Part shown: positions 1 to 64,000 of the stretch, one piece after another
Position numbering within the stretch: the first letter of the stretch is position 1
How the letters are laid out: every line of letters begins with the position of its first letter
DNA from: the human T2T-CHM13v2.0 reference genome, Homo sapiens
DNA: 64,000 nucleotides
Assembly (NCBI RefSeq): GCF_009914755.1
Contig: NC_060940.1
Reading direction: 5' to 3' (one strand)
The notes under the pieces: generated by a model
What the model saw: only the letters and a program-made list of their open reading frames with translations
Told to the model about the DNA's origin: nothing
Databases searched by the model: none
Program-made: the position numbers and the translations under genes

Positions 1-454
1 TATTCCATAGCATTGCTTTTGAGGATTACATAAACATTTTGTGAAAAGCACCTTAGAACAGTGCATCACATACAGTAAATATTCAATGAAATTTATGTAT
101 TATTACAGGAGGAAAGAAAGAAAATTCTATCAATTATAGGAGGAGAGGCAGACTGGACCCCAACATATTGTAGCTTGGAATGGACCTTCAACTCAAATCA
201 GCTGGGAATAAAACATAATATTATTCTGCATATATTAGCATTTGGTGCCAAGAATAATAGTGACTTAAATAAAATGGAGACTTTTTTTTTTTTCTCTGAA
301 GATGTCTAGAGCAGAACGTTTCAGGAAGAAAGAAGCTTAAAGGGAATTTCCTCTCAAGCTTAGAGGACAGAACTGATTCTTACATAACACAATTATTGAG
401 ACTTGACACTTTTTAAGCACAGAAATTGCTTGGTAAAGCTTTATTATCTCATTT

Positions 455-569
455 TTCAAGTGACATTTTGAATGTTCAATAGTCACATGAGACTAATAAC
501 TACCTTAATGGAGAGTATAGGTGTATAAAACGTATATAACCGCAGAAAGTCTATAGTGCTGCTATAGAC
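455..569. mobile_element. MER3-like hAT-Charlie MITE fragment
   Basis: tcaatagtcacatgagacta...accgcagaaagtctatagtgctgctataga resembles the recalled MER3 terminal half. Confidence 0.6.
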
Positions 570-2980
570 TTCCTTAGGACTATCCTCCTCCCACCTTCGG
601 AGGCACACAGTCCTTCCATCCGTATTTACTGTATTCTTGTTACTTTTTATTTCTGTGGGTACATAGTAGGTGTATATATTTATGGGGTTAATGAGATATT
701 TTCATACAGGCATGCAATGTGTAACAATCATATCTTGTAAAATGGGATATCCATACCCTCAAGCATTTATCTTTTGTGTTACAAACCATCCAATTATACT
801 TTTTTAGCTATTTTAAAATGTACAATTAAATTTTTATCGACTATAGTCCCCCTGTTGTGCTGTAAAATACTAGATCTTTTTCATTGATTCAAATTATTTT
901 TTTTGTACCCATTGACCATCATCACCTCTCCTCCAACCCCTACTTCCACCCCTTAATACCATTCCTAGCCTCTGGTAACCATCCTTCTAATCTCTATCTC
1001 CATGTGTTCAATTGTTTTGATTTTTACATCCCCAAAATAAGTGAGAACATGTAATGTTTGAATTTCTGTGCCTGGCTTATTTGACTTAACATAATGACTT
1101 CCAGTTCCATCCATGTTGTTGCAAATGACAGAATCTCATTCTTTTTTTAATGGCTGAATAGTACTTCATTGTGTATAAGTACCACATTTTCTTTATCCAT
1201 TCATCTGTTAATGAACACCTAGGTTGCTTCCAAATCTTGGCTATTGTGAGCAGTGCTGCAACAAACATGTAAGTGCAAATATCTCTTAGATACCTGATTT
1301 CTCTAATTTTGAAGATACACCCAACACTGAGATTGCTGGATCATATAGGAGCTCTATTTTAAGTTTTTTTTAGGAACCTCCAAACTGTTCTCCATAGAGG
1401 TTGTACTAATTTACATTCCCACAAACAGTGTAAGAGAGTTCCCTTTTCTCCACATCCTCACCAGCATTTGTTATTGCCTCTCTTTTGGATATAAGCCATT
1501 TTAACTAGGGTGAGATGATGTCTTATGGTAGTTTTGATTTGCATTTCTTTGATGATCAGCAATGTTGGGTACCTTTTAATTTACCTCTTTGCTATTTGCA
1601 TGTCTTTGAGAAATGCCTATCCAAATCTTTTGCCTATTTGTTGATCATATTATTAGATTTTTTTTCCTATGGAGTTGTTTGAGCTTCTTATATATTCTGG
1701 TTATTAATATCTTGCCCATGGATAGTTTGCAAATACTTTCTCCCACTCTGTGGGTTGTCTCTTCACTTTGTTGATTGTATTCTTTGCTGTGCAGAAGATT
1801 TTTAACTTGATATGATCCCATTTGTCTATCTTTGCTTGGGTTGCCTGTGTTTGTGGGGTATTACTCAAGAAATTTTTGCCCAGAACAATGTCCTGGAGAC
1901 TTTCCCCAATTTTTTCTTGTAGTAGTTTCAGAGTTTGAGGTCTTAGATTTAATTCTTTAATCCATTTTTATTTGATTTTTGTATATGGTGAAAGATAGGG
2001 GTCTAGTTTCATTCTTCTCCATGTGGATATCTAATTTTCCCTGCACCATTTGTTGAAGAGACTTGTTTTTTCCCCCAGTGTATGTTCTTGGCATCTTTGC
2101 AGAAATGAGTTTGCTGTAGGTGTGTGGATTTGTTTCTGGGTTCTCTATTCTGTTCATTGGTCTATGTGTCTCTTTTTATGCCAGTGCTGTGCTGTTTTGG
2201 TTCCTACAGCTCCTTAGTATAATTTGAAGCCAGGTAATGTAATTCCTCCAGTTTTGCTCTTTTTGCTCAGGATAGCTTTGGATATTCTGGGTTTTCTGTG
2301 ATTCCGTAAATTTTAGAATTGATTTTTCTATTTATGTGAAAAATATCATTCATATTTTGATAGAAATTGCATTGAATCTGTAGATTACTTTGGGATATAC
2401 AATTTTAACAATATTGATTTTTCCAATCCATAAACATGAAACACATATTCATTTTTTTATGTTCTTTGCAATTTCTTTCATCAGCGTTTTATAGGTTTAC
2501 TTGTAGAGCTCCTCAACTTTCTTGGTTAATTCTTAGGTATTTAATTTTATCTGTTGCTATTGTAATTGGGATTACTTTTCAATTTCTTTTTCCAATTCTT
2601 CACTCTTGGCATATAGAAATGTGACTGATTTTTATATGTTGATCTTGTATCCTGCAATGTTACTAAATTTCTCAGTTCTAATATTTTTTTTTGCTGGAAT
2701 CTTTAGGTTTTTCCAAATATAAGATCATATCGTCTGCAAATAAGAATAATTTGACTTATTCCTTTCCAACTTGGAGGCTCTATATTTTTTTCTCTTGTCT
2801 GATTGCTCTAGGTTTTCCAGTACTACGTGAAATAACGGTGGTAAAAGTGGACACACTTGTTGTGTTCCAGATCTTAGAGGAAAGGCTTTCAGTTTTCCCC
2901 ATTCAGTATGATACTAGCTGTGGGTCTGTTGTATACAGCTTTTATTATGTGGAGGTATGTTTCATCTATACTCAGTTTTT

Positions 2981-3281
2981 TTGTTGTTATTTTTTGTTTT
3001 TTGAGACGAAGTCTCACTCTGTTGCCCGGACTGGAGTGCAGTGGCACGATCTCGGCTCACCACAACCTGCCCCCTGGGTTCATGCGATTCTTCTGCCTCA
3101 GCCTCCCAAGTAGCTGGAACTAGAGGCACGTGCCACTATGCCTGGCTAATTTTTGTATTTTTAGTAGAGATGGGGTTTCATTATGTTGATCAAGCTGGTC
3201 TCGAACTCCTTACCTTGTGATCCACTCACCTCAGCCTCCCAAAGTCCTGGGATTACAGGCGTGAGCCAACACGCTCAGCCA
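2981..3281 (-). mobile_element. AluS (Sg-like) inserted in L1MA ORF2
   Basis: Dimeric Alu with T-rich tail on the left. TSD atactcagttttt (2968-2980) / atacccagttttt (3282-3294). Confidence 0.95.
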
Positions 3282-4648
3282 ATACCCAGTTTTTTGAGGG
3301 TTTTTTATCATGAAGAGATGTTGAATTTTATCATATGCTTTTTTACCATCACTTGAAATGATGATATGGTTTTTGTGAACAATCTGAAAAAGAAATTTGA
3401 AAAGTAATCCCATTTATAATAGCCACACATAAACTTGGTTTTCTGGTTGTTTTGTGGTCTACTCTTCCTTCTTTTCTTCTTTACTGTCTTCCTTTTAGTA
3501 AAAGTGATTGTCTCTGATTGTATGATTTAATTTCTTTCTTTTGTGTCTGTGTATCCACTGTATGTTTTTCAATTTGAGGTTACCATGAGGCATGCAAATA
3601 CTATCTTAGAACCTGTTATTTTAAACTGATGACAACTTAACGCTGATTGCATAAACAAACACATAAAAAGAAAATTAATACAAACTCTACACTTTAACTA
3701 TATTCTCCTACTTTTTAACCTTTTGTTGTTTCTCTTCATGCCTTATTACACTATGTCTTGGAAAGTCAGTGTAGTTACTATTTTTGATTGGTTCATTTTT
3801 AGTCTTTCTACTTGAGTAGTTTACAACCAATGATTAAAGTGATATAAATTCTGTATTTTTCTGTTTACTTACTATTACCAGTGAGTTTTGTACCTTCAGA
3901 GGAATCCTTGTTCCTCATTAACATTCTTTTTATCCAAATTGAAGAATTCACATCAGCATTTCTTCTAGGAGAGGCCTGGTGTTGATAAAATTCATCAGCT
4001 TTTATTTGTCTAGGAAAGTGTTTATTTCTCCTTTATGTTTGAAGGATATTTTCACTGGATATACCATTTTAGAATAAAAGTTTTTTCCTTCAGCACTTTT
4101 AATATGGCATGACACACTCTCCTTTTCCACTGAAAAGTCTGCTGCCAGAAATATTGGAACTCCATTGCATGTTACTTCTTTCATTTATCTTGCTGCTCTT
4201 AGGATCCTTTCTTTATCCTTGACCTCTGGGAATTTGATTATTAAATGCCTTGAGGTAGTCTTCCTCAGATGAAATCTGCTTGGTGTTTTATAACATTCTT
4301 GTATTTCAATGTTGATATTTTTCTCTGGGTTTAGCAAGTTCTCTGATATTATCCCTTTGAATAAACTTTCTACCCCTATACCTTTCTCCGCCTCCTCTTT
4401 AAGGCCAATAACTCTTAGATTTGCTCTTTTGAGTCTATTTTCCAGATCTTGTAGGTGTGCTTTCTTGTTTTTTATTCTTTGTTCTTTTGTCTCCTTTCAC
4501 TGTGTATTTTCAAATAGCCTATCTTCAAGCTCACTCGTTCTTTCTTCTATTTGATCAGTTCTGATATTAAATGACTCTGATGTGTTATGCAGCAGGTCAG
4601 TTGCATTTTTCAACTCAAGAATTTCTGCTTAATTCTTCTATCTCTATT

Positions 4649-4733
4649 AAATTTATATAACAGAATTCTGAATTTTAAATTTATATATCTTTTAATCTCT
4701 TTATCAAATTTATATAACAGAATTCTGAATTTT
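4649..4733. repeat. 28-bp local direct duplication within L1 ORF1 region
   Basis: aaatttatataacagaattctgaatttt at 4649-4676 and 4706-4733. Confidence 0.85.
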
Positions 4734-7370
4734 CTCTGTGTTATCTTGATTTTCTTTGTTTCCTCAAAACAGCTATTTTGAATGCTCTGTCTGACAGGTC
4801 ACATGTTGTCTATTTCTTCAACATTGTTCCCTGGAGGCTTATTTAGTTCATTCGGTGAGGTCATGTTTTCCTGGGTGTCGATACTTGCGTATGTTCTTTG
4901 CTGTCTTAGCATTGAAGAGTTAGGTATTAATTGCACTCTTCACAGTCTGGTTTTGTTTGTGCCCTTCCTTCTTGACAAGGATTTCCAAGTATTCAAAGGG
5001 ACTTGGGTTTTTGCAGACTTGTAGATGCACTGCCTTGGTGGTCTTGAATAGGATCTGGTTCCCCAGGAAGAGATTTCTTGTTATTTTCCCTTGCTTTTTC
5101 CCAAACAAAGGGACTCTCTCTTTGTGCTGAACCTCCTGGAACTGGGGGTGTGGTGTTGCAAGTACTCTTGTTTCCATGACCACAGGAACTGTGCTGGGTT
5201 GGAACAAAAGCCATAACAGCACTGGGTTTTGCCCAAGGCCCACTGCACTGTAACTGCTACCTGGCTACCACTTATGTTCACTCAAGCCTGTAAGGCTCTG
5301 CAATCTGCAGGTGATAAAGCCAGCTAGGTTTGCATCCTTCCCTTCAGTGTAGCAAGTTGCCCTGGGCCCTGGGGGAGTCTAGAGATGCTATTTGGGAGCC
5401 AGAAATTTGAGTCAATAATCTTAGAAACTCAACTGATGTTTGATTTCATTTCAGCTATGTTGGCACTCTAACCACAATATAAAGTCCTTCCCACTCTTCC
5501 CCCCGCCTTCTATAGTCACGGGAGCCTCTCCCTGTGGGCACTACCACAACCAGCTCACAAGGGCATTCTTCCAGTCCATCACCAATATTCACTTAAAGCC
5601 CAAGGACTCTTCCATCAGTCTGTGGTGAATGCTGCCTGGCCTGGGACTCACTCTTCAGGACAGTGGGCTAGACTCTGTCCCAGGGCAGGTCCAGAACATG
5701 CTGTCCAAGAGCCTTGGCCTGGATTCGGGGACCCTAAGTGCCTGCTTGTTTTTTTACTGCACTGTGGATGAGCTGGTACCTAAGGAGCAAGAGAAAGTCC
5801 CTCTTAATTTCCCCTTTGCTTTTTTTCAATAGAAGTCCTTCACTGTAGCCACCACAACTAGGAATGTGCTGGGTCACATCTGAATTCAGCACGTTTTAGA
5901 ACCCAAGGCCCATGGCATACTACCTGAGCTTTGCTGTTGGTTATTCAGGGTCCAAGGGCCCTTTGGTTAGCAGGTGATGAGTCCTTTCAGGACCGAGTCC
6001 TCTCCTTCAAGGTAGCAGTTTCCCTTTTGGCCCAGGGTGTGTCTGGAAATATCATTTGGAAGCTGGGTCCTGGAATGGTGGTTTTATAACTCCGCCTGAT
6101 GCCATATTCTACTCTGGCTAAGCAGGTATTCAAGATGCAAGGCAAAGTCCTCTTTATGCTTTGCTCTCCATCCCTTAAGCAGAAGGAAGGAGACACTTTC
6201 ATTACTGCAAGCCGCACTGCCTGGGCTTGGTGGTGAGATGGTACAAGCACTCCTTTAGCCAGCCCACCTATCGTCTCCCTAGGTCACATGCCACTCTAGT
6301 CCTCTGGCTCTGAGCCCAGCCCAGCAGTAGGAGTTGCCTAGGAACTGCAGTCCTTGTGTCCTATACTGCCTTTCAAATTTACCTAGAACCCCAGAGCACT
6401 TTGGCCCATGGTGGCAAGGCTTGTGGAGAAACTTGACTTTCAACCATTGGGATGGGCAATTCCTCTTTGGCTAGGTCCAAATGCTCCTTCCCTGTGTGGA
6501 AACTGGCTAAGCCCAGCACCACATTACCTTCTGCTATGACAGGGCAGCACTGAGTTCAATGTAATCTTCCCCTATCACTGCACTCTCCCTCCCCTAAATG
6601 CACAGACTCTCCCCGCTGCACTGAGCTGCCAGGAGATGGCGAGGGGTGGTACTGGCAAATCAAGACTGTCTGTCCTGCTCTCCTCAATGCCTTTTACCAA
6701 GGTATGATGTTAAAATGGGGTACTGTGATTGCTCACCTGATTTTTGGTTCTTCTGATGGTGCTTTTCTGTGTACAGATAATTGTTAAAATTTGGTATTCC
6801 CATGAAGGGTATAATTGGTTTGGGCTTCTGTTCCACCCTTTTGCTCTGCCCTCTTCACTACCATATTCTTGCCTGATCTTTAATCTACAAAACGTTTCTG
6901 TTCATATTTAATGTAAAACAAGTTCACACAGAGGACTCAACCTAATGCCCTCTTACATAACAATTTTGAATTTGGGAACTGTTTGTAGTGGTGGGCTTTT
7001 ATATTTTTTACTCTTATGAAATTGTTTGGTTCAACAAATTATACTCTGTAGGGTCCCATTACTGGTTCTCCCTCTTATGCAATGATATGAGCTGTAGATC
7101 CAGCAGAAGTCAGTTCCCTCTGTTATTTGCCCTGTTTCATAATCATATTCATGGTCTATCCACACATTGCACAATCAATGCACATCTCTCCAGGAAGCTT
7201 TTTTTTTTTTTTAAACTGAAAATCATGTTTCACCTCCCTGACACCACTACAACCTGAAACTCTTACATGGCTTCCTATTTTTTCTTAGAATATGGCCAAT
7301 AACATCTAACATATATTTAAAGTTTCTCTTTGTGTCTGATGCTCTTCCATTTGGTTGCAGAAGTTACTTT

Positions 7371-7535
7371 TTAAATCCTCAAAACAGTCATGTGAGGCAG
7401 TTATTATTGTCACCTGCCTCCACTGTGGCACATGATATAGATGAGAAAACAGAGTTAGGGAGAGGTGATATAACTCTCTCAAGATCACACAGTCAATAAG
7501 TGACAGAGTTGGTATTGAAAAGTAAGTAGACTGAA
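7371..7535 (-). mobile_element. MIR
   Basis: aatcctcaaaacag..gatgagaaaacagag..tcaagatcacacagtcaataagtgacagag MIR core. Confidence 0.7.
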
Positions 7536-8424
7536 ACCAACAAAAAGCAATCAGATTATCATATTTGGATTGCCTCACTTAGCAACTAGAATATGTCAGC
7601 CCCTATATAGATGCCCTTGAGGGAACAGCCTTAGAAGAGACTGAAAGTTAGATTCCTGCAGCTAACCAGTTAGAAGGAGAGACTAAACCAGAATACACAC
7701 ATCTTGTCTTATTGTTCTCTTCCCTATACCATCCTGTTATTTATCCTGTGCAGGCATTACATTATAAAGTGGTAAAATAAGCAGAAGAATAATACAAAAA
7801 GTATTTATTTACAACCGGTTATGTATCATACTCTCTTCTGGACACTAAGGAAAAGTTTCAAACCTTACAAATTACAGATCCAAATGTTATAATGTATTGC
7901 CAAGTAATGGAATCCCAGTTGACCATACTCTCAATTGACTGAGACCTTCTTATACATAGTTGCATTTTGCATAAACAAAAATTTCATTCTATCACAAATC
8001 CCATTGCATGAAGCCCATTTTCCTTTAAGTGTTATTTGCTCAGACTGCAGCAGCCTGGCATCATACAGGCAAGCATAATGCCTCCATTAACTATTGTGCC
8101 CAAAGTTTCATAGTTGTGGCATAACAGGCTTTAGAATTTATAGAACAACTATAGAATTATAGAACAATCAAGGCTTTATAGAACTGCCATAACTGCTAGC
8201 TCCAACACCACAGGTAGGATTTTAGGAAATGCTTGTGCTACTATTGCAAATGTTTTTAACAGTATTTTGTTGTTTTATTTGTTTGGTTGGTTGGCTGTTT
8301 TTGTCCAATTTTGAGCAAAGTTTGCTCCCTTTGTTTTCCACTCCTGTATAACATTGACAACTATCTAAACATCTTTGCATCTATAAAAGTGTTTAGGACA
8401 TGCCAGTTGCTTTAACAAACGTAC

Positions 8425-8560
8425 GTCATGTGATCCTCATAATAATCCTCAATTGTAAGATGAAAAAAAATTGAGGCTCAGCATGATGAAATAACTTGCT
8501 CAAGGTAAAACAGCAAATAATGAAACAAACTATTGAATCCTATTTTGTTGACCTGCAAAC
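8425..8560 (-). mobile_element. MIR
   Basis: gatgaaaaaaaattgaggctcag..aataacttgctcaaggt MIR core. Confidence 0.65.
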
Positions 8561-10049
8561 TTATATCAAAAACAATTCTATTCTGACCTCTTCAGCCAGG
8601 CTCTCCCTTTCCAAGTTATTTTCTTTTTCTTGGAGCTGTGTGGGACAGTAAAAGTAATGCCCACGATGTTGGTATTTGGGTGTCATGAAGATTATATGTC
8701 TTTTAGCTCCCTCCATCCATTATAAATTAAACTAATCATTCTAATTTTTGCCTAGAATAAAATGAGGTATCCGATGGTCAGGTGAAAAGTCCAAGTTCAG
8801 TTTTCAGGTTCCCACTCTTCTTTGTTTGGTGGGGGTGAGGGGTACTCTCACTTGTTTTCTTTTTTCCTTTGATTAACAACTTTCTGTTTATACATTATTC
8901 TTTATTAGTCTCTTCCCTCCCACCATTGCTGTCTCTTCTGCATTCTCATTTTCTTTCCAAAACTTATTAATGTGATTTAGAAAAAAGTCACAGGATGTCT
9001 GTTTCAGATCAAATACTAGCCCTGCCACTTAATGGAATTCAATAGGATTATGCAGCATTTTAACCTTGATTCTGTTTCCTCACCTATAAAATTCAATAGG
9101 TATTCTCAAAGATCCTTCCCAGAACTTCTATTTTATAATGTTGATGATATTTCTTTCAGACACTCTAGACATTTATAAAATTTTATTCTATAGATTCTGT
9201 CCTGATGTGCCCACATTTCCTGACTGCTGTACCTAACCTTAAGTTCCTAATTTTTTATCTACCAATGGCAAGTCATTAAACATTTGAAATGGAAATACAC
9301 ATCTTGTTTTATTGCATTTCAGTTCTCCATCTGGCTTTTGCAATTGGAATTTAGTGGCAAATGTGATTTTGAGCTTTGGGGGGCTATATGTGAGTAAGAA
9401 ATACTGATGCCATCAGCCCTTGTATCTATACAACTCTGAACTTTGTAGTCTATATCATTTGCTGGGAAACAGATGGGAAAGGAAATAATTCTGAAATGCC
9501 CTCAGCATGAGAGAGAGAGAGAAGGAGAAAGAAAAAGAGAAAGAGAACCACACAAACATTTGTACAATTACCATTGTGAAAAAAAAATACTTTATTTGGA
9601 GAAAGATAGTCTTTGCCTTTTGAGGAAAACACAGTGTTGCATTATATAGTAGAGCATTTGATAACTCTAGAAATCATTGAGGGGGAAACTGGTTTAAAGT
9701 TAAGGAATGAAGGAGGAGATTAGAAGGATCGCAGTGGGAGGTATGAAAAAATGCTTTTTCTTTTAATTATTCTGGTGACCCAAATCAATATTCCATAGAC
9801 ATTGGTTCTATTTCACAATTTTAGTCTGGGAAAGCCTTTCTAGGATGATAGGAGAGGCCTGAAGTTGGTCACTGAGGTAGAAATCTCCAAAAAGTCAAAG
9901 TATAAAATGGAAAGAGGCATGGAACACTGGCTTTGTCACTGGCCAATGCAACTATGTGGTAAGAGGCAGTCCAACAATTGCAATTAGTTGCAGCAATACT
10001 TTTGGTTTTTGTTTTGTTTTGGTCTGCTCTTGCTGTGTAGTCAACTATC

Positions 10050-11050
10050 CTCAAAATAGATATCACAAAACAATTATTTATAATCATTCCTGGGTTTGTA
10101 GGTTAAGTGGCGGTTTCTAATCTAGTCTGGACTTGATTGGGCATCTGTGCTGTGAGCTGTGGGGTGGGCTGGGCCCAGCTCCCCACTGCATGATGGACGA
10201 AGATTTTTTCCAAGTTTTAGGACTTCAATGGAACATCAGGCTAGCCAGAGCATGTTCTTATTCTACCAATGTCAGTAGCACATGGGAAAAAAAATAAGAT
10301 ATGTAAAACTTCTTGAGGTTTTGAGGTCTAGGCTTATACATGGCATAAAATCAGTTCCTGCCGTATCCCATCAGGCAAAGTAATCACAGGATTTTCCAGA
10401 TATCCATAGCTGTGAAAAAAAAATGTAATGGCATAAAAAAAAAAAGAAAAAACAACTACTTTACTGTCCTCTCAGATTCTGTTGTCTAAGCATTTAGGGA
10501 GGACATAGTATGGATATCTCTTCTCTAGTCTATGATGTCTGATCTTCACCTGAGATGACTCAAAAGACTTGAATAGTTGGATAGGAGATCTTCCAAGATG
10601 ATATATTTACTCATATGCCTGGTGAGTTGGTCTGGCTATAAAACAGACTCAGCAAGAAATGCTGAACAGGGTATCTAAACATGGCCTTTCTGACCTCAGA
10701 GTTGTTGGGTTTCTCACATGGTGACTCAGGGCTCTTCAAACAAGTGTGTCAAGAAACCAGATAGGACCTGCATGACATCTACCAACCTAATCTCAGAAGC
10801 TACCCAATGTGTCTTATGTTATATTTATTAGCTCCAAGCTAATCACGAAGGCCAACTGAGATTCCAGGGGAAAAGTATTCACTTCCACTTGTTGAGGAGA
10901 GTTTCAGAGATTTGTGGTTCATTGACACCACTATTCACGGCTAAGCCCAAACTCAAGTTTCAAAGTGTGTTCTTCCTCTAGAGAAAAGGATTGCGCAGTA
11001 ATTTGGCATAAACCATTGTCACAGGGAATTGAGAAGTGCTAGATAATAAA
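10050..11050 (-). mobile_element. Old MaLR (MLT1-family) LTRs, apparently one (~10395-10935) nested in another; boundaries approximate
   Basis: MLT1 reverse-strand motifs: ctcagattctg, ttccaagatg..ttactcatatgcctgg, ctcacatggtgactcagggctc, aatcacgaaggcca. The outer element resumes at tcacggctaagccca. Confidence 0.5.
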
Positions 11051-12427
11051 TTAATAGCCATAAGAAATAGGTGGAAACTTTTTAGTGATCATAGAGATTT
11101 TACCCAGGTGACTAATTTTTTCACACTTGGGGAGTATGGAAAATACAAATGGCTCTCAAGGAAGAGGACATCTCAAGGTCACTCCATGGAATCAAGATTT
11201 ATACCATAAACACTTGAGATTAAGTTCAAGCAGTTGCATTGGTAGGTAAGATGCCTGAGACATAAGAAGCTCAGTCATGAAAATTAAGCCCAAATGATGT
11301 GATTGGCACCATCAGTACCAGATCTGAAGGAACAACACTAAAGATCTTATTTCCCTGATACAGTTAAACTGATACTACATCTTCTCTAACTCAGTATGCT
11401 TGAGCTCTGAAGCTGGGAATTCTAGATCAGCAAATGGGAATTACCAATATAGCATGGAAAGTATGGAAATAGAGTGGCCAAGACTCTCTCATAAATAGAA
11501 TATTACTAGACATACTTTTAATAATATATTTGAGATAAATAAAAATTTACTTGTTAAATTTCAGTGTTATTGATCAGAATTATCTTGCACTAGAATAGTT
11601 GTTTATGAGATATCTTCTACAAATATTCCAGAAACTACTAAAACTTATTTTGCTGTCAAAGTTATACACTCTATAAAAAAGTAAAAACTGAACATATTCA
11701 GTGATATTTTTAGCTCCTTTGAAAATAACAGAACCTTTAAACATGAGTATTTTTTTCCACAAACGAAGTTTTTTTTTTTCTAATAGAGTGCTCCATGTCA
11801 GATTTACTAACAGTAATAACAAAACTGGAGTCTTACAGGGGATAGAAATTCTAAAATTCCAGATGTAAAACCTTAAAAATGCCAAGAATCACAGTCAAAA
11901 ATAAGAGTGTTTTAAAAGCTTCCTTGCCAAAACTCTAAGATATGACAATTTCACTCAGGAGTCACTATTATTATTATCATTTTTCTTATTATTAACACAA
12001 GCTGGGCAGGCCTTGACAGAAGATTAGCTTGCAATCAGTTTTTGGTTAGAATTTCCAAAACAAATACCATGAATAGTTAATGAACATCAAGGTACATCTG
12101 TTTAATAATAATAACATCAGTTCTACATTAATTATTTAAAAATCTCTGGTATCCTTATAAGATTTCCGGAGACACAGCTTTGTATCTTAGATTGATCGCA
12201 GGGACCTTGAAGAAGATTTTCTGTTCACATCAAGATTTTTATTCTCTGAGGCACAGAGAAATGAAACACATCATTTTTTCCTGTGCCCAGAATTATGGTC
12301 TCTACCCGGTATTCTGATTATTTAAATATAGATAATTCATAAATATGCAGTTCAAATACCCATTGCTCCTCAAAGCAATTTTGACCACCACGTGACTTTC
12401 ATTGCATTTGTTCATAATACTTAGCAC

Positions 12428-12640
12428 TTTTTTTTTTTTTTTTTGAGACGGAGTCTCACTGTGTCACCCAGGCTGGAGTGCAGTGGCATGATCTCGACTC
12501 ACCGCAACATCTGTCTCCAGGTTTCAAGCAATTCTCTGCCTCAGCCTCCCAAGTAGCTGAGATTACAGGAGCCCGCCACCAAGCCCAGCTGATTTTTGTA
12601 TTTTTAGTAGAGATGGGGTTTCACCATCTTGGCCAGGCTG
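12428..12640 (-). mobile_element. 5'-truncated AluS fused to an L1PB fragment
   Basis: T tail, complete right arm and linker; left arm stops abruptly at ggccaggctg. Confidence 0.92.
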
Positions 12641-13235
12641 AGCATGTATATATCTATCACATTTTCCTTAGCCACTTATTGATTGATGGGCACTTGGGCT
12701 GGTTCCGTATTTTTACAATTGTGAATTGTGCTGTTGTAAACACGCATGTACCAGTATCTTTTCGTATAACAACTCTTTTCCTCTGGGTAGACACACAGTA
12801 GTGGGACTGCCAGATAAAATGGTAGATCTACTTTTCGTTCTTTAAAGAATCTCCACACTGTTTTCCACAGTACTTGTACTAGTTTATATTCCCACCAGCA
12901 GTGTGAGTGTTCCCTTTTCATCACATCCACGCCAACGTCTACTATTTATTTATTTATTTATTTTATTATGGCCATTCTTGCAGGAGTAATGTGGTATTAC
13001 ATTGTAGTTTTGATTTACATTTCCCTGATAATTAGTGATGTTGAGAATTTTCTTCATATGTATGTTTGCCATTTCTATGTCTTTTTTTGAGAATTGTCTA
13101 TTTACTTTCTTAGCCCACTTTTTGATGGGATTGTTAGTTTTTTTCTTGCTGATTTGTTTGAGTTCCTTGTAGATTCTGGATATTAGTCCTTTGTCAGATG
13201 CATAGTTTGCGAAGATTTTCTCCCACTCTGTGGGT
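12641..13235 (-). mobile_element. L1PB-type ORF2 3' fragment lacking the 3'UTR
   Basis: ORF 12676-12930 ([19 protein letters not shown]) matches the L1 ORF2 C-terminus; L1PB-like ttttcctctgggtaga..ggtagatctactttt. Confidence 0.88.
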
Positions 13236-13555
13236 AACTACGACCACAATTTCTGACTCCAAATTGCCCTATAGTCTCCCACCACTCCCAGCGTCCTTGA
13301 GTATGTTATTTTTTTTTCCTGGAAGACGCTTCCTGATTTTTTTCTGTTTAATTCTACTTACCTTTTACAACTCAGCCCTATGAACATCTCTCTTTCAAAG
13401 ACTTCTCTGAACACTTCCGCACCTTTGTTTTTCATGTAGTTATTTCTTTTTCTAAGATCTCTATGTTCCAACAATATTACAACGTTACTAAGAGTATTAA
13501 ATATGATAATAGTTGCGAAGCAATTAATAGTGCATTAGTACCTAACAGACACCAC

Positions 13556-13703
13556 AAATTATTTTTTAATTGTTTAAAATTTATTTTTAAGATAAATTTT
13601 AAATTTAAAAAATTTTAATTATTAAATTATTTAAATTTTAATTATTAAAAAATTTTTAAAAATTAAAATTTAAAAATAATTTTTAAAATTTATTTTTTAA
13701 AAT
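13556..13703. repeat. Almost pure A/T low-complexity tract with local inverted and direct repeats
   Basis: About 148 bp with only two G. Stem tttaaaatttat / ataaattttaaa. tttaaaatttattttt occurs twice. Confidence 0.85.
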
Positions 13704-14289
13704 CATTACCAAGTATATACTCTATTATTCTCTTACTCCTTTATAAAGTATCTCCCAATTGTTCAACCATAATGCTTGATAAACTGTTTTTCAAAGGTAA
13801 ATCTGTCTTTAGCATCTTCACTGAATATGGAATAGAAGGCAGGATCAAGCAAAAGGTACTGTTTATAATACTGTTTTATTTGTTTGGAAAATTCTCATAT
13901 ATTTTTGGATGAGATTTTATATTTGAAAAAGCTTCTATACACAAGCTGTATCTTGATTCAAGTATAACACTTTGTATAACTTAAGGAACTTCCGATTACA
14001 AATCTTTTACCTTGATCAATAATGCATACTGGTTACAATTGCAGGCACAGTCTTTTCTCTGAATGCCAATAACTAAGTTACTTAAGATGAAAGATAAGTG
14101 ATAAAATATTGTTACTGCTTCTATCACCCTGTTAGGAAATAGGTGTAATATGGTAAATTGTGTCCTCAAGTTTTATCCTTGTTGATTCTGGGAGCCTGAT
14201 TGCATTATATGCACAGCAATTGTTCAAAATGCTGCAATAGGGGTAATTGTGAGAAGGTGGAGGGTGGGAATTATGGATAAGACCATGGA

Positions 14290-14510
14290 GATAGATGGCC
14301 TGGCTTTTAATTTCATTTCTATGCTGATAATTTGACCTTGAACAAGGTGCTTAATTTCCCCATGATTCAATATGCTTGTGCAGATATAATAATGATGTTA
14401 GGATTTGTCTCCCAGCATCATTGTGAGAGTGAAAGAGGATGTAGGAGCTACACCACTCACTACAGTGCTCCCCATATAGCAGGCACTCAGTAGATCTTGA
14501 TCATTATTTT
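14290..14510 (+). mobile_element. MIR
   Basis: tgaccttgaacaaggtgcttaatttccc..ttgtgagagtgaaa..tagcaggcactcagtagat. Confidence 0.6.
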
Positions 14511-15411
14511 GATCCCCTTTGGAGCCCCTTTCATCCTTCTGAGACAGAAGCCACACATTACTGGGTACCTGGTGACACCCAGCCCATTATTCCTTCCTAG
14601 TTGGGTACTTTACTCTTATTGCATCTAGTCCAGTCTCAAAGTCAAGTTTCTCAAGGCCTTTATTTCTCTAAACTGACTGGCATATGTGGTATATAGAAAG
14701 TACACAAGTCTATAAAAAGATTTGAGACTTCGTGCTCCAATCAGGCCCAATACATCTTTGAGGTTTCATAATAGAGAATAGAGAACAAGGATATCCATAA
14801 ACCCAGGCTAATTTCTTAAAATCTATTTCTTATTTAGAGCAGGAAAGGCTTCCATGTGGAGACATTAGGACTTAAATAGTCACAAGTATGCACATGTCAT
14901 TTAAGAAGCAGCTGAGATTTCTTCATGTATTTGCTTGCAAGCTGTTTGTTTTCTCCTCTCTATTCCAGCTGGAAATTGCTTATAGCCTCTCTCAGAAGGA
15001 CTTGTCAGCACAAACAATGCAGATTGCAAAATGAGAAAATCTGAAACAAAAGCACGTGCTCAAATCTCCCAGGTAAATATGCTTCCTAATGAAATCTTTT
15101 TCTTTGCAGCCTCCTGTACCAAAATAGTAAACTTTTCCTGTAGTTCTAAACCATTCTGAATCTGTGTCATGTGAAGGCAGGGCATTTGTGGAAGGAGGGA
15201 CTCTACACCAACATGATTTCTGGTCCCTGAAGACTACTTCATGTATTTACCATTCAAGCTATTCAAGGAGTCTGTCATAATTGCACTAAGTTCTTTGACC
15301 ACTGGAGCACATGAGCTGACTTATAAAATGAAGGAATACCAACACAAATGAAAGGGTCTGTCATAAAGACAAGTTACTGAGAGATGTGTGTAGTTTGAAA
15401 AATAAGATGAT

Positions 15412-15805
<394 letters not shown>

Positions 15806-16174
15806 CTAGGTAGACCCATAGGATGCACAATGAAAGCTAAGATGTTGCAGTTAGTAAGCTAAAATTCAGCAATGATGATAGCTGATATGCATAGAATAGT
15901 TACTGTGTGCCAGGAGCCTTTTCATTTTATCCCAACAACACACCAATGAGAAGATTGCAATTTCTATCCCATCTGTGTATATAATGAAACTCCTAAACAG
16001 AGAAATTTAGTAAGTGCCCAAGTTAAGACACATTCTGTGTACTGTAGCCAAGCCTTCCACTGGGCCACATTGTCTCTGGGGCCATTAAGAACCCACACGC
16101 TTAATGGCTGGACACTTTTTTCACTGGGATTAGAAAAAGAGGGTAGAGAGGAGAATAATGAGCTTGAGGGTGTG

Positions 16175-16236
16175 TCTACCTTTAATTTTCTAGCAGTTAC
16201 ATATATCTACCTTTAATTTTCTAGCAGTTACATATA
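16175..16236. repeat. Perfect 31-bp tandem duplication
   Basis: tctacctttaattttctagcagttacatata x2, no mismatches. Confidence 0.95.
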
Positions 16237-16920
16237 AGGTCAATACTCATGTATAGCACAACAACAGCAGAAAAAACAAAATAATTCTCATCACTCAGCG
16301 AATTTAAATTATGGAATATAAGTTGCCAGCATATAATGATGCCAAGGCTGGGAATAAATATGGAGGAGGGGAAAAAAGCTGAGTCACTGTCCTTGTGATG
16401 ATCAGTGGGTCAGAAAAAGGGCGGTGTAAAAGAAGTCATCAGTTCTTTGCTTTTCACTTTCCCAGACCAGATATTGAGAAATAGGCTTTCAAAATTATGA
16501 TAATTATGTCTGACCACATGTATAAAACTTCATGTTATTAACAATAATGATAATAAATACTTCTTCAGACACAATTCCATAGCTGGGACAATTTTCTTTA
16601 GCATATATATTCATAGCATTATTGTTCTTTCCACTTATTGTAGCTATTGTTCCTTTATGTAACTCTCTTTTATGAATTGCCTACTGGACTTACACTCTCA
16701 TTCTATAAGGTAGGGACTATTTAAGTTGCTTTTAGGTCAACATTATACTTATTGTCTAACTAACTATACCATAAGTATCCCTTCAGTAAGTTAAAAGGAT
16801 GGGTTTGATTTTCTGATTTCCAAGCCTAAAGCTTATCAGAGCATGTGGTAGTGCAAGTTGTCATAGTTTTAATGATGAGAAAAGATGGCTGATGGAAATG
16901 AAAAGGACAAACTACCCAGG

Positions 16921-17005
16921 AAAAACAAAACAAAACAAAAACAAACAAACAAAAAACCAAAACAAACACAAAAACTAACATCAAGGCACCAAAACAACAA
17001 AAAGA
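16921..17005. repeat. (AAAAC)n-like A-rich simple repeat
   Basis: Read directly from sequence. Confidence 0.8.
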
Positions 17006-17198
17006 GAACTCAAACAGGGATGTTGGGATAAAGCCTCGAGCCATTTGTTTAAAAGAATAAACTGTATTATATCATTCAATTGTTCTCTCTTCATCCATTT
17101 CAGTGTATCACTATTTGTGGCAGATGAATAAACTATGAGGAGGAATAGTTGAGGTTTTTGTAAAAACTGCATTTTTTACAATGGTTGTAGTTGTGTGT

Positions 17199-17208
17199 AC
17201 ACACACAT

Positions 17209-17247
<39 letters not shown>
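17199..17247. repeat. Compound (CA)n(GA)n microsatellite
   Basis: Read directly from sequence. Confidence 0.9.
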
Positions 17248-17251
<4 letters not shown>

Positions 17252-18991
17252 AATAAATAATTGTCTTTTCAACCACTGTTGGGGAGGAAAAAAAAGTAAC
17301 AAATGTACAATAACTATAACTAGTCTCTTTTTCAAAGATGAGACAAAGTCATATTATCCTTTAGAGGGGGATTTGATCTGTTTCCTTTTGCATACAAACC
17401 TCAAATCTTTCCCAAACAATTAGTTTTAGTTGTACTCCACAGTGCTCAAACTAATTCAATAACATTCCCTCTGGATTTCATCCCTCAGCTACTGTTGGCA
17501 TCATCATTTTTCCCCACAAAGTCTTGCACTGGAAGACGATGTTAATTAGCAAAAGGATAATATAGCCTCAGTGAAAAGATCATATTCAATTTGCTGTACT
17601 AAATGCCATGTTGGATATTTCTTTTAAGAGAAACATAATTTACATTAGCACTAAAATTACAATCACAGCTTAACAAACTTAGTGATGGCAATAAAAATAT
17701 AATGTTTTTAATAATTCCGAAATATGTAATTTTGTTTTTAATGGTAAAATCAACACCAGGGCACTCTCCTTGTGGATTTCTCTTATCTAAGATACAAAGA
17801 AAAATCATCCTGGAAAAAGAGATATGGATATGATAAATTGTTTCTACTACCTGCCCGACTTTATTTGTGTTTTAGACCTATAATGTTCACATAAACAACA
17901 TGATCTCCATATATCACACACATAAAAAGAAAGCCAAATTTCTTAGTAGTTATGAGCAGAAATATTAGAGTTACATATTTCCGGGATTTTTTTAAAAAGC
18001 ACTCAATTGCTGACTGATCTTGGCGAAGTTAATTAACCTTACCAAGAATTGGGTTTCTCATCTTTAAAATGAGAATACTAATTCCAAACTCATAGATACA
18101 GTATCCAAGAAATAATGGAATGTAAAGTGCCTAGTACAGTAAATCCAGCATAAACCCAGTTACAGCACTCACAGTCCTGCTTCCTCCTTACATCCATTCA
18201 ATCACATCCATATATGTCCTGACAGCATGCCGAGAGAGGGTCTTATATTCTTAAATGAGATCCGTGTAACCTCATCCCAAATGGACTTGACATAGATAAT
18301 GTTGAAACTTTCTATCACTTTCAAAGAGCCACGTCATTGGATTAACCACAGGATTGTTAGTGAAAAATAACAGGACTCATGTTCACTCCTGCTATTTTGT
18401 TATGGTAATAACAATTAGTTAACACATTGCCTATAAAATTTTTCAGTTTAATTGTTAATTGATATTAACTGGGTACATGTAGGTCTATAGATATTACATA
18501 CATACTATAATACATATAATTATAATAATTCTGAATAATAAACATACTCATACAATACTGAATAATTCTGAAACATAAATACTTGGGACTAGAGCTTTCC
18601 AGTAAGACTGCCTGGCTTATAACTTTGGTTCTATGATGTAAAGGCAGTGTAATCCTTCAGCATTGTGTCTATGTTCTCTGTGCCTCTGTCAAGTGGGAAT
18701 GACAAATGTATAGCTTAGCAGTGAGAATTAAATTGCATCATATATCTCTAGCACTAAGAATGGGTATATGATAAGAATTCAATAAGAGTTAGAAGCTTTT
18801 CGGTTGTAGCTCTGATTACTCTTGTGTTTTATTATTGTTTTTGATATTATCATTGTGGTTGGATAGCATTGAGTGGACTAATAACATGCGCTCAGAAATC
18901 AAGAAAATCAAGGTTTAAATCTTTAAATCTCTTTCTGAGCTTGGATTTTAACATCTGTAAAATGATAATGTGACATCTAAACAAATTAGGC

Positions 18992-19538
18992 ATTGATAGT
19001 TATTTTTTTGTCTCAACTTCACTGGGCTAAAGGATGCCCAGATAGACAGTGAAAACATTACTTATGGATGCACCTGTGAGAATGTTTCCAGAAGAAATTA
19101 GCATTTGAATCCATACACAGAGTAAAGAATATCTGCCCTCACCAGTGTGAGTGAGTATCATCCTATCCACTGATGGCCCAGATAGAACAAAAAGGTAGAG
19201 AAAGGACAAGTGCTCTCTTTCTTTTCTTGAGCTGGGACATCTATCTTCTCCTGCCCTGGGAAATCAGAGCTCCTGTGTGAGGCCTTTAGACTCTGGAACT
19301 AACACCAGCCTCCCTCCCCAACCTCCCATATACCTCCCTGTTCCCTCCCACAATCCTCAGGACTTTGAACTTGGACTGAATTACACCTCCACCTTTTCTT
19401 TTTCTGTATCTTGCAGTAGGTACATTGTAGGACTTCTTAGCCTCTATTATTTTGTGAGAAAATTCCCATAACAAAACTCTTCTTAAATATCTACATATAC
19501 TATTGGTTTTATTTCTTTGGAGAACTCTGACTAATACT
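18992..19538 (+). mobile_element. MLT2B/D-type ERVL solo LTR
   Basis: tcaacttcactgggctaaaggatgcccagatag..gagctgggacatctatcttctcctgccct..ctattggttttatttctttggagaactctgactaatac. Confidence 0.85.
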
Positions 19539-22352
<2,814 letters not shown>

Positions 22353-23377
22353 AACAAAAAAAGGATGGTTGTGATAAGTAAATGAATTTTTTATACAAAA
22401 TAATTAGCCTGGTTCCTGTGACAATGGAAGCACACTCATACACATTTACGTTTTTATATTTATGTTTGCAAATATATTACTCATAGCATATGTGTTATAT
22501 ATAACATTAAGTATATAATTTTTAATAATTTATGTTTGATGGATTCTTGTCCTTGTTTTTCCTCTGCAATATTTTATGTGTTCCTCTTATTTGTTTTCAT
22601 GGGTGCCTAATGGGCATAATAGTGAGACAGGAACACAAACAGAACTCAAAAACTACCCTTGATGTATATTTCATATTCGAAAGTGGAGAGAAGAAAGAAG
22701 TTTTACATTTCACTGACTCCTGTCTGTCTGCTTGTATTTCTCTAGAGTCAAATGTTATTCTTTTACAGAACAAAACATATCATTGGCATGATTGTCCAAA
22801 ACAAATAGCTTTCTTCAAACATTAATTGGGAACATTTGTGGCAAGAAAATTCCAACATCAAAATGGTCCACAGTCAGACACAGTTCCTTTGTTTCTCTGT
22901 CCACCCATCAAGAATATGTTTTGTATTTGTATGGAGTTTTTAATGTATTTGTATGGAGTTTTTAAAGAAAATAATCTTTTAAAAAATAACCTGTCTGGTT
23001 CTTCAGGCAGAGGGATATTGTTGCTGATCAATATCCCATTGGCAGATCCCAAGTCAATAAACATTAAATGAGTACCAGCTATGAATTAAGCATAATGTTA
23101 GCTCTATCAACACAAAGGTTATGCAAACCATTCACAGAAAATTATTTAATATAGAGGAAAAGGTTGGTATGAGCAAACAGAAGCAATAGAAGCAATGAAG
23201 GACATTGAAGAGATTAGGAAAGTCAATCACAAGATTCAGAAGCATGAAATGACATGGTGGGTTTAGGCAAGAGTAAATTTCTCAATTATTCAATTGTAGA
23301 GTGCTAGAATGTAAACAGAAATGAATGAAGATATGTGCTAACACAAGAATAATGAGTCTGAGCAGGGAGCATCTTTG

Positions 23378-23486
23378 GGTTGGGTACAGTGGCTCACAAC
23401 TGTAATCACAGCACTTTGGGAAGCTGAGATGGGAGGATCACTTGCAACCAGGAGTTTGAGACCATCCTGGGACACCCTGTCTCTAA

Positions 23487-23521
<35 letters not shown>

Positions 23522-23790
23522 CACACATACCCCACCACCACCACCAACAACAACAACAACACCAACAAAAACCCAAAAAACAAACAAAAAAAGGTAGCTG
23601 GATGTGGTGCCATGCACCTGTAGTCCTAGATACTTGGGAGGCTGGGGTGAAAGGATTGTTTCATCCCAGGATTTCAAGGTTGAAGTGAGTTATGATGGTG
23701 CCACTGCACTCCAGCTTGCGTGACAGAGCCAGACTCTGTCTCTAAAACAAACAAACAACCAAAAAAAAAAACAAATAAACAAAAAAACCA
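23378..23790 (+). mobile_element. AluJ with linker expanded into a compound microsatellite
   Basis: Both arms recognisable. Linker 23485-23592 reads (AC)n(CAC)n(AAC)n then A-rich. TSD core catctttg (23370-23377 / 23795-23802). Confidence 0.92.
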
Positions 23791-24392
23791 GAAACATCTT
23801 TGTTTAAGCTTTGACTAGTGGTATGAGTCATTATTGTCTTGATGACTGGAAGTCAAGGACAAAGTTTAAGTACAAAGGTAACAGTTGGCTTTTCATATGG
23901 CTTTACTGGTGTTCAGATTTTTGTTGTTGTTTTTAATGAGTTAATTTCTTCTTAATTGTATGCATAGCTCCTTACAGAAAATCATCTTGGCTTCTTTCTA
24001 TAGAATGCCTAACAGGACAAACGTAACCTTCCCAAGTAGAGGCAGATGTATACAGTAAGGCTTGAAAACAGACTTTGGAGTCAAACTAATTTGAGTTTTG
24101 TCACACACAGGTTAATTAACCTCTCTAAATCTCAATAGAGAAAAGGTTATAATAATAGCAATGCTCTCTTCCTAGTCCATGGCCAGAGCATTCATATCCC
24201 TCAGGTCTTAGCTTTTCAGAGAAGCCTTCCTGACCGCTGTACATAATTATTTTCTGACCTTCATTCAGAGCTGACTTCATGGGCATATGACCAGTGAAGT
24301 TGCATTGGTCCCTCCAACTCAGAAGGGCACCTTATTTGGAGTTCAGTGGTCTGCAATTGCTGTCCTGCAATTATCTCCCTCTCTCTCTCTCT

Positions 24393-24536
24393 TTTTTTTA
24401 AACAGTCTCTTGCTCTGTCGCCCAGGCTATAGTGCTGTGATGTGATCCTAGTTCACTGTAGCCACAAACTCCTGGGCTCAAGTGAGTCTCCTGCCTCAGC
24501 CTCCCAGCTAGCTGAGACTACAGGTACATGCTACCA
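24393..24536 (-). mobile_element. Alu monomer (FRAM or AluJ right arm)
   Basis: tcttgctctgtcgcccaggct..ctcctgggctcaagtga..gagactacagg; single arm only. Confidence 0.85.
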
Positions 24537-25284
24537 GGAGTTCTTAATAATTTTGTCTTTGAATTTGTACTTTGTAACTGAAGTCCAAGGAGACAATGGA
24601 GCATGTGCCCAGGACTTGGAACCTTGGCTTATACATCCTATCACAATCTACCACATTCCTGGGATGAGTTCTCTGCCACTTGCTCCCCTGCCTCCTGGTT
24701 TCCTGGGCTCACCCAGCCTCACCCTCTTTTCTCCACTCATGGCTACCACCATCCTTCGCACTGGCAGGTTCACGGATAGGGGTACAGAGGGTTACAGTTG
24801 TATGCACTTGCCCCATGACATCTCAGAGTGGGGCATAGTAGTGGCTGTCACTGCTGCAGGCTGGCAACACAATGGTTTGTCTGGCAGATGATTGACTAGA
24901 GCCTGCATCTCAGCATGGGGAAGCCTTTAGTGGAACCCCAAACCATCTACTAAAACCTCTGGGAGCTGGCCATCTACTGTGAGTTGCAGTGAAAAGCCTG
25001 AAGGAAGGAAACACAGCTGATATCCCACTTCCCAAGACTCTACCCATGGTCAGGGAATAGAGTGTCAGATCATCAGCTAGCAGATGGGGAGCCAGGCACT
25101 CAACAGGCTCCAGCAAGCACAGGTATGACAAATTTTATGTGGCAGGGCCCATGGTCCTCTCTAAGGGTCTGCACTCACCCACGAGTATGTCCCATGCCCA
25201 GGAGTATCTCTCAGCCACTCCCATGCCAGTGGGATTATCTCGTCCACCTTCCAAACTTCCTGAATCTGACTTGTGTTTGTAGGA

Positions 25285-25585
<301 letters not shown>

Positions 25586-25744
25586 TGACTTGTGTTTGTT
25601 TCATCTAGCCAGCTTGAGACACTCTCCAGGGAGGAGCTGTGAAATAAGAATTGTGTAATTTCAGAACATAGAATCAAATGAGGCATATAAAATAACAAGT
25701 AACATATATCAAGTCAATATTTAATTACAAATTATTATTCCATT

Positions 25745-25878
25745 AGGGTAGAATCTATATCTGTCTTGTCAAATACTAAATATTGCATAACAATGAATGC
25801 CTGCCACAGATTAGGCATCTAATAAATATATACTGAATAAGTTAATGGATAAATGAATGGATGAGCAAACAAATGAAC
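25745..25878 (+). mobile_element. L2 3' end
   Basis: tctgtcttgtc..tgcctgccacagattaggcatctaataaatatatactgaat..aatgaatggatg. Confidence 0.6.
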
Positions 25879-28147
25879 GCAAGATGGTATAAGGATTAAA
25901 TGGAAAAATGTACAATAAAAATTATTATAGTTCCTGGAACATAGGCCTGCAATTGGTGGTCATTGACATGGTGGCAGTGACAGTGGTGAAAGTGACGGTG
26001 ATGATATTATTCCACTTGATACAATATATTTTGTACAGTAGGAATTTTCTTGAAATACCAAATTAATAATCTTTTTGTGCATGACTTGTTTTCTTATTCT
26101 CTCTTATGTTTTGTACCTTTGCCCTATGTACTCTTCTTCTGATTGAAATGTTGTTTATCTTTCCCTCTCAACCTACACTCATTCCTAACTCCTATCTCCT
26201 TGTTAATTCTTACCCCCATAACAGAAATTAGCAAAAATATTACATACTCAAAAAGACCTGTCTGGAGATCTCTGCCTAGGTCACATCCACATAAATATTC
26301 TTCCAATGTGCCACTCCGAGCACATTATCTGAGTTATGATTTGTATCTGTGTGATTTGTGTATAGGTGTGAGTCATCTTGCATACTAGCTATATGTTCCA
26401 CAGGTGTAGGGTGTATATTTTTGCTCAACATGGTATCCCAACACATAGCTCAGATTCTGGCCCAGGGTTGCTATGTAACACACATTTAGTGCATAAATTT
26501 GTGATTAAAGATACAGGAAAAAAAGGGGTTATAGCAAATGAAGATTGTGGGGGACTAATAGCAAGGAGCATTATTCTAAGCAGTGAAAACCTCTCCAGTC
26601 TGTTTCCAATAGAGTTTCTTTATTGTTCCTTTTTCAACCCCTTTTTAAATCCTTATAATGGCTATTCAGGTCTCCGCACGTGTTTATTTCTTTGTTCTTC
26701 ATGCAATTTCTTCCTTCCAAAGAGTCCATTTGGTAGCTCTGATAAGTCAAGAGAAGATATGCATCCTCTCGGCTTTCAGAGCTCTGCAGTGTAGACTTGG
26801 CTAAAGTCCTGAAGCCCCCCAAAATATAAAGAGCCAGCTGAACATGCGGCATGAATTTACCTTTCTCCTCGTGTTTACTGTCTCTGCATTTCTGGTTCAA
26901 CTTCAGTTGCCTGAGTTAATATTCATCCTCAAAAACTTGAAAGAGCCTAATTTTTGCATTTTTGGAAGATATCCTAGAAGAGGTGTATTTCTCCTTTTAT
27001 AAAAGGAATCTTTTACAATATGAGTGAAGCCTTCTTTAATAATACAAATTATGAATGCAAATTTGCATGACCAAAATCTTTTATTTAAAATGAATGAAGA
27101 AATCATAGCAGATTACAAACTGAAAAGATTACAAATATCACACAGTCCAAAAGAATAGCATATTTTTAATTAATTAACTTATTGAAACACTTCCATAATA
27201 CTTTTTGTTTTCTAAAGTATTTGGCTGTGTAGTCTCATGACAGTTTTGGATTATCCTGTTTTATAGAGTGAATAGAAAGTTATTTTCAGTCTTTTATCTA
27301 GCAAGTTTGATTGTTTTTTGCTTATTTTTCTTGAATTATCAACGATATCCTTGAAGGAATAAAAATGGTGATTTGACTAGGTTTCAGTGAGAACAAAATT
27401 CTTTCTTTACAAAGTTACATGTGTATGGGTTAGAAGATTATTCCACACACAAGTTTTAAATTTTACATCTTTTTTCTCCTCCATCGCTTAGTTCTGATGT
27501 TGGGGGCCATAGGACATTTTTGCATAATGATACCAACTATTTATGTTTTGCTATGAGAGACAGAATCATAGCTTGGGAAGTCATTCTCACTTTGAGACAG
27601 CCAGCAGTAGCAACCATACACACAGCAAACGAACTATATAAAAATATTCTGTGAAATCCATGTATTCCTGGCACGATTTTCCTTTAGCCAGATCCCAAAA
27701 ATGTCCATGGAGCACCTCAACTCCAACTAACCCAAGCAAAGAGTAAGACATAGAAGGATTTGGGAAGGAAAGACACAATGACCAATCAAGATTAAAATGT
27801 TTTACTTTGCAAATTGTATAAAAGCCTGACAATCTGGCTACGGTGGTGGACCCTCTGAAATAATGGGCCCCTGTGTTGAGCTGCTTTTTTGTTTTGGTAA
27901 ATATATCTTTTCTTCCTAAACAAACTCCTCTTGGCAAACATCATTCAGTAACACGAGCCTTCTCTCTGTCAGGAAAATAATATATTATCAGGAACATCAT
28001 AAGGATACAATGCTGATGGCATGTTTCTTTTCAGAGGAGGGATATTGAATCAAAGTGCTGGCCTAGATCCTACCTACTACTAGATTCCAGATTACACTGA
28101 AGAGGACGTAGTAAGAATAATTGTTACCATAGCTCTCATAGCAAGCT

Positions 28148-28459
<312 letters not shown>

Positions 28460-28968
28460 AGCAAGCTTTTTTTAAACTACATACTGTATAACATACACTG
28501 TGTCAAGAGTTACATGATGTATTTCATTGTTTTTTATGATGTCTCTGTGAGAATGTCTGTGTAATAGTTTCACAGTACAGGCAAAAATGCTGAAACATAG
28601 ACAAATTAAGTAAACTATCCCAATGATAAGCTGGTAGAATTGGCATTTTCAGTACGGAAATCTGATTCCAGTGCTCTTAGCCACTATATTTCAGTGCTTC
28701 TTGGTTTCTTATACATATCTTTTCTCAAAAATGTAAAGAATCTAAGTTTTGGAATGCAAACAAGTTAAATTTAAATCTCCCTTGGAATATCACTAGTTAA
28801 ATGAATCAGTTTCTTTTTACTGTTATCAATTAAATTTTGCTTCTTATCTGTAGGATAATAATTTTCAAGTACATACTTCATAACACTTTTTGAAAAATAA
28901 GTGAGATAATGTGCAAGACAACCTTTAGCCCATTGGACAAGGCATGTCTCTGAGCTGTAGTTTCTTCA

Positions 28969-29368
28969 TGTCAGGCCTCTGAGCCTAAGCCAAGCCATCG
29001 CATCTTCTGTGACTTGCACGTATGCATCCAGATGGCCTGAAGGAACTGAAGATCTACAAAAGAAGTAAAAATAGCCTTAACTGATGACATTCCACCATAG
29101 TGATTTGTTCCTGCACTACCTTAACTGATCAATGTACTTTGTAATTCTCCGCACCCTTGAGAATGTACTTTGTGAGATCCACCCCTGCCTGCAAAACATT
29201 GCTCTTAACTTCACCGCCTATCTTAAAACTTGTAAGAACTAATGATAATCCACCACATTTTGCTGACTCTCTTTTCGGACTCAGCCTACCTGCACCCAGG
29301 TGAAATAAACAGCTTTATTGCTCACACAAAGCCTGTTTGGTGGTCTCTTCACACAGACGCACATGAAA
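28969..29368 (+). promoter_or_regulatory. 5' LTR, LTR7 family (LTR7B-like)
   Basis: tgtcaggcctctgagcc..gaaataaacagc..acatgaaa; AATAAA present; aligns without gaps to the 3' LTR. Confidence 0.93.
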
Positions 29369-29370
29369 TT

Positions 29371-29388
29371 TGGTGCCGTGACTCGGAT
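29371..29388 (+). other. tRNA-His primer-binding site
   Basis: tggtgccgtgactcggat, 2 nt after the LTR; complement of the 3' 18 nt of tRNA-His(GUG). Confidence 0.95.
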
Positions 29389-29510
29389 TTGAAATTGGTG
29401 AGATGTTTCTTGGGCTGGTCGGTCTGAGGACCTGAGGTCGTAGGTGGATCTTTTTCATGGAGCAAAGAGCAGGAGGACAGGGGATTGATCTCCCAAGGGA
29501 GGTCCCCCCG
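29384..29510 (-). other. Inverted HERV-H leader segment (post-PBS up to the major splice donor)
   Basis: Reverse complement reads cggggggacctcccttgggagatcaatcccctgtcc...catctcaccaatttcaaatccg, the sequence that normally follows the HERV-H PBS on the plus strand. Confidence 0.9.
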
Positions 29511-30133
29511 TTCCCCTCATGACACCGACACAACAAAAAAGAGTTATTCCACTAATTCCCTTGATGGTCAGTTTAGGACTTTCTGCCTCCACTATTGCTC
29601 TCAGTACTGGAATAGCAGGCATTTCAACCTCTGTCACGACCTTCCGTAGCCTGTCTAATGACTTCTCTGCTAGCTTCACAGACATATCACAAACTTTATC
29701 AGTCCTCCAGGCCCAAGTTGACTCTTTAGCTGCAGTTGTCCTCCAAAACCGCTGAGGCCTTGACTTACTCACTGCTGAAAAAGGAGGACTCTGTATATTC
29801 TTAAATGAAGAGAGTTGTTTTTACCTAAATCAATCTGGCCAGGTGTATGACAACAAAAAAACTCAAGGATAGAGCCCAAAAACTTGCCAACCAAGCAAGT
29901 AATTACGCTGAATCCCTTGGGCACTCTCTAATTGGATGTCCTGGGTCCTCCCAATTTTTAGTCCTTTAATACCCATTTTTCTCCTTCTTTTATTCGGACC
30001 TTGTATCTTCCATTTAGTTTCTCAATTCATCCAAAACCGTATCCAGGCCATGACCAATCATTCTATACGACAAATGTTTCTTCTAACATCCCCACAATAT
30101 CACCCCTTACCACAAGACCTCCCTTCAGCTTAA
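29511..30133 (+). pseudogene. env: HERV-H env TM remnant (cleavage site, fusion peptide, immunosuppressive domain, membrane anchor, tail), disrupted
   Basis: TQQKR|VIPLIPLMVSLGLS...[26 protein letters not shown]...MSWVLPIFSPLIPIFLLLLFGPCIF...LPSA*. TGA at 29753-29755 and frameshifting between ~29850 and ~29920. Confidence 0.93.
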
Positions 30134-30295
30134 TCTCTCCCACTCTAGGTTCCCACGCTGCCCCTAATCCCGCTTGAAGCAGCCCTGAGAAACATCACCC
30201 ATTCTCTCTCCATACCACCGCCCAAAAATTTTCGCCGCCCCAACACTTCAACACTATTTTGTGTTATTTTTCTTATTAATATAAGAAGGCAGGAA

Positions 30296-30695
30296 TATCA
30301 GGCCTCTGAACCCAAGCCAAGCCATCGCATCCCCTGTGACTTGCAGGTATACATCCAGATGGCCTGAAGTAACTGAAGATCCACAAAAGAAGTAAAAATA
30401 GCCTTAACTGATGACATTCCAACATTGTGATTTGTTCCTGCCCCACCCTAACTGATCAATGTACTTTGTAATTCTCCCCACCCTTGAGAATGTACTTTGT
30501 GAGATCCACCCCTACCCGCAAAACATTGCTCTTAACTTCACCACCTATCCCAAAACCTGTAAGAACTAATGATAATACACCACCCTTTGCTGACTCTCTT
30601 TTCGGACTCAGCCCACCTGCACCCAGGTGAAATAAACAGCTTTATTGCTCACACAAACCCTGTTTGGTGGTCTCTTCACAGGGACGCACATGAAA
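30296..30695 (+). promoter_or_regulatory. 3' LTR, LTR7 family (LTR7B-like), preceded by the polypurine tract
   Basis: aagaaggcaggaa then tatcaggcctctgaaccc..catgaaa. Confidence 0.93.
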
Positions 30696-30740
30696 CTTCA
30701 CACAGCAGCTATTTGCCCTTAGGCACCTCCATTTCCTTTA

Positions 30741-31113
<373 letters not shown>

Positions 31114-33689
31114 AAGATAAAATGGAAAACAAAGGTGAAAGGGGTATATCAATTGTAAAGTATAATGCAAAATATACGTAGCTAATATTTTCTACTATCT
31201 TTTTTAGCAACCATTACTAGTGTCATATTTTGAATTCATAGAACATTATGGCTACTAAGTATATGAACATCAGGTGTTTGAAAAGTCAGATAAAACTTGG
31301 GCCTGTGTCCATCTTTGAGGAAAGGGAGGAGACAGGAAAATGAGTTTTAAGTTCGTCCAATCAATTAAAACTAAATTCCTGGTGGCGTAAGTTGTTTCTG
31401 GTTTTGACATTTTTGTCCCCATAGGTGGTGAGCACAGAGCCTAGGTGGACTACTAGGTCACTTTTACTTTAATTTCTCTTTGCCACAAAAACAGACTCTG
31501 CCTGGAGTTCAACAATAAAACATTTTAAAGTAGGCAATAAAAAAAAATCACAGTTTTTTATCCATTAATGTAGCTGTATTTTAGACACAGTCTCCAGATT
31601 ATTCCTTTTTTTATAATGAGGATGACATTTTCTTTGGTGTTGCTTTAAAAATGTAGACTGTAAATGCTGAGAAAGAGGCAATTCTTACACAGTGCATTAA
31701 GTGCATTATATTAATTAATTTACATGTCTTTACTGTGCCTCATTCATCCAATTCACACATCTTCCCTAGACCTCAATTTACTATGAAAGCAGTGTCTCTC
31801 CTTACACTTTAATTTGGACCAAGACCAAGTGAAACCAAGATGGAAGGGAGATATAAAAAAAGGTGGACATGGTTTATTATAGGGAGAGAGGAAGCAAAAT
31901 GGCCTCTTAGATATTTCCAACAGAGGACATGACATTTTCAGAAGAGTCAAAAAAAATTTGTAAAGTCACCTTTTCCATTTCGTCACCCATTTACTGTTGG
32001 TATATTCATGGCTAGTTACAAGAAAAGGCAGGGTAAAGTCACACTAGGGAACAGTAATTCACTTAGGTAATCATCAGAAAGGAGTAATGGGGAAGTTTCT
32101 AAAATGCCAGTGTACACAAGATATTGTTGTGGTACGATTAATGAGCCAAAGGGAGAAATGCCCTTCAAGTAGGCTGACAGTTGCCAAGTCCTCTGACATT
32201 TTACCATGTGGCCACAGCCTCTTAAATTCCTTCTGATGCTGAACTCCACTGTAAGATCAGAAAGGTAAATGAGAACAAGAGCAGAAGTTCATTCTTCTGA
32301 GGAATTCATGATTTCCTAGTGTAGCTTGTGAATCTCTAATTGCTGCTGCCAATCATGTTTGGCCTTCTTACCTGATCTTTAGTCTGTCAAGCTCATCAAT
32401 AAAGATTTTCAGCTCAGTAAAAGCAGAAGATTCCAAAACTACAATGGTTCTCTATGACTAAACACATTACTCAATTCTAATATGGCTTTTGGTTTTCTCG
32501 CTATTGCCTTAAGTCTTAACTTTTCCCTAATGTCATTCACTCTTATGTCATCTTTCTCTGCCTTCTATACCTGGCATCAAAGCAGAATACCCAACTCTTT
32601 CTTCCTGCAGTCATCTAGACAGACAAGCACAAGTACGTTTATCTTTTTAAGGATTACACCCTGATTAATAAGGGAAAGGTAGAATGATACTGACAAAATA
32701 ACAATGAAAGAATAAACTAATATTTCAGACTTATATACAGTTATCACAGTTCATGGCTCTAGACTGTAGTTTCTACCATCCTTTTAATATTATAAATGGA
32801 CATAACATTTGGCTGACATTCTTAAATATTTTTCCTATGCTTTTAACTCACTGACTATTTCTCAGTCTTACAGTCTAAACACTATGATGATATGTGTTTT
32901 GATAATTCTTAAAGTGAACACGTCTCAATCAACTATACTGCACAGCACAGAACACAGCACTTCCTTGTTCAAATTGTTAATGTGTGTAACTAAGCACTGC
33001 AGCTTGGGTTAGGTTTCTTTTGCCACTCCTGCTTTCCAAGAGTGACTCTCACCTTCTTCTCCTTACACATCTTTTTTTCTCAGATCTTAGATCCAATTCG
33101 GGAAAACTCATAGGATCCCCAAGCAGGTTACTTCATAGGTTAGCAACAGGATCATCCCCATGGTGTCCATGTCTCCTTCTACCCCAGTTCCTGTAACCAG
33201 GTCCCTGCCTCTTCTCTGCTTTGCTCTTCCTAATATCACCCTGTTATTGGGGTCATCCCTTACCCTATGCGGCTTATTACACTCCCCAAGAATTTCATTC
33301 AGAGCATAGGAAGTCCCCTGTATCCTTGGAGCCATATGCTCTTGTGAAACCTGGTTAGATGATTTGGTATCTGTCCTGGCCACTTCCTATGTTTCATTCT
33401 ACTGCTTGTACAGAAAGTAGACTTGCCTATAACCATGGCTCCATTCAAAATGCAGACATTTTTATCATTAAGGAAAGATCAATTTTGATGCATACAAAAA
33501 TCTCTGGAATGGGAGTGTAGATGCCTCTAAGGAACTACTTTCAGGATCTTTAGTCGGTCCCCTCTATCCCAGCCCCTCATGAATTAACTGTAAGTGTGTC
33601 TGTGCCCACAGGTTCAGTTTCACCCTGTGGCTTAGTGAACGACACAATTGGGGCAAGAAAAATACCAATTGACGTTTATTACTCATGGT

Positions 33690-33840
33690 ATGAATGATTT
33701 ACAAATATATCCTTTCATCCTTCATAGATGTGGAAACTGAGGCTCAGAGTTTAGTTAATCTACCCAAAGTAGCAAGGCTATTAAATGGCAGAGCCATCTT
33801 TCTAATTTCCAAAATCCTTGCTCTTAATTTAACGTCAAAG
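33690..33840 (-). mobile_element. MIR
   Basis: catagatgtggaaactgaggctcagag..cccaaagt..taaatggcagagcc. Confidence 0.7.
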
Positions 33841-34084
33841 CTGTATTAGAATTGTTGCAGAGAGGTCTTGAAGTGGAGACCTGCTTTTTTGAACTAAAGC
33901 CTAAAAGGCACTGGGAAAAAAATTACGGCTGAATTCCCAGCCAGCTAAAGCAGACCTTGCACATTGCAGATGCTCAATAAATATTTATTAAGTGAAATAT
34001 ACAGTGGTCTAATATTAAAATAGAATTGGAAGCAGAGTTAGGAAATTTCTAATCTGTCAGTTTTGTGTTAATCCCTTAATAATC

Positions 34085-34240
34085 AAGTTAGGTCTGTAGA
34101 CCAGTGGCATGGCTTCTTCATAAAGCTTATTAGAAATGCAAACTCTCAAGCTTCACCCTAGAGGCCAAGAATCAACATCTGCATTTTAACAAGATCTTCC
34201 AGATGATCTGTATGCAAATTAATGTTAGAACAGCTTTGGC
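34085..34240. mobile_element. MER5-family hAT MITE
   Basis: cttattagaaatgcaaactctc..aatcaacatctgcattttaacaagatcttccagatgat. Confidence 0.75.
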
Positions 34241-36082
34241 CTAAGCTTGGTCAGAGAGTTCATTGAGGCAGAATGGCTTTGAATATCTCGTTATTTGTAT
34301 AACGATTCCTCACTTCTTTTGGCTGTCTGCTAATTGAACAGACTCCCTCAATTAGACGCTATTGTCCAAGACTAAAGCCCGCTAAAAACCCTTTGTAAAT
34401 AAAGGTGTAGAGTCATCTTCCTATGTTTGGTAGAAAGTTAGAGTTCTCTACCTTTTTCTGGCTTAGCTTGTGAACTAATCTGCAGTTTTCTGCTACTGAT
34501 AGTATTAGAGAAATATTTTTGACAAAGGATAAATACAGCACCAACAAATGTTTTCATTGCATCAATTTTACTCTCTCTCCCTTGCCCCACTGGTAACAAA
34601 ACAACATCATTACATACATGTAAGTAATTTTGGATGTTGGGAGAGGAAGGAATTGGTGGAAATAAACTTAGAAACTTATTCTTTAAAACAATCTGGAAAC
34701 TTTTAAAGTTTTTATAAATATCTCAGACTGAATGAAGCCTTTAAAAATTATTATTAACAAAATAGAGCCATATGACCAATAATCTAATATTCTTCTATTC
34801 ACATGGCCACTCTCTGGTACCCTCATTTATATTACCTCAGCAATCCAGAGAACACTGGGGAACGAGGTATGCTTGTTGGAGGGGGTGATCTTTTCGTTTG
34901 TTTTCTAATTAAATAACTTATAAGCTTAAAAGAAATGATTACTTAAGATGCTTTCAGTACCTTTAAGAACAAAATAACAATAATCTCATTTGGAGCTATC
35001 AACAGAACACGCAAAACTAGTGTGATTTGGGGCTGAAACAAAAGTTTTTAATAAATAAGTTTCCTACTCTAAAATAATATTGCTAGACCTAAAACAGTGA
35101 ATTCAGTTCTGGCTATAAGGTTTTAAAAAACGGCAAAATTGAATCCTTTCAGTGATGAAGAATCAAGATGATGAAGGGAAAATTAAGGAATGATGGCAGG
35201 ACCTGGAAATATTTCAAATGGAGAACTTTCATTCCAAGGAATGAATATTTGGCATATACTATAATAAGAGAGATCAGAACTCCCGTGAGTGACCTAATAG
35301 TATAGAAAGACTGCCTGTGGTGGAAATAAATTTGTTGGTAATGGTTAGAATTGTTTGAGGAAGGTTCTTACTACAGGAAATTGTATTCAGAGGCTAAATA
35401 AACAAACAAGAACAAACCTATTGGTAGTGCTGGGGAGAAGGATAGTCAGAAAACATCTCACTTATCTGTACATTCAGGACTTGATATTTGGTAGATGATC
35501 AGCAATTGTATACATGCAAACTTGTTATTTCTTGCCTCAACTGGATCTAGTGTTTGACCCTCCAATATTAGTTCCTCCCTCAAATCTTAAAGACAACTAG
35601 AGAGAGACTAATTCTAAAATTTAGCTAATGGATTCAGGTGCTTGTCTGTTTCCCCTTCCATCTCTCTATATATGTAGTTCAATAATTATAGTATGCTATC
35701 ATGATTTTCATCATATCTGCAAAAAGTCTCTACTTATCTTCCTTTTGATTGACTCTTTTTAATGTAAACAAATGTATCCTAAAGGGAAACCTTATGTTAC
35801 TACACAGGAGAAATTAACAAGCGTTAATAAAGTGGTAAAGACATGTTAACTTAAAGCTAAGGCTTCTTTAGTAATGCAATTAGAATGGACAAGAAAGTAA
35901 CTTCCTCAGCAATTCAATGGCATTTGTTTCCAGTGTCTGTCTACCCTCTATAAAATGTTTCAATGTTTACTCACACTTTCCAGTTAAATGGTCTATGTAT
36001 TAGGGCAGTAGGATTTTGATACCTATTTTTAGGTGGTTGTCTAGTTCATAAAACAATTTTTGCTTTGACTCATACTGTATAA

Positions 36083-37888
<1,806 letters not shown>

Positions 37889-40362
37889 ACCCTCTAACCC
37901 ATTAACTTATTTGCATGACAGGTTTTGTCTCCCAGAATCCCCTACATTTTATTTCACTTAAGTTACACTATCGTTGACAAAATCCCCTGAGATTCTATTT
38001 TTAATACTTGTCTGCTTTCTCTAGATAAACTTTGACTACTTGTGGATAATAAAAGATTTGGTTAAGGTAGTATTAGAGGTGAATCTTTTTTATGCAATCC
38101 AGGAACAGAGCTATCATTTAAAATGTAAATTGCATTCCCATGTGAACCTTGCTTTCCAAGTCATGTGCTATGTGTGAGAAAAAGGCAAAATGATTAATGG
38201 CAGGGTCTTGCATGCAGAGGAAGATCGATTCTTTGTGCTGAACATTCTGGTGATATATTCTAAATCTGACATGTGCCTGTGGCTTTACCCCATTACAGCT
38301 GGCATTCTGCAACTTCCGGGGGCTGGGTGACATTGCATAAAGCACACAGGCCTTTGAATCTGACAAACTGGAGCATGAGGCCAAACTCCCTACTAATAAT
38401 TGTGAGGCTCTGAGCTAGTCTTTGAACCATTCAGAGCTTTACTGGTTTTCTCAAAATATTGAAATGTAATGTCTTTATGCATGGACATGAGGCCTCTCAA
38501 CATAGGTGCCAGTGCCCTTCAAGTGAGCCAGGTGAATACATGTTGAGGGTTACACAGTAGGTCTAAATCCCTGTATATCTCAACGCAGAGCATAAGGAGA
38601 CTAGCATAAAGTGATCTTGGAAGAGTTATTGGCAAATATTAGATGTCTCCTACTGCAGGAAGGCAAATAAAAGATATCAAAAAATTGACCCTACCAAAAA
38701 AATTAGGGTACTTTTCATCAACTCTGAATGTGAAAACACACTGTACATAACAGCTGTTTTTAATGAATACTGCAATCTAAATAACCAATGTACACTTCAT
38801 TTTCAAAAATCATATCATCCAAAGAGAAGACTATTTTTCCTTTTTTTATTATTAAGCTTTTACTTTTCTTGACATTTTATAATATCCAATTCTCAAGAAA
38901 ACAATATGTAAAAAGTTAATGAAAGCAGAATATAACTTGTATTAAACCTTTTAAAAAGTCTGCATGCATGAACTCACATCAAACACATACACACACACAC
39001 ATGCACGCACATACACGAACATGTACGTACCCTGCAAGCATCCTCCTTGCTATGTTGACTATGATAGTTAAGAAAAATGAATGTGTTCGGGAATTACTGT
39101 TCAGTAGTTTAGAAAATGGGATTTAAGATCGGTTTAAACAAGGTGATAAAGACCTTTCAACCCTTTTCCCTCTTGTTTTATATAGTTTCATTTTTTTTTT
39201 TTTTTGCTCAACAGTATACCCTAGACAGATATCTACATGTTTGACATAATGAAACAATGTCATTACTCTGTTCTAACAAATTCCCAGTGTAATAATAAGC
39301 CAAATAACTTCTTACCCACTACAAATATCTGTGTCAAAGAGGAATGAAAATTGCATAGACTGGAGCTATTTCCCTCTCCTCAGACCTCCGTATCTAGGTG
39401 TCTTTTTTCATAGCTTAAGCTATAAATTGAATGGCATAATTTGATGATGGACATAGAACTGCATATTAGTTTTTATTTTGACAAAATCATTAAACATCAC
39501 ATAGGTTGAAAAATGAATCATGAAGCCCTAAGCCTGCCTTAGAAGATTGCACTTCATAAACTGAATTGCTCACATGGGCAACATTTTGGTGGAAGTTATA
39601 GATTTTCTAGCATATCTCTGATAGATAGGACTAATATAACTTCAATAAAAACTCTGGATATGTCAATATAAAATTTTCCTTACCATTGAAAGATGTAAGA
39701 TACTCCAACTAATAAATCGGATGACAACATATTCCTTAAGGTATACTAACTTACATATTGGGTTACAACAAGCAAAAAATCATCGAGGTAATAAACCTCA
39801 GTCACAGAGGGCCCATTGGAGAAGGTTTCTCTCCATTGCAAGAGTTCATATGATGGCTGTAGATATGAAATACTCCCTGAATGTTAATTTCCAGTAATTG
39901 ACTCAGCTCTATAGGTAATGACTTAGAACTACATAAAAGCTGTACCTGAATGTCATGTATGCCACCTATATTTATGACACTTCATATGAATTATATGGGT
40001 GGTGTAATCAAATTGGTCCTGAAGTGCAAGGTAAACTGAAAAATCAAAGTGAAGAAAGTCTAATTTATGCATTTACCAACAATTTTTCTGTTACTTGAAA
40101 TAGTGTATTACTTGATGTTTCTGGCCTCATTATCATTATTTGAAAATTGAGGATGATAATGAATATTTCTTAGGGAGGCTACAAGGGTTAAGTGTTGAAG
40201 CAAGCAGCCCAATCCTTGGCAGCTGAGAGATGTTAGTTTCCTTGCCTCACCCATTCAGGTTGCTTTTCACCTTCATGACTTATACTGCTCTTGATAATAT
40301 GCCTTATGTGTGATCCATTATTTTTCCTTCTACTTCATTTATTTTGGGAACATAAATCACTT

Positions 40363-41052
<690 letters not shown>

Positions 41053-42719
41053 CTATCATTGTGTGTCTACGGAAAACAATCTTTGTTCAGAATCCTACTT
41101 CTTGGCAATTGAGTTTCAAACTTACTAGATTTTGTTAGCTAGTGAACATCAGGCTATATAATAGTTTTGCTTCTAAGAAAGACTATAAAATACACTTAAT
41201 AACAAGGAGGCAGGTTTTATTTTTAATCTTTGTAAGCACTAGGCAGGCACCTCGATTTTTAGGATGTCAAATTTGCATCATATCATACATATTAAAATGC
41301 TTTAAATATCAGTTTTTAGAACAAGTAAAAAAGCCTTCTAACAATTTGCTTTTCTAATTATTTGACCATGAGTAATTTATTTAATTTAAAATTTAATATG
41401 CTTCATTAGAAAACATAGTGCCCACCGAAAAGTTATTCCAAAGTCACAAAACTAAACCCACATGTTTTCAATAAGATGGACATTTTGTGATGGCTAATTT
41501 AACAATGCATTCCATTAATTTAAAAAGTAATGAGTTGTCTTAATGTTATCTTTCTAGATACTTAAATTTTTATTAATTTATGTTATTTTATTTTTTATGT
41601 TATTCAGCCTCTTTTGCCTAATTTGTTGATCTGAAAGTTGAAGATATTAATGTCTCTTAGAGTGGTAATTTTTGTTAGACCCTGAAACAAATAAAACAAT
41701 GCTTTGAATCTTAAATACTGTGTGCTTATTGCCTCAAAAGAAGACATATTTCATCTTGCAGTAAATCCTTTTTTGTCTTCATTTCTGACTTTTTCTTCCA
41801 GAGATTCAAGATATTTCTGTAAATCCATTAGACGCTCATAGTTTATAAGCATAATGGCAATCACAGTCAATGGAGTGGAGAAACTCAACTTTGTTGTGTT
41901 CTGAATTCGAAGAAAATATTTATCATAGTCTCTGTTACAGTCCTTAACCGTAGTCCGTAAATGAATAAACTACCCCTCCAGAAACGGAAAACATGGATAT
42001 TATTATCTTAATGATTAACCTCTCCTTTAATTTTAAACACAGCCATGAAACAAGTTTATTATTGTTAATGGTTTGAACCCCAGTTTAAAGACTGTTTACA
42101 TTCTTTTATATGAGGCAGAAACACCCTAACTCTCTGATCTCCAGTGATCTTAGAAGGCAATCAGGAATAAAGGCAAGAGACTTAAGTTATTTCTTTTTTG
42201 AATGTTTTATCAACAACTATTATTTGATATCCACCTCTCAAAATTTGACTGCATCTTCCCATTCCAGAAAATACTCCAATCTCAACAAGCTCACTTCCTA
42301 AATTTCATCTTGATGAGAGTCTACAGATTAGGCTCACATTGCTGCCTGTCTTCTCATACCTGGAAACAAAAATTACTTAACAAAGTAACTCCATTATCTG
42401 TTATTTCTATTGTCCTGCATGATTCATCACGTAAATCTGTTTCCAAAATTTAATATTCAATTCAACAAACTGAATCTGTGCTGTAAGTTGTAGGAATCAA
42501 AAAGCAATCAAGAGATGGGGATGTTTCCACATTTCTCACAACAGATTTGAAGACATAAGATTTCCACATCCTCTGGAATTCTAAGGTACATAGTAGAAGG
42601 AATGAAATGAATCTAAAACAGAAACAATATGCATAAATTCATATTAAATGTATGCCATAAAAGCCATAAAAGTGTTTTAAACACTTATGGGCATGTAAAG
42701 GGAGAGGCTGGTTTCCATC

Positions 42720-43216
42720 TGTGATGGACAGAATAGTAACCCATCAAGATGTGCATGTTCACATCCCCAGAAGCTGAGAATATATTATCTTACATGGCAT
42801 GTGAATATATTATTTACATGTAAAGATAATATATTGTCTTACATAACTTTGAAGTTTGTAGACATGATTAAATTAAGGTTCTTGAAATGGAAAAGATTAC
42901 TCAGGATTATCTGAGTAAGCCTGATGCAATTACAAAAGGCTTTTTAGGAGGGTCAGGGTCAGAGAGACAAAGACGACCCACTGCTGGCTTTGCTCGGAGA
43001 GGAAAGGACCACAAGCCAAGGGATGCAGGAGGCTTCTAGAATAAGCAAAAGAAAGGAAATGGATTTTCACTTAGAGTGTCTAGAAGGAGTGTAGTCCTGC
43101 CAACATCTGGATTTTAACCCAGTGAGATTTCTGACCCACAGAACTCACAGGTGATAAATTTGCATGGTTCTAAGCCAGTCCATTTGTGGTAACCTGCTGC
43201 AGTAGCAATAGAAAAC
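42720..43216 (+). mobile_element. MLT1D-like MaLR LTR
   Basis: tgtgatggacagaatagt..gattaaattaagg..cctgccaacatctggatttta..gtagcaatagaaaac. Confidence 0.82.
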
Positions 43217-43377
43217 CATTAGATCTCATGAGAACTTACTCGCTATCAAAAGAACATGGTGGGGGAAACTGCCCCCACGATTGAATTATCTTTACCTGGT
43301 CCCTCCCACTTCATGTGGGGATTATGGGAGCTACAATTTAAGATGAGACTTGGGTGGGGACAAGCCAAACCATATCA
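43217..43377 (-). mobile_element. THE1/MST LTR fragment abutting the MLT1D
   Basis: agatctcatgagaacttactc..gggagctacaatttaagatgagacttgggtggggacaagccaaaccatatca. Confidence 0.85.
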
Positions 43378-45766
43378 ATCTTTATGGTGGAAACTTCATA
43401 TTAGTAAGGAAAAAATATACCTGGAAACAGACTTGAATAATTTTTCTATTGAAAGGATTTGATTCTGGGTCACTGCTACTTTCTTATCCTAAACATATTC
43501 TGGCTTAGAAAAAATAGAAATCTGAAAATAAAGAGAAATTGTTTCCCAGAGCAAAAATAAAAGATATATTTTAATATATAAATTCATAATCCTGTTGCAC
43601 ACAATGACAAAGACAAAAGTTTCAAATTGCTAAGCTTCCGAACAATTCTGCAAAATAGTTTAGCTAGCATTCTAAATATTCCAAAAGAATGGCTGACAAA
43701 TTCTACCCAAGCTAGTGGAACTGTTTTGCTTTTCACATAGCATAGGGATGTAAAAAGAACAAAGAATTAGCTAAAATGGCCTAGTATAAAGAGGGTTAAG
43801 AAGAGACAACACTGAACCTGTCTAAGCATAAAATATAACATAAGAGTAGAGGGAGTTCTAATTCTATTAAACACAGTGTCTTCAGTGGGAAAATTGAACG
43901 GGTCAAGACTCGTCAGATTGTATTAAGTGAAAGAAGATGGCTAATGGCATGTCACTGAGATCGATGCATGGCCCACCTCTGCCTATCTAGTGGCATGGCT
44001 TCCCATCATGGTGCACAGATGTGTAAGTTACAGGAAATTGGAAAGAATAGTTAACTGCCAAGAGGAAGGTTTAAGAAGCACATTCCTCTAAAATGGCCAT
44101 ACAATGCCACTGTAAAATTTTCAGTTTCCAGCAAAGGTTTTATAAAAAAAAGGAAATTAACACTGCTTGCATAAATAATTATATTACAATGCTCTATTAT
44201 AAAAGCTGATTTGATATTGACTCATTATTTTACATACAAAATTCGTAAGTGCAATGTTCACATGGAAATATTAGCTACTAATACATAGGCTCTAGTCATT
44301 AACTGATAGTAAACTGCTATCATTAAATGAATAATATTAGCTTCCACCATTTGCCTTTGACTTTATTGTGTCACTATATTCTTGCAAATAACTTCTGAAG
44401 ATGGCAACATTAACCCTATTCTACAAATGTGAAGACTGAGTTTTAGGGAGCTTTCACTTGCTGAGGGTCATGCTGCTAAAATGATAGTCGAGTTTATTCT
44501 AATCTCAGTTTATCTGATCTTGGAGTTTAAGATTTTTTAACAACTATATGCAAATGCACATACATAGACTGCATAAAGGCAAGTCTATCCTGTATATTTA
44601 TGTATGTAGGTAGGTATGTATGTAGGTATATGTGCATGTATCTATGTATCTATACACATATTGTTAGTGGGCATCGTTTTTATGTATCTTTCAGAATTGT
44701 CCTTCACAAGAGCAATCTGAGGAAGTCATAGGTACTACCCTTCAGGTGTGAATACAGTGGCCTCGGACAAGGAGAGGTTGTGGGTAATAGGGAGGTGTAA
44801 GGAGAAAGAAAAATTGCTAGGGTTTTATTTCTACTATGTGAAGGTAAAAAGAAGCAAGGTAGCAACTTAAAGCCCCATGTATCTTTCAAAGCATTCTAAG
44901 AGGCACATTAAGCCAAAGTGAGAAATTGATATGGAATCTTACTAAAGAAGTTAGAATTTCCAGACTGAAGAAAATAAGCTGCTAAACCTATCTTCACTTC
45001 TTAGGATATGCCAAAATCTCATCCTTTGCCATTGACACAAAACATTTTTTAAAAATACAAAACAGTTTTTCCAATTGTTATAATATTTTCTTTTTTTAAC
45101 ATATATGCTTTATAAGTGTGCTTAAGTCTATGAATGTATGTAAAGATACATATCTTTGTCATGTAGATGCATAAATTTTCTATAACATGGAGACTTTCTG
45201 CTCAACAAGATGACAAGGCAAAAACATACTGAAATTCTGATTTCCACAGTGATAGTTTTGGATTCAAATTCTTATTTTTAATAAGTATTATCATATTTAT
45301 TATAAACATTAAAATATTATTACACATCCCTTAGGATTCATGTGAAAAAATAAAAGAATTAAGACATACATACAGTATCACAATAATGAAAAGAATTATT
45401 AGAGCTTCAAAGTTTTTTGTTGTTTGTTTTTTGTAATTCTCAATTTTATTTGAATCATAAAATGGTTTCAGGTGATGTGTGAAAAGAGATATTCTCTGTC
45501 CAAGTTATGTGTTCACAGTAGTAAATGGTTATGTAAAGACACTCAAAGGTGAGTGAAATAACACTGTACAATGAATATGTGCTTTCATTGGTGTGTGCAT
45601 TAAATTACCTCTGATTTCTATTGTGAGTTGACTTAATATGCAAGAGCATCTATCTCTGTACCCTATATCCTAGACAGGCAATATTTTGTAATTAATTCTG
45701 CATCTCAATTTATTGGTCACAGGCAATGTCCTGGGTAAGTACAGGCCTGTACATATGAATACAAAG

Positions 45767-46080
45767 ATGGATGAAACTGAAAACCATCATTCTCAGCAAA
45801 CTATTGCAAGGACAAAAAACCAAACACCGCATGTTCTCACTCATAGGTGGGAATTGAACAATGAGAACACATGGACACAGGGAGGGGAACATCACACTCT
45901 GGGGACTGTTGTGGGGTGGGGGTAGGGGGAGGGATAGCATTAGGAGATATACCTAATGCTTAATGATGAGTTAATGGGTGCAGCACACCAACATGGCACA
46001 TGTATACATATGTAACAAACCTGCACATTGTGCACATGTACCCTAAAAGTTAAAGTATAATAATAATAAAATTTTTAAAA
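45767..46080 (+). mobile_element. L1PA3/PA4-like 3'-end-only insertion
   Basis: End of ORF2, 3'UTR and tail; candidate TSD aaagatg(g/a)at (45763-45772 / 46081-46090). Confidence 0.93.
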
Positions 46081-46284
46081 AAAGATGAATAACAACACAT
46101 TGTTCTTATTCATGAGAACTTCAGAATATGTACAGGGACAGGGTTAGATGAGATTTCATATGATGACTTAAAGTATTCCTATAAATATTAAAATAAAGAT
46201 AGGTATAGATTTATTTAGGGGCAAGCAATCTTATCCTTTGATCATGTAGGAAAGGCCATGTTATTTTTCAGAACTCTGCAATAG

Positions 46285-46490
46285 TTCACAAGTTTACTCA
46301 GGGTTAAAGCCAAAACCCTCACAGTAGCCTACAAGGCCTTACAGAAGCTTTTGTGTCATATAGTTTTATGACTCCCATCTCCTACTCTTTCCTTCTGCTC
46401 ACTCTAAATCAACTCTTTGGGCTCTCAAATATGGCACACATGCTCCTGACTTAGGCTCTTTGTACCAGCTTGCTTCTCCACCTAGACATC
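46285..46490 (+). mobile_element. L2 fragment
   Basis: actcagggttaaagccaaaaccctcacagtagcctacaaggcctta..catgctcctgacttaggctctttg. Confidence 0.65.
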
Positions 46491-46690
46491 AAATTGGAGA
46501 GTTAAGCTTATATTTCAGGCAATTTTTTAAATTTTAAGCAGAATAAGTCATATTACATTCATCTTTGAGTAATAGCCCTTGTAACATGGGTGGACTGATG
46601 GATGAGCCTTGAAGATAGTGATACTTTGAACTATTAGTGCTGGTGAAGATGAAGTGAAGAAGATGAAGAGAAATTGATACAATTAAATAA

Positions 46691-48659
<1,969 letters not shown>

Positions 48660-49967
48660 TAAACAACAAATCTGTTGCAGATTTAAAAAATTTAGCAATT
48701 GAATACAGGAAGCAGATGAAATAAATGAGTTGAGAAATCAGAGGTTTTCTTGGCTAAAAAGATTGGGTATCCATTAATAAGATTAGATAATATAAAGACC
48801 ATAAAGTGGGGAGCAGTAGATAATGAGTTTAGTGTTACAAGTTGAGTAAATAAGGCAGGGGAATTGAAGAAGGCAATTGAAACTAAAATTTGGAAGCTTG
48901 GGGAAAGGAGAATTTGAAGAGACTATTAAGATTAATCAGGAGGTATCTCTGAAGAGTAATAAACTTTTATGAATAGACAACACATAAGTACCATGTCAGG
49001 TCTATATATAAAGGGTCATGGAAGATCAGAGAGTGAAATGTATAATACTAGTTGAAGAAATGACTGCACAGACAGGGTTTTGGAGCCTTATAAAAGAGAG
49101 AAATTTTATTCAAAAGGCCTTTTACAAAAATATAATTATGCATGCAAATATTACATCATAACTTGGAAGCAGTTTGCTGTATCTAATACACAGGATTATG
49201 TGTTTGGGGATAATCATTAAGACAGGAAAGTTAGACTTAATAAAACCACTACAAAACCTGGCTGCTGTCCTAAAACCTAAATTGATGTGGTAGGTAAGGG
49301 AAAGAAAAGAAATTAAGATAATTACAGAGTGATTCAACTATTGGGTAGCCATTCTATTTATTAATGTCAGAAAACCAGAAATAAATTCAAGTCTAAACTC
49401 AAGTTTGGGTTGGGCAGATATCGAGAGTTTTTAACGAGCAGTTCCCACTAGCTGATATGAACACAGGCAAGTCATAGGAATTGTGTAACATTAAATTTAG
49501 GTATTTGGACTTACAGCATGCATATCGTAAATAGACAGCTGGTATACCTTTACCAATAAGACACTAGCACTGTAACTTTTCATTTTAATGTAATTCATTG
49601 AAATTTAGCCAAATTTAGCTAAAAATAAGCCAAAATTCGTATAGGTTACTTTGGCTCACACAGTACTTTTTTTTTTTTTTTTTTTTTAATGATGAGGATA
49701 GTTTACATTACCAGCTGCCAAATCAATTCACTACACTTTGAATGTTTCTTAAAACATTTCCATCAAGCTCTGATGGAGATGAAGCAGTTTGAAGGCATCA
49801 GGAAGCAAACTAAGATAGGGGAAAAAGAGCGCATTGAGACAAACCCAATATTTTCCACTACTAATATGTATTCTTTTTCTGTCTTAGAACATTTCTTATC
49901 AAGGTAAGACATGGAAATAGAAAATTCTGGCTTACAGTTTGTACTATTCTACCCAGGCTGGGAAAAC

Positions 49968-49999
<32 letters not shown>

Positions 50000-51963
50000 G
50001 AAAACCAGGAATTTGGGACTTGCAAGGCTTTTACACACTGAGGAGTAAAGATCCCTGGGGGGCGGGTTGTGGGGAAGAACCATAGAAAAGTCAACCTGTC
50101 ATTTTGCTTTGTTTGCTCACAAGGCACATGCCAACATATAAATTTCCAGGAATAAAAGGTTAAATATTCTGCAAAAGTCTGATGCTTAGAGGTTAAAAAG
50201 CCTGGCAGAGCATTAATAACCTTGCAGTGTTGAGGAAGAAAAACAACTGAAGCCTAGGAACCATGGTAAGTATATAAAGCTTTGAGTTTAAGTCCTAGGA
50301 GGGCTCAGCTCTAGGAGTAGTGCAAACAAGAAGTAGACCAGCCTAAAATTCAGCTTCAGATTAACTCAAATATTAAATGCATGAAGCTAAACATGCTACT
50401 TTCCAATAGTTCACTATACAAAAGTTAAATCATCTCTGGAAGAAAATAGTATCATTTACACTTTCTGGGTTGTTTTTTTTTCCACATACATTAAAGCGTT
50501 TAATAAAAAATTACCTGGCTGACTTAGGCTTCTTTTTAGGATGTAGAAAGCCATAGGAGAATCTGCATCTACTTTAGTGATGAGAATTGCTAGATAATCT
50601 ACAAAATCATGATTATAAATCTCAGTAGAGAGCTGAGAATGTAAAGAAATCTAATGAACTAAAATTGATAGAGTGTTGAGCCCATCCTAAGGCAGAACTC
50701 ATGGCTACTGTCACCCTTGGTGGAGCAGTGAGAATGGAGAAAATCGCCATAGATGTGGGTAAGAAAAAACTTAATAGGAAAACAGCTTAACGTTTAAGGA
50801 ATTTTCAAAGTTCAAGGGTGAACTGACATGGCAATTTCAAATCCCTGGGAGCCATAGATGGAAAAGAAGATCTGTTTACATTTGTCAACTCTTTTCACCA
50901 AATGCTTTTGAGAAAAAATAGGAGTAGGAAAGATACTTGATGTCAGGCCTAGGGTGCATTGAGGGTTTCTTGAAGACTGTTCTGCTGCCGTAATTCTACT
51001 CTAATACTGTGCTTCACTGGGTGTTCCTTTTTGCTCTTCTGACACTTTACAGTCCAAGAACCATCTGTTTCCTTGGTAGTGTTAAGGCCTAGGGTTTCTT
51101 TTATTCTACTTGCTCAACCATTATTCATCAGCAAGCACTGAGATGATAGCAGTGCCTAAGACGAAACATTTAGACACTCAGAATCCAAGCCCCGATAAAG
51201 GAAGGCTTATGATTTCACCTTCAAATTATTTGAAAATTATAGTGAACTGACCCTAAATAATGCAAAACAGAACACAAACACAGATCCGCAGATTGGCCAG
51301 TCCTCCACACCAGCAGCCTGACAGATGGGGTGTGCCCTTTTCTGGATATAAATGTTTTTACAAACTGAGCTGTTCTTTTACCAAAATATTCACCATTCAT
51401 CAAAAGCCACTAGACACGGGACCTCCAACTTTAGCCAGGATCAGGTAATGAAGGCTGTTTATTTCTAAGAAGAAAGCAAGATGATTCCTACAATTGCTCA
51501 AGCTTACTACATGTAGAATGTTTACAGACCACAGTGAAGGAAGGAAGAATTCAGAAAGCACCGGCCAGGTGATTACAGTTTGCAGGGCAGAGTACCAAAG
51601 AGGAGAGAGCTGCACAGAGATGGAGCTCCAGAAATCTGCAGAGGGCCCCTTCCTTATTCAGTTGAGTGCTGATCAGTACACAAATGTGAGGAAACTAATG
51701 ACAGCTGCTGTAAAACCATTCAAACCCAGAGATTTCTTGCAACCAGAAATAAAGCCTAGCACCACCAGCTAGGAGAAAATCTTATAAGATACAGGACATT
51801 GAGTGGAGTACAGCTAAGAGTCTTGCCTCAGAAGTGTGTGACAACTAACTTTAGAACAAAAACAATCTTCACCTAGAAAAAGCTTAAAAACAAAACCCAA
51901 AGGATTACACAGTTTATAAGTAACTCAACCACATCCAAGGATGTTTATAGCAATACAAAAATA

Positions 51964-53190
51964 CCTAAGAAGTCTTGATTAAATGATCACTTGACTCAGA
52001 ATACGTCAATGAATTTTGCTCACATTACCACGAAGCATATTATCAGTAAATTATTAACTGACTGACTTTATGTAATACGATGTACTTTGTGTTGAATTCA
52101 CTAAAGTCCTTCCATTTATATACCATGATGTTTTTTAACTTTTATTTTAAGTTCGGGGTACATGGGCAGGTTTGTTATATAGGTAAACTCATGTCATGAG
52201 GGTCTGTTGTGTAAATGATTTCATCACCCAAGTACTAAGCCTAGTAACCCATTAGTTATTTTTTCTGATCCTCTCCCTCCTTCCACCTCCACCCTCAAGT
52301 AGATCCCATTGTCTCTTGTTCCCCTCTATGTGTCCACGTGTTCTCATCATTTAGCTCCCATTTATGAGAACATGTATTTGCCACTATTTTTTAATGGCAT
52401 GCTGAAGGCTTTAACATTTTGTGAGTCTTAAATTTGACTCTTAAATGGCAAAATAATGTTCATATGTAGAAGGTTAAATTTCATCTATAACACAAGTGGT
52501 GCTGATGTCCAACATTTTAAGTAAAAATATTTACACTCTCTCACTCTTTTTTTTTTTTTCAAACTTTTAACATCAGAACTTTTTTCTTGGGGAAAAAATA
52601 GGGCTTGACTTTGTATACAAATTTTAACTGTAAAATACAGTCTTACCTTATATGCACGTATAAAATCAAAGCTGCTAGTGCTTTTTACTTTAGTTATCCT
52701 GTTAAAAGTATATGTCAACGATGTTTTCAACTGGATCTCGGTCATTTAAATTATGCTTGAAATAATTGATTACTAGACATATGATAAAACCAATAGATCT
52801 TGATTATACAATAAAATATCAATTCATTGGTAGTCTGAATCAATTATTTCAAATGTACCTTATTAATAAAAATATCAGTAGATCCAACATAGAATTGTAT
52901 AGTACTAAATGTAAAGTCTAGCTATGAATTTTTTTCTGCATCTTAGGTAAATTTATAAGTTTCATGAGCTATCAACAAAAAGATTGCACTTTTGTGAACT
53001 ATAAATTTTCTAAGTAAAATTTACATGCTAGAACATGATTTTTACATGAATGATGCTTTGTTGAAACTATAAAATGTCAGTATTGTACCACAATTTTATT
53101 ATAAAATGAACATTATTACTAAAGAAAATTTGATCTTAAACATCAAAGTTTTATATTATTTTTCACAAGTAAAGATAGACTTGGTTAAGG
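51964..53190 (-). mobile_element. piggyBac-type (Looper-like) DNA transposon fossil
   Basis: Interrupts otherwise continuous L1M sequence. Right end gacttggttaaggg|ctaa. Minus strand gives broken CVIDEI..IILPFKSQ and YKWKD, resembling piggyBac transposase motifs. Confidence 0.5.
52131..52378 (-). mobile_element. L1PA13-16-type 3' end
   Basis: ttttaacttttattttaagttcggggtacatg..ggtaaactcatgtc..tttctgatcctctccctcc..catttagctccca. Confidence 0.88.
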
Positions 53191-54563
53191 GCTAAAAATA
53201 TCTGTCAATCATCAAACAAGATAAAATTTACAATGCCTAGAATCTAATAAAAGAATCCATGCATGTGAAGAAGCAAGCAAATAAAACACATAATGAGGAA
53301 TAAAATCACCTGGAACTTGCCAACATATGACACAGACAATGGAATTGGTTGACTAAGGCATTGAAACAATTATTAACACTGAATTCTATGTGTTCAAGAA
53401 ACTAGAAAAATAAATGTAATATACAAAATACATACAAAAAGATTGAAATCAGATATTATAAATTAACCTATAATATCTGAAATAAAAAATATGCTGAATG
53501 GGCTTATCAGCAGACTAGACATTGCAAGAGAAAAGATTACTAGAACTGAAGACATGGCAAAAGACTATATTCAAAACAAAAGAAAAATGAAAGTAAAAAA
53601 GAAGATTAGTGAGCTATGAGTTAGTCTAGGTAGTCTAATGTACTTTTAATCCTAGTCTCTGAAAGAGAAAGAGAACACAAACAAACACTACTTGAGGAAC
53701 CAATGACAAACAACTTTCTAAATTTGATGAAAATTAAAAATTCACAGATACTAGAAGCTCAAAGTCAAAATACATCAAAATCAAGTTGTAGTGATTAAAA
53801 AAAAAGTCTTAAAAGCAGCCAGAGAAAAAGACACATTATGTATAGAGGCAAAAAGGTAAAAAAGGCAAGCTTCTTATTGGAATTAATCCAGGCTAGAAGA
53901 GAACTAGGGATTTTTTTCAATACAGAAAAAAAAAGTGTCTGCCAATCTAGAATGCTTTACCTGGTAGTAATATCTTACAAAAAATTTTTTTTTTAAAAAA
54001 GCAAATAAGGAATTATTCAAAAATAAAAAGGTAAGTATTCATCACTACGGACCTGTACTACAGAAAGAGTTTAAGTAAATCCTAGCAAAATAAAAATTAT
54101 ACCAGATCAAAATCTAAATCTACTACCCAAAGAACAAAAAGCATAGAAAATTGTAACAATGGGGACAAGTATTAAGGTATATTTTCTAATTATTTAAATT
54201 TCTTTAAATATAATTGTTAAAAACTAAAAACAATATGTAGAAGAGTTTATGACATTTGTAGAAGTAAGATGTATGACATCAACAGCACAAAGCCCTTGAG
54301 CAGGGAACAGGAGTACACTCTTGTAAGTGTCTTCTACAATAGCTAAAGTGATACAATATCACTTAAAAATAGACTGCCATGAGTAAAGGTGTATATTATA
54401 AACCTCACAGCTTCACTAAAATAACTCAATAAAGAGGCATAGCTAATAAGCCAAAAAAGGACATGAAATGGAGTGTTTAATCTAGAATCAAAAGAGATCA
54501 AAAACAAATTAGGAGAAAAAAGAAGATAGTAGATTTAAAACCAAACATCCTAATAATCATTTT

Positions 54564-54880
54564 AGCTGGGCACAGTGTTCATGCTTATAATTCTAGCGCT
54601 TTGGGAGGACTGGGTGGAAGGATTATTTGAAGCCAGGAGCCTGGGCAAAAAAAGGCAAGACCACATCTCTATAAAAAATAAAAATAAAAATAAAAATAAA
54701 AATTAGAGGCTGTGGCATGAGCCTGTAGTACCAGCTAGTTGGCAGGTTGAGGCAGGAAGATCATTTGAGCCCAGATGTTCAGAGGCTGCAGAGAGCTATG
54801 ATTGCACCACTGCACTCCAGTCTGGGCAACAGAGTGAGACCTCATCTCTAAAAAGTAAACAAGTAAATAAATAAATAAAA
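54564..54880 (+). mobile_element. AluJ
   Basis: Diverged dimer, (TAAAA)n linker, gagctatgattgcaccactgcactccag. Confidence 0.9.
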
Positions 54881-55008
54881 TAACTACTTTAAATATAAGT
54901 GGTCTAAAAATTCCAGTTTATAGGTAGAAATTATCAGATTTGATTACCGAAATAAAAGCAAGACTTACTACATGTTTTCTATATTCCTTCCTTCAAAATA
55001 TTCATTTA

Positions 55009-55318
<310 letters not shown>

Positions 55319-55805
55319 TATATATACACACACACACACACATATATATATAGACAAAGGTTAAAAGTAGAAGAATGAAAAAAGAGATACTATGCTAGTG
55401 TTTATTAAGACAAGGCTAAAAGTGGTCATATTGTCAGAGGAAATACATTCTTAGAGCAGAGAATATTACCAGAAATAAATAGGTCCATTTCATTATCTAT
55501 TTATCTACCTACTTACCCAACAATCAATCTATATATTTTTCTATCAGTCAATCTACTCCTTTAACTCAATTAGAAAAAAATTAGACAATCCAATAAAAAA
55601 GACAAAATATCAGGCACCTTATCTAAGAGGATATCTAACATCATTAGTCAGTAGAGAAATGTGAATTAAAACCATACAGAGGTGCATTATACACTTACCA
55701 GATGACCAGAATAGAAGCAAACAAATAAACGAAACCTACATTCTAATTGCTGCCAAAGATTAGGAGGAATTTTTCGTATAATTTGAGGGGGAATATAAAA
55801 TAGTA

Positions 55806-56129
55806 CAGTTATGTATTGCTTAATGATGAGGATACATTCTGAGAAATGTGGTGTTAGGCAATTTGATCATGCAAACATCACAGAATATATTTACACAAAC
55901 CTAGATGGTGTAGTCTACTACACACCTAGGCTATATGGTATAGCCTATTTATTGCTCCTAGGCTAAAAACCAGTACAACATGTTACTGTACTGAATATTA
56001 CAGGCAATTGTAACACAATGATAAGAATGTGTACCTAAACATTAAAAAGGTAGAGTAAAAATATGGTATTATAATCTTATGGGACCAACGCTGTATATGA
56101 TCTAAAGCTCATTATGCAGTTTATGACCA
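55806..56129. mobile_element. Tigger3a/MER7-like TcMar-Tigger MITE
   Basis: ta|cagttatgtattgcttaatgatgaggatacattctgagaaatg..cacacctaggctatatggtatagcctat..ttatgcagtttatgacca. Confidence 0.85.
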
Positions 56130-56465
56130 TCCAATCACTTTGGAACACATACATACTATTTATATTAGCCCATTCTCACACTCCTATAAAGACATAACTG
56201 ACACTGGGCAATTTATGAAGAAAAGAAGTTTAATAAACTCACAGTTTCTTAGGCTGTACAGGCTTCTGCTTTTGGGGAAACCTCAGGAAATTTACAATCA
56301 TGACTGATGGGTGAAGGGGAAACAAGTGCATCTTACATGGCAGGCAGGAGGAAGAGGGAGTGAAGGGGAAAGTGTGACTGTGACACACTTTCAAACTACC
56401 GGATCTCATGAGAGAACTCACTATCCCGAGAACAGCAAGGGGGAAATCTGCTCCCATGATCCAGT

Positions 56466-57563
56466 TGAAATGGGAAAAGTTCCTCTGTCCCCCTCACAGG
56501 GTGTATGACAGGCGGAGTGGCTTGCTTCTTCAGTGCCCTGCTGCTCAGACCTCTAGGGGAGCATACAGACAGGCAGGTTGTGGGGCTCCAACCCCATGGC
56601 AACGTCTAGGGGTGGATGTTGACAGTGCCTGAAGCCCCAGTGGGTGTGCGTTACAGGGTGCTCTTTCACTTTTCCTGTCTATAGGTGGCTTGTGTTAACC
56701 AGCTCAGTTAGTCCCTCTACCCTGTCACAAGGACAGAGGGCTTTCTGTATCTTGGGTTCTTGCCTTGGTGTACTGGAAGAATCAGATCACACCTGGTCTT
56801 GGAGAATGAGTGCAAGGTTTTATTGAGTTGAGCTAGCTCTTAGCAGATAGGGGAAGCCAGATGGGGATGGAGTGGGAAGGTTTTCCCCTGGAGTCAGGTT
56901 GCTGAGTCACCTGGGCTCTCTTCTGACTGCCCCTGCCAAACTCCACATTGTTCTGCTGGTGGATTGCCTGCCGGCTTGCAGTGCCTGTTGGTGCATTCCT
57001 CTCAACGTTCAGCTGCCTCTGTGTTCTTCGGCTGATGTGCTCCTCTTGACATCCAGCTGCCTATGTATCTGCCTGCTAGGGTGTCATGGGTTTTATTTAT
57101 TTATTTATTTATTATTATTATACTTTAAGTTTTAGGGTACATGTGCACAATGTGCAGGTTAGTTACATATGTATACATGTGCCATGCTGGTGCGCTGCAC
57201 CCACTAACTTGTCATCTAGCATTAGGTATATCTCCCAATGCTATCCCTCCCCCCTCCCCCCACCCCACAGCTGTCCCAGAGTGTGATGTTCCCCTTCCTG
57301 TGTCCATGTGTTCTCATTGTTCAATTCCCACCTATGAGTGAGTCAGGGGTTTTTATAGGCACAGGATGGGGGCGTGGCAGGCCAGGATGGTCTTGGGAAA
57401 CGCAACATCTGGGCAGGAAATGCCTGTCCTCACCTAGGTCCCTGCAGGTGGAGCCCTAGCCAGGGACCATGCCCTCCTCTACCCAGCACTTCCCTTAACC
57501 CTGCTCCCCAACCCCTATCATTTAAAGGGACCATGCCCTTCCCTTCGCAGCACTTCCATATCA
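56466..57563 (-). mobile_element. ERV1 solo LTR (LTR28/LTR1-group-like; exact family uncertain)
   Basis: TG...CA termini. 4-bp TSD cagt (56462-56465 / 57564-57567). Minus-strand AATAAA (tttatt at ~56819). Confidence 0.8.
57095..57341 (-). mobile_element. Young L1PA2/PA3-like 3' end inserted in the ERV1 LTR
   Basis: gctggtgcgctgcacccactaac..atctagcattaggtatatctcccaatgc. TSD gtca(t/g)gggtttt (57083-57094 / 57342-57353). Confidence 0.93.
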
Positions 57564-60500
57564 CAGTCACCTCCCACCAGGTCCCTCTCCCAACATTGGG
57601 GATTACAATTCAACATGTGATTTGGGTGGTGACACAGAGTCAAACCATATCATACTTCAAACAGGCATTTCTACTTTGAGGTTATGACCGACAAAAAGGT
57701 AATCAAATATGTGTCAAATATATTCATATCAGGTAGTTCGTAATAATCCAAACTGGAAATGTATTCAAATACATACCTACTGTATGACTCCCTTAGTATA
57801 CATTTTAAAACAGACAAAATTAATCTGTGTTGTGATAGGTCATAGTTGTGGTTTCCTTTAAAGGGTATAATGACTGTGATACAGGAAGCTTTTAAGATGC
57901 TAGTCAAGTTCAAATTTGATCTGTGTTGTAATTAAACAAGTATATTCACTTTTCAAAAATTAATTGACTTGATCCATTTATGAGTTGCATATTTTCTGCA
58001 TGTATGTTTTATTTCACTAAAATCTATATTTAAAAATAAATGATCTAAACAATATTCAAAATCAAACTTTTCTAGGAAAAAGTCCTTCAACATTTTTATT
58101 GAACTTTTTTATTCTAACTTTTGATAGAACAATTATTTTCATACAAAAAACTGTAAGGGACATATACATTTAAGACACAGAGACGTATTTGCCACTTTGT
58201 TCCTGAAAAATAAAATATTTTAAAATGTAGTTTCTATGGTCCTGAAAGAAACACAATGGTCATTTTTTTTTAAAATAAAAAGCATTGGCACTTTGATATA
58301 GAAATTAAATATGAAAAAATAATAAAGACAATTTAGTGTCATAAGGAAAAAGCTACATCATTGTAAAATGTAAATAACATAATACATATTTAATCACAAA
58401 AACTATTCAGTCTTCCCTCCTTCCATTAAACACTTTAATTTCAAAGTGAATAACACACTCCCACTGAAAGAATCATTTTGCATTTATATGCTTGTGTTTT
58501 TTCTCTTATTAACTATTGCATGGAATGGGTCAAAATGGTTTCTAGTCTTTAATTTTGCACAAATTATTTTGGGAATTACCAGAGTTTACAATGCATACCA
58601 ACGTTAAAAAAGACAGAGAAGAAGAATGTTGTTAAATGTTTCATGATTGGTACTTCCAGTTCTGCTTGGGTGTAAATACAAATGACGCCCTATCTCTGAT
58701 TATGGACTATGAGTCTTACACACTTGAATAGGCTTGGCTTCTTCCTGTTAACTTCTGACCTGTGTGAAATCCCATAAATGTCACATCTGCCACAGCCCCT
58801 TTCCCATCTTGCATGCTTTCAGTGGACCCAAATGTTCATCATTATCAAATGAGAAAATGTATATGGAAGTGTTTTAAAAATTATAAACCACTAAAGAGGT
58901 AGGTAAGAGGACCTTGGTTTCTGACTTAGCAAATTAGGACTTTCAGGAACTCTTGGAGAAAGGAATGATGTTTATTGGAAGACAAAGGCTTACTTCACAA
59001 ATAATTCTCAGAGACGAGGTGGGACTGAGCCATTTCAGGGGCTGAAGGATGTGAGGACGGGTTACTTTGTAACACTCACATTTTCTCTGGAGACTGTGCA
59101 AATTTGGGTATAGAGGAGGAAACCCTAAGAAAAGAAGTGGCTTTCTCTTACAGATATGGGCAAGAAGTTTTAGAAGTTTAGGGGATGAATAGTAATAAAC
59201 CTGGGTCAATGGTGTCAGTTCTCTGGGTTTTTGCTTAAAGACAACGCCAAGAAATGTTGTGATAAAATTATTAGAAAATTACCTAAGCTTTACTGGACTC
59301 TGAACCCAGAAAATGAATAGCCTTGATTTTTCTCAAAATAGGATCATTCTATGTAATCGACTTCCCTAAATGTAAACCTTTCCCTTTCCTCCCGATGACA
59401 TGCTCCCCACCCACAATAAATAGAGATATTAACACTCAGGAAGAAAGATGATCCGGCAATTAAAGCATTTAGATATCATTAGGTGCTCAATCTGTTTCTT
59501 CCTGTTATTGAGAAATTCCTATCTCGGTGGACGAAATATCCAAAAACAATCACTGCAAAAAAGAACTTTAAGTAAAATCAGATATAAGAAACTAAAATGT
59601 TGAGAAGCACTGAAGCTTCATGAATAATTCTTGAATACCATGGTGTGAATGCTGCCTTGCTCAACTCAGTCTTTCAAGACGTTAGTTTCATGTTTTATTT
59701 AAGCTCAACATAAATGTTAACGTGGTCCTCATCAGATTCCTTTTATCTAACTCTGAAGACTGATGTGTTGATGTTGTAATATGGAAAGAGGGCCTTGGGG
59801 ATGGATTTTAAATACCCATCCAGGTATTCTGTAAGGAGTCACAAATGAATTCCTTTTCCAGGAACTGAGTTGTAAATTTGTTTGTCTCTGTGCACCACCT
59901 CAGCATACACATCTGCTGATCACTGTTAATTAGTCTCCTATTGTCCAATTTGTAATCTAGATATGTTTTATGGAGATGTAACTGGTGAAGCATCGTTGCG
60001 TGTAATCTTTCTCTGAAAAGATTCTGTTGAGCAAGTGACCAATAAAGTGTATGCAATGCAAACATTAATCAAAGAGAATGTCATTAAAGCTTACTATAGC
60101 AGTCTTCATTAAGAAAGAAAACTAATCTAACTACTATTATCCTATCTTCCTTATGAATTGTTACTATTATGATGATTTTATGATTTTACTAGTCAATAGC
60201 CCTCATGGAATATTTGGGTTACTTACAAATTTAGTTTTGGACTTCAAGTCACCTGTAAATCAATTAGTTTTGTTTCTTAGCAGAAAATCTGCTTTGAGCT
60301 ACAGTGTTCTGTTTGGTAATTAGTATTCCTGGTTATTCTGAACAGTGTATTGACATTGGATTTGAACATTAGGGAAAGAAACAAAGGATATATTTTCATG
60401 GTGTATATATTTGGATCGTTCCTACTAAAACATTACTTCATTAGTGTCAAGAGTTACTTAATGGGCACCTGATACAAGCCTTAGTAACTTTTATGTGTTG

Positions 60501-60869
60501 CTTAAATAAAAAAGTAAATCATGAAACTAACATACAGATAGACTTCACATTTAGCAATGCACCAGTCATGCTAATTGTCCTTAAGGATGATGCTTCTAAG
60601 ATCTCCTGCAGTTTAAGTTCACAGCTTATCATTTATATATTAAGAAAGTGGTTCACAGGGGTTCTGGCCAGTTCTTCCCAGAATACAGTTTACTAGGTTG
60701 CACAGACAGGATGTTTGTAAAGTAAATGGGCATCCGCTGAGGTGAAACTCTTTATTCGTGGTTGGTAAAGGAATGTTTCTCTAGGCCAAAGGCCAACAGT
60801 ATTAACAATATATTGTACTACACAGAACCTAGCCAGAATACATTATTTAATAATTTTGTGAAAAAGAAA

Positions 60870-62106
60870 TTGGTCTTGGCACTTTAGATTTTTAGACCTC
60901 AAAAGCACAAATGTCTAAAACAAAGGTAGACAAATGGGACTATATTAAACTAAAAAACTTTTGTACAGCAAAGGGAACAATCAGCAGAGTGGAGAGACAA
61001 TCTGTTACATGGGAGAAACTATCTGCAAACCATTCATCTGGTAAGGGACTAATATATAGAATGTATAAGAAAATCACACAACTTAATGATACAAATACAC
61101 AATTCCATTAAAAAGTAAGCACAGGACATGAATAGACAATTCTCAAAAGAACAAATACAAATGGCTAACAAACACGTGAAAATAAATGCTCGACATCACT
61201 AACCATCAAACAAATGAAAATCAAAGCCACAATGAGATACCATCTTACTCCATTTAGAATGGCCATTATGAAAAAGACGAAAAAATAACAGATGCTGTCA
61301 AGGATGTGGAGAACAGGAAACTCATACACTTATAGTGGGAATGTAAATTAGTACAACCACTATGGAAAACAGTATGGAGATTTCTCAAAAAACTAAAAGC
61401 AGAACTTCAGTATGATCCAGCAATCTCACTACTGTGTTTTCCAAAGGAAAATAAATCAGTAATCAAAGGGGTACGTGCACTTGCAATGTTTATTGCAGCA
61501 ATATTCACAATAGCAAAGATACAGAATCAATCTAAGTGTCCATCAACAGACAAATGGATAGAGAAAATGTGGTATGTATATATACGCACAATGAAACACT
61601 ATTTGGTCATAGAAAAATAATGAAATCATGTCATTTGCAGCAGCATGGGTAGAACTGGAGGTCATTACGTTAAGTGAAATAAGCCAGGCACAGAAATACA
61701 AATATCACATGTTCTTACTCATATGTGGGAGCTAAAAACCTTGATCTCATAGAGATGAAGAATAGAATGATATATACTATAGGCTGAGAAGGGTGTGAAG
61801 GTGGGAGGAAAAATTAAAGGGATGTTGGAGAATAGTTACAAACTTACAGTTAGATAGAAGAAATAAGTTACAATTTTCTACATCAGAGTAGGATGACTAT
61901 AGCTAGGAACAATAGTTGTATGTTTCAAAGTAGCAACAAGAGAGGCCTTAAAATGTTACCAACACATAGAAATAAGTTACTCAGGTGATGGATACCTCAA
62001 ACACCCTGACTTGATCATTATGCATTCTATGCATGTAAAAAAATACTCAAAGTTACCCCATAAACGTGTAAAATATTAAGTGTTAACAAAAGAAATGAAA
62101 AAAGAA
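60870..62106 (+). mobile_element. 5'-truncated L1MA4/MA5-like LINE-1
   Basis: KTKVDKWDYIKLKNFCTAKGTI (60911-61111); L1MA-type 3'UTR caccctgacttgatcattatgcattctatgcatgtaa. Confidence 0.9.
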
Positions 62107-62387
62107 AGCCAGATGCAGTGGCTCATGCCTGTAATCCCAGCACTTTGTAAGGCTGGGGTGAGAAGATTGCTTGAGCCCAGGAGTTTAAGACTAGACCAGG
62201 CAACAAACCAAGAACCGATATCTACCAAAAATTTAAAAATTAGCCGGGCGTGGTGGCATGCATTGCACTTGTAGTTACAGCCACTTGGGAGGCTGAAGTG
62301 GAAGGATCTTTGGAGCCAGGAGTTCAAGTTTGCAGGGAGTTATGCCACTGCACTCCAGCCTGTCTCAAAAAAAGAAAAAGAAAAAAC
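62107..62387 (+). mobile_element. AluJ in the L1MA tail
   Basis: Diverged dimer with ttgagcccaggagtt; small deletions in the right arm. Confidence 0.9.
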
Positions 62388-62879
62388 AGTATTTAGTTTA
62401 GTGATTGTCTTTCCAGGGTTATTTGGTTTGAACTAACAAATGCATTTTAACTATGGCCAAATTATTGACTCCCTGAGCCATAATTTACAATGTGATTTTC
62501 ATTTGATTGAACTTTACAAGGCTGCAGGATTTGGAATCCAAAATGTCAAAACCTACCATCTGCCTATGTGTTTTGAAGACAACAAGACAGTGAATGCTTT
62601 GGGTTGTGTTTCCTTATGACATGAGAACTGCTCACTCTCTTCTTATGCCTCTTCATTGTCTGAAGATGGAAACTGTGCTCTTGTAGAAGGTAGATGAATT
62701 TATGAGTCCAACGGGCTGAATCTAGATGCAAGGCTAAGCAAGATCTCTTTATTATCATTAAGATTAATAAATTATAACAATGGCTGCTAACATACATTGA
62801 GGACTAACTTTGGACTAGACAGTTTGCTAAATACTTCCTGTGGACTCAATTAACCATCGAAATAACTGTATGAGTTTGG

Positions 62880-63045
62880 AACTCTTATCACTTAAATTTT
62901 CTAAATATGACAGGCTAGTCACAGAGAAATCAATTAACTTGTCTGAGGTCACATAAATAGAAGTTACGGATTTGGATTTGAAATTAGGAACATCTAACGC
63001 CAGTGCCACGGCCAAGCATTTAATCTGTTACCATATTACTGCTAC
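62880..63045 (-). mobile_element. MIR
   Basis: cacagagaaatcaattaacttgtctgaggtcacataaatagaag..ggatttgaa. Confidence 0.6.
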
Positions 63046-63166
63046 TTTTCTACATAGTCCACATATTAGAATTCAGTCAAGAAATGGTTGAGATATTTGA
63101 AACCATTTGTCATAAGTGATGGGGCCTATGAAATTTTCAAGGTATCATATTTGAAGTATATTTGCT

Positions 63167-63180
63167 TGACTCATGAGTCA
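63167..63180. promoter_or_regulatory. Two abutting AP-1 consensus heptamers
   Basis: tgactca followed by tgagtca, a perfect 14-bp palindrome; motif only, no functional evidence. Confidence 0.35.
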
Positions 63181-63249
63181 TTTCAGTCACAGCATAGAAC
63201 AAAATGGGAAGGATGACACTGGGCAACACATCTCTTTCCTCATTCCTAC

Positions 63250-63372
63250 TCTTTCTAGTTATGTGAACTTACGCAATTCCCTTGACCTTCTTGGACTGCA
63301 GTTGGCCTCATCTTTATAAATGAAGAGACTAGACTAAACTATGTCTAATTCCTTTCCAAGTCTGACCTTCTG
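63250..63372 (+). mobile_element. MIR
   Basis: ctagttatgtgaacttacgcaattcccttgacc..cagttggcctcatctttataaaatga..ggactagact-like end. Confidence 0.55.
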
Positions 63373-64000
63373 TTTCTACAAAACCATATCCTTTATATTC
63401 ACACAGGGACAAAGACATAAAAATAATAGTAAAATAAATGTGTGTAAATACCCTTACAGATTTGCTAACCTTGCACTCCCTGAATAGCATCTTCATTGCA
63501 TTGCCTGAAATATCATCATGCATTTTTTCCCCTCAGCCCTTTTTGACACTTGCTAATTAGAAAAAAAAAATGCCATTCTAAGTGAAAGGGGCCTCTTCAT
63601 CTTCCACTTCACTGTATGACTCCTGGGCTCAAAGAAACATTTTTATGGGCATTTTTTAATATGCTACTGTTTTAACTTCTTGACCTTGTCTTGGGCACTT
63701 TATTTTCTGTCTTCAGCTCCAATATTCATTAGTAACACTGTGACAAAAAAGAATATGAATGGCATTAGGAAATTGAGCCCTACTCAAGCTAAGAAAACTA
63801 TGCTAATGCTCACACATTGAAACAGAGCAAAGACGTTTGATGTTTCTATACCAAGGGCTGGTTTCAAATGATTGTAAAAATGTGCTGAGACTTTTCATGT
63901 GAACAGTACGTTTAAAGACAAACTCATTTTTAAAAATAACAATAAATGTGGAGCTTACTTCTCCACCCCAAGCTAGAACTTCATTATGGGCCAAATATAT

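What the first reader, a model, noticed from the sequence alone, without database searches (positions are those of the whole stretch)
28964..30700. Single-event model: fossil of a failed second strand transfer during reverse transcription
Inference joining the two observations above. Plus-strand strong-stop DNA is U3-R-U5 plus the 18-nt PBS and ends in ...CGGAT, exactly the left breakpoint. If minus-strand synthesis had reached only the env SU/TM border, that 3' end had no PBS partner and could misprime on AUCCG in the leader RNA. Read-through into tRNA-His would give CGGATTCGAA (recalled tRNA sequence), a 9/10 match to the observed cggatttgaa. RT would copy the leader backwards until blocked at the tRNA-occupied PBS, which is the right end of the inversion, then jump to the truncated minus strand in env through a C-rich microhomology. 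The delay would leave the strong-stop DNA single-stranded and explain plus-strand CC editing in only the 5' LTR. The alternative is a post-integration germline rearrangement with kataegis near the breakpoint.
Basis: inference. Interest (0 to 1): 0.7.

Follow-up and report, generated by a model that had tools for sequence, protein, structure and literature searches.

The report
HERV-H provirus with backwards-copied leader
A truncated human endogenous retrovirus carries its leader segment back to front, starting exactly at the end of its tRNA primer site; two other copies elsewhere in the genome share that junction, which points to a repeatable copying error made before insertion.

Summary
Window 28964-30700 is a 1.7-kb HERV-H-type provirus with two 400-nt LTRs, an intact 5-bp target duplication (CTTCA) and a tRNA-His primer binding site (PBS). 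Right after the PBS, the 126-nt leader lies in reverse complement. It joins the PBS through the 5-nt overlap CGGAT, and its far end is fused to env just before the SU/TM cleavage site.

The 5' LTR alone carries 12 plus-strand C>T changes. All 12 are at C preceded by C (12 of 45 such sites against 0 of 74 other Cs).

New here: the same PBS/inverted-leader junction occurs at two other HERV-H loci, on chr1 and chr3. These have different LTR types, different target duplications and different right-hand junctions. In all three, the sequence lost starts at the same leader site, and the inversion ends within about 12 nt of the PBS edge.

Best reading (about 0.6) is a recurrent reverse-transcription error. 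Plus-strand strong-stop DNA primes on the leader RNA, copies it backwards, then jumps to minus-strand DNA. This is a variant of the aberrant second-strand transfer described for HIV-1.

The tRNA read-through detail is not needed. Whether the editing is linked to the inversion is unproven, because chr1 and chr3 lack it. Orthologues could not be checked.

The parts
28964..28968 (+). Left copy of the 5-bp target-site duplication CTTCA
   Evidence: Identical pentamer abuts both LTRs.
28969..29368 (+). 5' LTR (LTR7-type, 400 nt). Carries 12 plus-strand CC>CT changes at 28986, 29005, 29006, 29055, 29117, 29121, 29190, 29223, 29224, 29230, 29258 and 29287, plus C>A/C>G changes at 29115, 29151 and 29257 in C runs.
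   Evidence: Aligned to the 3' LTR and polarised with 14 related LTRs.
29371..29388 (+). Primer binding site for tRNA-His, intact (18 nt). Preceded by TT at 29369-29370.
   Evidence: Complement of the tRNA-His gene 3' end plus CCA. Same in other HERV-H copies.
29384..29388 (+). Left junction: the 5-nt overlap CGGAT, shared by the PBS 3' end and the reverse complement of leader nt 122-126 (ATCCG, followed by GTAAG in normal copies).
29389..29510 (-). Leader nt 121 to 1 in reverse complement. Differs from most normal copies by 1 substitution, with one extra C in the terminal C run (29504-29509).
   Evidence: 94-99% reverse match to 18 of 18 normal copies; alignment.
29504..29510 (+). Right junction: an imperfect C-rich overlap between the inverted leader end (CCCCCG) and env (CTCCCTG).
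   Evidence: This junction is unique in the genome.
29510..29869 (+). Env remnant: the last 11 codons of SU, the QQKR cleavage site, and TM with fusion peptide and immunosuppressive-domain region. The reading frame is broken by stop codons.
   Evidence: Pfam TLV_coat 387-495 of 560, E 1.5e-30; translation; 94-97% identity to 39 other copies.
29870..30295 (+). Rest of TM and the 3' non-coding region, ending in the purine-rich tract AAGAAGGCAGGAA (30283-30295).
   Evidence: Collinear with 12 other copies at 91-96% identity; sequence. The name 'polypurine tract' is from position and composition only.
30296..30695 (+). 3' LTR (400 nt). Has 9 derived changes, none C>T. Its first bases read TATCAGG instead of TGTCAGG.
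30696..30700 (+). Right copy of the target-site duplication CTTCA

Best explanation
This is a defective HERV-H provirus whose structure was made during reverse transcription, before integration, by an aberrant second (plus-strand) transfer.

**Proposed steps (all inferred, not observed).**
1. Plus-strand strong-stop DNA (U3-R-U5-PBS) ends in ...CGGAT-3'.
2. It found no PBS complement, because minus-strand DNA had reached only about 785 nt past the polypurine tract.
3. Its 3' end paired with AUCCG at leader nt 122-126 of still-uncopied genomic RNA. This is the first such site after the PBS.
4. It was extended towards the RNA 5' end, which wrote the leader backwards.
5. Extension ended at the PBS edge, at the RNA end or at a tRNA-bound PBS.
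6. The 3' end then switched by a short C-rich overlap to the growing end of minus-strand DNA in env.
7. Both strands were completed, giving a linear DNA with two full LTRs, which was integrated with a 5-bp duplication.

The same first step happened independently in the chr1 and chr3 copies, followed by different second jumps.

**Sub-claim on the editing (about 0.5).** The 12 CC>CT changes confined to the 5' LTR are APOBEC3G-type deamination of the strong-stop DNA while it was single-stranded. Both strands of the 5' LTR descend from that molecule, so such edits would appear there and nowhere else.
For: **Shown**
- The left junction lies exactly at the PBS 3' end, with a 5-nt overlap.
- The inverted block runs from the first ATCCG after the PBS back to the base next to the PBS.
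- Both LTRs and the target duplication are intact.
- A 28-nt junction pattern (up to 3 mismatches) and a 72-nt BLAST query each find exactly three junction-spanning loci: the window, chr1:233.07 Mb and chr3:181.01 Mb.
- The three differ in several respects:
  - LTR type: chr1 against the window is 79% identical with many gaps.
  - Target duplications: CTTCA against GTAAT.
  - LTR-LTR identity: 92.8, 97.7 and 94.1%.
  - Right junctions: env; the leader repeat region; leader nt ~353 after 12 nt of inverted PBS.
- In 3 of 3 the lost DNA begins at the same leader site and lies downstream of it. The model requires this.
- In 3 of 3 the inversion ends within about 12 nt of the leader/PBS boundary.
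- chr1 and chr3 are not sisters in a 650-nt gag-proximal tree (AU test of a joint clade p = 0.048).
- chr3 pairs with a different copy in the 3' region (support 99/98).
- The closest LTR relatives of the window element (chr7:29.92 Mb, chr2:45.04 Mb) have normal leaders.

**Editing**
- 12 of 45 CC sites changed against 0 of 74 other Cs (p = 3e-6).
- The split between the LTRs is 12:0 (p = 5e-4).
- The internal region has 1 private C>T in 785 nt.
- Six other HERV-H LTR pairs show 0-3 such sites.

**Literature**
- HIV-1 proviruses with deletions starting right after an intact PBS are ascribed to aberrant second-strand transfer. There are 44 cases with tRNA inserts (PMC12657518, sections 10-11 and passages read).
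- LTR-specific APOBEC3 edits made late in reverse transcription are described for 3' LTRs (PMC12548423, passages read).
Against: - No orthologue or empty site could be examined. An origin before integration is therefore inferred from recurrence, not shown for this locus.
- Independence of the three loci rests on a borderline AU test (p = 0.048), on unresolved placement of chr16 against chr1 (polytomy), and on LTR types that recombination between co-packaged RNAs could shuffle. The 125-nt leader has no informative shared variants either way.
- Only 40 of 804-1111 first-look candidates were scored in each BLAST search, so diverged further copies may exist.
- Strong-stop DNA is normally base-paired to its template. 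That it became single-stranded needs an extra assumption (displacement by a second plus strand).
- chr1 and chr3 have the inversion without any 5'-LTR C>T skew.
- The last ~100 nt of the 5' LTR and PBS hold 5 unedited CC sites.
- The predicted pairing of the PBS 3' half with the ATCCG region in normal leader RNA appears in the MFE and centroid folds, but the fold is no more stable than shuffles (z = 0.41).
Confidence: 0.6

Rival explanations
1. One founder, not three events. A single HERV-H genome acquired the inverted leader once, by whatever means, and was then copied by retrotransposition. The chr16 and chr1 forms arose from a chr3-like form through later deletions, and recombination swapped the LTR types.
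For: - The left junction is identical in all three loci.
- chr3 has the longest inverted block and the smallest deletion, and its LTR pair is more diverged than that of chr1.
- chr16 and chr1 are unresolved relative to each other.
- Both are close to the same chr7:29.92 Mb provirus in different regions.
- C runs can be hot spots for template switching (general knowledge, not tested here).
Against: - No two loci share a right junction.
- No further copies of any of the three forms were found.
- Two secondary deletions would both have to start within about 10 nt of the leader/PBS boundary.
- Three LTR types would need at least two recombinations.
- chr1 plus chr3 as one clade is disfavoured (p = 0.048), and chr3 groups elsewhere with 99/98 support.
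Confidence: 0.2
2. Post-integration germline rearrangement. A normal provirus at this site later suffered a break or replication-fork template switch (MMBIR or end joining) that inverted the leader and deleted 6-7 kb, with APOBEC-type clustered mutation near the break.
For: - Both junctions show microhomology, as in replication-based rearrangements.
- Germline clusters of C>T at CC/CCC exist in hominid genomes (PMC4864454, abstract and section 4 read).
- Inverted Alu elements bracket the element.
- No orthologue data are available to exclude it.
Against: - A chromosomal accident has no reason to start at the last base of the PBS. Doing so at three unlinked loci, using the same 5-nt leader site each time, is very unlikely.
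- The edits stay within the 5' LTR (28986-29287). The adjacent inverted leader shows one C>T, not at a CC site, and env shows one private C>T in 785 nt. Yet both of those lie nearer the breakpoints.
- The published germline clusters are defined as two or more mutations no more than 50 bp apart. Here 12 edits span 300 nt.
Confidence: 0.08
3. Two unrelated events. The inversion and deletion are a reverse-transcription error as above. The 5'-LTR CC>CT cluster arose separately after integration, for example by APOBEC3G acting on the non-template strand of a transcribed or R-loop-forming LTR in germline or early-embryo cells. This overlaps with the first part of the best explanation; only the origin of the edits differs.
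For: - chr1 and chr3 have the inversion but no skew.
- Plus-strand DNA is held not to be single-stranded in normal reverse transcription (PMC4488724, passages read).
- A3G-type germline clusters are enriched in transcribed regions (PMC4864454, section 4).
Against: - The cluster respects the LTR: the first edit is 17 nt inside it and there are none in the next 900 nt.
- The 3' LTR, which has the same sequence, has none.
- Most edits lie in what should be U3, upstream of the element's own transcription start. The U3/R border is recalled, not mapped here.
Confidence: 0.3

Closest known systems
Aberrant (deferred) second-strand transfer in HIV-1 proviruses (Hardy et al. 2025, PMC12657518)
   Same: The 5' LTR and full PBS are intact and are followed at once by foreign-order sequence and a large internal deletion. 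This is explained by plus-strand strong-stop DNA being extended on the wrong template and then landing downstream on minus-strand DNA.
   Different: In HIV-1 the extra piece is 7-54 nt of the tRNA primer. Here it is the virus's own 126-nt leader copied backwards, and no tRNA bases are needed. The words 'inversion' and 'inverted' do not occur in that paper.
Twin priming of LINE-1 (5' inversion with deletion)
   Same: During reverse transcription of a retroelement, a second 3' end primes on the RNA through a few bases of homology. The result is an inverted segment next to a deletion, with microhomology at the joints. The role of twin priming in small human inversions was seen in the abstract listing of bioRxiv 10.1101/2021.12.20.472354. 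The mechanism itself is recalled.
   Different: LINE-1 uses target-primed reverse transcription on chromosomal DNA ends. Here the primer would be a viral replication intermediate inside a capsid, and the product is integrated by integrase with LTRs and a 5-bp duplication.
APOBEC3 hypermutation of retroviruses and ERVs, including 3'-LTR-specific G>A (Shaffer et al. 2025, PMC12548423)
   Same: A strand-coordinated cluster at the A3G target CC/CCC. The asymmetry between LTRs is explained by which strand is single-stranded late in reverse transcription.
   Different: The polarity is opposite (C>T on the plus strand, not G>A). It is in the 5' LTR, not the 3' LTR, and there is no genome-wide gradient.
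Germline APOBEC3G-type mutation clusters (Pinto et al. 2016, PMC4864454)
   Same: C-coordinated clusters with a CC/CCC motif in hominid DNA.
   Different: Those are chromosomal events not tied to LTR borders. Here 12 edits fill one LTR and spare its twin.

Membership tests
HERV-H (LTR7-type) provirus | LTRs homologous to other HERV-H LTRs | tested here: met
   The 3' LTR matches 39 other genomic LTRs at 82-95% identity. The family name LTR7/HERV-H is recalled, not given by any tool.
HERV-H (LTR7-type) provirus | PBS complementary to the tRNA-His 3' end | tested here: met
   The 18-nt PBS equals the complement of the tRNA-His(GTG) gene end plus CCA.
HERV-H (LTR7-type) provirus | Internal gag-pol-env in normal order | tested here: not met
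   Only the inverted leader and 785 nt from the env SU/TM border to the LTR remain. It is a truncated, rearranged member.
HERV-H (LTR7-type) provirus | Integrase-type insertion with a short target duplication | tested here: met
   CTTCA on both sides.
Aberrant second-strand-transfer product | Complete 5' LTR and complete PBS, with the breakpoint at the PBS 3' end | tested here: met
   The same holds at chr1 and chr3.
Aberrant second-strand-transfer product | tRNA-derived insert after the PBS (as in the HIV-1 cases) | tested here: not met
   After CGGAT the window follows the inverted leader for 120 nt. The tRNA-His continuation TCGAACCGAGG matches only 4 of the first 5 bases. None of at least 215 exact-PBS copies shows it.
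Aberrant second-strand-transfer product | Made before integration | not testable with these tools
   Needs orthologous loci in other primates. Recurrence at three loci is indirect support.
APOBEC3G editing | Clustered, strand-coordinated C>T at CC, preferably CCC | tested here: met
   12 of 12 at CC and 8 of 12 at CCC. 12 of 45 CC sites against 0 of 74 other Cs.
APOBEC3G editing | Minus-strand polarity (G>A on the plus strand) with a gradient along the genome | tested here: not met
   The changes are C>T on the plus strand and confined to the 5' LTR. The 4 G>A changes of the 3' LTR are not in GG or GA contexts.
Replication-based chromosomal rearrangement (MMBIR/FoSTeS) | Template switches joined by microhomology, at positions set by the chromosome and not by viral intermediates | tested here: inconclusive
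   Microhomology is present. However, the left joint coincides with a viral replication end at three loci.

The most novel reading that the evidence does not exclude
HERV-H has a built-in hot spot for a kind of reverse-transcription error not yet described. Plus-strand strong-stop DNA primes on the leader RNA at the site that can pair with the PBS 3' end and writes the leader backwards, an LTR-retrovirus counterpart of LINE-1 twin priming. [quoted passage not shown]
Probability: 0.4. Interest if true: 0.7.

Novelty: new variant of a known kind. Interest (0 to 1): 0.55.

Why it matters
Defective proviruses are usually read as decay after insertion. Here three fossils share a joint at the exact end of a replication intermediate. 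They therefore record how reverse transcription failed millions of years ago, and they extend a class of error only recently described in HIV-1 reservoirs to an ancient gammaretrovirus-like family.

If the 5'-LTR-only CC>CT cluster was made on strong-stop DNA, two things follow. Plus strands can be APOBEC3G targets, and LTR-LTR divergence can over-date such proviruses: here 28 differences, of which 15 may be one event.

The model gives simple genome-wide search rules. Look for inversions or inserts anchored at PBS 3' ends, and for LTR-specific strand-specific edits.

Tried and rejected
- **Spliced-RNA origin.** The inverted block ends where GTAAG follows in normal copies, which suggested a spliced template. 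I rejected this because in chr1 and chr3 the sequence after the inversion is leader DNA downstream of that site, not a downstream exon.\n- **Degenerate inverted PBS at 29509-29526.** I rejected this reading. From 29510 on, the stretch is env in 39 of 39 copies.\n- **Simple inversion between the short inverted repeats CGGAT/ATCCG.** Rejected because all three loci also lack the DNA downstream of the leader site.\n- **tRNA read-through.** Not needed and not seen.\n- **A fourth candidate.** chr13:81.10 Mb has GGATTT after the PBS, but it proved to be a normal leader variant.\n- **Background survey of LTR pairs.** The 18-provirus survey could not be fetched. They cover only the held open-access library. 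An older J Virol paper on strand-transfer deletions, which I recalled, was not held.
Full report
**What is there**

The finding covers a complete but tiny provirus.
- Two 400-nt LTRs (28969-29368 and 30296-30695) are flanked by the pentamer CTTCA on both sides.
- Two bases after the 5' LTR lies TGGTGCCGTGACTCGGAT (29371-29388). The ten tRNA-His loci found in the same genome end in the complement of its last 15 bases, and ARAGORN calls one of them tRNA-His(GTG). This is therefore a tRNA-His primer binding site (PBS).
- The LTRs and the internal parts match hundreds of other copies in the genome. By recall these are HERV-H with LTR7-type LTRs; no tool supplied the name.

**The inversion**

In 18 of 18 other copies fetched (L003-L020), the PBS is followed by a conserved leader, CGGGGGACCTCCC...CAATTTCAAATCCG, and then GTAAG.
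- In the window, the same 126 nt lie in reverse complement directly after the PBS (29384-29510).
- The PBS ends in CGGAT and the reversed leader begins with CGGAT, so the left joint is a 5-nt overlap.
- ATCCG at leader nt 122-126 is the first ATCCG downstream of the PBS in 5 of 5 copies. A second one at nt 277 survives in 2 of 5. These positions come after correcting an offset error in my script.
- The reversed leader runs to its very first base, next to where the PBS would be.

At that point the sequence becomes env.
- 39 of 39 other copies match from 29510 onward.
- Eleven of them show what normally precedes...GAGCTCCCTG|TTCCCCTCATG.
- The joint reads GGTCCCCCC-G-TTCCCC. This is an imperfect C-rich overlap with one C more than most leaders have.
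- The translation (VPLMTPTQQKR|VIPL...) matches Pfam TLV_coat positions 387-495 of 560. That places the joint 11 codons before the SU/TM cleavage site.

**The edits**

The LTRs differ at 28 sites. I polarised each site with 14 related LTRs.
- The 5' LTR has 19 derived changes: 12 C>T, 2 C>A, 1 C>G, and one each of A>G, T>G, T>A and G>A.
- The 3' LTR has 9 derived changes: 4 G>A, 2 C>G, 2 C>A and 1 G>C.
- All 12 C>T changes are at a C preceded by C, and 8 of the 12 are in CCC.
- That is 12 of 45 such Cs against 0 of 74 other Cs (Fisher p = 3e-6).
- The 12:0 split between the LTRs has binomial p = 5e-4.
- The three C>A/C>G changes also sit in C runs beside edited sites.
- The edits span 28986-29287. 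The five CC sites further on, one of them in the PBS, are unchanged; this is too few to test a gradient.
- The 785 internal bases have 7 private changes, only one of them C>T.
- The four G>A changes of the 3' LTR are not in APOBEC3 contexts.
- Six other HERV-H LTR pairs (chr1, chr3, chr7, chr14, chr6, chr2) show 0-3 5'-T/3'-C sites in CC context, against 12 here.

**The new evidence: recurrence**

- A 28-nt pattern across the left joint (up to 3 mismatches) finds three places in the 3.1-Gb assembly. They are the window, chr1:233,075,179-206 (exact) and chr3:181,010,971-998 (2 mismatches). The reversed-pattern control found none.
- A 72-nt BLAST query across the joint gives the same three as the only junction-spanning hits. 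Only 40 of 804 first-look candidates were scored.
- Among copies with an exact 16-nt match to the PBS (at least 215), 29 have T as the next base.
- Only three of these have a non-G after that T. They are chr1, chr16 and a chr13 copy that is a normal leader variant.
- So none shows tRNA read-through.

**The other two loci**

*chr1*
- The element is 5.8 kb, with LTRs 97.7% identical and the target duplication GTAAT.
- It carries a different LTR type, 79% identical to the window LTR with many gaps.
- Its inverted leader ends in ...GGGAG|AGTACCCCAACCCC. This joins the C-rich end of the leader to a GTACCCC unit of the leader repeat region, and gag follows.

*chr3*
- The element is 7.3 kb, with LTRs 94.1% identical and yet another LTR type.
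- Here the backward copy ran 12 nt into the PBS (...ATCTGAGTCACG).
- It then joins leader nt ~353 at ACG|CCT.

The window's own right joint is unique in the genome.

Across all three loci:
- The left joint is the same.
- The missing DNA starts at the same leader site and lies downstream of it.
- The inversion ends within about 12 nt of the leader/PBS boundary.
- The second joint has a 1-4-nt or imperfect overlap.

**One origin or three**

- The 125-nt leader holds no variant shared by two of the three, so it is uninformative.
- In a 650-nt gag-proximal tree of 17 copies, chr1 sits with normal-leader copies (L016, then L012/L014/L015) and chr3 is basal. Forcing chr1 and chr3 together costs 9.25 log-likelihood units (AU p = 0.048).
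- In a 391-nt tree of the region before the 3' LTR, chr3 pairs with another copy (L027, support 99/98). chr16 and chr1 fall in an unresolved comb. The clade tests planned in that script did not run.
- The window's closest LTR relatives, the chr7:29.92 Mb provirus and chr2:45.04 Mb, have normal leaders.

I read this as three independent events, but recombination between co-packaged RNAs could mimic it. A single founder followed by two further deletions keeps about 0.2.

**Mechanism**

The strand logic holds.
1. DNA ending ...CGGAT-3' pairs with 5'-AUCCG-3' in plus-sense leader RNA.
2. Its extension towards the RNA 5' end writes exactly TTGAAATTGGTGAG..., as observed.
3. [quoted passage not shown]
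4. The need for uncopied leader RNA explains why the re-entry point is always downstream of the priming site.
5. The RNA 5' end, or a tRNA-bound PBS, explains why copying stops near the PBS edge.
6. After the second jump, each strand can be completed on the other. This gives two full LTRs, which fits the intact duplications.
7. In the window the re-entry point lies 785 nt upstream of the 3' LTR. That is about where the minus strand would be when a ~420-nt strong-stop DNA is finished (inference).

ViennaRNA pairs the PBS 3' half with the ATCCG region in the normal leader, in both the MFE and the centroid structure. The fold is not better than shuffles (z = 0.41), so this is weak support.

All of these steps are inferred from sequence. 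None is observed.

**Comparison with what is known**

*Aberrant second-strand transfer in HIV-1 (PMC12657518).* I read the abstract, sections 10-11 and passages. The paper models six kinds of aberrant strand transfer. One is a deferred second transfer: strong-stop DNA reads on into tRNA-Lys3 (7-54 nt, 44 sequences) and then lands downstream on minus-strand DNA. The HERV-H structure is the same class with a different wrong template. That paper never uses the words inversion or inverted.

*Inverted HIV-1 proviruses (PMC9278108).* From the passages read, this paper lists rare HIV-1 proviruses with inversions and asymmetric LTRs.

*Which strand is a deaminase target (PMC4488724 and PMC12548423).* From the passages read, PMC4488724 states that only the minus strand is single-stranded in normal reverse transcription. 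PMC12548423 reports 3'-LTR-specific G>A, explains it by late displacement of the minus strand, and calls this a first.

The mirror image seen here is plus-strand CC>CT in the 5' LTR only. It is what editing of strong-stop DNA would leave, because both strands of the 5' LTR descend from that molecule. It requires the strong-stop DNA to have been displaced from its template, which is an added assumption.

Germline A3G-type clusters in hominid DNA (PMC4864454, abstract and section 4) are the alternative source of the edits.

None of eight literature searches listed a prior description of a PBS-anchored inverted leader or of 5'-LTR plus-strand editing. Subscription-only and older papers are outside that library.

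**Verdict**

- The tRNA read-through element is superfluous.
- The causal link between inversion and editing is open: 1 of 3 inverted copies is edited.
- The decisive orthologue test remains to be done.
- This is a new variant of a known kind of error, of moderate interest to retrovirologists and paleovirologists.

Noticed in passing
window 28140-28473 and 30807-31137: Two Alu-like repeats in opposite orientation bracket the provirus. Their arms are 82-89% complementary and lie 2.4-2.9 kb apart. The left one has its own 14-nt direct repeat, AGCAAGCTTTTTTT, at both ends.
   Followed up: no
L038 (chr3:181.01 Mb element) 225-251 and 7490-7545: The LTR/host borders of the chr3 element do not show a clean 5-bp duplication. 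Instead GGTGATG occurs on both sides, set off from the LTR ends by 2 extra bases (AA / AT).
   Followed up: no
window 30296-30302: The 3' LTR begins TATCAGG, whereas the 5' LTR and all 14 related LTRs begin TGTCAGG. This is a G>A change in the conserved terminal dinucleotide.
   Followed up: partly
L016/L040/L041 (chr7:29.92-29.93 Mb provirus): The same normal-leader provirus is both the closest LTR relative of the window element (94-95%) and the closest gag-proximal relative of the chr1 inverted copy (96%).
   Followed up: partly
G000 C5:96672891-922 and C3:78643724-755: Two other HERV-H copies with an exact PBS are followed by unusual sequence: CAGGGGCGTGGGGGGG in one and an expanded G run in the other. 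They might be other kinds of PBS-anchored rearrangement or simple slippage.
   Followed up: no
L004 1478-1645 (normal leader): The leader site used for the inversion resembles the tRNA-His T-arm: TTCAAATCCG against TTCGAATCCG in the tRNA genes. It is also predicted to pair with the PBS 3' half in the RNA.
   Followed up: partly

What the first reader, a model, noticed from the sequence alone, without database searches (positions are those of the whole stretch)
28969..29368. APOBEC3G-like CC-context hypermutation confined to the plus strand of the HERV-H 5' LTR
Seen: aligning the two 400-bp LTRs by hand gives about 28 differences and no gaps. Twelve are T in the 5' LTR versus C in the 3' LTR (28986, 29005, 29006, 29055, 29117, 29121, 29190, 29223, 29224, 29230, 29258, 29287), with no reciprocal cases. 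Three more are C>A (29115, 29257) or C>G (29151). All 15 affect a C preceded by C, mostly in CCC/CCCC runs, and at most two (29190, 29287) could be CpG decay. Established: APOBEC3G deaminates the 3' C of CC/CCC in single-stranded DNA; in retroviruses this normally appears as plus-strand GG>AG, and uracil excision with bypass can give C>G or C>A. Inference: the plus strand of the future 5' LTR (plus-strand strong-stop DNA) was single-stranded and edited, so this is a fossil of editing on the non-canonical strand that G>A-only screens would miss. It also roughly doubles the LTR-pair divergence (about 7% versus about 3% without these sites), which would inflate an age estimate.
Basis: partly seen in the sequence, partly recalled or inferred. 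Interest (0 to 1): 0.85.

Follow-up and report, generated by a model that had tools for sequence, protein, structure and literature searches.

The report
One-strand APOBEC3G-like editing of a 5' LTR
One of the two end-repeats of a badly truncated HERV-H provirus carries a dense, one-strand burst of cytosine changes with the sequence taste of the antiviral enzyme APOBEC3G, next to a scar of faulty reverse transcription, which is a rare fossil of editing on the strand that is normally spared.

Summary
The two 400-bp LTRs (28969-29368, 30296-30695) differ at 28 sites with no gaps. Twelve are T in the 5' LTR against C in the 3' LTR, with no reciprocal case.

Thirty-five paralogous LTRs from the same genome polarise 14 of the 15 C changes as derived in the 5' LTR. 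Site 29190 is ambiguous. No paralogue carries the T haplotype.

All 15 changes hit a C preceded by C: 15 of 45 such sites against 0 of 74 other C's (p=8e-8). The 3' LTR has 0 of 45 and the env remnant 3 of about 82. Twelve other HERV-H LTR pairs show 0-2 per LTR.

So a single APOBEC3G-type deamination burst on the plus strand of the 5' LTR is well supported. When it happened is not settled.

- **For reverse transcription:** I found that the leader after the PBS is inverted. The junction lies exactly at the 3' end of the PBS, which is the 3' end of plus-strand strong-stop DNA.
- **Against:** there is no canonical GG>AG editing anywhere, 0 of 21 GG sites in env.

A post-integration genomic cluster remains a serious rival. 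Ape and monkey orthologues and a genome-wide LTR-pair screen would decide.

The parts
28964..28968 (.). Upstream copy of the 5-bp target-site duplication CTTCA
   Evidence: Identical pentamer directly before the 5' LTR and directly after the 3' LTR
28969..29368 (+).
   Evidence: Ungapped 93% match to 30296-30695. There are 82-95% matches to many LTRs of the same genome
28986..29287 (+). Edited tract: 12 C>T, 2 C>A and 1 C>G, all at a C preceded by C (LTR positions 18-319)
   Evidence: It covers 15 of the 40 CC-context C's lying in LTR positions 1-319. None of the 5 such sites in 29288-29368 is changed
29244..29258 (+). TATA-like GATAAT followed by a CCACCACCC-type box. The 5' LTR reads CCACCACAT because of edits 29257 and 29258, and the 3' LTR reads ACACCACCC
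   Evidence: Sequence. The reading as a TATA box plus Sp1 GC/GT box rests only on the title of Sjottem et al. 1996, seen in a reference list, and was not tested
29304..29309 (+). AATAAA polyadenylation signal of the LTR, 17 nt downstream of the last edited site
   Evidence: Sequence; its function is inferred
29371..29388 (+). Primer-binding site TGGTGCCGTGACTCGGAT, intact. Its last base is the 3' end of plus-strand strong-stop DNA
   Evidence: Identical to the PBS after two paralogous 5' LTRs (L005, L039) and one base different from L003. Its complementarity to tRNA-His is recalled
29384..29388 (.). Junction 1: the 5-nt microhomology CGGAT, shared by the PBS end and the reverse complement of the leader end ATCCG just before the splice-donor-like GTAAG
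   Evidence: comparison with L003, L005 and L039
29389..29510 (-). Leader (PBS end to splice-donor-like site) in inverted orientation. It has one private change (29454, C>T on the window + strand, TC context) and a C run one base longer than in paralogues
   Evidence: BLAST gives 97-98% identity to the leader downstream of the paralogous 5' LTRs L003, L005 and L039, but in the opposite orientation relative to the LTR. Sequences are compared and the position is
29504..29510 (.). Junction 2: the PBS-proximal end of the inverted leader joined to env, inside a C run plus G. The exact base is ambiguous. gag, pol and most of env are missing
29511..30282 (+). Remnant of the env transmembrane subunit and the 3' untranslated part, broken by a stop at 29753-29755 and by frame changes
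   Evidence: Pfam TLV_coat profile positions 387-560 of 560, with E=1e-12, 9e-11 and 4e-4 for three pieces (the third piece scores 19.5 bits, under the curated cut-off of 22.5). It is 92-96% identical to the full-length (query 138-927) env-end matches among the 39 other matches
30283..30295 (+). Polypurine tract AAGAAGGCAGGAA directly before the 3' LTR
   Evidence: Sequence; its role is inferred
30296..30695 (+). 3' LTR, 400 bp, unedited at all 45 CC-context C's. It has 9 derived changes of its own
30696..30700 (.). Downstream copy of the target-site duplication CTTCA

Best explanation
A single burst of APOBEC3G-type cytosine deamination hit the plus strand of what became the 5' LTR while that strand was single-stranded. 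It converted about one third of its CC-context cytosines. Most became T, and a few became A or G, presumably through uracil excision and bypass. Most likely this happened during the reverse transcription that made this provirus, on plus-strand strong-stop DNA (U3-R-U5-PBS). That DNA becomes the plus strand of the 5' LTR and is the template for its minus strand, so edits on it are fixed in the 5' LTR only.

The same reverse transcription went wrong at the plus-strand transfer. The 3' end of the strong-stop DNA (...CGGAT) did not pair with a full minus-strand PBS. Instead it primed on the 5-nt match ATCCG at the end of the leader of a plus-sense template and copied the leader backwards to the PBS boundary. 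It then switched into env. This left LTR-PBS-inverted leader-env tail-LTR.

A delayed or failed transfer would give the strong-stop DNA time to be displaced and exposed.

**Shown:** polarity, context, and strand and LTR confinement of the changes; the inverted leader and its junction at the PBS end.

**Inferred:** the enzyme, that it was a single event, its timing, and the link between the editing and the aberrant transfer.
For: 1. The changes are derived in the 5' LTR. At 14 of the 15 sites, 27-35 of 35 paralogues carry the 3' LTR state.
2. The context is right. It is 15/45 CC-context C's against 0/74 other C's (p=8e-8), in the order CCC 9/17, TCC 3/8, ACC 2/13, GCC 1/7, with CCCA 4/6. CC and CCC are the A3G motifs used in PMC4864454 (section read) and PMC7354603 (passages).
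3. The changes are confined. There are 0/45 in the 3' LTR, 3 of about 82 in env, and 0 of the 9 CC sites counted in U5+PBS (5) and the inverted leader (4, C run at 29504-29509 not fully counted). In the 5' LTR, C>T is 12 against G>A 1.
4. The event is rare. Twelve other HERV-H LTR pairs have 0-2 polarised CC>CT per LTR. Among 53 LTRs this one has 12 and the next highest has 4.
5. The edited region is the only plus-strand segment that the retroviral replication scheme fixes in the 5' LTR alone (established scheme, as outlined in PMC4488724, passages).
6. The leader is inverted relative to every paralogue that matched it: all 9 other distinct loci match in the opposite orientation, and three were read base by base. 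Junction 1 lies at the last 5 nt of the PBS, and the inverted piece ends at the PBS boundary. No other match shares the arrangement: all 39 others start at query position 131 or later.
7. A3G is reported to impair tRNA removal and plus-strand transfer (PMC5165236 passage citing Mbisa 2007; PMC7760323 passage). Fossils of faulty strong-stop or tRNA handling exist in MuERV-L (PMC5930517 passage) and in HIV reservoirs (PMC12657518 passages).
8. In a 123-genome ERV screen, C>T clusters were about 10-fold rarer than G>A but far above all other mismatch types (12,857 against 137,954 sites). DNA transposons had far fewer clusters (PMC4866542 passages). This fits some real plus-strand editing of retroelements.
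Against: 1. There is no canonical minus-strand editing. In the 790-bp env remnant the 4 private G>A are all at CpG and 0 of 21 GG sites changed. P would be about 2e-4 if the rate matched the 1/3 seen on the plus strand. The 3 changes shared by both LTRs are T>C, A>G and a CpG G>A. In particles carrying A3G the minus strand is the main target, and a review states that only the minus strand is expected to be single-stranded (PMC4488724).
2. In the standard scheme strong-stop DNA is base-paired throughout, so an extra step is needed to expose it. I infer displacement by re-priming at the polypurine tract, which is recalled and not shown.
3. Editing stops at LTR position 319. None of the 5 CC sites in 29288-29368 is changed, and the PBS is identical to that of two paralogues. 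A 3' dead zone and 3'-to-5' bias of A3G could explain this, but that is recalled.
4. Three of the 15 changes are transversions. These are unusual in retroviral hypermutants and more like host processing of uracil (my knowledge). However, the 3' LTR also has 4 C transversions outside CC context.
5. The upstream flank 28485-28968 is unique DNA and cannot be polarised here. It is therefore unknown whether editing respects the LTR boundary.
6. Edited and unedited CC sites do not differ in predicted single-strand structure.
Confidence: 0.5

Rival explanations
1. The cluster arose on the chromosome after integration, or during repair at integration. A stretch of the plus strand in the integrated 5' LTR became single-stranded in a germline cell and was deaminated by A3G. 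The exposure could have come from resection at a break, a stalled fork, a repair flap or promoter melting. This would resemble the A3G-like clusters described in hominid genomes and break-associated kataegis. The inverted leader and deletion could be the product of the same break repaired by microhomology-mediated template switching, or an unrelated earlier scar.
For: - Thousands of strand-coordinated CC/CCC clusters are reported on the human lineage, irrespective of retroelements (PMC4864454, abstract and one Results section).
- This reading needs no explanation for the missing minus-strand GG>AG editing.
- A break to the right of the LTR would leave exactly the plus strand as the 3' overhang (inference). 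The cluster ends about 100 bp from a rearrangement junction that has microhomology.
- Three of 15 changes are transversions, as in host processing of uracil (my knowledge).
Against: - The junction falls exactly at the 3' end of the PBS, and the inverted piece ends exactly at the PBS boundary. These are landmarks of reverse transcription and would be a coincidence for a chromosomal break. I estimate that as about 1 in 100 to 1 in 1000, which is a guess and not computed.
- Making an inverted copy of the leader from a resected end needs a plus-sense template such as a sister chromatid.
- The density is much higher than the minimal published cluster definition of at least 2 mutations within 50 bp: 15 changes in 302 bp, one third of the target sites.
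- Nothing is edited in the 0 of 9 counted CC sites nearest the junction.
- The strand and LTR hit are the one of four combinations that the strong-stop model predicts.
Confidence: 0.3
2. A single-strand-specific process other than an APOBEC3G-type deaminase produced the pattern. Candidates are reverse-transcriptase dislocation errors in C runs, or chemical damage to exposed cytosines.
For: Three of the 12 C>T sites (29121, 29230, 29258) change C to the next base T, as template dislocation would (contexts). Nine of the 15 sites lie in CCC.
Against: Most sites do not copy the neighbouring base. For example, CCCA becomes CCTA at 28986, 29117, 29224 and 29287. Spontaneous deamination of single-stranded DNA has no known CC preference (my knowledge). 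Such errors should also occur in the 3' LTR and env, which were made by the same enzyme, yet those show 0/45 and 3 of about 82. The CCC>TCC>ACC/GCC order matches A3G.
Confidence: 0.06
3. No special event occurred. The differences are ordinary stepwise substitutions, a pre-existing LTR7 subfamily haplotype, a heterozygous-virion or recombinant LTR, or gene conversion of one LTR.
For: CC-context C>T is the commonest non-CpG class in these C-rich LTRs generally, at 0-4 per LTR. Site 29190 is a CpG and 29287 is recurrently T in 7 of 35 paralogues.
Against: None of 37 paralogues carries the haplotype. Among the 35 aligned, the maximum is 5 of 15 states, in the most divergent copy, and 26 carry 0 or 1; two further LTRs carry one each. 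A genome search with the 5' LTR finds nothing closer than its own 3' LTR. Both LTRs share the derived states 29110, 29232 and 29361, which interleave with the edited sites. The 9 changes in the 3' LTR are its own, so it was not overwritten by a paralogue. The target-site duplication is intact. The context test gives p=8e-8. Among 53 LTRs this one has 12 against at most 4.
Confidence: 0.04

Closest known systems
Canonical APOBEC3G hypermutation of retroviruses and ERV fossils (GG>AG on the plus strand; for example HIV-1 lacking Vif, and edited ERVs in PMC4866542)
   Same: It shares dense, strand-coordinated cytosine deamination with the CC/CCC target preference, about one third of target sites hit, and a retroviral element as the target.
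   Different: The edited strand is the plus strand. The edits are limited to about 300 nt of the 5' LTR. The expected GG>AG changes are absent from the rest of the provirus. Three of the 15 changes are transversions.
Low-level plus-strand C>T editing in the 5' U3/PBS region of HIV-1 made in the presence of APOBEC3G (Yu et al. 2004, Nat Struct Mol Biol). This is recalled; the paper is not held
   Same: It involves the same strand and the same part of the genome, with the same proposed substrate (a transiently single-stranded plus strand around the second strand transfer).
   Different: As I recall it, that editing was a minor accompaniment of heavy minus-strand editing in cell culture. Here it is the only editing, it is dense, and it is fixed in a germline provirus. 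I could not check the paper.
APOBEC3G-like germline mutation clusters in hominid genomes (Pinto et al. 2016, PMC4864454) and break-associated kataegis
   Same: It shares same-strand C clusters enriched in CC/CCC, a single-generation origin, and proximity to a rearrangement junction.
   Different: The published clusters are defined from 2 mutations within 50 bp and are not tied to retroviral landmarks. This one has 15 changes and sits in the one strand and LTR combination predicted by strong-stop DNA, beside a junction at the PBS end.
Aberrant plus-strand (second) strand transfer products (HIV reservoir proviruses in PMC12657518; MuERV-L insertions with extra PBS sequence in PMC5930517)
   Same: It is a defective provirus with both LTRs intact and a large internal deletion that starts at the PBS or strong-stop end.
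   Different: Those papers describe tRNA read-through or premature transfer. Neither 'inversion' nor 'microhomology' occurs in the text of PMC12657518. Here the strong-stop end is followed by an inverted copy of the leader joined through a 5-nt microhomology.

Membership tests
APOBEC3G-type editing footprint (mechanistic class) | Mutated cytosines lie 3' of a C (CC, best CCC), not in TC or WRC context | tested here: met
   15/45 CC-context against 0/74 other C's, comprising TC 0/23, AC 0/35 and GC 0/16. CCC is 9/17
APOBEC3G-type editing footprint (mechanistic class) | Strand-coordinated and clustered: one strand only, many sites in a short tract | tested here: met
   12 C>T against 1 G>A (a CpG) derived in the 5' LTR. 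The 15 changes lie within 302 bp
APOBEC3G-type editing footprint (mechanistic class) | Direction is C to T (derived), not T to C | tested here: met
   14 of 15 sites are polarised by 27-35 of 35 paralogues. Site 29190 is ambiguous
APOBEC3G-type editing footprint (mechanistic class) | The enzyme is APOBEC3G itself | not testable with these tools
   Only the sequence context is available. The ancestral catarrhine enzyme repertoire was not examined
Canonical retroviral A3G hypermutation | Plus-strand GG>AG across the provirus, strongest upstream of the polypurine tract | tested here: not met
   0 of 21 GG sites changed in the 790 bp upstream of the polypurine tract, and the 4 private G>A are all at CpG. 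There is no GG>AG among the changes shared by both LTRs
Editing of plus-strand strong-stop DNA | Changes only in the 5' LTR, on the plus strand | tested here: met
   5' LTR 15/45, 3' LTR 0/45, env 3 of about 82
Editing of plus-strand strong-stop DNA | Editing stops at the 5' edge of the LTR and does not enter host flank | not testable with these tools
   The flank 28485-28968 has no paralogue in the genome, and no primate orthologues were available
Editing of plus-strand strong-stop DNA | All changes present from the moment of integration (shared by all species carrying the insertion) | not testable with these tools
   No other primate genome is held
Germline A3G-like genomic cluster / kataegis | At least 2 same-strand C mutations within 50 bp, with CC/CCC enrichment | tested here: met
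   the definition is from PMC4864454
Germline A3G-like genomic cluster / kataegis | Arose in chromosomal DNA, independent of retroviral replication landmarks | tested here: inconclusive
   The cluster lies wholly inside the LTR and beside a junction at the PBS end, but the flank could not be polarised
HERV-H provirus | Two LTRs with a target-site duplication, a PBS after the 5' LTR, a polypurine tract before the 3' LTR, and gammaretrovirus-type env | tested here: met
   (TLV_coat). There are thousands of first-look candidate matches in the genome, of which 40 were scored per search. The name HERV-H/LTR7 and the tRNA-His assignment of the PBS are recalled, because no repeat library was available

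The most novel reading that the evidence does not exclude
This locus is a fossil of one derailed reverse transcription. Plus-strand transfer failed and the strong-stop DNA was displaced. Its U3 was deaminated by A3G while the minus strand stayed covered. The strong-stop 3' end then rescued synthesis by priming on a 5-nt microhomology, which inverted the leader. If so, plus-strand, 5'-LTR-specific CC>CT editing is a real though rare outcome of APOBEC3G restriction. It is hidden in the C>T clusters that ERV editing screens use as a negative control. It should be enriched in 5' LTRs and in proviruses with PBS-junction scars, and it biases LTR-divergence dating.
Probability: 0.4. Interest if true: 0.75.

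Novelty: new variant of a known kind. Interest (0 to 1): 0.6.

Why it matters
- Reviews state that only the minus strand of retroviral DNA is exposed to APOBEC3 (PMC4488724, passage). The largest ERV editing screen treated C>T clusters as noise (PMC4866542, passages). A clean case of dense plus-strand editing limited to the 5' LTR shows that this control class can contain real editing. It also gives a simple, testable prediction: a 5' versus 3' LTR asymmetry across all two-LTR proviruses.
- The case joins two reported A3G activities in one fossil, namely deamination and disturbance of plus-strand transfer.
- In practice it doubles the LTR-pair divergence here (7.0% against 3.25%). LTR-based ages should therefore be checked for one-sided, context-specific clusters.
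- The edits also fall in a TATA-proximal CCACCACCC box of the 5' LTR (29257, 29258). This may have disabled the promoter, though that is inferred and not tested.

Tried and rejected
- **Subfamily haplotype or recombinant LTR:** rejected.
- **Gene conversion of the 3' LTR:** rejected because shared derived states interleave with the edited sites.
- **CpG decay:** rejected, since only 29190 is a CpG.
- **Canonical minus-strand editing hidden in shared LTR changes or in env:** looked for and not found.
- **Secondary structure of the single strand:** predicted unpaired probability does not separate edited from unedited CC sites (mean 0.65 against 0.72, Mann-Whitney p=0.73; MFE 11/15 against 22/30 unpaired).
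- **Polarising the upstream flank with paralogues:** impossible. Only the first roughly 110 nt of the query (28369 to about 28480, part of an Alu) is repeated, and 28485-28968 is unique.
- **The downstream flank:** unique up to an Alu at about 30800, and not informative for the 5' LTR.
- **A second instance:** I looked among 12 other LTR pairs and 52 other LTRs and found none. L029 carries 5 of the 15 states but has only 4 CC>CT in all, within the range of the others.
- **Literature that could not be read:** Yu et al. 2004, Mbisa et al. 2007 and Sjottem et al. 1996 are not held. The supplements of PMC4866542 could not be searched in any useful way, so whether that screen lists this locus or analysed the context of its C>T clusters is unknown to me.
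Full report
**What is there**

The window holds a 1.73-kb, heavily deleted HERV-H-type provirus.
- Two 400-bp LTRs lie at 28969-29368 and 30296-30695. They are flanked by an identical 5-bp target-site duplication, CTTCA.
- After the 5' LTR come TT and an 18-nt primer-binding site at 29371-29388.
- Before the 3' LTR lies a polypurine tract at 30283-30295.
- The 927-bp interior holds no gag or pol.
- From about 29511 it is the end of a gammaretrovirus-type env transmembrane subunit. It matches Pfam TLV_coat, profile positions 387-560 of 560, in three pieces separated by a stop and frame changes.
- The family name HERV-H/LTR7 and the tRNA-His assignment of the PBS are recalled. No repeat library was available.
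- Genome searches with the LTRs and the interior each gave 2,377-2,882 first-look candidates in the same genome, of which 40 were scored.

**Check of the observation**

The ungapped LTR comparison gives 28 differences.
None goes the other way.
- 29115 and 29257 are A against C, and 29151 is G against C.
- All 15 sites have C as 5' neighbour.

One exception: 29287 is not a CpG in either LTR.

**Polarity**

I took 35 distinct paralogous LTRs from the same genome (82-95% identical to the 3' LTR). I tabulated only their states at the 28 differing columns.
- At 14 of the 15 C sites, 27 to 35 of the 35 paralogues have the C of the 3' LTR.
- 29190, a CpG, is ambiguous (20 T, 15 C).
- Overall, 19 differences are derived in the 5' LTR:
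  - 12 C>T, including 29190;
  - 2 C>A and 1 C>G;
  - A>G at 29024, a change to G at 29043, T>A at 29099, and a CpG G>A at 29355.
- Nine are derived in the 3' LTR: 4 G>A, 2 C>G, 2 C>A and 1 G>C.
- No paralogue carries the T haplotype. The maximum is 5 of 15 states, in the most divergent copy, and 26 of 35 carry 0 or 1.
- Two further LTRs that scored well against the 5' LTR carry one T each.
- A genome search with the 5' LTR finds nothing closer than its own 3' LTR.
- Both LTRs share three derived states (29110, 29232, 29361) that interleave with the edited sites, and the nine changes in the 3' LTR are private. Gene conversion of either LTR is therefore excluded.

**Context and confinement**

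I used the 3' LTR as the unedited reference.

| Compartment or context | Sites changed |
|---|---|
| 5' LTR, C preceded by C | 15 of 45 |
| 5' LTR, all other C (TC 0/23, AC 0/35, GC 0/16) | 0 of 74 |
| 5' LTR, CCC | 9 of 17 |
| 5' LTR, TCC | 3 of 8 |
| 5' LTR, ACC | 2 of 13 |
| 5' LTR, GCC | 1 of 7 |
| 5' LTR, CCCA | 4 of 6 |
| 3' LTR, C preceded by C | 0 of 45 |
| env remnant, C preceded by C | 3 of about 82 |

- The CC against non-CC contrast gives Fisher p=8.3e-8. Without 29190 it is p=2.8e-7.
- The 5' LTR against the 3' LTR gives p=1.5e-5. Against the env remnant it gives p=1e-5.
- The 790-bp env remnant was compared with 12 paralogues. It has 14 private substitutions and one 2-bp deletion. 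Its three CC-context changes include one CpG.
- Within the LTR, the edits run from position 18 to 319. None of the 5 CC sites in 29288-29368 is changed, and the PBS is intact.

**Baseline**

- In 12 other two-LTR HERV-H proviruses of this genome, each LTR has 0-2 polarised CC>CT. The sum is 10 in 5' LTRs and 6 in 3' LTRs.
- Among 53 LTRs scored singly against the column majority, this 5' LTR has 12 and the next highest has 4.

The event is real and rare. I found no second case in this small sample.

**A new observation that bears on mechanism**

The 122 nt after the PBS (29389-29510) are the HERV-H leader in inverted orientation. The canonical leader runs from the PBS end to a splice-donor-like CCG|GTAAG.
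- BLAST shows 97-98% identity to the leader downstream of the paralogous 5' LTRs L003, L005 and L039, always in the opposite orientation relative to the LTR. I read the sequences side by side.
- Junction 1 is a 5-nt microhomology. The last five bases of the PBS, CGGAT (29384-29388), equal the reverse complement of the leader's last bases, ATCCG.
- The last base of the PBS is the 3' end of plus-strand strong-stop DNA.
- The inverted piece ends at the base that adjoins the PBS in a normal provirus. There it is joined to env inside a C run plus G (29504-29510).
- The piece has a single private change (29454, TC context).
- None of the other 39 matches to the interior shares this arrangement. All start at query position 131 or later.

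**How it most likely works**

Plus-strand strong-stop DNA (U3-R-U5-PBS) becomes the plus strand of the 5' LTR and is copied to make its minus strand. The plus strand of the 3' LTR is copied afresh from the original minus strand. This is the established scheme, outlined in PMC4488724.

Deamination of strong-stop DNA is therefore the one route that fixes plus-strand C>T in the 5' LTR alone.

The junction suggests that the normal 18-nt PBS pairing did not happen. I infer the following sequence:
1. The strong-stop 3' end primed on ATCCG of a plus-sense leader, for example the co-packaged RNA.
2. It copied that leader back to the PBS boundary.
3. It then switched into env, where minus-strand synthesis may have ended early.

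Supporting literature, seen as passages only:
- A3G is reported to disturb tRNA removal and plus-strand transfer (PMC5165236, citing Mbisa 2007; PMC7760323).
- Fossils or reservoir proviruses with faulty second transfer are described in PMC5930517 and PMC12657518.

A stalled transfer would give time for the strong-stop DNA to be displaced and exposed. I infer this could happen by re-priming at the polypurine tract, which is recalled and not shown.

**What speaks against this timing**

- The minus strand, the usual A3G target, is clean.
  - None of 21 GG sites changed in env. This is the region that in HIV stays single-stranded longest.
  - All four private G>A there are at CpG.
  - The three changes shared by both LTRs are not GG>AG.
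- In the textbook scheme strong-stop DNA is never free.
- Editing stops about 100 nt short of its 3' end.
- Three of the 15 changes are transversions.
- The upstream flank is unique DNA, and no primate orthologue is available. I cannot say whether editing stops at the LTR edge.
- Predicted single-strand structure does not explain which CC sites were hit.

**Rival explanations**

The main rival is a chromosomal A3G-type cluster like those reported for the hominid lineage (PMC4864454). It could be break-associated. A break to the right of the LTR would leave the plus strand as the resected 3' tail, and microhomology-mediated template switching could invert the leader.
- This explains the clean minus strand.
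- It makes the coincidence of the junction with the PBS 3' end accidental.
- It needs a plus-sense DNA template for the inversion.

I put reverse-transcription-stage editing at about 0.5 and the chromosomal cluster at about 0.3. A non-APOBEC single-strand process gets about 0.06, and ordinary mutation or haplotype effects about 0.04. The remainder is left open.

**Comparison with what is known**

- The footprint works like A3G hypermutation in context, density and strand coordination. It fails the defining feature of the canonical form, which is plus-strand GG>AG across the provirus.
- It resembles the minor plus-strand C>T editing in the 5' U3/PBS region reported for HIV-1 by Yu et al. 2004. 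That is recalled; the paper is not held.
- The large ERV screen by Knisbacher and Levanon used C>T clusters as a negative control. It found them about 10-fold rarer than G>A but far more frequent than any other mismatch type. Its supplements could not be searched.
- My searches for strong-stop DNA together with deamination and APOBEC3, and for plus-strand C-to-T with APOBEC3G, found no paper describing 5'-LTR-specific plus-strand editing in an endogenous retrovirus. This is a limited, open-access-only search.

**Verdict**

- The timing is plausible, and the newly found PBS-end scar strengthens it, but it is not proven.
- This is a new variant of a known kind of event, and of moderate to high interest as a single locus. 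It would gain interest if a genome-wide screen shows the predicted 5' LTR asymmetry.

Noticed in passing
window 29753-29755: The env remnant's reading frame is closed by a TGA. It was created by a private C>T at 29753 at a CpG, where 11 of 12 paralogues have C.
   Followed up: partly
window 28147-28460 and about 30800-31137: Alu elements flank the provirus. The upstream one is in minus orientation and is bracketed by a repeat of agcaagcttttt. The downstream one is in plus orientation. The upstream Alu keeps its CC and CCC runs apart from CpG decay, by eye.
   Followed up: partly
L005/L086 (G000:C2:45039684-45045377), L021/L071 (C7:144460536-144465912), L073/L072 (C10:32162712-32167847): Three other HERV-H proviruses have 5' and 3' LTRs of unequal length: 396 against 430, 389 against 421, and 431 against 421 bases, with 22-38 gap columns. 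These could be recombinant proviruses, or an LTR deletion after integration. Note that L071-L073 were fetched with about 20-25 extra bases of flank on each side, so part of the length differences and gap columns for the C7 and C10 pairs comes from flank.
   Followed up: no
L045 (G000:C4:11351138-11351599) and L087 (G000:C18:32145273-32145725): Two LTR copies match the query twice with an overlap of about 40 bases (query 1-205 and 163-400). This indicates an internal tandem duplication within the LTR.
   Followed up: no
window 30296-30695: Four of the 9 private changes in the 3' LTR are G>A, none in GG context (GT, GC, GC and one CpG). There are also 4 C transversions outside CC context. The numbers are within the range of other LTRs, so no special process is claimed.
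   Followed up: partly
window 29384-29388 and paralogue leaders in L003, L005, L039: The leader copy that was inverted ends exactly at the splice-donor-like CCG|GTAAG of canonical copies. This may simply be where the nearest ATCCG match to the PBS end lies, or it may hint that the template ended at the donor site.
   Followed up: no

What the first reader, a model, noticed from the sequence alone, without database searches (positions are those of the whole stretch)
29369..29530. HERV-H leader inverted exactly between the PBS end and the splice-donor position, then fused to env
Seen: after the 18-nt PBS (ends CGGAT, 29388) the sequence continues as the reverse complement of the HERV-H leader to 29510, then switches to plus-sense env (ttcccctcatgacacc). 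Recalled consensus: the leader normally reads PBS-cggggg...aatttcaaATCCG|gtaag. The inversion therefore uses a 5-nt inverted microhomology (CGGAT/ATCCG) at one end and stops at the first base after the PBS at the other. The GT donor, the rest of the leader, gag, pro, pol and env SU (several kb) are absent, yet both LTRs and a clean 5-bp TSD remain, which indicates integrase-mediated insertion. This is not the usual solo-LTR, spliced-retrocopy or RTVL-H2-type deletion structure.
Basis: partly seen in the sequence, partly recalled or inferred. Interest (0 to 1): 0.75.

Follow-up and report, generated by a model that had tools for sequence, protein, structure and literature searches.

The report
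Recurrent inverted-leader defect in HERV-H proviruses
A small, dead HERV-H provirus has the stretch just after its primer-binding site copied backwards and joined to the end of env, and two unrelated HERV-H copies share the same first junction, which points to a repeated copying error by the ancient virus's reverse transcriptase.

Summary
Window 28969-30695 is a 1.7-kb HERV-H provirus: 400-nt LTR, tRNA-His primer-binding site (PBS) ending CGGAT at 29388, the ~126-nt leader in reverse complement (29389-29510), about 785 nt of the env 3' end, 400-nt LTR, and a perfect 5-bp duplication CTTCA. In 28 of 29 other HERV-H loci examined the leader lies the other way.

The left junction (PBS end joined to the leader's ATCCG at the splice donor) is not unique. 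It also occurs in proviruses on chr1 and chr3. All three right junctions differ and each is single-copy. The flanks differ, and the LTRs fall in three separate, well-supported clades. The chr3 copy also carries 12 nt of inverted PBS, so this is a replicative inverted copy and not a flip.

Best reading (about 0.55): a recurrent reverse-transcription error. Plus-strand strong-stop DNA, ending ...CGGAT, mis-anneals to ATCCG on still-uncopied leader RNA, copies it back toward the PBS, then jumps to minus-strand DNA further downstream.

Not excluded: a single origin spread by recombination, or host replication template switching.

This is a new variant of a known kind, namely defective proviruses from aberrant strand transfer. 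Interest is moderate.

The parts
28964..28968 (.). left copy of the 5-bp target-site duplication (CTTCA)
   Evidence: direct reading; identical to 30696-30700
28969..29368 (+). 5' LTR (LTR7-type, 400 nt)
   Evidence: 371 of 399 aligned bases identical to the 3' LTR; 92-95% identical to the LTRs of a chr7 provirus
29371..29388 (+). 18-nt primer-binding site complementary to the tRNA-His 3' end; its last 5 nt (29384-29388, CGGAT) are the junction microhomology
   Evidence: tRNA-His gene found by ARAGORN and read
29389..29510 (-). HERV-H leader (PBS+1 to the base before the splice donor) in reverse complement; one extra C in the terminal C-run; G at 29510 is shared with env
   Evidence: 98.4% of 125 nt to the chr7 copy on the reverse strand
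29511..30295 (+). 3' end of env, starting about 10 codons before the basic SU/TM cleavage-type motif, with stop codons; then the untranslated tail and a purine tract (about 30283-30295)
   Evidence: forward alignment from chr7 copy position 6539; translation, 5 stops in 210 codons
30296..30695 (+). 3' LTR (400 nt; first bases TATCAGG instead of TGTCAGG)
30696..30700 (.). right copy of the target-site duplication (CTTCA)

Best explanation
This is a provirus that was defective on arrival, made by an aberrant plus-strand (second) transfer during reverse transcription. The same error happened independently at least three times in HERV-H history.

Inferred steps:
1. Plus-strand strong-stop DNA ends with the 18-nt copy of the tRNA-His 3' end (...CGGAT-3').
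2. Instead of pairing with the PBS copy on minus-strand DNA, its last 5 nt pair with ATCCG on leader RNA 126 nt downstream. That RNA is still intact because minus-strand synthesis has not yet reached it.
3. Reverse transcriptase extends, copying the leader backwards toward the 5' end of the RNA. That end lies at the PBS, because U5-R RNA has already been degraded.
4. The new 3' end then pairs by 1-3 nt, or imperfect longer, microhomology with minus-strand DNA further downstream. Synthesis completes a double-stranded DNA with two LTRs.
5. Integrase inserts this DNA.

Shown: the structure, the shared left junction, the differing right junctions, the inverted duplication of PBS bases in the chr3 copy, the intact LTRs and the target-site duplications. 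Inferred: which strand and which template were used, and the order of events.
For: (1) The left junction is found at exactly three loci in this genome: the window, chr1:233.075 Mb and chr3:181.011 Mb. This comes from a 28-mer search with up to 3 mismatches (reversed-pattern control 0) and an 80-nt query (3 full-length matches at 100, 98 and 88% identity; all other matches, to 37 further loci, cover one half only; 40 of 908 candidates scored).

(2) The right ends differ. In chr1 the inverted copy stops about 9 nt short of PBS+1 and resumes near chr7-copy position 1115. In the window it stops at PBS+1 and resumes at 6539. In chr3 it runs 12 nt into the PBS complement and resumes at 1006. Each right junction is single-copy.

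(3) In chr3, PBS bases 7-18 are present twice, once inverted. A conservative flip cannot do this; copying can.

(4) The inverted copy never enters U5, as expected if the template is RNA trimmed back to the PBS (3 of 3).

(5) Flanks and duplications differ: CTTCA in the window and GTAAT in chr1.

(6) LTR pairs differ by 28/399 (window), 10/434 (chr1) and 21/413 (chr3). The three sit in three clades with 100/100 support, each together with normal-leader copies. Holding them as one clade costs 340 log-likelihood units, p-AU 1.4e-52.

(7) The chr3 U5 end, within 10 nt of the PBS, carries its own clade's variant and not that of the window or chr1.

(8) Screens for anything abnormal right after a preserved PBS (24 and 18 hits; 8 are LTR7-linked) found 3 inverted leaders, 1 tRNA read-through with deletion, 2 small deletions and 2 point-mutated leaders. 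By comparison, 516 loci have a normal leader start. The PBS 3' end is therefore a specific trouble spot, and another kind of aberrant second transfer is also fossilised in this family.

(9) ATCCG occurs only twice in the 7.5-kb chr7 copy, and the nearer site was used 3 of 3 times.

(10) HIV-1 shows the analogous class: deletions starting at the PBS after deferred plus-strand transfer (PMC12657518, passages read).
Against: No step of the mechanism is observed directly. The junction sits at the end of the PBS partly because the microhomology sits there, so a mechanism that uses the 5-nt inverted repeat without any strong-stop DNA gives the same left junction.

The LTR tree does not fix the ancestry of the leader. 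In virions carrying two different RNAs, U3, U5 and the leader can come from different parents. A U5 variant (TTA versus CAG) is scattered across the LTR clades. The window and chr1 both carry TTA, whereas the window's own U3 clade-mates carry CAG.

A tree of about 740 nt of internal sequence is star-like and does not reject chr1 plus chr3 as a clade (p-AU 0.459). The leader is too conserved to show ancestry: the three share no derived base, but the power of that comparison is low.

Three of three uses of the nearer of two ATCCG sites is only p = 0.125 if both sites were equally likely. Leader RNA folding gives no reason for this site to be preferred (z = 0.62, and no CGGAU/AUCCG stem in the best structure).
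Confidence: 0.55

Rival explanations
1. Single origin. One inverted-leader genome (chr3-like) arose once, was packaged and copied again, and acquired other LTR types through co-packaged RNAs. It then suffered secondary deletions that removed the original right junction, perhaps provoked by the PBS / inverted-PBS hairpin.
For: The left junction is identical in all three. One deletion would turn a chr3-type structure into the chr1 type, and one would turn it into the window type. The window and chr1 share the TTA U5 variant, while the window's U3 clade-mates have CAG. The internal tree does not reject a chr1 plus chr3 clade (p-AU 0.459).
Against: No two copies share a right junction. There are only 3 copies although the LTR-pair divergences span 2.3% to 7.0%, so the lineage would have persisted a long time with almost no progeny. 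The LTR clades are distinct. The chr3 U5 end next to the PBS is of another type. No derived base is shared in the inverted leader. TTA is common (10 of 27 normal copies listed), so sharing it says little.
Confidence: 0.15
2. Post-integration rearrangement. Host DNA replication switched template at the 5-nt inverted repeat CGGAT...ATCCG, copied the opposite strand back, and resumed downstream. This would have happened separately in three resident proviruses.
For: Inverted copy plus adjacent deletion with microhomology is also the signature of replication template switching. The chr1 and chr3 deletions are short, about 335 and 226 nt.
Against: The same 5-mer pair would have to be used three times among hundreds of copies, each holding many other inverted 5-mers. 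In the window the return jump is 5.7 kb. The left breakpoint coincides with the natural end of strong-stop DNA, and the inverted copy stops at or within the PBS in all 3. The one tRNA read-through copy shows that errors at this point during reverse transcription did enter the germ line.
Confidence: 0.15
3. A different reverse-transcription route. The growing minus strand jumped onto a second, completed minus-strand DNA (from the co-packaged RNA), copied the leader in sense, and then paired through ATCCG with the strong-stop DNA.
For: It gives the same final sequence, and two RNAs are packaged per virion (established retrovirology, recalled).
Against: Both switch points would be arbitrary positions that happen to coincide with PBS+1 and the ATCCG site. 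In the preferred model both donor ends are natural termini. No data here separate the two routes.
Confidence: 0.1
4. Assembly artefact or chance resemblance.
For: None found.
Against: The match E-values are about 1e-54. The junctions lie in a 1.7-kb element with diverged LTRs (7.0%) and a perfect duplication, inside unique flanks. The same left junction occurs at two other loci. Reads could not be inspected.
Confidence: 0.01

Closest known systems
HIV-1 defective proviruses from deferred or aberrant second-strand transfer with a tRNA(Lys3) insert (PMC12657518; passages read)
   Same: The rearrangement begins at the 3' end of the PBS copy, both LTRs are kept, and a deletion runs to a downstream point on minus-strand DNA. 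A direct HERV-H counterpart exists at chr5:129.19 Mb: PBS, then 7 nt of tRNA-His read-through, then gag.
   Different: Here the inserted block is the virus's own leader copied backwards, not tRNA. The acceptor is a fixed 5-nt site and the event recurs.
HIV-1 proviruses with inversions (PMC9278108; passages read: 1 of 78 with inversions and 1 of 78 with inversion plus deletion)
   Same: Inversion, with or without deletion, inside an integrated provirus, at about the one-percent level.
   Different: The passages I read give no shared junction or mechanism. Here there is one hot spot tied to the PBS end.
L1 twin priming (bioRxiv 10.1101/2021.12.20.472354; abstract in the search listing only)
   Same: Inversion plus internal loss, made during reverse transcription by a second priming event on the same RNA through short complementarity.
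   Different: L1 uses target-primed reverse transcription on chromosomal DNA ends. It is not retroviral strong-stop DNA, and there are no LTRs or integrase.
Common deleted HERV-H forms, solo LTRs and spliced retrocopies (recalled, not tested against a library)
   Same: LTR7-type LTRs, His PBS, and large internal loss.
   Different: None of these has an inverted leader. A spliced copy would join the leader in sense at the donor to an acceptor, whereas here the bases before the resumption points are not AG in the window and chr3.

Membership tests
HERV-H provirus | Two LTRs of LTR7 type flanked by a short target-site duplication | tested here: met
   CTTCA on both sides. The name LTR7 is recalled; no repeat library was available.
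HERV-H provirus | PBS complementary to the tRNA-His 3' end | tested here: met
   18 of 18 against a human tRNA-His(GTG) gene plus CCA
HERV-H provirus | Internal sequence homologous to other HERV-H copies | tested here: met
Aberrant plus-strand-transfer product | Rearrangement starts exactly at the 3' end of the 18-nt PBS copy | tested here: met
   true of all three loci, within the 5-nt ambiguity
Aberrant plus-strand-transfer product | Complete LTRs at both ends and integrase-type duplication | tested here: met
   window and chr1 are clean. chr3 is unclear: ATGAA versus ATGGT, with GGTGATG lying 2 nt outside both LTR ends.
Aberrant plus-strand-transfer product | The event took place during reverse transcription, before integration | not testable with these tools
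   needs orthologous loci in other primates or an assay
tRNA read-through class (as in HIV-1) | tRNA bases beyond the 18-nt copy at the junction | tested here: not met
   The junction reads as the leader complement (TTGAA; TTAAA in chr3), not the tRNA (TCGAA). Met only by the chr5 copy.
Mobilised non-autonomous subfamily | Several loci share both junctions but have different flanks | tested here: not met
   Each right junction occurs once; only the top 40 candidates were scored.
Conservative inversion between inverted repeats | Reciprocal junction kept (ATCCG followed by the GT donor), with no duplicated bases | tested here: not met
   The donor and what follows it are absent in all 3, and chr3 has 12 PBS bases duplicated in inverted order.
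Segmental duplication of one locus | Homologous flanks | tested here: not met
   Flanks and duplications differ. The window and chr7 flanks share only an Alu.

The most novel reading that the evidence does not exclude
HERV-H carried a built-in hot spot for failed second-strand transfer. The 5 bases just before its splice donor are the complement of the last 5 bases of its PBS. About 0.6% of integrations with a still-readable PBS (3 of about 524) therefore fixed a strong-stop DNA that primed on its own leader RNA. These fossils, together with one tRNA read-through copy, would preserve the in-vivo end of plus-strand strong-stop DNA and the state of minus-strand synthesis at the moment of the error, for a virus extinct for millions of years.
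Probability: 0.5. Interest if true: 0.55.

Novelty: new variant of a known kind. Interest (0 to 1): 0.45.

Why it matters
Defective proviruses made by strand-transfer errors are studied intensively in HIV, but only in fresh infections. Here the germ line has kept three products of one specific error, plus one tRNA read-through product, from an ancient retrovirus.

The products give a natural estimate of how often that error occurred. They define the acceptor site. They also make a testable prediction: a 5-nt complement of the PBS end close downstream is a liability.

For annotation, these copies lack the leader splice donor that HERV-H-driven transcripts use (a recalled point), so they should behave differently from ordinary LTR7/HERV-H loci. 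Beyond that, the element has no sign of function.

Tried and rejected
tRNA read-through helping the priming. The leader end matches the tRNA-His T-loop region at 9 of 10 bases. However, the junctions carry the leader's base and not the tRNA's in all 3 loci, and the chr3 base pattern cannot come from one CpG change. This idea is disfavoured.

RNA structure bringing the PBS end and ATCCG together. The fold of PBS plus leader has z = 0.62, and the best structure pairs the PBS start with CACCA instead.

Splice-acceptor use at the resumption points. These are not preceded by AG in the window or chr3.

Shared flanks with the chr7 relative. Only Alu-to-Alu similarity was found.

Leader alignment for ancestry. 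It was uninformative. The internal 740-nt tree was also uninformative.

Listing the bases after every PBS. I replaced this with two exclusion screens and a count of normal starts.

Pfam check of the env piece. The env assignment therefore rests on the alignment to the chr7 copy and on recalled motifs in the translation.

Literature. Six full-text searches returned no paper describing an inverted HERV-H leader. Older retrovirology papers on strand-transfer errors in single-cycle vectors are outside the searched library and were not seen.

Assembly reads, other primates and other human genomes could not be consulted.

Full report
WHAT IS THERE

Window 28969-30695 is a complete but tiny provirus. 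It consists of:
- a 400-nt LTR (28969-29368);
- TT, then an 18-nt primer-binding site (PBS, 29371-29388);
- 122 nt running to 29510;
- about 785 nt ending in a purine tract;
- a second 400-nt LTR (30296-30695).

CTTCA lies directly outside both LTRs. The two LTRs align over their whole length and differ at 28 of 399 aligned bases. The PBS is the exact complement of the 3' end of a human tRNA-His(GTG) gene plus CCA. I took that gene from the same genome and confirmed it with ARAGORN.

THE INVERSION IS REAL

A search of the window's own genome with 29369-29530 gave 40 scored matches out of 1025 candidates. Nearly all cover query positions 16-140 at 93-99% identity.

I mapped the window's LTR, PBS and leader block onto the 29 other loci fetched. 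In 28 of them the block lies in the opposite orientation relative to LTR and PBS. Normal copies read PBS, then CGGGGG..., and about 126 nt later ...AAATCCG followed by GTAAG.

In the window, the PBS (ending CGGAT) is followed by the complement of that block read from the ATCCG end back to the first base after the PBS. There is one extra C in the terminal C-run.

Against a 7.5-kb chr7 provirus with the same LTR type, the block aligns in reverse (98.4% of 125 nt). The sequence after it aligns forward from a point about 790 nt before that copy's 3' LTR. In frame, the region begins about 10 codons before a basic cleavage-type motif and continues through a hydrophobic stretch and a region I recognise from memory as transmembrane-subunit-like. 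It has 5 stops in 210 codons. A Pfam check of this piece was not completed (see Tried and rejected). The GT donor, the rest of the leader, gag, pro, pol and most of env are absent.

THE LEFT JUNCTION RECURS

A 28-letter pattern across the PBS/inverted-leader junction, allowing 3 mismatches, occurs three times in the genome and never in the reversed control. The sites are the window, chr1:233,075,176-203 (minus strand) and chr3:181,010,974-1,001. An 80-nt query centred on the junction gives the same three full-length matches (100, 98 and 88% identity). Every other listed match, to 37 further loci, covers only one half of the query (40 of 908 candidates scored).

The window's env junction occurs once.

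I fetched 10 kb around both other loci and mapped them on the chr7 copy.
- chr1 is a 5.8-kb provirus with LTRs differing at 10 of 434 bases and a clean GTAAT duplication.
- chr3 is a 7.3-kb provirus with LTRs differing at 21 of 413 bases and no clean duplication.

Both are otherwise collinear with ordinary HERV-H.

THE RIGHT ENDS DIFFER

- chr1: the inverted copy stops about 9 nt before the PBS-proximal end. Sense sequence resumes near chr7-copy position 1115, inside a tandem-repeat region, so the position is ambiguous by repeat units. About 335 nt are lost.
- Window: the inverted copy stops at the first base after the PBS and resumes at 6539. About 5.7 kb are lost.
- chr3: the inverted copy continues 12 nt into the complement of the PBS and resumes at 1006. 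226 nt are lost.

Queries of 80 nt across the chr1 and chr3 right junctions find only their own loci at full length.

Microhomology at the right junctions is short. In chr3 it is ACG, seen as normal copies matching from 3 nt before the junction. In the window it is one G, within an imperfect TCCC..G similarity. In chr1 it is ambiguous and G-rich.

Because chr3 holds PBS bases 7-18 twice, once inverted, the structure is an inverted copy made by synthesis and not a cut-and-flip.

ONE ORIGIN OR THREE?

Evidence for three origins:
- The flanks differ. The apparent flank similarity between the window and chr7 is only Alu to Alu.
- In a maximum-likelihood tree of 34 LTRs, the three proviruses fall in three clades with 100/100 support, each with normal-leader copies. 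Forcing them together is rejected (p-AU 1.4e-52).
- The U5 end of chr3, within 10 nt of the PBS, carries the variant of its own clade.

Limits of that evidence:
- LTR ancestry does not bind leader ancestry when two different RNAs are co-packaged.
- A U5 variant (TTA/CAG) is scattered over the clades. The window and chr1 both have TTA, while the window's U3 relatives have CAG.
- A tree of about 740 nt of internal sequence is unresolved and does not reject chr1 plus chr3 as a clade (p-AU 0.459).
- The leader itself is nearly invariant, so the absence of shared derived bases among the three has little power.

What weighs against a single replicating lineage is that no right junction is shared by any two loci. 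There are also only three copies, although their LTR-pair divergences span 2.3-7.0%.

HOW SPECIAL IS THE PBS END?

With the PBS written to tolerate CpG decay, 516 loci continue with the normal leader start (control 0). Two screens for a non-normal continuation gave 24 and 18 hits. Most are other elements or chance hits. Eight sit behind an LTR7-type U5:
- the three inverted leaders;
- one copy at chr5:129.19 Mb in which the PBS is followed by 7 bases that continue the tRNA-His sequence and then by gag;
- two small deletions;
- two point-mutated leaders.

That makes 3 of about 524 (0.6%). No provirus was found in which the PBS is followed by the complement of any other internal site. ATCCG occurs only twice in the chr7 copy, at the donor and 4.2 kb further on.

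MECHANISM (inferred)

Plus-strand strong-stop DNA ends with the 18-nt copy of the tRNA and must then transfer. While the minus strand is still being made, the leader RNA just downstream of the PBS is intact, and the U5-R RNA upstream has already been removed.

If the last 5 nt of the strong-stop DNA pair with ATCCG on that RNA, extension yields the complement of the leader. It can run at most to the end of the PBS. This fits stops at -9, 0 and +12 relative to the PBS boundary and none in U5. The new end then has to find minus-strand DNA, and wherever it pairs, everything between is lost.

In the window, the resumption point is about 785 nt upstream of the 3' LTR. The aberrant strand is about 546 nt long (LTR, PBS and leader). 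That is the order of distance the minus strand would have covered meanwhile. This is consistent with the model but is not evidence for it.

Both donor ends in this model are natural termini, which is why I prefer it to a route through a second minus strand.

HIV-1 provides the precedent for errors at this step. These include tRNA read-through inserts at deletion junctions (PMC12657518, passages read) and proviruses with inversions at roughly one percent (PMC9278108, passages read).

WHAT REMAINS OPEN

It is not settled whether the event preceded integration, whether the window and chr1 share the junction by descent, or why this ATCCG site is used. Folding gives no help on the last point. tRNA read-through is disfavoured by the junction bases. 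No reads, other human genomes or other primates were available.

IN PRINT?

Six full-text searches found no description of an inverted HERV-H leader. The older strand-transfer literature is outside the searched library.

VERDICT

The added result is recurrence at a fixed left junction with variable right junctions. This is a new variant of a known kind of defect and is of moderate interest.

Noticed in passing
L048 / L064 (chr5:129,189,760-784, minus strand): An HERV-H LTR and PBS are followed by 7 bases that continue the tRNA-His sequence past the usual 18. Sequence then resumes at gag (about chr7-copy position 2184), followed by a partial LTR. This is the HERV-H counterpart of the HIV-1 tRNA read-through deletion class, and the only such locus found by the pattern.
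   Followed up: partly
L062 (chrX:95,063,686) and L068 (chr3:192,961,328): Normal-orientation leaders with small deletions starting right at, or a few bases after, the PBS. In L062 about 22 nt are lost between two GAT triplets.
   Followed up: partly
window 30781-30799 and 31114-31132: A 19-nt direct repeat (18 of 19 identical) brackets the Alu at about 30807-31137, about 110 nt after the 3' LTR. It is probably the Alu's target-site duplication (family D4).
   Followed up: no
window 28147-28449 and 30810-31107: An antisense Alu before the provirus and a sense Alu after it form inverted arms, 82-89% complementary and 2.4-2.9 kb apart, bracketing the whole provirus (I1-I4).
   Followed up: no
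LTR alignment, 64-67 nt from the LTR end: A three-base U5 variant (TTA versus CAG) is scattered across otherwise well-separated LTR clades. This suggests exchange between U3 and U5 types among HERV-H lineages.
   Followed up: partly
L041, L046, L047, L049, L052, L053, L061; also L039: A different element family has the same tRNA-His PBS behind a ...AACATACTT end and a leader starting ATGTTCCC or ACATTCCC. L039 and L053 carry two or three PBS-like units in tandem.
   Followed up: no
L036 (chr3) inverted leader: The chr3 inverted leader has about 12 private differences in 126 nt, several times more than its LTR-pair divergence would predict per copy. Its internal part is also the most diverged from the chr7 copy (84-88%).
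   Followed up: no
L003 (chr11:94,353,182-315): In this normal copy the bases after the splice donor read GTAAGTCACC. With the preceding ATCCG, this resembles the complement of the PBS with a 3-nt insertion. This explains its longer match to the query.
   Followed up: partly
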